Program-made: the position numbers and the translations under genes | Shown: one piece after another, positions 1 through 12,502 of the stretch | Numbering within the stretch: position 1 is the first letter of the stretch | Layout: each line of letters begins with the position of its first letter | The notes under the pieces: model-generated | Database searches by the model: none | What the model saw: the letters and a program-made list of their open reading frames with translations, nothing else | What the model was told of the DNA's origin: nothing | Virus record (IMG/VR): IMGVR_UViG_2698536647_000010 | DNA length: 12,502 nucleotides | Reading direction: 5' to 3' (one strand) | Source of the DNA: a virus | Lineage: Duplodnaviria > Heunggongvirae > Uroviricota > Caudoviricetes

Positions 1-270
1 TTACTCCCTGACAGGATTTGCAGGCCACTCAATATCAGGTACAGTTGATGTATCAACACGATTCAACAATACCCGATATTTATTCCATGCCTCCAGCAAC
101 GATCTTTCTTCCTCCGTTGCGATTTCCAGATCTACAGCATCCTGCAGTGGCGCAATATACTCACTGAATTCCTGGATGTAGAACTGTGTGGTGACGGTCT
201 TCCAGCCATTCGGCTCTTGCTGTATCGAAGCATACCAGGCTATTTCAATATCGCTATGCTGCGGCAGCAT
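1..270 (-). CDS. Short Tfa-like ORF (89 aa); C-terminal ~55 aa resemble the conserved C-terminus of lambda-type tail fibre assembly protein, N-terminal ~35 aa do not (truncated or chimeric tfa copy)
   Basis: Complete minus-strand ORF from ATG at 268-270 to TAA at 1-3. C-terminal segment [19 protein letters not shown]...[11 protein letters not shown]...DIEWP is shared with the tfa copy at 1049-1483. No convincing Shine-Dalgarno, so expression is uncertain. Confidence 0.45.
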
Positions 271-297
271 TTAACCCCTTGTAATTCATCGCCATAA

Positions 298-326
298 TTG
301 ATTTAATTCACAAATAAAACTATAAC
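298..326 (+). promoter_or_regulatory. Candidate sigma70 promoter (TTGATT - 17 nt - TATAAC) upstream of the methyltransferase cassette
   Basis: -35-like hexamer at 298-303 and -10-like hexamer at 321-326 with a 17-nt spacer, in an AT-rich intergenic region; followed by GGTGA (329-333) and ATG at 339. Sequence pattern only. Confidence 0.3.
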
Positions 327-409
327 ATGGTGAAATCAATGAAAAAAACACAGATGATGGGGCTAAAATTTACACACCACTTACCCTAAAGCTTTATGAC
401 TGGTGGGTT

Positions 410-994
410 TTGGGAGTATCAAATCGGCTTGCATGGGGATGTCCTACAAAGGAACACCTTCTTCCACACTTTCTGGAACATGTAGGTAACAACCATCTGG
501 ATATTGGTGTTGGAACTGGGTTTTACCTTACTCACGTACCTGAGAGTAGTCTGATATCTTTAATGGATTTGAACGAAGCTAGCCTGAACGCGGCATCTAC
601 AAGGGCTGGGGAATCAAAAATTAAACATAAAATTAGCCATGATGTTTTTGAACCTTATCCCGCGGCGTTACATGGTCAATTTGATTCCATTTCCATGTTT
701 TACCTTCTTCACTGCCTGCCTGGAAATATATCTACAAAAAGCTGTGTAATACGCAATGCGGCGCAGGCCTTAACTGACGATGGAACTCTATACGGAGCCA
801 CAATTCTTGGCGATGGAGTTGTGCACAATAGCTTCGGTCAAAAACTGATGCGCATTTACAATCAGAAAGGCATCTTTTCAAACACAAAAGATTCCGAAGA
901 AGGCTTAACACATATACTCTCAGAGCATTTCGAGAATGTTAAAACCAAGGTTCAAGGTACTGTAGTAATGTTTTCCGCTTCAGGGAAAAAATAG
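410..994 (+). CDS. Class I SAM-dependent methyltransferase (Rossmann fold), body of the ORF; true start probably upstream at ATG 339 in another frame (see findings)
   Basis: Translation contains the motif I glycine-rich loop LDIGVGTGFY followed by an acidic residue about 20 aa later (LMDLNEA), typical of SAM-binding methyltransferases. No DPPY/NPPY-type motif was seen, so a DNA amino-methyltransferase is not indicated. The ORF is open from 326 but has no in-frame ATG/GTG before the TTG at 410. Confidence 0.6.
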   Translation: MGVSNRLAWGCPTKEHLLPHFLEHVGNNHLDIGVGTGFYLTHVPESSLISLMDLNEASLNAASTRAGESKIKHKISHDVFEPYPAALHGQFDSISMFYLLHCLPGNISTKSCVIRNAAQALTDDGTLYGATILGDGVVHNSFGQKLMRIYNQKGIFSNTKDSEEGLTHILSEHFENVKTKVQGTVVMFSASGKK

Positions 995-1001
995 CATCCA
1001 A

Positions 1002-1034
1002 CCGCAGCACGTTCTTGCTTAAGACGTGCTGCGG
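1002..1034. terminator. GC-rich hairpin between convergent genes (possible bidirectional terminator)
   Basis: Perfect 11-bp inverted repeat CCGCAGCACGT (1002-1012) and ACGTGCTGCGG (1024-1034) with an 11-nt loop, lying between the methyltransferase stop (994) and the tfa stop (1049). Flanking A/T runs are weak. Confidence 0.35.
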
Positions 1035-1048
1035 CATAATCCCAATGA

Positions 1049-1547
1049 TTACTCCCTGACAGGGTTCGTAGGCCACTCAATATCAGGTGCAGTTGATGTA
1101 TCAACACGGTTCAGCAACACCCGATATTTTTTCCAGGCTTCCAGCAATGAGGTTTCTTCCTCCGTTGCGATCTCCAGATCTACAGCATCCTGAAGTGGCG
1201 CTATATGCTCACTGGCTACCTGCATCAGGCTGTTTTTTGTTTCTTCCGCCTCCCGGATCCGGAACAGTTTTTCTGCTTCCGTATCCTTCACCCAGGCTGT
1301 GCCGTTCCACTTCTGATATTCCCCTTCCGGCGATAACCAGGTGACATTTTCCGGTAACGAGCCAAGTTCAGAAATAAATAACGCGTCGCCGGAAGCCACG
1401 TTCTGGCGGTGCAATATCGGTACTGTTTGCTGGCAGACCTGTATGAGGCGGAATATATGCGTCACCTTCACCAATAAATTCATTAGTTCCGGCCAGCAGA
1501 TTATAAATTTTTATGGTCCGTGGTTGTTCACTCATTCTGAATGCCAT
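1049..1547 (-). pseudogene. tfa: Tail fibre assembly protein (lambda Tfa family), disrupted by an internal deletion/frameshift
   Basis: ATG at 1545-1547 overlaps the stop of the upstream fibre gene (TAATG arrangement). From it, [48 protein letters not shown] matches the recalled lambda/Rac Tfa N-terminus, then the frame stops after 59 codons (TGA 1368-1370). The conserved Tfa C-terminus ([13 protein letters not shown]...APDIEWP) continues in a different frame as the 1049-1483 ORF. About 29 aa of Tfa appear to be missing at the junction. Confidence 0.65.
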
Positions 1548-2566
1548 TATGCAAGCCTCACAATATAGTTAAATGCGATGTTTTTGACGGTGTTTTCCGC
1601 GTTACCAGCAGCGTTAACGGTGATGGTATGTCCATGTGAACCAATCGCAACCGAGTGCGTATGCGCACCAATACCTACAGTATGTGCATGTGCGCCAGAA
1701 CTTGCTGCAGTACCAGACAGCGAGTGGGTATGAGCACCTGCTGACTGTGTCTGAATACGTTGATAATACGATCTACTGGAAGAAGTCCCCGGGCTTACTT
1801 GATACTGTGAATCCTTGACATAAGTGAACCCACCGCCATCATAAAATGCTAACGCAGAACCGCCGCCTCCTGGCCAACGAATACCATTACCATGAGTATG
1901 AGCACCGGCAGACCCCGTAGAGCCACTCAGACTGTGCGTATGCGCCCCGGTGTTATTCGTGGATTTAGTGCCGTAATCAAACGACGATGTGGTTTTCGTC
2001 CCCAAATCCGTACTGGATGCGCTGGCGCTGTGGGTATGCGATTTAATGCCGTCCTGTTCCTGAGACAATACGGCCCGACCACTGGCAGGTTTGCCCTTAA
2101 TCGTCCAGCCACGCATATCAGGGATCACGCCTGACGGATAAGCCGCTGCAAGTTTCGGGTATGCAGATTTGTCAAAAGTCTGCCCCTGCATCAGGGCATA
2201 GCCAGACGGAACGGTATCTGATGGCCACGGGATTGGTGCACCGACTGGATAAAACTCTGCAGGAGGATGAGCCGAGGTGTAAAGCTGCGCCCACGGCGAC
2301 CAGTTTGCGTCGGTCGTATCCCGTCGTGAACGAATAAATGCCGGAGCATGAGCACCGCTTGTACCACTCCAGCCGATGAGTAACTCACCCTCTCCTACTG
2401 CGGTTACACCAGTGAGATGAAGCACATTACCATAGGTTGTTGGGTATCTTGTTGCCCCAGTTTTAGTTTCCAGTTGTCGTAACGTCTCGCGCCCACTCTG
2501 GCGTACGAGTTCAACAACCTGCCCTTTAATTTTTTCCCGCTCTTCTTGTGTAAATGCTTTTGCCAT
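1547..2566 (-). CDS. stf: Side tail fibre protein, C-terminal receptor-binding portion only (339 aa), with its own RBS and ATG
   Basis: Translation carries the His-rich GAHTHS / GAHAHT repeat region and the terminal ...[29 protein letters not shown] characteristic of lambdoid Stf C-termini. ATG at 2564-2566 is preceded by GGAGG. Full-length Stf proteins are roughly 1000 aa or more, so the N-terminal two-thirds are absent. Confidence 0.75.
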
Positions 2567-2581
2567 AAGCGCCTCCGGCAA

Positions 2582-3343
2582 TCACTTTTCCGATACAACA
2601 CGGCGGGAAGAATCAGTAATCTGTCGAACAATATCCCGGTGCTTGTTCAGCTCCCGCAGCGCGGCGCAGACTCGCTCCCACTTCTGAACATCACTTTTCG
2701 CCCTGCGCAGCGCCAGGTTTGCCCTGCGAAGGGACGGAAAAATCAGCTCATCTGCTTGCGTTTCGGTAAACGATGGCAACGGCTGCACAATGTCCGCCAC
2801 AGTTTCTGTTTTAATTTCTTCCTGTGTTGCTGCGTCCCGGACTGGTAACGCAGCACCTGCTGGCTGAGGAAAGGCTTTACCATCCGTTTCCGCTACGGAT
2901 GCAGCTTCCGGCTCTGCCGGTAAATCAGCGCCCGGTATGCAGTAACGAAATTTACCGTCCTGATTAACGCGAATCAGACGACCTTTACTGATTGCCATTG
3001 CCAGCTTTGAAGCCACTTTGCGTGATGTGATGCCGAAAAACGTAGCCAGTTCATCCGCCGTTTGTGATCCGCGTTGTTCAATCGTTGCGGTTAAATCGCA
3101 CTCTGAGATTTTCGCTACTGTTGCTGTGGTGGTTTCTTCCGGCAGTTCTGCCTGCGCTGGCTGTTCCTGCTGAACGTTGTTATCAGCCACACGCCAGGTG
3201 TACGCGCTTTTATCAACGAAACCAGCCTTTTTCAGTTCCCATAGTTCGTTCAGCACTTCTTCACGACTGATATCAAGTCGCGCAGCCAGCTCTACCGACG
3301 TGGCTTTTCCCATCGCTTTCAGTGCGTCAAAAACAGTCTCCAT
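2582..3343 (-). CDS. Hypothetical protein (253 aa) with two winged-helix-like segments; position corresponds to the ren/nin region downstream of the P-like gene
   Basis: ATG at 3343 is preceded by GGGAGG at about 7 nt. Segments [30 protein letters not shown] and [33 protein letters not shown] look like HTH/winged-helix motifs. No family recognised. Confidence 0.55.
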
Positions 3344-3375
3344 AAATTTCCTCCCGGTAAAAATTACTTCTCAAC

Positions 3376-3837
3376 TCAAACAAACCCAGCCGCTTTCCGG
3401 CGCTCATATTCCTGTTTCAGCAGCTCAATTGGCGTTGGCCCCGACGGGCGTTTGGGTGCCGCCAGTTGTCGCCGGACTGGCGGAACGCTCAGGCCGTTAC
3501 TAACATGCTTTGCCCATTTCGTCAGCTGCCGTTCTGCAAGCCGTTTTAATTCCCCTTCGGTCATCTGGCGCTCAATCCCCTTTGAACGCATCTCAAGGCA
3601 AATGTGATACAGCACAGGCTGAGGCCACGGGTACTTATCACTTCCGTCATATCGCCAGGACTCATTGCGCCAGCGGCGGTACTCCTCCATCACAGCATCC
3701 ACCGTCAGACCGAATGGATTGGCTCCGCTTTCCGAAATCAGTGCCACAAACTCAGCCAGGTCCGGAGGCCATGTTTCACCCGCCCGGCAGCGGTCCATGC
3801 ACTGGCGGCAGACCTGTCGGATTTGCTGCTCAGTCAT
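3376..3837 (-). CDS. Replication protein P-like (lambda P family helicase loader), 153 aa
   Basis: Local similarity to recalled lambda P: a YPW-containing segment (DKYPWPQPVLYHI) and TEGELKRLAERQL resembling P's TDAELRRKAADEL. Start taken as the internal ATG at 3835-3837, which overlaps the upstream gene's stop (ATGACTGA), rather than the track's 4041 start that lies inside the preceding gene. No Walker A motif, so not DnaC-type. Confidence 0.55.
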   Translation of the reverse strand: MTEQQIRQVCRQCMDRCRAGETWPPDLAEFVALISESGANPFGLTVDAVMEEYRRWRNESWRYDGSDKYPWPQPVLYHICLEMRSKGIERQMTEGELKRLAERQLTKWAKHVSNGLSVPPVRRQLAAPKRPSGPTPIELLKQEYERRKAAGFV

Positions 3838-4870
3838 CGCGCCAATCTGTGCAATCCAGAGCTTCGAAGGTGCGGCCCCGTTCTTCTGGGTCCAGCGGTT
3901 CGAATAAACCTCCCCCATGAGTTCCCACAGCTTCCAGACCGTTTCCGTCGCTGATAAATCCGTTTTCACGTTCCCACTGCTCACGTGCTGCCCGAATTTC
4001 CTGAACTGCCCGTGATGCGGTGCCACCTGGTGCTGCTGCATGGTTTACCCCCTTGCTGACTGGCTTAACCTGCGCCCTGACGTGATTTACGTGACGGGCG
4101 AATTTCTGCTCCCACTGAACCTGCGTGAAAACTTTCCCCTCCGCTGCCCAGTAGTCCCGGAAAGCGGCAAGTTCAGCAGGTGTAAATTCCGGCTCCGGCA
4201 AAGCCATCCCCCACAACGCAGCCCGTCGTCGAAAATCCGGCGACGGATGCCAGTCATCGACCATCGGAAATTTCCCGATGGGTTCGCTCAGTCCATCCAG
4301 GGATGCAGGTTCTGCTGCCTGCAACGGCGTACCACTCGACTCACTGGTCGGAGCACTCTCGCGCACGTGCGCGTTATGTGTGGGGTTTAATTCTTTATCT
4401 GTATCTTTATCTGTCGTGACTCGTCGTGACATGTCGTGACATATGCGTGACTCGTCGTGACACCCCTCATTCTGTTTTCGTAATTTTTCCCTCTCGCGCT
4501 GCGCTCTCTTGCGCTCTGCCGGGGATTTCGCGGTTTGTGAAACGTTGCCATTGTCCTCTTTCAGTACCTGGCGTTTTTCCCATCCGGTGATTAAATCTCC
4601 ATCAAGTACCCGCCCCTGCATTGCCTGTAAAATTGAATCAATTACTTCTTCCGTCACATCAAGCGCACTTGCTAAATCTTCCGTCGTGACATCAATGTGA
4701 CCACGTAGTGACACGCCGTGACATGTCGTGACATTTCGTGACGCGCTCACCAGAAGGTGGATATACACTGCCATCACTGTTGCAATTGGCTGCCCTGACA
4801 CCCTGGCAATTGTTCGCCACTTAGGGTCATTTGGCATGTCATGCCATAATCTGAGCCAGGCGTTAGCCAT
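3830..4870 (-). CDS. Replication initiator (lambda O-like organiser) with a DnaT-like C-terminal region; contains candidate origin iterons within its coding sequence
   Basis: ATG at 4868-4870 preceded by GAGGTGA. Gene position is after the Cro-like and YdaT-like genes and before the P-like gene. Two clusters of phased GTGAC repeats lie inside the gene, as in lambda where ori sits inside O. C-terminal segment DWHPSPDFRRRAALWGMALPEPEFTPAELAAFRDYW resembles the DnaT/primosomal C-terminal type found on phage replication proteins. Confidence 0.6.
   Translation of the reverse strand: MANAWLRLWHDMPNDPKWRTIARVSGQPIATVMAVYIHLLVSASRNVTTCHGVSLRGHIDVTTEDLASALDVTEEVIDSILQAMQGRVLDGDLITGWEKRQVLKEDNGNVSQTAKSPAERKRAQREREKLRKQNEGCHDESRICHDMSRRVTTDKDTDKELNPTHNAHVRESAPTSESSGTPLQAAEPASLDGLSEPIGKFPMVDDWHPSPDFRRRAALWGMALPEPEFTPAELAAFRDYWAAEGKVFTQVQWEQKFARHVNHVRAQVKPVSKGVNHAAAPGGTASRAVQEIRAAREQWERENGFISDGNGLEAVGTHGGGLFEPLDPEERGRTFEALDCTDWRDD
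4411..4462. repeat. Iteron cluster A: five GTCGTGAC-type repeats phased at 10-11 bp, adjacent to an AT-rich tract
   Basis: GTGAC cores start at 4416, 4426, 4436, 4447 and 4457. Immediately to the left is the AT-rich 4388-4413 with TCTTTATCTG twice (4392-4401, 4404-4413). Confidence 0.6.
4683..4742. repeat. Iteron cluster B: six (C)GTGAC(A) repeats phased at 10-11 bp
   Basis: GTGAC cores start at 4686, 4697, 4708, 4718, 4728 and 4738. Same core as cluster A, about 225 bp away, inside the O-like gene. Confidence 0.6.
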
Positions 4871-4941
4871 ACTCACCTCTTCTGATACCGAATCTTTTTA
4901 CTCACAAATTGCCGGAAGTGATCCGGTATGAATATTGCGAG

Positions 4942-5367
4942 TCAATGCACAGCCACAATATTTCCTGCAGGGCCACCACGATTCATCTGGTTGAAACCAG
5001 CGATCGCCACTGCGACAAAATCATCAGCGTCTCTCACCAGTCGTTCCCGCGTCTCCACCAGCTCCCGAAAATAAGCTGAACTGTGGCTGCGCATTCGGGC
5101 CACCAGCAGAGGCGGCATTGCTTTTTCGATCGCTGGTAACAACGCCTGAATTTTTTTAACCGCATCAGGAGTGTCTTTCTCCACCCAGCGGAAAATTTTC
5201 TGGGTATTGCGAGCCAGGGCTTCCGGATGGCTGTCGTCATATAATTCCGGGAACGTCATACCAAGCTCAAAATAAGCCCGGGTTATTTCAGCTGCCGGAA
5301 CTTTTTCACCGTCCGGATGCGCCCAGGCATTCATCGCCATGCGGATGTGCTCATGCCTGATTTTCAT
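4942..5367 (-). CDS. YdaT-like protein (proposed CII-type early regulator of Rac-type prophages), 141 aa
   Basis: Begins MKIRHEHI..., with size and position directly after the Cro-like gene (17-nt overlap), matching the ydaS-ydaT arrangement as recalled. Family assignment from memory, not searched. Confidence 0.45.
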   Translation of the reverse strand: MKIRHEHIRMAMNAWAHPDGEKVPAAEITRAYFELGMTFPELYDDSHPEALARNTQKIFRWVEKDTPDAVKKIQALLPAIEKAMPPLLVARMRSHSSAYFRELVETRERLVRDADDFVAVAIAGFNQMNRGGPAGNIVAVH

Positions 5368-5626
5368 GAATCAACTCCGATGCATTTGGTGTGTTAGCCT
5401 TGAATCCAACAGGTAAGCCGTCGGTTGGATTCGGGTAAATATCAGGCCGGAGTTCATGAGGTGTAACCTCGAAATTCGTTACTTCAGCAACACGTAATGC
5501 TTTTTCAGGGCTGAATCTTTCATAGCCCCCCAGCACTCGACTTACATGCACCTGAGATAAACCCGTTAGCTTCCCAAACTGTAGCTGGGTGATATGTTTC
5601 TCTTTTAAATAGTCTCTTAAGTTCAT
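5351..5626 (-). CDS. Cro/DicC/YdaS-family small HTH regulator (91 aa)
   Basis: Divergent from the repressor gene. HTH-like segment QLQFGKLTGLSQVHVSRVL and a C-terminal ELRPDIY motif resemble YdaS/DicC-type proteins. Start taken at ATG 5624-5626 (MNLRDYL...) with an AAGG-type SD, rather than the TTG at 5632. Confidence 0.6.
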   Translation of the reverse strand: MNLRDYLKEKHITQLQFGKLTGLSQVHVSRVLGGYERFSPEKALRVAEVTNFEVTPHELRPDIYPNPTDGLPVGFKANTPNASELIHENQA

Positions 5627-5656
5627 AGCCAACCTTCTACGTTATGTCTCGAGCAA

Positions 5657-5685
5657 ATATTAGCCCCGCTAATTTTAAAGATCAA
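5657..5685 (-). promoter_or_regulatory. Candidate early promoter for the Cro-like gene (TTGATC - 17 nt - TAATAT on minus strand) overlapping a 13-bp perfect palindrome (candidate operator)
   Basis: On the minus strand the -35 is at 5680-5685 and the -10 at 5657-5662 with a 17-nt spacer. Palindrome TTAGC-CCC-GCTAA at 5660-5672 lies in the spacer/-10 region. A TGATAATAT extended -10-like element at 5702-5709 faces the repressor gene. Confidence 0.4.
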
Positions 5686-5733
5686 TAGCCAGACTATCTT
5701 TGATAATATTGGTAAAACAAATAAACTCTATGT

Positions 5734-6195
5734 ATGAAAAAAACACGCGAAGTGATTGCAACTCCAGAAGCGAGCAAGAATTTAAAAGCCGCATGGAATG
5801 CAAGAAAAAAAGAGCTGAAGCTGACTCAAGAGCTGGCGGCTGAGTTGTTGGGATTCGAATCTCAAGGCACCGTTAGCCAGTATCTGAACGGCAAGATACC
5901 GGTAAATACCGACGCTGCGCTAAAATTTGCGGCTCTGTTAAAGGTAAAACCAGAGGACATTCGAGAAGACCTTAAAGACTTAATGAATTATGTAAGATCA
6001 TCAGATACTTATGATGATAACTTTTCAGGCAAAGGATGGAGGCTGGTCAATGAAGAACAGGCAGAGTTACTTAACCTCTTCGAGATTCTACCTGCGTCAG
6101 AAAAAGCCAAACTCCTTAACCAGCTACGTGGACTAAACAAGCTCTACGAGGAAGCCTTCGAGAACATGCTGGCACTAAAGAAACGTAACCAGTAG
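5734..6195 (+). CDS. Prophage immunity repressor, DicA/RacR-type XRE-family HTH protein (153 aa)
   Basis: HTH segment LTQELAAELLGFESQGTVSQYLNGK; C-terminal ELLNLFEILPASEKAKLLNQL resembles recalled DicA (ELLELFNALPESEQ). Divergent from the Cro-like gene and followed by the ydfABC-dicF-dicB cluster. No SD before the ATG, so possibly leaderless or weakly translated. Confidence 0.8.
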   Translation: MKKTREVIATPEASKNLKAAWNARKKELKLTQELAAELLGFESQGTVSQYLNGKIPVNTDAALKFAALLKVKPEDIREDLKDLMNYVRSSDTYDDNFSGKGWRLVNEEQAELLNLFEILPASEKAKLLNQLRGLNKLYEEAFENMLALKKRNQ

Positions 6196-6221
6196 CCACC
6201 GCTCACTACCCCATCCACAAC

Positions 6222-6251
6222 AAAAAAACCGACGTCTTAGTCGGTTTTTTT
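6222..6251 (+). terminator. Rho-independent terminator, symmetric and potentially bidirectional
   Basis: AAAAAAA-CCGAC-GTCTTA-GTCGG-TTTTTTT: a short GC stem flanked by A7 and T7 runs, directly after the repressor stop. Confidence 0.65.
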
Positions 6252-6348
6252 GTGCCATAACTTCTGCAAATCAGCTGTATAACTAATATTTTTCCCTTGA
6301 AAAAACATTTACATAGTTACCAAATCAAAAATATCATACGCCATACTA

Positions 6349-6377
6349 TTGACTTAAAATATCCGCGTTACTAATAT
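6349..6377 (+). promoter_or_regulatory. Candidate sigma70 promoter for the ydfABC-dicF-dicB operon (TTGACT - 17 nt - TAATAT)
   Basis: Near-consensus hexamers with a 17-nt spacer about 70 nt upstream of the ydfA-like start; corresponds in position to the dicB operon promoter of Qin. Confidence 0.45.
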
Positions 6378-6448
6378 TTCTATCAAGAACAGCACGGCGC
6401 TGTAGGTTTTAGTTCCGCCACCCGGCGTTAAGGGGAAATGAGGTCAGC

Positions 6449-6604
6449 ATGGATACTATCGAGCTTGGCAACAACGAATCTCTGGTGTACGGCGTGTTTC
6501 CCAACCAGGACGGCACATTCACCGCGATGACGTATACCAAAAGCAAAACGTTTAAAACCGAAAATGGTGCCCGTCGCTGGCTGGAAAGAAACTCAGGTGA
6601 GTGA
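6449..6604 (+). CDS. ydfA: YdfA-like small protein (51 aa)
   Basis: ORF not in the supplied track (below its size cut-off), translated by hand: MDTIELGNNESLVYGVFPNQDGTFTAMTYTKSKTFKTENGARRWLERNSGE. GAGGT lies 4 nt before the ATG. Size and order (51 aa, then 42 aa, then 72 aa after the repressor) match the recalled dicA-ydfA-ydfB-ydfC layout. Confidence 0.65.
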   Translation: MDTIELGNNESLVYGVFPNQDGTFTAMTYTKSKTFKTENGARRWLERNSGE

Positions 6605-6605
6605 T

Positions 6606-6734
6606 ATGGATTTCGACACAATCATGGAAAAGGCTTACGAAGAATACTTCGAAGGCCTTGCCGAAGGCGAAGAAGCTCTCAGCTTCAGTGAGTTTAAACA
6701 GGCGCTTTCCAGCTCGGCAAAATCTAACGGCTGA
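6606..6734 (+). CDS. ydfB: YdfB-like small protein (42 aa)
   Basis: Hand-translated: MDFDTIMEKAYEEYFEGLAEGEEALSFSEFKQALSSSAKSNG. Its start lies 1 nt after the ydfA-like stop, consistent with translational coupling. Confidence 0.6.
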   Translation: MDFDTIMEKAYEEYFEGLAEGEEALSFSEFKQALSSSAKSNG

Positions 6735-6763
6735 TAAGCGAAGCAGCACCGCGAGGAATCAGT

Positions 6764-6982
6764 ATGCAGAAACGAGAACCCGTCATCATCGCGCCAGACT
6801 ATACCGATGATGAACTTTATGAGTGGATGCGCCAGAAAATTAATGCAGCGCAGGATCTGAAATGGGCCAATGAAGCCAGGACTAAGCAGGCTGAAAATCT
6901 GTCCGCTCTGGAGCAGGATATCACCAGGCTGGAAAAAGCAGCGGCATTAAGCATTGCCAGAATGATTACATACCCACGTTAA
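6764..6982 (+). CDS. ydfC: YdfC-like protein (72 aa)
   Basis: 72-aa ORF with GAGG about 7 nt upstream of the ATG. Assigned by size and synteny with ydfA/ydfB and dicF/dicB; the sequence itself was not independently recognised. Confidence 0.55.
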   Translation: MQKREPVIIAPDYTDDELYEWMRQKINAAQDLKWANEARTKQAENLSALEQDITRLEKAAALSIARMITYPR

Positions 6983-7004
6983 TAGCTAACCAACGAGGCT
7001 AATA

Positions 7005-7325
7005 ATGGAATTTAAAGATTTACCAATGCCATTCCAGGAAATGGCAGCGAATGTGGTTCGCTCTCAACTGGCGACTCTTGACCTGAGTACCGTAGAAAAA
7101 GAAACCATCGACAATATATCCGGTAACGTACGCCGAGCCTTTATCGGGCTGTACGAAGAGAAGCAGCTCTCTGATAACCAGGATTTACATGAAAAATACT
7201 TCCTGGATCTAATGGACCTCATTGATAAGGGGTTTGGCTTGTTAATGAAAAAGAAAGGGATTCGAATAGAACCCCTTGAAAATTACTTTGCAACAAAAAG
7301 CATTAATTCTTTTGATTCAAAATAA
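7005..7325 (+). CDS. Hypothetical protein (106 aa), unrecognised; first gene of a convergent pair between ydfC and dicF
   Basis: GAGG lies 6 nt before the ATG and the gene starts 22 nt after the ydfC-like stop, in the operon orientation. Acidic, probably helical protein. No homolog recalled. Confidence 0.55.
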   Translation: MEFKDLPMPFQEMAANVVRSQLATLDLSTVEKETIDNISGNVRRAFIGLYEEKQLSDNQDLHEKYFLDLMDLIDKGFGLLMKKKGIRIEPLENYFATKSINSFDSK

Positions 7326-7578
7326 GAGAATTAATTACAGACTTAACATGCTCTTTCTCATGATTGAAGCTCTCATGATTGAAAGTGCCGGGTTGAAGCG
7401 AGTCGATATAATCAACAAGACTCTGTCGTACGACTTCATTTTTATCCATAACAGATGCAAGAAATGAAATTGCTAAAAGAGTTATATCACTACGCGCCGC
7501 AGCATGTTGCAATGCTTTATCAAAATTATTAATCTGGCGTATCAGGGAGTTAATGATTTCATCATTTTCAGTCGACAT
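7303..7578 (-). CDS. Hypothetical protein (91 aa), unrecognised; antisense to the dicB operon, 3' end overlaps the preceding gene by 23 bp
   Basis: Strong SD AGGAGGG 5 nt before ATG (7576-7578); product MSTENDEIINSLIRQINNF... The longer track ORF (to 7911) has an Arg/Pro-rich, non-protein-like N-terminal extension, so the internal start is preferred. Confidence 0.5.
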   Translation of the reverse strand: MSTENDEIINSLIRQINNFDKALQHAAARSDITLLAISFLASVMDKNEVVRQSLVDYIDSLQPGTFNHESFNHEKEHVKSVINSLILNQKN

Positions 7579-7849
7579 TTCACCCTCCTGAGGGTTGGTG
7601 ATTAAGGAGTTCTCCACGGGTGAGGTGGAGTGCGTGCGCCGGACACGGGTGAGCATCCGGCACTGACAGTTTACTGAAAGGATATTTCCCTGAAAAGTCA
7701 GACCATAACGCGAAAGCGCACGGCGAGGTAGCTGGTTCATAGATAGCCTGTCGTTAAATTTTCGTCGATCGTGCGCTTCCGGTTGTGGCAATCCGCGAAA
7801 TGGCGCGGCGGTAAGTATGGCGGGGTTATTCCTTCCCCGTTGAGGACAC

Positions 7850-7889
7850 CGGGTTGTCAGGTTGACCATACGCTTAAGTGACAACCCCG
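7850..7889 (+). other. Hairpin about 24 nt upstream of DicF (possible processing structure of the DicF precursor)
   Basis: Inverted repeat GGGTTGTCA (7851-7859) and TGACAACCC (7880-7888) with a loop of about 20 nt. Confidence 0.3.
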
Positions 7890-7912
7890 CTGCAACGCCC
7901 TCTGTTATCAAT

Positions 7913-7965
7913 TTTCTGGTGACGTTTGGCGGTATCAGTTTTACTCCGTGACTGCTCTGCCGCCG
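7913..7965 (+). ncRNA. dicF: DicF small RNA (cell-division inhibitor sRNA that targets ftsZ mRNA)
   Basis: TTTCTGGTGACGTTTGGCGGTATCAGTTTTACTCCGTGACTGCTCTGCCGCC followed by a T-run (7966-7970) matches the recalled E. coli DicF sequence almost base for base. It lies about 175 nt upstream of dicB, as in Qin. Confidence 0.85.
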
Positions 7966-8139
7966 TTTTTAAAGTGAATTTTGTGATGCGGTGAATGCGG
8001 CTGAGCGCACGCGGAACAGTTAAAAACAAAAACAGTGTTATGGGTGGATTCTCTGTATCCGACGTTAATTGTTAACTGGTTAACGTCACCTGGAGGCACC
8101 AGGCACTGCATCACAAAATTCATTGTTGAGGACGCGATA

Positions 8140-8328
8140 ATGAAAACGTTATTACCAAACGTTAATACGTCTGAAGGTTGTTTTGAAATTGGTGTCACTA
8201 TCAGTAACCCTGTATTTACTGAAGATGCCATTAACAAGAGAAAACAAGAACGGGAGCTATTAAATAAAATATGCATTGTTTCAATGCTGGCTCGTTTACG
8301 TCTGATGCCAAAAGGATGTGCACAATGA
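8140..8328 (+). CDS. dicB: DicB, cell division inhibitor (MinC-dependent), 62 aa
   Basis: Translation MKTLLPNVNTSEGCFEIGVTISNPVFTEDAINKRKQERELLNKICIVSMLARLRLMPKGCAQ matches recalled DicB. The track ORF starts upstream at 8035 from a non-ATG start; the ATG at 8140 is taken as the true start. Confidence 0.9.
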   Translation: MKTLLPNVNTSEGCFEIGVTISNPVFTEDAINKRKQERELLNKICIVSMLARLRLMPKGCAQ

Positions 8329-8516
8329 ATTCAGCATTTGCGCTTGTTCTGACAGTTTTTCTTGTTTCCGGAGTGCCAGTTGATATTGCAGTCAGTGTTC
8401 ACAGGACAATGCAGGAGTGTATGACTGCAGCAACCGAACAGAAAATTCCCGGTAACTGTTACCCGGTCGATAAAGTTATTCACCAGGATAATATCGAAAT
8501 CCCGGCAGGTCTTTAA
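8325..8516 (+). CDS. ydfD: YdfD, small membrane/lysis-type protein of the dicB operon, 63 aa
   Basis: MNSAFALVLTVFLVSGVPVDIAVSVHRTMQECMTAATEQKIPGNCYPVDKVIHQDNIEIPAGL matches recalled YdfD. The ATG overlaps the dicB stop (ATGA). Confidence 0.85.
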   Translation: MNSAFALVLTVFLVSGVPVDIAVSVHRTMQECMTAATEQKIPGNCYPVDKVIHQDNIEIPAGL

Positions 8517-8609
8517 AACAGTTCCGTAATAAATATCCGGTTTCATTCTTATATGCCAGCAATGGCAGGGATTTGTTCATCCTTAAATCTGTCATGAGGT
8601 TAAAACAAA

Positions 8610-11081
8610 ATGAGTAAAGTCTTTATTTGCGCCGCCATTCCTGACGAACTGGCAACAAGGGAAGAAGGCGCTGTGGCTGTAGCCACAGCCATTGAAGCTG
8701 GCGACGAACGCCGTGCTCGAGCAAAATTTCACTGGCAATTCCTGGAACATTATCCGGCTGCTCAGGACTGCGCTTATAAATTTATTGTCTGCGAGGATAA
8801 ACCAGGCATACCCCGCCCTGCCCTCGATTCATGGGATGCTGAATATATGCAGGAAAACCGCTGGGATGAGGAGTCTGCTTCTTTTGTCCCGGTTGAGACT
8901 GAATCCGATCCGATGAACGTCACTTTTGACAAGCTGGCCCCTGAAGTACAGAACGCTGTCATGGTTAAGTTCGACACATGTGAAAACATCACCGTTGATA
9001 TGGTTATTAGCGCACAGGAATTGTTGCAGGAAGACATGGCAACATTCGACGGACATATCGTTGAAGCGTTGATGAAAATGCCAGAAGTTAACGCCATGTA
9101 TCCGGAGCTTAAGTTGCACGCCATTGGGTGGGTTAAGCATAAATGTATTCCTGGTGCTAAATGGCCCGAAATTCAGGCAGAGATGCGCATCTGGAAAAAA
9201 CGTCGCGAAGGTGAACGCAAGGAAACCGGAAAATACACGTCTGTTGTTGATCTCGCCCGCGCCAGAGCCAATCAACAGTACACTGAAAATTCAACAGGAA
9301 AAATCAGCCCGGTCATTGCTGCCATTCATCGCGAATACAAGCAGACATGGAAAACACTGGATGACGAACTGGCCTACGCTCTCTGGCCTGGTGATGTGGA
9401 TGCCGGAAACATTGACGGCAGCATCCATCGCTGGGCAAAAAATGAAGTTATCGACAACGACCGCGAAGACTGGAAGCGTATCTCGGCATCAATGCGCAAA
9501 CAGCCTGATGCCCTTCGCTACGACCGCCAGACTATTTTTGGCCTTGTCCGTGAACGTCCGATCGACATTCACAAAGACCCTGTGGCACTGAACAAATACA
9601 TTACTGAATACCTGACTACAAAGGGCGTGTTTGAAGATGAAGGAAGAAATCAGAGCGCAACTGATACTCTCTCGTCGCCAGTACCAGAAACTGATGCAGT
9701 GGAAACGGCAATTCCGGGCAACGAAAAAACCGAATGCGAAGTGGAAGACGAACCATCTGTAGAGCGTGAGGGACCGTTCTACTTCCTTTTCACCGATAAG
9801 GACGGCGAAAAATACGGTCGCGCAAACAAACTTTCTGGTCTGGAAAAAGCACTGGCCCTGGGAGCTACGGAAATCACAAAAGAGGAATACTTCGCACGTA
9901 AAAACGGCACGTACTCAGGTTCACAACAAAATACTGGTGCATCTGACACGATCGCACAACCAGAGCCGGTAAAAGTTACCGCTGACGAAGTAAACAAAAT
10001 TATGCAGGCAGCCAATATCAGCCAGCCTGACGCCAATAAGTTGCTTGCTGTATCACGTGGTGAATTTGTTGCAGGGATTAGCGACCCGAATGATCCGAAA
10101 TGGGTGAAGGGGATTGAAACCCGCGATTCAGTGAATCAGAACCAGCAAGAAACGGAACAGAACGGCCAGAAAGCGGAACAAAACAGCCCAAATGCGTTAC
10201 AAAACGAGCCAGAAACGAAACAGCCTGAACCAGTGGCGCAACAGGAAGTGGAAAAAGTCTGCACCGCCTGCGGTCAAAGCGGTGGCGGCAACTGCCCTGA
10301 TTGTGGCGCGGTGATGGGTGACGCAACATACCAGGAAACATTCGATGAAGAGAATCAGGTTGAAGTTCAGGAAAATGATCCGAAGGAAATGGAAGGCGCT
10401 GAACATCCACACAAGGAGAATGCTGGTAGCGCTCAGGATCACGCCAGCGATAGTGAAACTGGCGAGACGGCAGATCCCTTAATTGCGATGAACGGTCATC
10501 ACGTTATCACATCCACCAGCAGAATGTGGCACCACATGATGATCGACCTTGAAACCATGGGAAAAAATCCCGATGCCCCGCTTATCTCAATAGGTGCAAT
10601 ATTTTTCGATCCGCAAACCGGAGATATGGGGCCGGAATTTAGTAAGACCATCGATATGGATACTGCTGGCGGAGTCATTGATCGTGGCACCATTAAATGG
10701 TGGCTTAAGCAATCACGGGAGGCGCAATCTGCCATTCTGACCGATGAAATCCCGTTAGATGATGCACTGCTGCAATTGCGGGAATTTATCGACGAAAACT
10801 CCGGCGAATTTTTTGTTCAGGTCTGGGGAAATGGAGCCAACTTCGACAACACGATTTTGCGCCGTTCATACGAACGGCAGGGGATCCCCTGCCCATGGCG
10901 TTACTACAACGATCGCGATGTACGCACAATCGTTGAGCTGGGGAAAGCCATAGACTTCGATGCCAGAACGGCTATTCCATTCGAAGGTGAGCGCCATAAT
11001 GCACTTGATGACGCCCGTTACCAGGCAAAATACGTTTCAGTTATCTGGCAAAAACTGATCCCGAATCAGGCTGATTTTTAA
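8610..11081 (+). CDS. Large (823 aa) prophage exonuclease-like protein: YdfE-like N-terminal region, central acidic/Gln-rich linker with a CxxC...CxxC zinc ribbon, C-terminal DEDDh (DnaQ-like) 3'-5' exonuclease domain
   Basis: GAGG about 10 nt before the ATG. C-terminal motifs MMIDLETMG (Exo I, D-x-E), GNGANFDNTIL (Exo II) and HNALDDARYQA (Exo III, H-x4-D). Zinc ribbon CTACGQSGGGNCPDCG. The N-terminus MSKVFICAAIPDELATREEG... resembles what I recall of K-12 YdfE, which is a fragment there. Sits in the recombination-gene position between the kil-like genes and xis. Confidence 0.75.
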   Translation: MSKVFICAAIPDELATREEGAVAVATAIEAGDERRARAKFHWQFLEHYPAAQDCAYKFIVCEDKPGIPRPALDSWDAEYMQENRWDEESASFVPVETESDPMNVTFDKLAPEVQNAVMVKFDTCENITVDMVISAQELLQEDMATFDGHIVEALMKMPEVNAMYPELKLHAIGWVKHKCIPGAKWPEIQAEMRIWKKRREGERKETGKYTSVVDLARARANQQYTENSTGKISPVIAAIHREYKQTWKTLDDELAYALWPGDVDAGNIDGSIHRWAKNEVIDNDREDWKRISASMRKQPDALRYDRQTIFGLVRERPIDIHKDPVALNKYITEYLTTKGVFEDEGRNQSATDTLSSPVPETDAVETAIPGNEKTECEVEDEPSVEREGPFYFLFTDKDGEKYGRANKLSGLEKALALGATEITKEEYFARKNGTYSGSQQNTGASDTIAQPEPVKVTADEVNKIMQAANISQPDANKLLAVSRGEFVAGISDPNDPKWVKGIETRDSVNQNQQETEQNGQKAEQNSPNALQNEPETKQPEPVAQQEVEKVCTACGQSGGGNCPDCGAVMGDATYQETFDEENQVEVQENDPKEMEGAEHPHKENAGSAQDHASDSETGETADPLIAMNGHHVITSTSRMWHHMMIDLETMGKNPDAPLISIGAIFFDPQTGDMGPEFSKTIDMDTAGGVIDRGTIKWWLKQSREAQSAILTDEIPLDDALLQLREFIDENSGEFFVQVWGNGANFDNTILRRSYERQGIPCPWRYYNDRDVRTIVELGKAIDFDARTAIPFEGERHNALDDARYQAKYVSVIWQKLIPNQADF

Positions 11082-11145
11082 TGTTCAACCCCGGTCGTTG
11101 CCCACCAGCTATAGTGGCGGCGACCATGATTAGCGAACGACGCTC

Positions 11146-11394
11146 ATGGCAAGACTTATTCTGCTCACTGAGTGGGCAAAAGAGGAATTCAGTGAACCGG
11201 TCCCTACTCCGAGTACGTTAAGTAAATACGCTAAAGCCGGAATGATATTTCCTCTCCCCAAAAAAGTTGGGAGACGCTGGCGAGTGGATCCGCAAGCTCG
11301 CTTTGTCGGAATGGTAAACAAGCCGGAGGTGATCGCCACAGATCACCCTGCTTTGAAGAGGATACTGGAAGATGGCGCGCCCGCGAAAATATAA
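11146..11394 (+). CDS. xis: Excisionase-like protein (82 aa)
   Basis: Small basic ORF immediately upstream of the integrase and overlapping its start by 23 nt (lambda-like xis-int arrangement); RWRVD-type segment. No clear SD. Confidence 0.6.
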   Translation: MARLILLTEWAKEEFSEPVPTPSTLSKYAKAGMIFPLPKKVGRRWRVDPQARFVGMVNKPEVIATDHPALKRILEDGAPAKI

Positions 11395-12502
11395 AACCGA
11401 TGTTCCGGGATTATCTCCGTATTTTGACAAAAGAAATAACAAAGTTTACTGGCGTTACAGGCATCCCATAACAGGCAAAAATCACGGTCTCGGCAGTATT
11501 GACCAGAAACTGGCAGAAACTATTGCAGCAGAAGCGAACAGCCGTCTTGCCCGGCAGCAAATGGAACAAATGCTCAGTCTGCAGGAGAAAATTATTAGTG
11601 ATACCGGCGGTTCATCAACCGTTACCATTTTTCTGAATAATTACAGAAAAATTCAACAGGAAAGATATGAAAACGGCGAGATCAAACTCAACACGCTGAA
11701 ACAGAAAGCGGCCCCTCTCAGGGTATTTGATGAACGTTTTGGCACCAGACCGTTAGATGCCATAACCGTAAAAGATGTGGTATCAGTACTGGAAGAGTAC
11801 AAGGCCAGAGGACATAACAGAATGGGACAAATTTTCAGGAAGGTACTGATCGATGTTTTCCGGGAAGCTCAGCAAACGGGCGATGTCCCGCCAGGCTTTA
11901 ACCCTGCAGAATCGGCAAAAAAACCGCAGGTGCGGATATCAAGACAGCGACTGACTTTTGATGAGTGGATGATGATTTATAACGCAGCGGAAAAGGATGG
12001 TTACTTTTTACAGCGCGGTATGCTGCTGGCACTGATGACAGGCCAGCGCCTTTCAGATATTTGCAAAATGCAATTTTCGGATATCCGGGATGGTTATCTT
12101 CATGTCGAACAGCAAAAAACAGGAACCCGGATTGCCATCCCTCTGGCTCTGCGTTGCGATAAATTAAATCTCACCCTAGATGATGTGGTGTCATCCTGCC
12201 GCGATTGCGTTCTTAGTCCGTGGCTATTGCACCACCATCACGCGAAAGGGACAGCTAAGCGCGGCGGGATGGTTAAGCCAGCAACATTAACCGTTGCATT
12301 TAAAAAAGCCCGGGATTCTGTGGATTACAACTGGCGTGCTAATGGCACCCCACCCTCTTTCCATGAGCAGAGATCTTTATCAGAGCGATTGTTCAGAGAG
12401 CAGGGGGTTGATACCAAAATTTTGCTGGGCCATTCGAATCAAAAAATGACCGATATTTACAACGACGCACGCGGTAAGGAATGGAAAAAACTGGTCATTT
12501 GA
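11372..12502 (+). CDS. int: Tyrosine recombinase / lambda-family phage integrase (376 aa), apparently intact
   Basis: Catalytic signature present: TGQRLSDICKMQFSDI (Arg I), HEQRSL (His-x-x-Arg), LLGHSNQKMTDIY (His and nucleophile Tyr), aligning with lambda Int VVTGQR / HELRSL / LLGH...Y. Ends with a stop at 12500-12502; the att site would lie beyond the window. Confidence 0.9.
   Translation: MARPRKYKTDVPGLSPYFDKRNNKVYWRYRHPITGKNHGLGSIDQKLAETIAAEANSRLARQQMEQMLSLQEKIISDTGGSSTVTIFLNNYRKIQQERYENGEIKLNTLKQKAAPLRVFDERFGTRPLDAITVKDVVSVLEEYKARGHNRMGQIFRKVLIDVFREAQQTGDVPPGFNPAESAKKPQVRISRQRLTFDEWMMIYNAAEKDGYFLQRGMLLALMTGQRLSDICKMQFSDIRDGYLHVEQQKTGTRIAIPLALRCDKLNLTLDDVVSSCRDCVLSPWLLHHHHAKGTAKRGGMVKPATLTVAFKKARDSVDYNWRANGTPPSFHEQRSLSERLFREQGVDTKILLGHSNQKMTDIYNDARGKEWKKLVI

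Follow-up and report, generated by a model that had tools for sequence, protein, structure and literature searches.

Direct repeats of the Tfa C-terminal domain flank a broken ybcY gene in a decayed E. coli-type prophage

Comparison with described prophages and phages

Invertible fibre segments, such as Mu G, P1 C and e14 P, carry two chaperone genes. The arrangement closest to the one described here is annotated in the DLP12 prophage of E. coli K-12, where tfaD, ybcY and tfaX (NC_000913.3, 581.5-583.1 kb) are followed by appY and ompT. Another lambdoid prophage, integrated at ompW in UTI89, APEC O1, O104:H4 and ST648 strains, has the order stf - tfa - ybcY - tfa remnant - DUF4376 remnant - ompW'. 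As for recombination at such loci, De Paepe et al. 2014 (PMC3945230) found experimentally that lambda recombines with both Rac and Qin in stf-tfa DNA that is 88-96% identical. A passage of PMC9608196 citing North et al. 2019 describes Tfa as a variable N-terminal fibre-binding domain with a conserved C-terminal trimerisation domain.

We analysed a 12,502-nt stretch of viral DNA (the window; IMG/VR record IMGVR_UViG_2698536647_000010), in which tfa on the minus strand, ybcY on the plus strand and tfaX on the minus strand form a DLP12-type arrangement (Table 1). The genes, their order and their orientation are those of K-12 DLP12, which is 96.6% identical over window positions 24-1401 (1,378 nt), while the ompW-site prophage is 98.4% identical over 1-1401. 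The early region of the window also matches prophages integrated at ompW. In K-12, ybcY is likewise a pseudogene damaged at the same A-run. However, in K-12 tfaX ends about 23 nt short of the usual tfa stop and directly adjoins appY, whereas tfaX in the window has retained an entire tfa 3' end, like that of the ompW-site prophages, and K-12 tfaD is intact where tfa in the window has an 86-nt deletion. In the ompW-site prophages of UTI89, APEC O1, O104:H4 and ST648, ybcY (A8), tfa and stf are intact; in the window all three are broken and the late genes are lost.

Table 1. Features at the fibre-locus end of the window
Feature	Position	Strand	Description and basis
tfaX ORF, 89 aa	1..270	-	Caudo_TAP and PHROG 2341 matches; SD-like AAGGGG 4 nt upstream of ATG
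Distal repeat copy	1..177	-	last 58 codons and stop of the tfaX remnant; Caudo_TAP profile 75-130
Sigma-70 promoter-like hexamers	298..326	+	TTGATT (298-303), 17-nt spacer, TATAAC (321-326); upstream of ybcY
ybcY, class I SAM-dependent methyltransferase, pseudogene	327..994	+	Pfam; frameshift compared with intact copies
Hairpin, 14-bp stem	1002..1034		between convergent ybcY and tfa; fold prediction
Proximal repeat copy	1049..1225	-	C-terminal domain codons of full tfa; repeat search, alignment, Caudo_TAP
tfa (tail fibre assembly chaperone), pseudogene	1049..1547	-	86-nt deletion; ORFs and alignment to relatives
Fusion ORF of DUF977 N-terminus and Stf C-terminus (Collar domain, fibre repeats)	1547..2581	-	Pfam, alignment to relatives

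Compared with all relatives, tfa in the window lacks 86 nt between 1401 and 1402, so that the gene is broken into two ORFs, 1049-1483 and 1368-1547. The former matches Caudo_TAP with 147.5 bits over profile positions 12-130 (cut-off 22.1). This proximal tfa follows stf but, being frameshifted by the deletion, does not encode a full-length Tfa. The sequence-only reading of this DNA had missed that the methyltransferase gene and the full tfa are both pseudogenes here. The DUF977-Stf fusion ORF has its junction near 2454-2455, the mark of a large internal prophage deletion that truncated stf, and the prophage in the window is without late genes. These results indicated that the window is a decayed E. 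coli-type prophage with ybcY, tfa and stf all broken, and that its cassette is dead or inert.

Elsewhere the arrangement is common: 3,670 of 5,426 E. coli genomes (about 68% of complete genomes) hold ybcY together with tfaX, and many lambdoid phages also carry tfa-ybcY-tfaX. Following a suggestion of the sequence-only reading, the methyltransferase gene was sought in other contexts and was found in several. It lies beside appY-ompT in K-12 DLP12, near a hydrolase gene and ompT in phages PhiR26_1 and 2G7b (the latter with a different fibre module), and separated from tfa by pin-ynaE in PhiR68_2, and a homologue occurs on Enterobacter chromosomes without any tfa. These Enterobacter homologues adjoin prlC, a neighbourhood that gives no functional clue. 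The tfa-ybcY-tfaX arrangement is already known, real, recombination-prone and ordinary; it raises no new question, because it is annotated in K-12 and recombination across diverged stf-tfa DNA has already been measured experimentally.

The repeat pair and its possible origins

A repeat search assigned window positions 1-177 and 1049-1225 to one two-copy direct repeat family, 177 nt long and ungapped, and local alignment gave identical limits. Such a pair had been proposed by eye at 1-168 and 1050-1217 with about 90 percent identity; the repeat was confirmed, its proposed limits were one base off at the start and about nine short at the end, and the computed identity was 88% (156 of 177 positions, 21 mismatches). 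The longest perfect blocks between the copies are 20, 19, 19, 19 and 15 nt, of which even the 20-nt block is short for RecA-type exchange and speaks against it. Over 30-93 bases past the repeat edge the copies are 28-33% identical, which is the random level, so the inner boundary is sharp and similarity is random from base 178. The equivalent pair in relatives gave BLAST E-values of about 1e-57 to 1e-63, so the similarity is not due to chance. Both copies match Pfam Caudo_TAP (PF02413) on the minus strand, in line with the claim that each encodes the C-terminus of Tfa, and the Pfam matches and the hairpin fold agree that the copies flank a plus-strand methyltransferase gene and a hairpin.

Two unrelated genes could in principle look this similar simply because their proteins share a conserved Tfa C-terminal domain, and the similarity would then have no meaning for recombination. 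The repeat does coincide with a conserved protein domain, and the dN/dS of 0.2 between the copies (18 codons differ, 10 of them synonymously; dS 0.37, dN 0.07) fits such conservation. However, the DNA identity is 88% with a dS of only 0.37, the inner boundary is abrupt, and in relatives that include UTI89 and E. albertii the repeat extends 49 nt beyond the stop codon into the non-coding hairpin, with 89% identity over 227 nt, which contradicts this explanation, as do the natural cassette-free alleles with junctions inside the repeat that are described below. We consider it extremely improbable. The similarity is not the short patch from protein conservation alone that the sequence-only reading had set against its own proposal, given the 177-nt match and the non-coding extension in relatives. 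By their dS, dN and dN/dS values, the copies are diverged alleles rather than a fresh duplication.

It might also be supposed that ybcY, a low-GC cargo gene flanked by direct repeats, is a mobile cassette whose insertion duplicated its target. But repeats of 177-227 nt that are 12% diverged are unlike a target-site duplication and contradict this idea, no transposase or integrase lies within the cassette, and the boundaries differ between contexts; we give such an origin practically no chance.

The two tfa copies could further be the relic of a Pin/Gin-type invertible segment with alternative fibre-tip and chaperone genes. The window shares with Mu G, P1 C and e14 P two chaperone-gene copies at the end of the fibre locus, and some relatives, namely PhiR68_2 and phage Kati, have a PinQ/PinR-type serine recombinase between tfa and ybcY-tfaX. 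In the window, however, the copies are direct and not inverted, tfaX has no partner fibre-tip gene, and there is neither an alternative fibre tip nor an invertase; none is annotated in the equivalent SCU-125 prophage either. Where phages carry pin, the pin-ynaE block stands in place of window positions 1035-1070 and is a separate insertion beside the hairpin. The window is not a Pin/Gin invertible tail-fibre segment, and descent from one is very unlikely.

Cassette-free alleles and probable exchange between the repeats

The empty site was queried with a synthetic deletion product made of the distal flank, the repeat and tfa. It gave a single 827-nt match at 97.9-100% identity in at least six E. 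coli genomes without ybcY and tfaX, all at one chromosomal prophage site (trp-yciEFG-ompW'-DUF4376'-tfa-stf-lom-J), so the empty site that the sequence-only reading had suggested looking for exists at ompW. About 375 further E. coli genomes carry the 1,049-nt cassette in the ompW-site prophage. The cassette-free junction lies inside the repeat, which there spans 227 nt with the hairpin included, and each cassette-free allele joins the distal hairpin and flank to proximal-type tfa from +61 onward. Over 2,801 nt of tfa/stf, only 1 base separates cassette-free NMBU-W13E19 from cassette-bearing ST648, and only 4 bases separate cassette-free EFF60 from it. Two distal-copy-specific bases (+82 and +88) occur within the proximal-type tfa of NMBU, and distal-type bases are found at +16 to +21 in the proximal copies of ST648 and O104:H4; such patches, of 1-4 sites each, could be shared polymorphism.

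Of 79 phage contigs, 27 have a full-length proximal copy, another 27 have a stump of 98, 121 or 146 nt, and 20 have only the hairpin. The distal copy stops at -71, +23/24 or +46 or runs on into the flank. Several discrete ends are what is expected of a recombination junction zone. Together with the cassette-free junctions inside the repeat, they support the proposal that recombination takes place at conserved tfa 3' sequences.

For the K-12 (appY) and PhiR26_1 (hydrolase) contexts, the deletion products had no single-piece match among the best-ranked records, with 0 records at 80% or more for PhiR26_1. Phage ev099 has a single tfa but was rejected as an empty site, its downstream flank sharing no DNA with any ybcY context. 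A synthetic tandem-duplication junction returned only ordinary two-piece matches and no duplication allele. Of the earlier claim that the cassette could be excised or duplicated, the excision part thus has natural cassette-free alleles on its side, with the direction being either loss or gain, and the tandem duplication was not borne out. Each cassette-free allele is either a loss or the ancestral state: the six junctions all fall in one distal zone, a never-occupied site would look alike, and gain of the cassette through allelic replacement by a different prophage would be no harder than its loss through intramolecular exchange.

We consider it likely that the locus is the edge of a fibre module with a leftover tfaX, and that the Tfa C-terminal repeats serve as recombination substrates through which ybcY-tfaX is gained or lost. 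The region is probably where a lambdoid side-tail-fibre module ends on its right-hand side, with stf, tfa, the hairpin, a convergent ybcY under its own promoter, and tfaX, which is what remains of the 3' end of a different tfa allele. The repeat is exactly the conserved C-terminal (trimerisation) domain, common to otherwise different tfa alleles, and so offers homologous DNA where fibre modules end on their 3' side. As to how ybcY first came between two tfa ends, we infer that a past phage-phage recombination put a complete stf-tfa-hairpin unit beside ybcY while the older tfa end stayed behind, and this arrival would have created two diverged direct repeats. The natural alleles showed that the repeats continue to serve as substrates for recombination: exchange where they are most alike, in the hairpin and roughly the first 60 nt of tfa, removes or adds the 1,049-nt ybcY-tfaX cassette, and short stretches of one copy turn up in the other.

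Fibre and chaperone modules are likewise exchanged at conserved flanks in the mosaic tail-fibre loci of lambdoid, P2 and Mu-type phages and in relaxed homologous recombination between phages and defective prophages (De Paepe et al. 2014). In contrast, the partners in the window are two copies within one prophage, and the outcome is therefore loss or gain of a cargo gene, not a host-range swap. The locus is a natural example of how the conserved Tfa C-terminal domain provides an anchor of homology where host-range modules end; recombination there leaves chaperone-gene stumps and makes the adjacent cargo gene both gainable and losable. In prophage annotation, a 'tail fiber assembly protein, partial' beside ybcY would be a recombination scar and not a gene, and the same anchor is relevant to the engineering of lambdoid fibre swaps.

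ybcY, the hairpin and tfaX

The ybcY product matched Methyltransf_12 (38 bits), _23, _25 and _11, all above the Pfam cut-offs, and is a class I SAM methyltransferase. Its gene carries a -1 frameshift in the A-run at 342-348 (A7 in the window, A8 in intact copies), which leaves 410-994 as the longest ORF. The true start is likely ATG 339, because PHROG 2132, the family of unknown function to which ybcY belongs, aligns from residue 5 and the Enterobacter homologue starts MKKQTDEG. Pfam, NCBIfam and PDB gave generic methyltransferase matches only, with no NCBIfam equivalog. Weak structure matches to UbiG and juvenile-hormone acid methyltransferase (E about 1e-3) were seen, and the nearest matches are small-molecule O-methyltransferases. 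A role as phage DNA methyltransferase was rejected, there being no DNA methylase family among the Pfam, NCBIfam, PDB and PADLOC matches, and defence-system models had no meaningful match to YbcY or TfaX. The A-run was also dismissed as a phase-variable homopolymer switch: tract length hardly varies in IMG/VR, where an exact-pattern scan found A8 in at least 120 contigs, A7 in 1 and A9 in 0.

The hexamers reported for the K-12 ybcY promoter are identical to those in the window; this promoter is described as constitutive and its spacer is flagged as H-NS-bound (PMC3946193). The GC content of ybcY is 38-45%, against 50-57% for tfa/stf, and ybcY lies on the strand opposite to theirs. Judged by its own promoter hexamers, opposite strand, 3' hairpin, deviant GC and the existence of cassette-free prophages, ybcY has the features of a phage cargo gene (moron).

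The hairpin at its 3' end folds with -23.9 kcal/mol (z = -5.1) and is terminator-like, yet without an adjacent U-run, and no canonical intrinsic terminator was called there. In UTI89 and other relatives, a diverged second hairpin copy lies past tfaX, at a position that falls outside the window.

TfaX matched Caudo_TAP with 86.9 bits, only over profile positions 75-130 (cut-off 22.1). Its first 30 aa are unlike any full-length Tfa and the remainder is the Tfa C-terminal domain; a search for a full-length Tfa sharing those 30 aa gave 615 matches, and all those inspected were short remnants or read-through artefacts. Having neither an N-terminal Tfa domain nor an stf, tfaX does not encode a full-length Tfa. 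The distal copy is a composite: upward of about +46 it is PhiR26-type tfaX, whereas below that point it has the end of an ordinary tfa together with the hairpin.

The repeat might instead exist because tfaX is a maintained small gene, a Tfa of the C-terminal domain only, so that both genes need this domain. The 89-aa ORF is intact, with an ATG and an SD-like AAGGGG; near-identical 88-89-aa proteins form large, very widespread clusters with a PHROG family of their own (2341); and K-12 annotation has a 'protein TfaX', with a promoter listed on the tfaX side of the spacer. Against maintenance, tfaX loses its 3' end at +23/24 or +46 where it lies beside appY or the hydrolase gene, with unrelated sequence in its place, TfaX has 61 aa in K-12 and 101 aa with a different tail in PhiR26_1, and tfaX is lost together with ybcY in the cassette-free prophages. 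From these comparisons a maintained tfaX seems unlikely. It is highly improbable that TfaX, expressed by a resident prophage as an 89-aa protein that is hardly more than the conserved Tfa trimerisation domain, poisons side-tail-fibre assembly by co-assembling with Tfa from a superinfecting lambdoid phage, or otherwise acts jointly with YbcY; in that case the repeat would persist through selection and would not be a fossil.

The tfa repeat and the genes between its copies

A repeat search of the window returned one long two-copy family, at 1-177 (distal copy, at the tfaX end) and 1049-1225 (proximal copy, at the tfa end), in which 177 nt aligned without gaps at 88% identity; local alignment gave the same limits. 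The sequence-only reading had placed about 90% identical repeats at 1 to ~168 and 1050 to ~1217 and assigned both to the minus-strand C-terminus of Tfa, and both statements were borne out, with each copy matching Caudo_TAP (Pfam) on the minus strand. The copies differed by 21 mismatches, the longest perfect blocks being 20, 19, 19, 19, and 15 nt. Past the repeat, the adjoining 30-93 bases agreed at a random level only (28-33%), making the inner edge abrupt. In a passage of PMC9608196 citing North et al. 2019, Tfa is described as modular: its N-terminal domain is variable and binds the cognate fibre, and its helical C-terminal domain is conserved and drives trimerisation. The 59-codon repeat is this conserved C-terminal domain, whose boundary is the edge at base 177/178. 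The copies differed in 18 of 59 codons, 10 of them synonymously (dS 0.37, dN 0.07, dN/dS 0.2); they are diverged alleles of one domain and no recent duplication. A target-site duplication, which would also leave direct repeats, fails on both the length and the divergence of the repeat.

Features of the window
Feature	Position	Strand	Remarks
tfaX ORF	1-270	minus	89 aa; Caudo_TAP profile positions 75-130 only
Hairpin	1002-1034		14-bp stem; -23.9 kcal/mol, z = -5.1
tfa ORF	1049-1483	minus	Caudo_TAP profile positions 12-130
Fusion ORF	1547-2581		first ~46 residues of DUF977 protein + side tail fibre C-terminal part
DUF1627 gene			between P-like gene and fusion ORF in right-to-left listing
P-like gene			leftward of DnaT-like/O-like gene in right-to-left listing
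DnaT-like/O-like replication gene	3830-4876	minus	with 10-nt iterons
RecE-like exonuclease	8610-11081		823 aa
Integrase	11372-12502

The plus-strand methyltransferase and hairpin said to be bracketed by the repeats were likewise confirmed, the former as a class I SAM methyltransferase (Methyltransf_12/23/25/11 matches) named YbcY in phage annotations, the latter folding between the convergent stop codons 992-994 and 1049-1051. A simple terminator scan made no call for the hairpin, because its stem has no directly adjoining U-run. The feature is the tfa-ybcY-tfaX arrangement, which is annotated already: the K-12 MG1655 DLP12 cryptic prophage has a segment that reads tfaD - ybcY (pseudogene) - tfaX - appY - ompT and is 96.6% identical to window 24-1401. 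The arrangement also occurs in many sequenced lambdoid phages. A ybcY + tfaX query was covered at least 80% in 3,670 of 5,426 complete E. coli genomes, and at least 80% of window 1-2600 was present in 651 genomes. In UTI89 and its relatives, with the prophage at ompW, the repeat extends beyond what the window covers (227 nt, 89% identity), because a diverged second hairpin copy lies past tfaX.

Cassette-free alleles at ompW

Complete E. coli genomes were searched with a synthetic deletion product consisting of 300 nt of distal flank, the repeat, and 300 nt of tfa-specific sequence. The results showed a single 827-nt piece in 3 records (98.4-99.0%), and when one found allele served as the query, at least 6 single-piece records appeared among 381 genomes with the ompW context, so that the empty site sought after the sequence-only reading does exist there. 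The other matches listed for this context spanned 1,876 nt, i.e. with the 1,049-nt ybcY-tfaX cassette, and the same synthetic-product search gave no deletion product among the matches listed for the appY (K-12) and hydrolase (PhiR26_1) contexts. The cassette had been proposed to be excisable or duplicable: excision agrees with cassette-free alleles whose junction lies in the repeat, while a synthetic query for the tandem-duplication junction found none in complete E. coli genomes. All six cassette-free alleles shared the neighbourhood trp-yciEFG-ompW'-DUF4376 remnant-tfa-stf-lom-J. In the one of E. coli NMBU-W13E19 (4108-4937 of its locus), ompW' and the DUF4376 remnant were separated by an insertion comprising an ash-family gene and a Rha-family regulator.

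The junctions were compared at 31 sites variable among the copies, numbered from the tfa 3' end. Every cassette-free allele joined a distal-type hairpin and flank to proximal-type tfa from +61 onward, placing the switch within the hairpin-to-+60 zone. This is where the copies are most alike, with a 35-nt perfect block across the stop codon; in O104:H4-type prophages they differ there at one site only (+41). That the junctions of natural alleles fall inside the repeat, that in relatives it reaches into non-coding DNA, and that dS between the copies is low all contradict protein conservation alone as its explanation, which fails. The six alleles represented five haplotypes. In the 2,801 nt of tfa/stf that lie upstream of the repeat, cassette-free NMBU-W13E19 differed from cassette-bearing ST648 by 1 base and cassette-free EFF60 by 4 bases, yet within the repeat both differed from it at several sites. 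NMBU carried two distal-copy-specific bases (+82, +88) amid proximal-type sequence. At +16 to +21 the ST648 and O104:H4 proximal copies were of distal type, which the window, UTI89, K-12, and PhiR26_1 are not. These base patterns fit crossing-over with short conversion tracts between copies, although the patches are small. Cassette loss would be simpler than gain, because ~98% of alleles are cassette-bearing; an intramolecular exchange could remove the cassette, but replacement of the allele by that of another prophage could just as readily add it. As population evidence that the cassette is gained or lost at the repeats, these alleles usefully confirm the reading and are no surprise.

Cassette edges in other phages and the probable origin of the cargo

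We aligned 79 ybcY-carrying IMG/VR contigs with UTI89 as reference. The tfa side of ybcY held full tfa in 27, a stump of 98, 121 or 146 nt without a usable reading frame in 27, and the hairpin only in 20; on the tfaX side homology stopped at -71, +23/24 or +46, or continued into ompW-type flank. Phage 2G7b had another fibre/chaperone module followed by 120 nt of tfa end, hairpin, ybcY, and tfaX, and PhiR68_2 had a pin-ynaE block inserted next to the hairpin. Some relatives carry pin at the same spot, as would be expected if the two tfa copies were the relic of a Pin/Gin invertible segment, but this explanation fails on the wrong orientation of the repeats and the lack of both an invertase and a partner fibre tip. 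The several junction classes on both sides indicated that each cassette edge has been formed more than once by joining inside the final ~180 nt of tfa. Such joining agrees with the mosaicism long recognised in fibre modules, and with measurements in which lambda recombined with Rac and Qin across 88-96% identical stf-tfa DNA (PMC3945230). Together with the cassette-free alleles, these discrete junctions support the earlier claim of recombination at conserved tfa 3' sequences, and the methyltransferase did turn up in other contexts: at appY in K-12, with the other fibre module of 2G7b, beside pin-ynaE in PhiR68_2, and with no tfa nearby on Enterobacter chromosomes. A further junction class was observed in three loci from E. 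coli ECMA0423 and Shigella flexneri (L012, L014, L015; ~3697-4709), where homology ends just past the hairpin without tfa beyond, and tfaX shares 94% identity with the window's proximal copy (88% for the window's own tfaX).

YbcY (PHROG 2132) weakly resembles small-molecule O-methyltransferases, and no similarity to DNA methylases or defence proteins was found. Its homologues on Enterobacter chromosomes (L019-L022, match at 4001-4654; 61-64% aa identity) are convergent with prlC (peptidase M3), have no tail-fibre genes or tfa within 4 kb, and start at a codon aligning with window ATG 339, not ATG 327. These homologues suggest that phage ybcY was captured from an enterobacterial chromosome and is carried as cargo. 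GC content is 38-45% in the cassette vs 50-57% in tfa and stf. For the ybcY/tfaX spacer, genomic SELEX listed a constitutive sigma-70 ybcY promoter (TTGATT-17-TATAAC) and flagged H-NS (PMC3946193); the promoter hexamers are present at window 298-303 and 321-326.

A selected, expressed gene is a less likely reading of tfaX (PHROG 2341). For it speak the intact ORF, whose ATG is preceded at a distance of 4 nt by an SD-like AAGGGG (window 271-290, minus strand), and the fact that TfaX constitutes a protein family of its own; against it, the truncation of tfaX varies among other contexts. Among the matches inspected in the protein collection, no full-length Tfa shared the first 30 residues of TfaX. 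Its first ~35 also hit phrog_3893, a different small phage family, and bases 178-270 may therefore derive from another small phage gene. The window's distal copy is a composite of PhiR26-type tfaX above ~+46 and, lower down, the end of an ordinary tfa.

Decay of the window's prophage

The window represents a lambdoid prophage that has decayed. Its ybcY has A7 at 342-348 instead of the A8 of intact copies and thereby loses frame after 7 codons. Exact-pattern scans of IMG/VR contigs found A8 in at least 120, A7 in 1, and A9 in 0; the A7 is a rare inactivating slip at a mutational weak point, and a phase switch at the tract was rejected on these counts. In K-12, too, ybcY carries damage at this homopolymer, but of another kind. 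Every relative examined has 86 nt of tfa that are missing from the window between 1401 and 1402; the window's gene is therefore frameshifted into overlapping ORFs 1049-1483 and 1368-1547. Window 2456-12502 and 1-2453 matched relatives as separate blocks, which in strain SCU-125 fall in two tandem prophages at ompW. The separate matches mean that the whole stretch from the DUF977 gene to the stf end was lost, and with this internal deletion went the genes for nin, lysis, head, and tail functions. The prophage is dead, with the three relevant genes all inactivated.

The DUF977-Stf fusion ORF is in frame, with its junction near 2454-2455. Six 10-nt iterons (consensus GTCGTGACAT) lie in clusters of three at 4403-4452 and 4695-4744 inside the DnaT-like/O-like gene, the lambdoid layout with the origin within the initiator gene.

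Follow-up and report, generated by a model that had tools for sequence, protein, structure and literature searches.

We suggest that the window, that is, the whole 12,502-nt stretch of DNA from the Caudoviricetes record IMGVR_UViG_2698536647_000010, probably carries a rare, recent and recurrent -1 frameshift allele (A8 to A7) of a moron of the ybcY family, and that this allele reflects loss at a mutational hot spot rather than a selected switch. Slipped-strand loss of one A right after the start codon would have set the start codon, the ribosome-binding site and the promoter out of frame with the body of the gene. Ribosomes initiating at the ATG at position 339 would then terminate after 16 codons at 387-389, and the A7 allele would be null or, at best, a severe hypomorph. 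We infer from the sequence both that A7 entails a loss of function and that the missing A is real in the genome of the window rather than a base-calling error.

Based on sequence comparisons, the gene is assigned to the moron of E. coli lambdoid prophages that is named ybcY in K-12 and that is predicted to encode a class I SAM-dependent methyltransferase. The 801-base cassette was found at 97-100% DNA identity in 3840 of 5426 complete E. coli genomes (~70%), in which it is nearly always annotated as 'class I SAM-dependent methyltransferase' between tfa genes, and it is also present in 14 sequenced temperate phages. The window copy is nearly identical to the annotated copies, and tfa genes flank it as they flank all inspected loci. 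On one side, the C-terminal fragment of a tail-fibre-assembly gene occupies positions 1-270 of the minus strand, divergent from the methyltransferase (Pfam Caudo_TAP, E = 1.7e-24; the homologous loci likewise have a partial tfa). On the other side of the cassette, a tail-fibre-assembly gene lies on the minus strand at 1049-1483 (Caudo_TAP, E = 3.2e-43). BLAST cross-matches indicated that the 3' ends of these two genes (1-166 and 1049-1214) form direct repeats of ~90% identity located ~1 kb apart. Through homologous recombination, such repeats would allow prophages to acquire, lose or exchange the cassette, in keeping with its occurrence in identical form at several chromosomal locations.

None of the complete E. 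coli genomes matched the window over its entire length, and the best match had 97% coverage at 97.3% identity. Outside the cassette, the window corresponds to a Rac-like defective lambdoid prophage with DUF1627, a P-like replication protein, a DnaT-like protein, YdaT, a repressor, an exonuclease and an integrase. A 344-aa ORF on the minus strand (1547-2581) combines an N-terminal match to DUF977 (residues 6-46) with phage tail-collar and tail-fibre-repeat domains and directly adjoins the genes of the replication region (DUF1627, P-like and DnaT-like). This arrangement has the appearance of a deletion in which the early region was joined to the end of the tail-fibre gene and the genes for lysis and morphogenesis were lost; a prophage with such a deletion would be defective. 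Several other features of these loci were observed in passing. A 45-aa antisense ORF (939-1076, minus strand) overlaps the 3' end of the methyltransferase gene and is listed in RefSeq as a 'hypothetical protein' (WP_001309429.1) or a 'nucleocapsid protein' (WP_071592174.1); the calling of this ORF as a gene is probably spurious. The exact sequence of the E. coli methyltransferase cassette was also found on a 4.3-kb contig labelled 'MAG: Bacillus sp.' (L006, JBJEFM010000006.1), most likely through contamination or mis-binning. Finally, in one metagenome contig with the A7 allele (L020, CYGL01000217.1), the sequence of the integrase end of the window (10978-12502) is only ~1.6 kb from that of the left end of the window (1-1146), in the order opposite to that of the window, which suggests adjacent or rearranged prophage remnants.

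All the elements of the start region lie on the plus strand, and re-reading the window returned the same positions for them as a preliminary description of this locus. The methyltransferase frame is open from 326 to a stop codon at 992-994 and is closed upstream by a TAA at 323-325; ORF analysis and haplotype comparison indicate that its native codons run from the AAC at 347 to this stop. The ORF listing of the window gave no ATG or GTG in this frame before the TTG at 410-412, which is the first canonical start of the body frame and, in the alignment of homologues, the codon of the invariant Leu29. The ATG at 396 and the GTG at 403 were considered as starts for the body and rejected, as both belong to other frames. 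An ATG at 339-341 is preceded by a Shine-Dalgarno-like GGTGA (329-333) with a spacing of 5 nt, and a second ATG in the same frame is located at 327-329. Both ATG codons are one frame off the methyltransferase body, and the junction between the two frames is the run of seven A's at 342-348, immediately 3' of the ATG at 339. Translation from this ATG yields MKKTQMMGLKFTHHLP, an out-of-frame ORF of 16 codons (339-389) that ends at the TAA at 387-389.

A candidate sigma-70 promoter is located further upstream at 298-326, with TTGATT at 298-303, a spacer of 17 nt and TATAAC at 321-326. A promoter had been proposed at this position in the preliminary description, and the two hexamers are indeed present. 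The same hexamers, with the same 17-nt spacing, were given for the ybcY side of the ybcY/tfaX spacer of K-12 by Shimada et al. (2014; PMC3946193); RNA polymerase holoenzyme bound this spacer in genomic SELEX and the spacer was flagged as bound by H-NS. A consensus promoter scanner did not report 298-326 because its -10 element lacks the final T, and promoter-like sites were no more numerous than in shuffled sequences. In some haplotypes (L005, L007 and L008), the -10 element is TATAAT (C326T), a perfect consensus. Given a -10 element ending at 326, transcription is predicted to start near 332-335. This would leave a leader of 4-7 nt before the ATG at 339 and would exclude the ATG at 327 and most of GGTGA from the transcript, so that the predicted transcription start is not easily reconciled with GGTGA being conserved.

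Aligning the window with other copies indicated that the common allele has eight A's and reads MKKNTDDGAKIYTPLTLKLYDWWVL... The preliminary description had derived exactly this wild-type protein by adding one A to the run, and one added A in the window reproduces the protein of the great majority of homologous loci. For the A8 alleles, PGAP calls an intact CDS of 222 aa from the equivalent of the ATG at 327 (MVKSMKKNTDDGAKIYTPLTLKLYDWWVLGVSN...). Our database search yielded 2296 homologues, with 6589 member sequences in the E. coli cluster alone. Most homologues are 218 aa long, and they were found in Salmonella, Citrobacter, Enterobacter, Klebsiella, Yersinia, Erwinia, Pantoea, Aeromonas, Shewanella and Pasteurellaceae. 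Across 20 aligned homologues (mostly of 218 aa), the Met at the position of the ATG at 339 is invariant, and so are Y16, P18, L21, Y24, D25, W26, W27 and V28, all encoded upstream of the TTG at 410. The AlphaFold model (pLDDT 88) places the invariant residues from Y16 to V28 in a helix spanning residues 18-36. The upstream open frame is not a product of chance, since its 24 codons specify conserved or invariant residues of the family. The preliminary description would have been contradicted by homologues starting at the equivalent of the TTG at 410; instead, they start at the equivalent of the ATG at 339. From these alignments, we place the native start at the ATG at 339, with a predicted product of 218 aa.

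The region upstream of an Enterobacter chromosomal homologue has the TTGATTTAATTCAC and GGTGAAATTA-ATG blocks in common with the window, and the motif GGTGAAAT(T/C)A-ATG, with its Shine-Dalgarno-like element, is kept there. This homologue has no equivalent of the ATG at 327 and no A-run (ATG AAT AAA ATA...), which indicates that the tract is a feature of the Escherichia copy only. Indeed, the tract was absent from the homologues of other genera in the alignment of 20 sequences and at the Enterobacter locus.

We then determined the length of the tract across genome collections. In the complete E. coli set, 3808 records contained the locus, which occurs as two haplotypes with either C (as in the window) or T at position 337. 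The queries were 86-88 nt long with flanks of 37 and 42 nt, and exact matches were counted within the band of at least 99% identity; a 35-nt query spanning the tract was discarded because the low-complexity filter of BLAST would mask the A7/A8 seeds. For the window haplotype, complete E. coli genomes contained 1016 exact matches to A8, 4 to A7 and 0 to A9, and 11 exact matches to A7 were found for the haplotype with T at 337. At least 15 of the 3808 E. coli records, or at least 0.4%, thus had A7. When 60 evenly spaced records were inspected, 52 had a span of A8 length, 6 were K-12 laboratory derivatives with a span two bases below A8 (a -2 lesion), 1 was an exact A7 and 1 was a partial match.

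The other collections were scanned with a pattern permitting A6 to A10. The counts of A8 and A7 were, respectively, 5 and 0 for species-representative genomes, 116 and 2 for metagenome contigs, and 119 and 1 for IMG/VR viral contigs, for an overall count of 240 A8 and 3 A7; none of these three sets contained A6, A9 or A10. A7 therefore represents 3 of 238 metagenome or viral contigs (~1.3%). In each of the 14 phage records covering this region, the span was also of A8 length. For practical purposes, A8 is fixed (>98% of copies) and A7 is a rare variant. The preliminary description had called for this comparison of tract length in related genomes, and its outcome is that A8 is the norm.

The distribution of the A7 alleles points to repeated origins. 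The four A7 genomes with the window haplotype are from Japan, Mali, Switzerland and the USA; their cassettes are located beside potB or ompW/yciE, and their downstream tail-fibre regions differ. The A7 genomes with the other haplotype have the cassette beside ompT/appY, which is the DLP12 site. A7 thus spans two haplotypes and three or more chromosomal sites. Within 1-kb flanks, the nearest neighbours of every A7 allele are A8 alleles (0-5 differences), and some A7 alleles differ from one another at 6-11 positions. A7 on two haplotypes and at several sites, with A8 alleles as the nearest relatives, indicates that the deletion arose more than once. The 801-nt haplotype alone was uninformative regarding the number of origins, as A7 occurs on the commonest haplotype; this question was settled with the 1.1-kb flanks, together with the second haplotype and the chromosomal contexts.

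At the same tract, the ybcY gene of K-12 (b0562) has a lesion of its own, with a net change of -2. K-12 and the window have the same gene (~99% DNA identity); the K-12 copy is located in DLP12 between tfaD and tfaX with the same tfa flanks and promoter hexamers, and it is likewise disrupted at the A-tract just after the start codon. In K-12 derivatives, the cassette lies by appY and nohD and is annotated as 'frameshifted'. However, the lesion of K-12 destroyed the ATG (AATG-A8 to AAT-A7), whereas the window presents a clean change from A8 to A7 with the ATG intact, and the window copy resides in a different, Rac-like defective prophage. The closest intact counterparts of the window copy are the A8 alleles of lambdoid prophages and of phages such as 2G7b and ev243 (WP_000240999.1 and WP_000239881.1). 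Their body, promoter, ribosome-binding site and start codon are identical to those of the window, but, with one more A, they are read in one uninterrupted frame of 218 or 222 aa.

Among the ~217 full-length copies of the unselected scans, ~7 were disrupted, 3 of them at the tract and ~4 elsewhere in the remaining 650 bases, and ~96% were intact. The distinct codon variants comprised 29 synonymous and 29 non-synonymous changes, which suggests moderate purifying selection on the methyltransferase gene. The A8 run itself is a mutational hot spot that recurrently loses one base, as expected for an 8-nt homopolymer. When positions 250-1050 of the window were compared with the commonest A8 haplotype, we found zero differences except for the missing A and, hence, no secondary decay in the body of the gene. 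Given a gene body that still matches the commonest intact allele exactly, the deletion must be either very recent or a base-calling error.

The latter explanation, in which the genome is truly A8, one A was dropped in base-calling or polishing and the gene is intact, is unlikely in our judgement but carries real weight. This single base is all that separates the window from the commonest intact allele, and the rarity of A7, its scatter over unrelated strains and loci and the absence of an A9 match fit the deletion-biased homopolymer errors of long reads. Moreover, one A7 metagenome contig (L118, coverage 1.7) is of low quality and presents more indels nearby. On the other hand, A7 is also found in contigs whose names suggest short-read assembly and in an older isolate genome (L020 and L242). 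The window and the A7 contig L242 have one flanking SNP in common (1 difference from each other, versus 1-2 from the common A8 type), a weak indication that the allele was inherited. On the basis of E. coli mutation-accumulation studies, an 8-nt run is expected to undergo natural -1 slippage at close to the observed frequency. L020, L242 and the common SNP make a real A7 allele somewhat more likely. A real A7 allele might nevertheless be a leaky hypomorph, through a -1 slip of tRNA-Lys on G-AAA-AAA-A (with ACA as the next 0-frame codon) or through an extra A introduced by RNA polymerase, and we consider this improbable. A -1 slip after ATG AAA AAA would produce MKKN..., identical to the A8 product. 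At this site (G-AAA-AAA followed by A), an A-site or a single P-site tRNA-Lys could re-pair perfectly, but the P-site tRNA of a tandem slip would face GAA. In dnaX, an upstream Shine-Dalgarno at similar spacing stimulates -1 shifts, and GGTGA is located 8-11 nt upstream of the slip codons in the window. Like the C-AAA-AAA of pDEST17 attB1 and the A-AAA-AAG of dnaX, the window presents two zero-frame Lys AAA codons after a Shine-Dalgarno-like element, such that a -1 slip would restore the frame. In E. coli, one-base deletions were rescued at a level of 25-60% by the C-AAA-AAA of pDEST17 (PMC1851650). That result, however, was obtained with T7 RNA polymerase, and in a systematic reporter study, slippage on short A-runs came readily to T7 polymerase, whereas rescue by E. 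coli RNA polymerase was undetectable below eight A's (PMC6260861); the run here has seven. Transcriptional slippage of the type known from IS elements and mxiE likewise involves runs of ~9 or more A's or T's, and at least 8 A's in the reporter data. In contrast to pDEST17 attB1 and dnaX, the window has neither a conserved two-frame arrangement nor a downstream stimulator, and the host-polymerase data argue for low rescue of A7. All 20 aligned homologues and >98% of the E. coli copies are single-frame, we found no sign of selection for a two-frame arrangement, A8 being the norm, and the fold of 327-430 was no stabler than that of shuffled sequences (z = +0.76), i.e., no downstream stimulatory structure was found. 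We expect leakiness to be at the percent level at most. We give little credence to the stronger proposition that A7 is not null, with frequent -1 slips on AAA-AAA-A, helped by the Shine-Dalgarno 8-11 nt upstream and the rare ACA codon, yielding useful amounts of enzyme. If this were true, A7 and A8 would be low- and high-expression alleles, and the recurrent A7 would be tolerated or even favoured.

It is very improbable that the tract acts as a phase-variable contingency switch between A8 (ON) and A7 or A9 (OFF) at high frequency. Similar to simple-sequence contingency loci, ybcY has a homopolymer in its 5' coding region whose length sets the frame; this homopolymer sits right after the start codon, and K-12 and several prophages carry independent lesions at it. 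Contingency loci are nevertheless expected to show frequent ON and OFF lengths among related strains, and this is not what we observed: the OFF lengths are rare, since A7 accounts for at least 0.4% (complete genomes) and 1.3% (contigs) against >98% for A8, no exact A9 match was found for the window haplotype in complete E. coli genomes, and the pattern scans of the other collections contained no A6, A9 or A10. Typical A/T contingency tracts are also longer than eight A's, so that the tract of ybcY is short by comparison; it shows no population-wide length polymorphism and is not conserved in the homologues of other genera. Finally, the other half of the null alleles consists of ordinary lesions elsewhere in the gene. 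We find it barely credible that the gene is intact as it stands and translated from the TTG at 410 or from an ATC at 335-337, even though the ORF listing contains a 194-aa ORF from the former and RefSeq annotation by PGAP starts a 219-aa CDS (WP_029238848.1) from the latter in genomes with the A7 allele of the window. A start at the TTG at 410, which is unlikely, would drop eight invariant residues and half of the predicted helix 18-36, and no ribosome-binding site precedes it. ATC codons initiate translation very poorly, and the ATC at 335 is located 1 nt after GGTGA. None of the 20 aligned homologues starts at the equivalent of either codon, and PGAP marks the same lesion as 'frameshifted' on the other haplotype. 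The annotations of this one lesion are inconsistent: WP_029238848.1 is intact in NZ_AP022069, NZ_CP116925, NZ_CP124460 and NZ_CP123328, versus 'frameshifted' in NZ_CP020107 and NZ_CP076282. The ATC start is probably an annotation workaround, and WP_029238848.1 is most likely a rescued pseudogene call. The preliminary description had offered four explanations for this locus, among which a recently inactivated moron and an error in the homopolymer agree with our results. The phase-variable switch it proposed is at odds with the tract census, and a gene that depends on frameshifting is at odds with the single-frame homologues and the lack of a downstream RNA structure in the fold.

The enzyme disrupted by the A7 allele is only generically similar to characterized methyltransferases. 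Its 222-codon frame scored above the Pfam cut-offs for PF08242 (Methyltransf_12; 37.5 bits for a cut-off of 30), PF13489 (Methyltransf_23; 29.0 for 27) and PF13649 (Methyltransf_25; 27.7 for 27). Motif I (D/E-x-G-x-G-x-G) is present as DIGVGTG, with D59, G61, G63, T64 and G65 invariant in the 20 homologues, and the AlphaFold model (pLDDT 88, pTM 0.85) presents alternating strands and helices in a Rossmann-like seven-stranded fold. Over 1300 methyltransferases of the PDB were matched at E <= 1e-3. The best sequence and fold matches were a PmtA-type phosphatidylethanolamine N-methyltransferase (8ys9), the Plasmodium phosphoethanolamine methyltransferase, JHAMT, UbiG and NodS, at 14-21% identity and TM-scores of ~0.6 (PDB sequence search and Foldseek), and the NCBIfam scores were far below cut-offs. 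The window enzyme has the fold and the SAM-binding motif in common with 8ys9, the Plasmodium enzyme, JHAMT and UbiG, but at this level of identity the similarity is generic and falls short of establishing membership of any of these families. We detected no features of DNA methyltransferase families in the PDB, NCBIfam and Foldseek searches. Based on sequence and on the model, the 218-aa product is predicted to be a class I SAM-dependent methyltransferase of the small-molecule type. The homologues of Salmonella and Enterobacter are stand-alone chromosomal genes, around which we found no informative neighbours, and the Escherichia copy is a moron by tail-fibre genes.

The lesion described here is probably an ordinary homopolymer indel (or else a miscall), and the K-12 copy, with its own lesion in this tract, already has the status of a pseudogene in its annotation. 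The biological weight of the A7 lesion is limited, as it would represent another accessory prophage gene knocked out by a homopolymer indel. The result is of value for annotation: the true start of the family is the equivalent of the ATG at 339 (218 aa), and an A7 encountered here is a reason to examine the reads. The substrate of the enzyme and the benefit that it may bring to lysogens constitute a more interesting question than the A7 lesion itself.

Follow-up and report, generated by a model that had tools for sequence, protein, structure and literature searches.

Side tail fibres of the T4 gp37 and lambda Stf type need an adjacent chaperone, gp38 or Tfa, for trimer folding (PMC9659904 and references there), and the fibre tip together with this chaperone forms a module that is exchanged among unrelated phages (PMC9659904). 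In laboratory lambda (PaPa), a frameshift has separated the C-terminal end of stf as orf-314 (PMC9659904), and recombination can put this part in place of the receptor-recognising end of T4 gp37 (Montag et al. 1989, cited in PMC3945230 and PMC9659904). In the cryptic prophage Qin of E. coli K-12, a deletion of head and tail genes left a C-terminal Stf fragment, StfQ (b1547, 320 aa), followed by a tfa gene in the order nohA'-stfQ-tfaQ. Red-beta is mainly responsible when lambda recombines with the homologous stf-tfa regions of Qin and Rac and gains DNA from them, which happens at about 2e-6 per phage (PMC3945230). The locus described here, in which the start of a DUF977 gene is joined to the end of an stf gene, is a new instance of this well-known type of prophage-decay product, and nohA'-stfQ-tfaQ is its closest precedent. 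The reading that we favour, with a probability of roughly 0.85, is that the locus is an unselected scar of prophage decay: an illegitimate deletion of ~40 kb would have joined DUF977' in frame to 'stf, and no function of the product would have been selected.

The likeness to Qin extends beyond the fibre gene, since the element has a Qin-like early region with a DicA-like repressor, ydfA/B/C-like genes, DicF and dicB. StfQ has almost the same extent as the fibre part studied here. The two proteins are 82% identical over 299 aa, residue 26 of StfQ aligning with residue 41 of the chimera, and the 5' limit of StfQ lies only about 25 codons further upstream. The breakpoints differ. In Qin, the left one falls in the DNA-packaging gene nohA, so that the nin region, Q and the lysis genes stay, whereas here it falls in DUF977, just past the replication genes, so that nin, Q and lysis genes are gone, and the fibre fragment has gained a foreign 41-aa N-terminus with a Shine-Dalgarno sequence and ATG. 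In addition, a head-domain segment (aa ~224-275), presumed from sequence comparison to be the specificity region, diverges from both T4 and K-12 StfQ; receptor specificity therefore probably differs from that of StfQ. Orf-314 resembles the fibre part in being a C-terminal Stf frame of ~300 aa apart from the tail-attachment part, but it results from a 1-nt frameshift in an otherwise complete phage and involves neither a 40-kb deletion nor a gene fusion.

The window, that is, the whole stretch of 12,502 nt that we analysed, corresponds exactly, in reverse complement, to positions 65-12566 of locus L001, which is a contig of 145 kb from the draft assembly GCA_001268505.1. Over 5 kb of chromosomal flank, this contig matches E. 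coli with 100% identity; ompW lies on one side of the element and yciE-yciF-yciG-trpA on the opposite side. A direct repeat of 20 bp without mismatches, with one copy at ompW and the second in front of yciE at a distance of 13,260 bp, delimits an att-flanked remnant of 13.3 kb that sits in the 3' end of ompW. According to the gene calls of the source contig, int, xis and the early genes are present in the element, no lysis, packaging, head or tail families are represented, and the element holds no holin, endolysin or spanin gene. It is a defective (cryptic) lambdoid prophage.

At the same ompW site, a relative spanning about 53 kb is found in E. coli UPEC-774U and in many other genomes; therefore, about 40 kb have been lost here. 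The two share an int-xis-exonuclease-dicB-repressor-cro-ydaT-O-P-DUF1627 module, with 97.3% identity to the UPEC-774U-type relative over window positions 12502..2456. Between DUF977 and attR, the relative continues with nin-type genes, hokD, DUF968, rusA, Q, a DNA methyltransferase gene and tRNAs, followed by holin, lysozyme, Rz-like, terminase, capsid, portal and tail genes, J, lom and stf. The first-pass annotation had stated that the nin region, Q, lysis, terminase, head and tail genes and the Stf N-terminus are missing from the window, and both the contig's gene calls and this relative bear it out.

The fusion gene is a minus-strand ORF of 339 aa at 2566..1547 (ATG at 2566-2564, TAA at 1549-1547) whose ATG follows 15 nt after the TGA of the preceding gene (2584-2582). 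These coordinates agree with the first description of the ORF, which had it start at a GGAGG-preceded ATG at that distance from the previous stop. The preceding gene had been taken for the gene in the ren/nin position; it is a DUF1627 gene, and the ren position belongs to the DUF977 gene itself.

Table 1. Features of the fusion locus and its surroundings, in window coordinates.
Feature	Position	Strand	Basis
tfa (tail fibre assembly chaperone) gene, disrupted	1049..1547	-	Caudo_TAP match; 86-bp deletion
Last ~298 codons and stop of a lambda Stf/T4 gp37-type side tail fibre gene	1547..2444	-	megablast
Needle/head region, aa 177-313, containing all seven HxH motifs	1628..2038	-	2XGF and StfQ alignments
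Collar domain, aa 109-156	2099..2242	-	Pfam PF07484, 2XGF alignment
Deletion junction, TA in codon 41	2445..2446	-	three-way alignment and codon positions
Codons 1-40, from DUF977/'Ren-like' gene	2447..2566	-	PF06163, PHROG 142, 55989 alignment
Shine-Dalgarno GGAGG, 5 nt before ATG, native to DUF977 gene	2572..2576	-	read from sequence
DUF1627 gene, 253 aa, directly upstream of fusion	2582..3343	-	Pfam PF07789, E 2.2e-94
Early-right operon ahead of fusion: YdaS (cro-like), YdaT, DnaT-domain O-like, P, DUF1627	2582..5632	-	gene calls, Pfam
Divergent DicA-like repressor gene	5734..6195	+	NCBIfam DicA subfamily, weak, below cut-off; Pfam HTH_3

We examined the origin of the N-terminus. Residues 1-41 of the chimera match positions 1-41 of the 134 of the Pfam DUF977 profile (PF06163) with 29.1 bits, above the Pfam cut-off of 22.1 bits, and they also match PHROG 142, 'Ren-like exclusion protein'. 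Compared with the annotated DUF977 protein of E. coli 55989, 38 of the 41 residues are identical. At the nucleotide level, the identity to E. coli 55989 is 99% from inside DUF1627 into DUF977 and ends at window position 2445. In intact relatives, the DUF977 gene likewise follows the DUF1627 gene after a 15-nt spacer, and in E. coli 55989 this spacer, with its GGAGG and the ATG behind it, agrees with the window base for base, indicating that the start signals were inherited rather than made by the junction. The first-pass annotation had credited the fibre fragment with a ribosome-binding site and ATG of its own; both are native to the DUF977 gene. It had also noticed that the short N-terminal stretch does not look like fibre sequence, which is right as to its nature, although the stretch measures 41 residues rather than ~25 codons.

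The relation to the DUF977/PHROG 142 family of lambdoid prophages is thus a partial one: the first 41 residues, the Shine-Dalgarno sequence and the place right after DUF1627 are shared, but only 41 of about 134-140 residues remain (41 of 140 in the 55989 protein), making this a fragment and not a member of the family in a functional sense. Such a truncated domain is unlikely to fold. Two ideas about this end of the gene were set aside. A mis-assembly at 2570-2585 would fall in DUF1627-DUF977 intergenic sequence that is native there, and the true junction is repeated in a second assembly. Full-length stf genes beginning with the same N-terminus are not what the comparisons return: that N-terminus is DUF977, and the alignment with full-length Stf does not begin before about residue 795.

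The remainder of the protein, residues 42-339, is fibre (PHROG 295 tail fibre, E 1.5e-144). Within it, the Collar domain scores E 1.9e-12 and 47.4 bits, against a Pfam cut-off of 24 bits. Residues 105-339 align end to end with the T4 gp37 tip (PDB 2XGF, residues 785-1026; E 7e-83), with which they have the collar, the seven HxH motifs and the C-terminal end in common. All seven motifs are kept (aa 177, 209, 223, 279, 293, 302 and 311), and the conserved C-terminal end is present, the alignment reaching the last residue of 2XGF. The head domain here differs from 2XGF by an insertion of about 20 residues and by its divergent sequence. A further difference from T4 gp37 is that the present protein belongs to the side fibre of a siphovirus, of which nothing N-terminal to the last ~64 residues of the shaft is left; the module kept thus consists of about 64 shaft residues, the collar, the seven HxH motifs and the full C-terminus. 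The gp37 fragment that the tip matches, whose chains intertwine in an obligate trimer, was crystallised in trimeric form, and by homology to it the tip of the chimera may form a homotrimer.

The fibre part is 91% identical at the amino-acid level to a prophage Stf of 1056 aa, over residues 795-1056 of the latter, and full-length relatives of this size are annotated as 'prophage tail fiber N-terminal domain-containing protein'. In megablast searches, stf genes from thousands of E. coli prophages match the window, with matches beginning at ~2454-2446, and the stf part is 96-98% identical to these alleles. What the chimera represents of Stf is residues ~795-1056 (~758 onwards for Qin-type alleles), and the tail-attachment N-terminal domain is missing. 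Because that domain is absent, any product would be unable to become a virion component.

Aligning the window with the DUF977 parents and the stf parents places the breakpoint. The DUF977 parent reads GGGGAAACAAGATAtctgatg, the stf parent reads caatggcTACCCAACAACCTATGG and the window reads GGGGCAACAAGATACCCAACAACCTATGG; the only bases common to both parents are TA, at window positions 2446-2445, in codon 41 (TAC), which specifies Tyr in both parental genes. The deletion endpoint had been sought at 2560-2600; when the alignment was run, the junction fell at 2446-2445, and the DUF1627-DUF977 intergenic region proved to be native. A TA microhomology of 2 bp is the signature of a single illegitimate deletion. 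We also considered site-specific recombination of the Pin/Gin type. The window contains no invertase gene, and a gix-like query, which is a weak test, found no site at <=3 mismatches; this cause was rejected.

We propose the following course of events. The ancestor at ompW would have had the order int-xis-exo-dicB/DicF-repressor on one side and cro-ydaT-O-P-DUF1627-DUF977-...-stf-tfa on the other. One illegitimate deletion, its ends having only TA in common, would then have removed about 40 kb, with its left end in codon 41 of the ren-position DUF977 gene and its right end ~298 codons before the end of stf. The join would be in frame by chance, for which the prior expectation is 1 in 3. Since the join is in frame, the DUF977 Shine-Dalgarno sequence, its ATG and 41 codons head an ORF for a complete collar-needle-head tip. 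The suggestion that the junction had created an expressible stand-alone domain thus holds in part: there was a large deletion, the fibre fragment is fused to the early/replication region, and the ORF is intact and looks translatable, but the start site was not created by the junction. Because the DUF977 start and 41 codons are borrowed, the product is a DUF977'-'Stf chimera and not a clean stand-alone domain.

The junction is rare. It is on record on two contigs, from the draft assemblies GCA_001268505.1 and GCA_001268685.1, which are 100% identical over 11,165 nt, and the exact chimeric protein is known from these two only. None of 5,426 complete E. coli genomes has a match spanning the junction, and exact-pattern scans found it neither in GTDB species representatives nor in JGI metagenome contigs. 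A 114-aa query across the junction returned no other DUF977-Stf fusion among the 120 matches listed; the query's own cluster is missing from that list too, so that the search is not exhaustive. The deletion is a recent, clone-restricted event, leaving no time for selection on the chimera, and we saw no sign of such selection. In other E. coli genomes, independent terminase'-'stf joins keep 607-662 aa. A hotspot of truncation was considered and dropped, with only two clearly independent events at ~300 aa (here and in Qin).

Would the fusion be expressed? It stands in sixth place in the early-right operon, whose genes are separated by short gaps. A scan for promoters found no minus-strand promoter-like site between the cro-like gene and the fusion, with counts at or below shuffle expectation, and terminator-like signals ahead of the fusion in the operon were not above chance; the scan is uninformative beyond showing that there is no obvious private promoter. 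Because no promoter-like site follows the cro-like gene, the fusion is the last gene of this operon. The DicA-like repressor is expected to keep the operon off, and off would be the resident state if Rac and Qin are a guide. The fusion would be transcribed only as the final cistron of this repressor-controlled operon, and its expression is only potential. We detected no signal peptide or hydrophobic segment in the chimera (maximum Kyte-Doolittle(19) 1.05), whose N-terminus is charged. The product would be cytoplasmic, and since it has no export signal or membrane segment and the element has no lysis genes, there is no obvious route to the surface.

Folding of the fibre part would also depend on the Tfa chaperone, which is broken in cis in GCA_001268505.1. 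The tfa ATG overlaps the stop of the fusion in the sequence TAATG. An 86-bp deletion between window positions 1402 and 1401 shifts the frame of tfa, so that what remains is an N-terminal ORF of 59 aa and a C-terminal part in another frame. In complete genomes, both halves of tfa are found with 100% identity and the 86 bp are present, and in the sister assembly GCA_001268685.1 tfa is undeleted as far as the contig end. Because the 86 bp are present there, the lesion is either very recent or an assembly error, and because the sister gene is undeleted to the contig end, some members of the lineage may still have an intact chaperone gene; other prophages could provide Tfa in trans as well.

Of the interpretations offered in the first-pass annotation, that of a dead remnant fits best, the junction being confined to two identical draft assemblies, and we infer that the fusion has never been selected for a function. 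The two further lesions of the right-end block, the 86-bp loss in tfa and a -1 frameshift in the methyltransferase gene, also speak for decay. Some features go against a mere scar: the join is in frame, a good Shine-Dalgarno sequence and ATG are kept, and the fibre part is a clean functional module. Its 5' limit also lies near that of StfQ, a coincidence of two events with roughly p = 0.05 under uniform breakpoints, which is weak.

The alternative that survives best, though we consider it improbable, is that the stf'-tfa cassette has been retained as a recombination reservoir, to the benefit of recombining phages or of hosts through them, the chimeric ORF being irrelevant. Recombination of lambda with the stf-tfa remnants of Qin and Rac has been shown experimentally (PMC3945230), pairs of tip and chaperone are exchanged among unrelated phages (PMC9659904), and 96-98% identity to the stf alleles of thousands of E. 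coli prophages provides ample homology. However, this is a passive property that any such remnant has, there is no evidence of selection for the deletion, the tfa lesion would be transferred along with the tip, and the element is restricted to a clone. The diversification reservoir proposed earlier is accordingly plausible, given the recombination of lambda with Qin and Rac (PMC3945230), but it is not new, needs no expression and is not specific to the fusion. Under the decay-scar reading, too, stf'-tfa DNA may serve incoming lambdoid or T-even phages as a passive donor for homologous recombination, which would be the only likely consequence of the locus.

Quite unlikely is a functional stand-alone receptor-binding protein, produced by the cell and assembled into trimers, that would mask the receptor, serve as a decoy or contribute to defence or adhesion in some other way. 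The in-frame ORF is intact with a strong Shine-Dalgarno sequence, it encodes a complete tip module homologous to a fragment that forms a stable trimer, tfa is translationally coupled to it through the TAATG overlap and may be intact in the sister strain, and the extent of the fragment is similar to that of K-12 StfQ. Against these points stand the lack of a signal peptide or membrane segment in the protein and of lysis genes in the element, the position in an early operon that is under repressor control and in which the fusion has no private promoter, the frameshift of tfa in GCA_001268505.1, the confinement of the junction to one clone, and an N-terminus that is a truncated DUF977 domain (41 of 134 positions) and unlikely to fold. 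A free Stf tip is not known to act as an exclusion factor. Receptor masking, which had been raised as a speculative role, is disfavoured by the same absence of export signals and lysis genes and by the broken tfa.

A related version, for which we see equally little prospect, holds that, once the operon is derepressed, the chimera is made alongside Tfa (from an intact gene in some of the lineage, or from elsewhere in trans) and folds into a soluble, biologically active trimer of the receptor-binding tip, the similar extent of StfQ reflecting recurrent retention of free tips. Such a tip could, for example, be released from dying cells and occupy the receptors of clonemates, or it could join or disturb the fibres of a co-resident lambdoid phage. 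Were the fragment shown to be expressed and active, no earlier prophage remnant would be known to make use of a free fibre tip, but none of our results suggests such activity.

Least probable of all is an assembly artefact in which the DUF977 gene of one prophage was wrongly joined to the stf of another: both families are repeated across E. coli genomes, the assemblies are short-read drafts, the sister contig ends inside tfa and the 86-bp tfa deletion occurs in one assembly only, but the join is identical in two separate assemblies, once within a 145-kb contig, the contig flanks (ompW and yciE-trp) are the two sides of one att site with a matching 20-bp repeat, and there is no repeat k-mer to collapse on because the two sides of the join share only 2 bp.

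Returning to the decay scar, we regard the locus as a clean and precisely mapped case in which what appears to be one illegitimate deletion strips all late genes and leaves the early region and the fibre-tip cassette, the part with which incoming phages are known to recombine. Its importance beyond annotation is slight, the element being a 13-kb defective prophage at ompW. The ORF should be annotated as a DUF977'-'stf fusion remnant, and neither as a tail fibre nor as a novel protein.

Finally, tandem prophages at ompW in SCU-125 and NCCP15648 carry the right-end block in undeleted form, in the order stf-tfa-methyltransferase-tfa'-DUF4376'-ompW'. In the right-end block of the present element, we also noted an apparent -1 frameshift in the methyltransferase gene, at whose 5' end an A8 tract (window positions 342-348) reads A7.

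The O-like gene, which encodes a replication initiator with a DnaT domain, contains two clusters of tandem ATGTCACGNC repeats separated by ~290 bp. Judged from sequence, these clusters look like origin iterons, so the prophage remnant may still hold an origin together with the replication genes O and P and the integration and excision genes int and xis. The early-left region of the window resembles that of Qin, with dicB and the DicF sRNA neighboured by ydfA/B/C-like genes and a DicA-like repressor.

Features located in the window
Feature	Window position	Strand	Remark
O-like gene	3830-4876	minus	DnaT-domain replication initiator
10-bp tandem repeat clusters, n=2	4695-4744, 4403-4442		inside O-like gene
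DicF sRNA	7914-7965	plus	Rfam RF00039, 72.5 bits
dicB gene	8140-8328	plus	DicF sRNA upstream
86-bp deletion	1401-1402	minus	inside tfa (1049-1547); frameshifts tail-fibre assembly gene
Class I SAM methyltransferase gene	326-994	plus	A-tract at 342-348, 5' end

Comparison of window 2444-2566 with K-12 stfQ (L012:4886-5848) places the right breakpoint of the independent Qin deletion within ~25 codons of that of the deletion that formed the DUF977'-'stf junction in the window. The gene exceeds 1000 codons, and both breakpoints fall shortly upstream of its conserved tip module; since there are only two events, their nearness may be a coincidence.

The gene for the tail-fibre assembly chaperone, tfa, carries a lesion of its own. 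On both sides of the 86-bp deletion the sequence matches, at 100% identity, intact tfa genes from complete genomes, where the 86 bp are kept. The contig from the sister assembly (L002, GCA_001268685.1), identical to the window over the preceding 11,165 nt, is without the deletion and ends 72 nt into the 86-bp segment. The 86 bp were thus either lost very recently, in a secondary deletion, or dropped in error during assembly. Inside tfa, in the half that encodes the C-terminus, there is also a full-length Rfam match to IS009 (RF02111, 224.5 bits; window 1092-1290, minus strand), an "sRNA candidate" family whose model was apparently built on a tfa gene segment.

The right-end block (window 1-1225; L001:11342-13281) contains the C-terminal region of tfa twice, as direct repeats (window 1225-1029 and 177-1; 197 nt, 89% identical), and between them, on the opposite strand, the methyltransferase gene. 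Because its A-tract is A7, whereas relatives (SCU-125, PRO_A-1374) have A8, the annotated ATG is out of frame, and the gene is therefore reduced to a 194-aa TTG-initiated ORF (410-994). The missing A may mark a true frameshift, or come from homopolymer slippage or a sequencing error. The MT-tfa'-DUF4376'-ompW' block beside yciE is common to 467 complete E. coli genomes, and has the look of a scar that has persisted at the ompW att site. In one of the 467, PRO_A-1374-6M-A (100% identical), another lambda-like prophage lies to the left of the block and contains an invertible fibre segment. In E. coli SCU-125 and NCCP15648, the ompW att site holds two lambdoid prophages in tandem, with the int of one placed immediately next to the right end (stf-tfa-MT-tfa'-ompW') of the other.

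Follow-up and report, generated by a model that had tools for sequence, protein, structure and literature searches.

In lambda and the Stx phages, iterons and an unwinding element are placed inside the initiator gene, and in the Stx phages the presence of two extra iterons gives rise to 13 extra amino acids in the O protein (PMC7466680). Another example is found in SPP1, where oriL is embedded in gene 38 and is made up of direct repeats and an adjacent unwinding element (PMC6316719; PMC5737612). In the pSK41 system, the Rep boxes are likewise located inside the initiator gene, where the ori-encoded segment of the protein is a dispensable linker, and Rep has a DnaD-like N-domain that natural hybrids swap together with the ori (PMC5703833). 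Finally, an active origin, oriJ, has been reported in the Rac prophage (PMC3945230).

An element of this kind, with iterons and an unwinding element in the gene of an initiator, is already textbook. In the window analysed here (the whole stretch of DNA, 12,502 nt in length), positions 4386-4742 show this established anatomy and are for that reason read as an origin, which is very probably the replication origin of a Rac/Qin-like lambdoid prophage, situated inside its own initiator's gene and working by a mechanism that can be proposed from its parts. A literature search covering the origin of the N-domain family, ydaU iterons and oriJ returned no description of such an origin. What appears notable, on comparison of sequences, is a set of traits found across the family, namely the presence of two arrays, units of 10 bp arranged head to tail, a division of the iterons into four classes and a hexamer tract conserved in sequence. 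Placing the origin here provides a target for work on how prophages are induced and replicate, for the construction of compatible replicons from phages and for the annotation of these genes.

A candidate origin and its described counterparts

The region is the early-right operon of an E. coli lambdoid prophage that resembles Rac and Qin (Table 1), where a divergent repressor also lies upstream of the initiator gene, a DUF1627 (ydaW-like) gene lies downstream, and DicF RNA, dicB, ydfB/C, hokD and a recE-like exonuclease are found in the vicinity. Strain 118UI and the window are 100% identical in the compared stretch of 501 nt. The candidate origin is traversed by transcription from the immunity region. 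In the RefSeq annotation of an identical locus, the gene for the helicase loader overlaps the end of the initiator gene by 8 nt, and its product matches PF06992 (E 2.5e-16; 60.3 bits against a cut-off of 26) and phrog_109, 'P-like helicase loader' (E = 6e-64).

Table 1. Features of the candidate origin and of the genes around it, in window coordinates.
Feature	Position	Strand	Description
Lambda-P-like helicase-loader gene	3376..3837	-	RefSeq start ATG at 3837; longest ORF reaches 4041
Initiator gene	3830..4870	-	346 aa; predicted winged-helix N-domain, aa 1 to ~100
DnaT-like ssDNA-binding domain	4070..4270	-	aa 201-267; C-half of initiator
Perfect 14-bp palindrome	4360..4373	.	CGCGCACGTGCGCG; 13 bp beyond the A+T tract; origin membership uncertain
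A+T-rich, purine-rich, hexamer-periodic tract	4386..4414	-	ACAGATAAAGATACAGATAAAGAATTAAA in gene sense; encodes TDKDTDKELN
Candidate iteron array A	4411..4462	-	5 GTCAC cores (gene sense); encodes aa 137-152 (CHDESRICHDMSRRVT), end of N-domain
Single inverted core	4653..4657	+	GTGAC in gene sense; codons Val72-Thr73; 33 nt downstream of array B
Candidate iteron array B	4683..4742	-	6 GTCAC cores (gene sense); encodes aa 43-62 (SRNVTTCHGVSLRGHIDVTT)
Early genes upstream	4942..5632	-	Same leftward operon; YdaS/Cro-like 5351-5632, YdaT-like 4942-5367

The likeness to lambda and the Stx phages lies in iterons that are followed by an A+T-rich tract in the initiator coding sequence, with a P-like gene coming immediately afterwards; in an origin-specific N-part that forms one exchangeable module with the iterons, the C-part being paired with the loader; and in an iteron number that changes in frame-preserving steps, which lengthens the protein. 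The locus differs from lambda in that the initiator has no sequence match to lambda O and carries a DnaT-like C-domain, and in that its repeats are 10/11-bp head-to-tail direct repeats with a core of 5-6 bp, as opposed to the 19-bp inverted repeats that make up the lambda iterons. It also differs in having two arrays, one of which falls in a predicted loop of the folded, putative DNA-binding domain. The locus would represent the lambda-type origin design in another initiator protein family.

As with G38P of SPP1, a replisome organizer, the initiator has repeats and a putative adjacent unwinding element in its own gene, which is followed by loader/helicase functions; the N-domain may be linked to this group by weak PHROG matches, to 'replisome organizer' (E = 4.5e-5 and 1.6e-3) and 'DnaD-like helicase loader' (E = 4e-7). 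In SPP1 a second repeat set, oriR, is found ~13 kb away, whereas here both arrays lie within 330 bp, the hosts are Gram-negative and the loader is P-like. A second, distant origin copy in the manner of SPP1 was looked for and is absent from the window and from two complete phage genomes, in which the only phased clusters are the two inside the initiator gene. The pSK41 plasmid (RepA_N, Gram-positive) has no detectable sequence similarity to the locus; it carries its four Rep boxes all at one site and has a C-domain that binds primase, as opposed to the DnaT-like C-domain and separate P-like loader seen here.

The oriJ/ydaU-ydaV region of Rac in E. coli K-12 has the same gene order, ydaS-ydaT-ydaU-ydaV-ydaW. 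The C-terminal two-thirds of the initiator are 94% DNA-identical to ydaU of Rac-SA53, whereas the N-domain of that YdaU is unrelated and comes without GTCAC arrays; in Rac-SA53, the same GATACA tract comes after an inverted repeat, TGTTCAAAC/GTTTGAACA.

The repeat arrays and the level of their constraint

Eleven GTGAC cores in two clusters with a spacing of 10-11 bp had been described in the initial annotation, and a motif search and Tandem Repeats Finder showed both the coordinates and the count to be right. On the + strand, GTGAC starts at 4416, 4426, 4436, 4447 and 4457 in cluster A and at 4686, 4697, 4708, 4718, 4728 and 4738 in cluster B, where the step from core to core is 10 or 11 nt in both arrays, all 11 cores are on the same strand and 9/11 read CGTGAC. 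Period-10 arrays were reported by Tandem Repeats Finder at 4413-4461 and 4708-4742. Because the gene is on the minus strand, the core reads GTCAC in the sense of the gene and cluster B lies upstream of cluster A. The number of GTGAC copies over the whole window is ordinary (23 observed vs 19.75 expected), and two of them, at 7919 and 7948, are unphased and lie inside DicF. The two chains with 10/11-nt steps are 6 and 5 cores long; when every 5-mer was scored for such chains in 300 dinucleotide-preserving shuffles, none exceeded 3.

Repetition of this kind could also result from a constraint at the protein or RNA level only, be it a repetitive linker in the protein, a fold of the mRNA or a signal for translation. 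At the protein level, the core-encoded residues (NVT, RGH, DVT, CHD, SR and VT) are indeed invariant in the alignment, and at the RNA level, base pairing between GUCAC and the inverted GUGAC is conceivable. However, one 5-mer is read here in three frames: the codon phases of the eleven cores are 2, 0, 1, 2, 1, 0 and 1, 2, 1, 2, 0, and copies of GTCAC are translated as V-T, C-H, S-R and G-H. With cores in all three codon phases, a single peptide repeat cannot generate them.

The codons point in the same direction, with synonymous sites that are frozen inside the cores and saturated outside. Among 20 species with 31-66% A+T, and in amino-acid columns that are at least 85% conserved, the normalised synonymous entropy was 0.04 in the 10 columns whose third base falls in a core and 0.76 in the 62 other columns (Mann-Whitney p = 1e-6, a value that is only indicative since the 20 species are related and not phylogenetically independent). 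Within cores, Val is encoded by GTC, Gly by GGT, His by CAC and Thr by ACG in 20/20, and Ser by TCA in 19-20/20; by array, GTC, ACG, GGT and CAC are each present in 20/20 across species in array B, and TCA in 20/20, GTC in 20/20 and CAC in 18/18 in array A. The O157:H7 allele, which is 91% identical, has differences at 0/60 positions in cores and at 42/427 outside. Since synonymous sites in the cores are frozen, conservation of the repeats as protein only is effectively ruled out, and the objection that had been foreseen in the initial annotation, namely a linker kept as protein and not as DNA, is removed by the frozen codons in cores (0.04) and the free ones elsewhere (0.76).

The RNA-level explanation was rejected as well, as both arrays fold like shuffles (z = 0.33 and -1.43) and no Rfam family matches at the arrays, while the peptide-repeat explanation was rejected on the three codon phases and the synonymous-site test. 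A constraint that acts on the protein or the RNA only therefore deserves hardly any credence, and the invariance of the core-encoded residues more plausibly follows from the constraint on DNA. As these comparisons show, the repeats are under DNA-level selection that goes beyond the requirements of the protein. The locus is an unusually clean case of dual coding, where protein-invariant residues are dictated by overlapping putative DNA-binding sites, and conservation-based inference of functional residues in this N-domain family should allow for the overlap with iterons.

The initiator protein, its relatives and their iteron classes

The initial annotation had described the product of this gene as an O-like initiator, a name that did not hold: the protein is not a lambda O homologue, and Pfam places the protein not in Phage_rep_O but in DnaT. 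Residues ~193-270 belong to PF17948 (E = 9.6e-18, above cut-off), which is the sole Pfam match of the whole protein, and the DnaT chains 4ou6 and 9zbt of the PDB match the C-domain with E about 1e-20; the score for the full-length DnaT equivalog stays below its cut-off (97 bits vs 201). For the N-terminal 160 aa, no model of Pfam (its replisome-organizer model included) or of NCBIfam gave a match; the best Pfam value of the N-domain alone is E = 0.038, to an unrelated HTH family, and its profile has no match among the sequences of solved structures. Strong PHROG matches of the N-domain are either unnamed or called 'replication initiation protein'.

The N-domain is predicted to be a winged helix, which may be DnaD-like. 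In an AlphaFold2 model of aa 1-160 (pLDDT 69 overall, 84-92 in the core), predicted helices at 2-14, 16-25, 29-45, 63-70 and 74-84 are followed by a beta wing, a basic helix at 117-134 and a disordered tail at 136-160. A predicted loop at 46-62, between helices of the winged-helix domain and with pLDDT <50 at 48-54, is encoded by array B, and array A and the tract code for the predicted disordered tail. Indels of at least 7 aa are tolerated in the loop, and both arrays were found to lie in segments that are predicted to be loop or linker and to be dispensable for the fold of the protein. The helix predicted to serve in recognition (aa 74-84) is acidic, and it differs even among members of one iteron class; outside the iteron-encoded stretches, columns that discriminate between classes are few and are located mainly at aa 105-135, in a comparison that is confounded by phylogeny.

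A total of 55 loci encoding relatives of the N-domain was compared, with one genome per species from gamma-, beta- and alpha-proteobacteria. In ~27/55 of these, with a locus G+C of 34-69%, GTCAC is found at the same relative nucleotides (128, 138, 148, 159 and about 386-417), together with the inverted GTGAC at 192. Distant subfamilies have no GTCAC and carry GTAACG(C), CGAACGC, (T)GCAACGC or CGTCACG, where the same core is present at both sites and the 10/11-nt spacing is kept at both. Over 22 related loci, the spacing is 10 nt in 92 cases and 11 nt in 26, and the top 6-mer of the site-B zone occurs 7.7 times per kb in the site-A zone, compared to 0.42 per kb elsewhere in the loci (both strands). 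When the units are aligned, their consensuses, atGTCACGc, TGTAACGCA, CCGAACGCA and ATGCAACGCA, consist of a variable triplet and a constant ACGCA. The single inverted core recurs at the corresponding position (+192 or +180) in most loci of the GTCAC class, where its Val codon is GTG in 17/17, but it is not general, being conserved only in this class and in two GTAAC loci.

The two arrays thus evolve in concert, and the layout with two arrays is a trait of the whole family. Two separate clusters had been regarded as less usual in the initial annotation, which had also suggested binding sites for two proteins; the layout is no oddity of this locus, as it is conserved across the whole family, and the presence of the same core in both clusters argues against two proteins. 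Arrays that lie ~230-250 bp apart and always share a motif point to one common reader. Across species, 209-319 nt separate the final unit of B and the initial unit of A, and with this variation a fixed helical phasing between the arrays was rejected. The number of units varies as well: compared to phages Tritos and 689R5 and all distant relatives, this locus has 7 extra aa (TCHGVSL; 21 bp or two units), and in other loci the loop of array B contains still larger insertions that carry iterons.

The N-domain and its iterons are found as a module in prophages of 2186/5426 complete E. coli genomes (~40%), including O157:H7, and also in Pseudomonas, Aeromonas, Bordetella, Chromobacterium and many other proteobacteria, where current annotations of the initiator genes vary between 'hypothetical', 'primosomal protein I' and 'replication protein O'. 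In the locus described here, phage homology switches at 4392-4412, inside the A+T tract. To the left of the switch, the C-domain, P and ydaW are 94-95% identical to the Rac-SA53 and PPompW prophages, and to its right, the N-domain and both arrays are 87-90% identical to Tritos, Evi, 689R5 and others. The tract is thus the mosaic joint between N- and C-modules, and the N-domain, array B, array A and the tract move as one module, joined to C-terminal and loader modules that differ. The partner of the N-domain and iteron module is a P-like loader here and a DnaC-like loader in Aeromonas phage pAEv1818, and in Tritos the module is joined to another C-domain with no recognisable loader.

These exchanges also bear on which protein reads the repeats. 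A binder other than the initiator could be a host factor or a packaging, partition or repressor protein of the phage, for which the location in the initiator gene would be incidental; phased repeats in two clusters are also known from plasmid centromeres, such as R1 parC, which has short direct repeats phased at 10-11 bp. Such a binder is very unlikely, given that the arrays accompany the N-domain from host to host and from one module exchange to the next. They are found only inside the coding sequence of this N-domain, in alpha-, beta- and gamma-proteobacterial hosts, their cores switch together with the N-domain subfamily, and they stay with the N-domain when C-terminal and loader modules are swapped, while no further cluster is present in two whole phage genomes. 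No host factor would shift its specificity in step with a phage domain.

The A+T-rich tract and the reading as an origin

An A+T-rich stretch with a duplicated sequence had been noted next to cluster A, and this was borne out, with a G+C of 0.35 at 4380-4419, compared to 0.5-0.65 in the flanks, and with TCTTTATCTGT(A) duplicated at 4392-4414, as seen by repeat finding. A second low in G+C, 0.325, is located at 4620-4659 and adjoins cluster B; array B lacks a conserved A+T tract. Among the 44 loci measured, a purine-rich tract with hexamer period directly follows array A in almost every one. The 40 nt after array A have an A+T content on average 20 points above that of the locus (41/44 loci; Wilcoxon p = 3e-12), and 74% of their sense-strand bases are purines. 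The general form of the tract is (GATAMA)n after the second array in gene order (A), G+C-rich hosts included, and its variants (GATAAA)n, (GATACA)n, (GAAGCA)n and (AGAAGA)n encode DKDKD, DTDTD or EAEAE. In hosts with 31-39% A+T the tract still reads AGATAAAGATAAAGA, and its codons are fixed (GAT in 18/18, AAA in 16/17); together, these two observations show that the tract is selected as DNA, beyond base composition alone. It is proposed to be the DNA-unwinding element. A DnaA box within the tract was considered and rejected, as TTATCTGTA differs from TTATCCACA at three positions (by eye).

The candidate origin of the initial annotation, with iterons and an AT-rich element in the initiator gene, is supported by the constraint at the DNA level, the concerted cores and the conserved tract, and the layout in the manner of lambda is further supported by the predicted loop/linker location of the arrays and by the P-like loader gene downstream. 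The identity of the binder, the site of melting, looping and the order of events may be inferred as follows. The N-terminal winged-helix module, putatively DnaD-like, would bind the 10/11-bp units (consensus atGTCACGc) head-to-tail in both arrays, where the bound initiators would line up along one face of the helix. The protein-coated arrays, ~230 bp apart, would probably join in one higher-order complex, which would in turn destabilise the adjacent purine-rich (GATAMA)n tract. The exposed single strand would be held by the DnaT-like C-domain, and the P-like protein, encoded next door, would then deliver host DnaB.

It has also to be considered whether the repeats are sites that the initiator binds mainly for control, with at least array B lying outside the site of opening. 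Autorepression, a transcription roadblock, titration or the pairing of copies, as with plasmid control iterons, can be envisaged as roles. In line with this, the conserved A+T tract adjoins array A only, array B lies ~230 bp upstream and has the extra inverted core, and the distance of 209-319 nt between the arrays comes without strict helical phasing; in addition, the two extra iterons of the Stx phages were bound weakly and yet were needed for replication (PMC7466680). However, array B matches array A in strength of conservation and its core switches in step with that of A, as would be expected of one nucleoprotein complex, and for lytic phage replication no need of copy control is known. 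A role mainly in control is thus unlikely; it concerns array B only and does not conflict with an origin formed by array A and the tract.

Within the reading of the region as an origin, a stronger version is conceivable but rather doubtful, in which the origin is truly bipartite and the tract is more than a generic, easily melted stretch. Oligomers of the initiator may bridge the loop-encoding and the linker-encoding array, with the resulting loop of ~230 bp being required for opening, and AGATAAAGATAAAGA may be a specific single-strand recognition element, by analogy with DnaA-trios, whose reader may be the initiator or the loading machinery. The hexamer tract is common also to initiators with an unrelated N-domain, of the Rac-SA53 type. 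If this version were true, the four iteron classes would provide a natural specificity series for mutually orthogonal engineered origins.

A scan of 3700-6300 for promoters and terminators gave sites that are no more numerous than in shuffles, and the sole match inside the candidate origin is the palindrome listed in Table 1, which is imperfect in Rac-SA53.

Unit number and A+T-rich stretches in the initiator gene

Relative to phages Tritos and 689R5 and to all distant relatives, array B of the window carries two extra iteron units, which amount to 21 bp or 7 aa (TCHGVSL, aa 49-55), and the resulting six-unit array is common to the window and the O157:H7 allele. The copy number of array B varies by pairs of units, with the reading frame preserved. 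In the O157:H7 allele (L059, strain 2149), the (GATAMA)n tract that follows array A, the proposed unwinding element, is 12 nt longer than in the window, the additional nucleotides of that allele forming a further DTDK-type codon set; tract length is therefore polymorphic within E. coli. A second A+T-rich stretch lies directly downstream of array B (gene sense) and contains the single inverted core; relatives do not conserve its sequence, unlike that of the tract after array A.

Past the (GATAMA)n tract there is a perfect palindrome, which is imperfect in Rac-SA53. In the lambda ori, a palindrome likewise lies past the A+T tract.

Features of the window
Feature	Position	Strand	Detail
IS009 RNA family	1092-1290	-	Rfam, 224.5 bits
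P-like gene/initiator overlap	3830-3837		8 nt
Palindrome CGCGCACGTGCGCG	4360-4373		14 bp; 13 bp past A+T tract, in C-module
(GATAMA)n tract	4386-4414		
Second A+T-rich stretch	4620-4659		G+C 0.325
Two extra units of array B	4700-4722		
DicF antisense sRNA	7914-7965	+	Rfam, 72.5 bits

Exchange of N- and C-terminal modules

In Rac-SA53, the gene annotated as ydaU, 'primosomal protein I' (L001 3600-3690, minus strand), encodes an N-domain unrelated to that of the window, followed by the same AAAGATACAGATACAGAT tract. Ahead of this tract, where the window type has its GTCAC arrays, an inverted repeat TGTTCAAAC...GTTTGAACA is found, which may serve as a different origin-recognition element before a common unwinding tract. 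In a Serratia MAG (L045) and in Pantoea sp. (L051), the protein is a fusion in which an unrelated C-terminal part (YVYYV...GISxNPWAR...) follows the N-domain (aa 1 to about 105). No repeats were recognisable at either of the two array sites in these loci; the fusion may represent a non-initiator use of the N-domain.

Alternative C-modules, at the C-end of Tritos gp36 (L002 1888-1960) and in several proteins of alignment A1, finish in ...PDxEIPPGFRG, an ending that matches the final 24 residues of DnaT (E 0.0015) and may be a short docking motif common to otherwise differing C-domains.

Stray GTGAC matches and the P-like gene junction

Two RNA families were matched in the window. The GTGAC copies at 7919 and 7948 are both within DicF and are not phased, and were ruled out as iterons.

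The longest P-like ORF, which reaches 4041 and would overlap the initiator by 212 nt, is probably not used. If translation of the P-like gene begins where RefSeq places it, the overlap takes in only the last codons of the initiator (8 nt), and this short overlap suggests that the two genes are translationally coupled.

Follow-up and report, generated by a model that had tools for sequence, protein, structure and literature searches.

A predicted antisense transcription unit with a structured leader in the dicBF-type early operon of a lambdoid prophage

Layout of the locus

The window, that is, the whole stretch of 12,502 nucleotides analysed here, carries a dicBF-type early operon. This operon is a textbook locus of cryptic prophages; to our knowledge nothing has been described on its opposite strand. 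Between ydfC and dicF lie two convergent reading frames, ORF1 and ORF2, whose 3' ends overlap by 23 bp. They are set among the following features (positions are those of the window).

6308-6337, plus strand: promoter-like site at the dicBp position, TTTACA-18-TATCAT (promoter scan, 10/12 consensus matches)
6764-6982, plus strand: ydfC, the left flank in common with K-12 Qin
7003-7592, no strand: 590-bp stretch missing from K-12 Qin (pairwise alignment; boundaries read from the sequence)
7005-7325, plus strand: ORF1, 106 aa, its ATG 22 nt past the ydfC stop (6982)
7005-7163, plus strand: ORF1 N-domain, residues 1-53, nearly invariant (dN/dS 0.11)
7164-7322, plus strand: ORF1 C-domain, residues 54-106, swappable (dN/dS 0.2-0.46)
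7245-7277, minus strand: intrinsic-terminator-like hairpin (7277-7255) and T-run (7254-7245), about 25 nt past the ORF2 stop
7303-7578, minus strand: ORF2, 91 aa
7583-7589, minus strand: ORF2 ribosome-binding site (RBS) AGGAGGG, the 3' arm of leader hairpin 3
7605-7609, minus strand: anti-Shine-Dalgarno CTCCT, the 5' arm of leader hairpin 3
7612-7630, minus strand: leader hairpin 2 (CTCCAC...GTGGAG), covarying across phages
7638-7661, minus strand: leader hairpin 1 (GCCGGATGCTCACCCGTGTCCGGC), with a stem that does not vary among the leader-bearing loci
7668-7696, minus strand: predicted ORF2 promoter, -35 TTTTCA (7696-7691), 17 nt spacer, -10 TAAACT (7673-7668)
7914-7965, plus strand: DicF sRNA (Rfam RF00039, 72.5 bits against a gathering threshold of 48)

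The site at 6308-6337 matches the position known for dicBp, upstream of ydfA (PMC10448788), and would drive ydfA-ydfB-ydfC-ORF1-dicF-dicB. DicF is processed from the dicBp transcript (PMC10448788), and to make it the plus-strand transcript must cross the antisense of both ORF2 and the ORF2 leader. Coordinates, strands and sizes of the two ORFs, the 22-nt gap to ydfC and the 23-bp overlap are all as an earlier note on this DNA gave them. Its distance from AGGAGGG to the ATG needs correction: with the motif at 7589-7583 and the ATG at 7578 the gap is 4 nt, not 5. The spacer between ydfC and dicF, put there at about 930 bp, measures 931 nt, against 340 nt in MG1655.

Alignment to K-12 Qin gave this length difference sharp boundaries, at about 7003 and 7592. 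The 590-bp stretch is exactly ORF1, ORF2 and the RBS of ORF2, and its flanks are some 97-99% identical to K-12. Was it, as first proposed, inserted as a moron cassette? In part this view stands: ORF2 has the anatomy of a self-contained accessory gene antisense to the dicBF transcript, and presence or absence of its unit varies among close phage relatives with conserved flanks. ORF1, by contrast, is no rare insert: 1357 of the 5426 genomes have ORF1-family DNA at the site, and in most of these ORF2 is absent. Nor does K-12 look like the ancestor of an insertion. Its arrangement is probably a deletion of the cassette, because K-12 retains the predicted promoter of ORF2 and the first two leader hairpins, and because the same leader stands 5' of relatives of ORF2 from Salmonella, Edwardsiella, Pluralibacter and P2-like phages. 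ORF2 itself is present in 198 of the 5426 complete E. coli genomes, ORF1 accompanying it every time; the pair is co-conserved in that ORF2 never occurs without ORF1. The cassette belongs to at least one O25:H4 genome and to many human clinical isolates.

The two proteins and their relatives

Sequence comparison shows ORF1 and ORF2 to be two real protein genes, as had been supposed: both evolve under purifying selection and are annotated at NCBI, and ORF2 varies in length in frame and has distant relatives in the equivalent place. The NCBI pipeline calls both of them hypothetical proteins (WP_033549021.1 and WP_000102678.1), so that the word 'unrecognised', used of them earlier, is right as to function and wrong as to annotation.

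ORF1 (dN/dS 0.21) matches phrog_6937 as a full-length family member (E 8.3e-68, residues 1-106 on profile positions 1-106 of 124), a family annotated as of 'unknown function'. It is the 109-aa form in which CAA has become TAA three codons early, and its AlphaFold2 model is helical (pLDDT 67.6). Comparison with its relatives makes it a conserved N-domain joined to a C-domain co-inherited with the antisense gene. The N-domain is common to proteins with many different C-terminal halves, and the C-domain shares about 40% identity with the C-terminal part of the gene that converges with an ORF2 relative in a P2-like phage. Between a free-standing partner gene and the fused C-domain dN/dS is 0.19, at dS 1.6. 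The idea that the C-domain is a by-product of reading the antisense of the 3' flank of the opposing gene was rejected on its dN/dS (0.19-0.46) and on the existence of a free-standing 71-aa version.

With an 84%-identical copy for comparison, dN/dS of ORF2 is 0.28, less than in any other of the six frames. Among homologues that span the whole protein the length variants are all in frame, and relatives at 28% identity occupy the same position and strand. BLASTP aligns it end-to-end with a member of phrog_18692 (28% identity over 86 aa, E 9e-6). The direct match to the profile of this family is weak (E 0.022), while a joint profile of ORF2 and phrog_18692 recovers both groups, together with relatives in other genera that share their motifs. 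By these alignments ORF2 is a distant member of the family, which is again annotated as of 'unknown function'. It is a very small family of helical proteins of about 92 aa (20 matches among 1.84 billion representatives), 22-36% identical across genera, with conserved motifs; the fold predicted for ORF2 consists of three helices (AlphaFold2, pLDDT 73). Within a Salmonella Rac-like prophage and two of P2-like type its members run antisense to early genes; others adjoin cI or an integrase. Those with a partner (loci L007, L015-L017, L009 and L014) lie antisense to an early operon and overlap the 3' end of the forward gene by 23-44 nt; those of L010-L013 have no overlapping partner gene. Some annotations extend ORF2 upstream, to 202 or 145 aa. 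We discarded both extensions: it is the 91-aa start that has an RBS and aligns with the starts of distant relatives.

Searches for function returned little. Pfam, PHROGs, NCBIfam and PADLOC, run on ORF1, ORF2 and the other proteins found at equivalent sites, matched only PHROGs of unknown function, and the homology to well-characterised families that might have made the pair mundane did not appear. The PADLOC 2.0 defence models gave noise-level matches only (E 0.014-0.055), and among PDB sequences neither single-protein nor profile searches found anything below E 0.05. Compared with the PDB and with viral structures, the AlphaFold2 models of ORF1 and ORF2 met only generic helical bundles (E > 0.8); fold prediction and search on each protein thus gave no function. 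No Pfam or PHROG match of either protein is annotated as SieB, and no toxin or antitoxin domain was found in Pfam, NCBIfam, PADLOC or PDB sequences. The earlier note had listed toxin-antitoxin, exclusion, anti-defence and abortive-infection modules as likely types. No search places either protein in any of them, and the list stays conjecture. Literature searches found no description of the ORF2 unit.

A predicted minus-strand unit and its slot

ORF2 is predicted to form a separate, self-contained transcription unit on the minus strand, antisense within the dicBF-type early operon of a lambdoid prophage. Its predicted promoter fits the consensus weakly (8/12 matches, below the threshold of the promoter scan, which does not list it), and transcription is inferred to start near 7662. 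A -10-like hexamer, often with TGn, recurs 4-9 nt before hairpin 1 in loci whose upstream sequences are otherwise unrelated. Near the promoter no repressor-operator-like repeats were found, and no LexA box was seen by eye.

Next comes the leader, conserved and about 85 nt long. It is predicted to form three hairpins, the third of which pairs the RBS with an upstream CUCC. Paired cells make up 95.7% under the three-hairpin structure and 33-44% once the partners are slid. Compensatory change is seen at three pairs, with a covariation score reached by 0 of 500 shuffles; the innermost pair of hairpin 3 is switched, A-U replacing U-A, in 6 of 13 sequences, and every leader variant folds with its RBS paired. 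All examined members of the ORF2 family carry a related leader, diverged in L010-L013, and it is conserved although the proteins behind it are only 22-36% identical. Wobble pairs conflict as to the strand on which the hairpins function, some favouring the strand of ORF2, some that of dicF. Rfam covariance models run on the minus strand of 7579-7700 gave only chance-level matches (E > 3).

At its other end the unit has a terminator-like hairpin that sits inside ORF1, where the plus strand encodes the ORF1 residues KKKGIRIEPL. Equivalent hairpins follow the ORF2 relatives in L009 and L014. More broadly, such hairpins stand on the strand of the leader-bearing gene after 20 of 45 distinct downstream sequences, and on the opposite strand after 2 of 45. 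The motif MK.KG, one part of what the partner domains have in common, is the reverse complement of this terminator.

The leader is not reserved to ORF2. With the same RBS, it precedes at least 12 unrelated families of small soluble proteins in related phages, and appears to mark a slot, previously undescribed, where these phages carry different small genes (their cargo). In the ORF2-family representative, in ORF1 and in every other cargo family the highest 19-residue hydropathy stays below 1.0; there is no membrane segment. Each cargo family goes with its own type of partner C-terminus in a nearly one-to-one correspondence, which holds across divergent pairs (window/L009, L007/L015, L006/L028). 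A strict one-to-one pairing of the ORF1 C-domain with ORF2 is weakened by L005, which has a different cargo, and by L004, of O26 type, which has none. This pairing could also be plain physical linkage, as the genes overlap and many of the sampled loci are near-clonal.

What the unit might do

In published work, genes antisense to lytic genes and endowed with their own promoter count as the signature of lysogen-expressed accessory loci (PMC7067206). The reading that we prefer, with a probability of roughly 0.4, is that ORF2 would be such an accessory protein, gated by its leader and shut off by the early operon and by its partner, the ORF1 C-domain. In the lysogen, with the early promoter repressed, ORF2 would be transcribed from its own predicted promoter and the leader would gate its translation; the protein would benefit the lysogen, most plausibly by phage exclusion or defence, or by inhibiting a host protein. 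ORF1 would be made from the early operon. When this operon fires, the converging transcription would collide with that of ORF2, the fully complementary RNA would pair with the ORF2 mRNA, and the C-domain of ORF1 would act as the phage's own cognate neutraliser or partner of ORF2. This on/off logic would resemble that of SieB/Esc or of BstA/aba.

It is possible, if rather unlikely, that the unit works mainly as RNA. Antisense transcription and the RNA itself would then keep leaky read-through to the toxic dicF/dicB (or kil) low, by promoter interference or by cleavage of the RNA duplex, and the proteins would be secondary passengers. K-12 Qin, which has the promoter-like site and hairpins 1-2 without any cargo, fits this view, as does a leader far more conserved than the proteins behind it; lambdoid examples always have the unit upstream of dicF/dicB/kil-type genes. 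Yet the cargo proteins are under purifying selection, a conserved RBS with a sequestering hairpin makes sense for translation only, and leaders are found in P2-like phages and beside cI with no dicF detected nearby. RNase III processing of the dicBF transcript is already known, but the known site, about 190 nt before the 3' end of DicF and so near 7776, falls outside the predicted antisense transcript. A precedent exists in the OOP RNA of lambda, which is antisense to cII at its 3' end (as cited in PMC7067206). Like the predicted ORF2 transcript, OOP is short, convergent and overlaps the 3' end of an early gene; it is non-coding, whereas the ORF2 unit encodes a conserved protein.

Less probable again is a part for ORF2 and ORF1 in the choice between lysis and lysogeny, for example as an anti-repressor or anti-anti-repressor pair acting on a short, non-cleavable repressor of DicA type. 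In the repressor of the window (5734-6195, 153 aa) no S24 peptidase domain is matched, so that it probably needs an anti-repressor; DicA needs Rem in this role (PMC10448788). Anti-repressors are small soluble proteins, the partner protein in L009 (214 aa) has a CII-like helix-turn-helix domain, and in P2-like phages the unit faces back to C and int. The establishment promoter of phage 186 is oriented in the same way. Against this, neither ORF2 nor ORF1 resembles Rem: in BLASTP against ORF1 and the representatives of all cargo families Rem matched nothing better than E 1.2, and nothing in ORF1 or the ORF2 family. Identity as an anti-repressor was set aside on this count, and in the Gifsy prophages concerned the anti-repressor genes lie elsewhere. 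ORF2 relatives also stand beside cleavable cI repressors of S24 type, the ORF2 promoter lacks a nearby operator-like repeat, and twelve unrelated cargo families at a slot are typical of accessory cargo, not of a core component of the switch.

A toxin-antitoxin or addiction module, in which one protein would be a toxin and the other would counteract it, is quite improbable. To be sure, two small prophage proteins that are tightly linked and inherited together invite the comparison, and toxin-antitoxin genes are common in Qin-type prophages (relBE and hokD are nearby in K-12). A type I system (Hok/Sok-like) does not fit for want of a hydrophobic membrane toxin, both strands encoding conserved soluble proteins, nor does a type II system fit the layout, convergent with overlapping 3' ends where co-transcribed neighbours are expected. 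That no cargo at the slot has a membrane segment argues against any Hok-like or SieB-like toxin. Pfam, NCBIfam and PADLOC offer no toxin or antitoxin match. Moreover, the C-domain type of ORF1 exists without ORF2, and relatives of ORF2 exist without a partner. Finally, that ORF2 is a decaying or silent remnant, its conservation belonging to the dicF precursor on the other strand, seems most improbable. In its favour are the weak promoter match, hairpins that the plus strand can form just as well and with similar folding energies, and two leader variants with wobble pairs on the dicF-sense strand only, but a dN/dS of 0.28, a frame intact in 198 genomes and in the 84%-identical copy, a family recognisable by its motifs at 22-36% identity in other genera, and leaders where no dicF is detected all speak against it.

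How does our preferred reading, of a lysogen-expressed accessory protein, compare with known systems? In lambda, sieB and esc lie within the early-left operon. As with these genes of lambda and P22, ORF2 is embedded in a lambdoid early operon, would be transcribed in the lysogen from its own predicted promoter, and would come with a means of self-escape. It shares neither sequence nor fold with SieB, a membrane protein, where ORF2 and all the other cargo are soluble. Esc is an internal translation product of sieB, whereas the candidate partner is here a separate convergent gene with a 3' overlap. In P22 the antisense RNA sas is also involved (as cited in PMC7067206). The likeness to BstA/aba would be one of concept, a prophage factor active in the lysogen with a linked element that spares the phage's own lytic growth (PMC8585504). 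BstA is a large protein and aba a DNA element, with no homology to the present pair, and a defence role of ORF2 is conjectural. In anatomy the unit resembles morons and hotspots (P2 and P4, PMC9122126; loci antisense to lytic genes, PMC7067206), with an independent promoter and terminator (predicted for ORF2) inside a phage operon, presence or absence among close relatives, and many unrelated cargo genes at one fixed position. The slot differs from known hotspots in its conserved, structured 5' leader hiding the RBS, in its antisense place inside an early operon and in the overlap of each cargo with the forward gene, whose C-terminal domain is matched to it; its cargo has no match among known defence proteins.

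Were the antisense unit active, it would place the division inhibitors DicF and DicB under one more level of control, and would give a reason for the strong conservation of some 330 nt of 'untranslated' RNA upstream of dicF. A single DNA motif would then also have led to 12 or more families of small soluble prophage proteins, a collection of the kind from which searches for new exclusion, anti-defence or host-inhibitor proteins usually start, and the convergent, overlapping partner would be an unusual way of linking a factor to its antidote. One may go further, more doubtfully, and see a new class of antisense cargo slot in the lambdoid and P2-like early operons of temperate phages of enterobacteria, defined by promoter and three-hairpin leader, in which riboregulated lysogen cargo would meet a cognate off-switch encoded on the overlapping strand. 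Were this true, a family of two-part systems would have arisen from convergent overlapping genes, and the 'untranslated' region upstream of dicF in K-12 would be a stranded promoter and leader that might still fire antisense RNA into ydfC.

Setting of the two convergent genes

The window spans the early region of a Qin/Rac-type lambdoid prophage, which in the near-identical strain EC931 adjoins ompW. Its features are these:

5734-6195, + strand: short HTH repressor without a matched S24 peptidase domain
6220-6253: bidirectional terminator
6308-6337, + strand: dicBp-like promoter
up to 6982 (end of ydfC), + strand: ydfA, ydfB and ydfC
7005-7325, + strand: ORF1, 106 aa
7303-7578, − strand: ORF2, 91 aa
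7914-7965, + strand: DicF (Rfam, 72.5 bits)
8140-8328, + strand: dicB
after dicB, + strand: ydfD-like gene, exonuclease, xis and int

As the repressor has no matched S24 peptidase domain, an anti-repressor is probably needed for induction, which parallels the Rem requirement of DicA; no candidate for it was identified in the window. A sub-threshold match to the Rfam sRNA family STnc100 lies in the dicF-dicB interval (7977-8117, +; 35.7 bits for a gathering score of 47). Another Rfam match, IS009 (224.5 bits; 1092-1290, −), overlaps a gene whose product has a C-terminal segment in common with that of the ORF at 1-270; we take both products to resemble tail-fibre assembly proteins.

The earlier note had placed two unrecognised genes tail to tail between ydfC and dicF. 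ORF1 and ORF2 are indeed there, with 3′ ends overlapping by 23 bp, and are known only as hypothetical proteins, although NCBI's pipeline had already annotated both. The AGGAGGG upstream of the ORF2 ATG is present too, at 4 nt rather than 5, and the starts of distant relatives align with this 91-aa start. The frame stays open further upstream, for 202 codons in all (7303-7911, −), through the conserved dicF-precursor region. An extended form of 145 aa, annotated in many database records (protein group P0002, 481 member sequences), looks like an over-extended gene call.

Compared with a copy 84% identical in DNA (L003), ORF2 has the same length and a dN/dS of 0.28, the lowest among the six frames, and homologues spanning the whole protein vary in length in frame. 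ORF1 has a ratio of 0.21 as a whole, with 0.11 over residues 1-53 and 0.2-0.46 beyond them. We treat both as real genes. The 106-aa ORF1 is a 109-aa form in which CAA has become TAA three codons ahead of the usual stop. Within ORF2, a perfect 13-nt direct repeat (7356-7383; TCTCATGATTGAA twice, spaced 15 nt) encodes FNHE-S-FNHE; some homologues (P0004) are without one copy, an in-frame deletion of 5 aa.

Among 5426 complete E. coli genomes, ORF2 DNA occurs in 198, with alleles of two groups (about 99% and about 84% identical), and the whole 590-bp cassette that holds both genes also in 198; ORF1-family DNA is found at the same site in 1357, mostly as a 124-aa form with the opposite strand empty. 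Large plasmids (195-217 kb; hits H110 and H126) hold 4 of the 201 ORF2 sites, the rest being chromosomal.

A structured leader ahead of ORF2

Unexpectedly, the 85-220 nt ahead of ORF2-family genes show DNA conservation across phages whose proteins can barely be aligned. In the window the core of this leader comprises:

7673-7668, − strand: -10-like hexamer TAAACT, often with TGn in other phages
7661-7638, − strand: hairpin 1, stem invariant
7630-7612, − strand: hairpin 2, sequence varying with pairing kept
7609-7605, − strand: CUCCU, forming hairpin 3 with the ribosome-binding site at 7589-7585

Even with unrelated DNA upstream, a -10-like hexamer stands 4-9 nt ahead of hairpin 1, and one promoter-like variant reads TTGAGA-17-GATAAT. 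Folding prediction finds the three hairpins in every leader variant. In an alignment of 13 sequences, pairing is kept in 95.7% of cells, compared with 33-44% when the partners are slid; compensatory change is seen at three pairs, and 0 of 500 shuffles reach the covariation score. The wobble pairs give conflicting signals on which strand the structure serves, and transcription of both strands is expected. No Rfam family matches the leader.

Alignment to K-12 Qin bore out the extra DNA that the earlier note had supposed: 590 bases (about 7003-7592) between nearly identical flanks, exactly ORF1, ORF2 and the ribosome-binding site of the latter. That this was an inserted cassette now seems unlikely. 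K-12 retains the promoter-like site and hairpins 1-2, with the ribosome-binding arm missing, and the complete leader is present in distant genera, so that in our reading K-12 has probably undergone a deletion. The long "untranslated" region before dicF (7593-7913; about 3060-3382 in the K-12 Qin locus L002) carries this promoter-like site and these hairpins on its complement. Since they are kept, K-12 might still make an antisense RNA entering the 3′ end of ydfC. The window has a minus-strand terminator-like hairpin at 6959-6942.

Strain E-1246 has neighbouring isrK and C4 antisense RNA matches just downstream of its dicF region (L007, 3051-3239), adjoining a Rha-family regulator gene. In a Salmonella locus (L015, about 3700-3800) where no DicF match was found at Rfam threshold, a terminator-like hairpin (GGCGGTACCAG...CTGGTATCCGCCC, then T's) at the expected place of the DicF terminator may be a diverged DicF-like sRNA.

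Cargo behind the leader, and its partner

ORF2, which no curated library recognised, shares 28% identity from end to end with the antisense gene in the equivalent place of E-1246, a member of phrog_18692; it is a distant member of that family, whose function is unknown. A joint profile matched 20 of 1.84 billion representative proteins and no more, the family members among them having about 90-93 aa, 22-36% identity to ORF2 and common motifs (R-x-D-I-x-L...S-A-L, R-E, E-K-x-H, S-V-x-L-P). Every relative belongs to a temperate element. A Rac/Gifsy-like prophage of Salmonella accounts for L015-L017, two P2-like prophages carrying int, C and cox for L009 and L014, two lambdoid immunity regions next to cI for L012 and L013, and an integrase-flanked island for L010 and L011. 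Wherever an early operon can be made out, the gene opposes it. The AlphaFold2 model of ORF2 has three helices (pLDDT 73), and fold searches with it returned generic bundles only.

A search for the hairpin-1 motif in one genome per species and in a collection of viral contigs gave, with loci from the preceding comparisons, 149 loci. In 45, K-12-like, the leader ends after hairpin 2 with neither ORF1 nor an antisense gene (the cargo); 19 are O26-like, with only a 124-aa ORF1; 70 have a called cargo ORF directly behind the same ribosome-binding site; 10 are unclassified, several of which appear to carry cargo too, and the last 5 run off the contig end. The cargo belongs to 12 unrelated families of 30-104 aa, that of ORF2 being the largest (21 loci); none of the 12 has a Pfam or PADLOC match or a membrane segment. 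Of 45 distinct sequences downstream of cargo, 20 have a terminator-like hairpin on the cargo strand and 2 on the other. In the window it spans 7277-7255 (−), a T-run continuing to 7245, within the ORF1 codons for KKKGIRIEPL. With promoter and terminator predicted, ORF2 would be equipped as an independent antisense unit, occupying what appears to be a slot with exchangeable cargo.

In Edwardsiella and a probable contaminant contig (L019, L020, L028), the same leader precedes a proline-rich peptide (about 30 aa) and, behind it, a protein of 156 aa with a long hydrophobic stretch resembling two membrane spans; no family match was found for either.

ORF1 is a member of phrog_6937, also of unknown function, and is built of modules. 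Residues 1-53 hardly vary and recur in proteins with mutually unrelated C-terminal halves, and this second half follows the antisense gene. In E-1246, the C-domain of the ORF1 relative shares 60% identity with a free-standing gene of 71 aa (dS 1.6, dN 0.31, ratio 0.19), which lies next to the Salmonella ORF2 relative, converging on it and overlapping it. The window's C-domain (residues 58-92) has about 40% identity to the C-terminus of a CII-like HTH protein of 214 aa, whose gene is convergent with the ORF2 relative of a P2-like phage. A third pair follows the same pattern between E. coli and Edwardsiella; its cargo belongs to phrog_8894, and its forward gene ends in YHETMVKALRM. Across the 149 loci, many of them near-clonal, there is a nearly one-to-one correspondence between cargo families and partner C-termini, and the two are co-inherited. 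Linkage alone will keep them together, because the genes overlap, and the window-type C-domain also occurs with different cargo (L005) or none (L004). The MK.KG motif that partner domains have in common is, moreover, the reverse complement of the cargo terminator. In the second partner type (L007, L015), a near-perfect inverted repeat of 9 bp (CCAAATGCA...TGCATTTGG) encodes the most conserved peptide, PNAGTEARIW; on the cargo strand, this hairpin stands downstream of the cargo stop.

A possible lysogen gene and its antidote

We propose, with a probability of about 0.4, that ORF2 would be expressed while the early promoter is repressed, the leader gating its translation, and turned off when the early operon fires, through polymerase collision, through fully complementary RNA and through the appearance of the ORF1 C-domain. 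On architectural grounds alone we favour an accessory role for ORF2 in the lysogen, in which the partner would be an antidote for the phage itself. SieB/Esc and BstA/aba follow the same logic.

An RNA-level brake on dicF and dicB is unlikely. A pair regulating lysis and lysogeny is more doubtful still. The earlier note thought of a moron cassette with toxin-antitoxin, exclusion or anti-defence function; the placement is similar to that of morons and of sieB, but membership tests set the unit apart from SieB, toxin-antitoxin and known defence systems, and we find a toxin-antitoxin pair improbable. A silent remnant, given the dN/dS values, is the least credible of all.

The finding itself is real and more structured than that note could show. 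No description of the antisense unit, leader or slot was found in open-access literature text. The locus is a prophage accessory locus, a known kind in new form, and there is a reasonable chance that leader, slot and overlapping partner together make something new.
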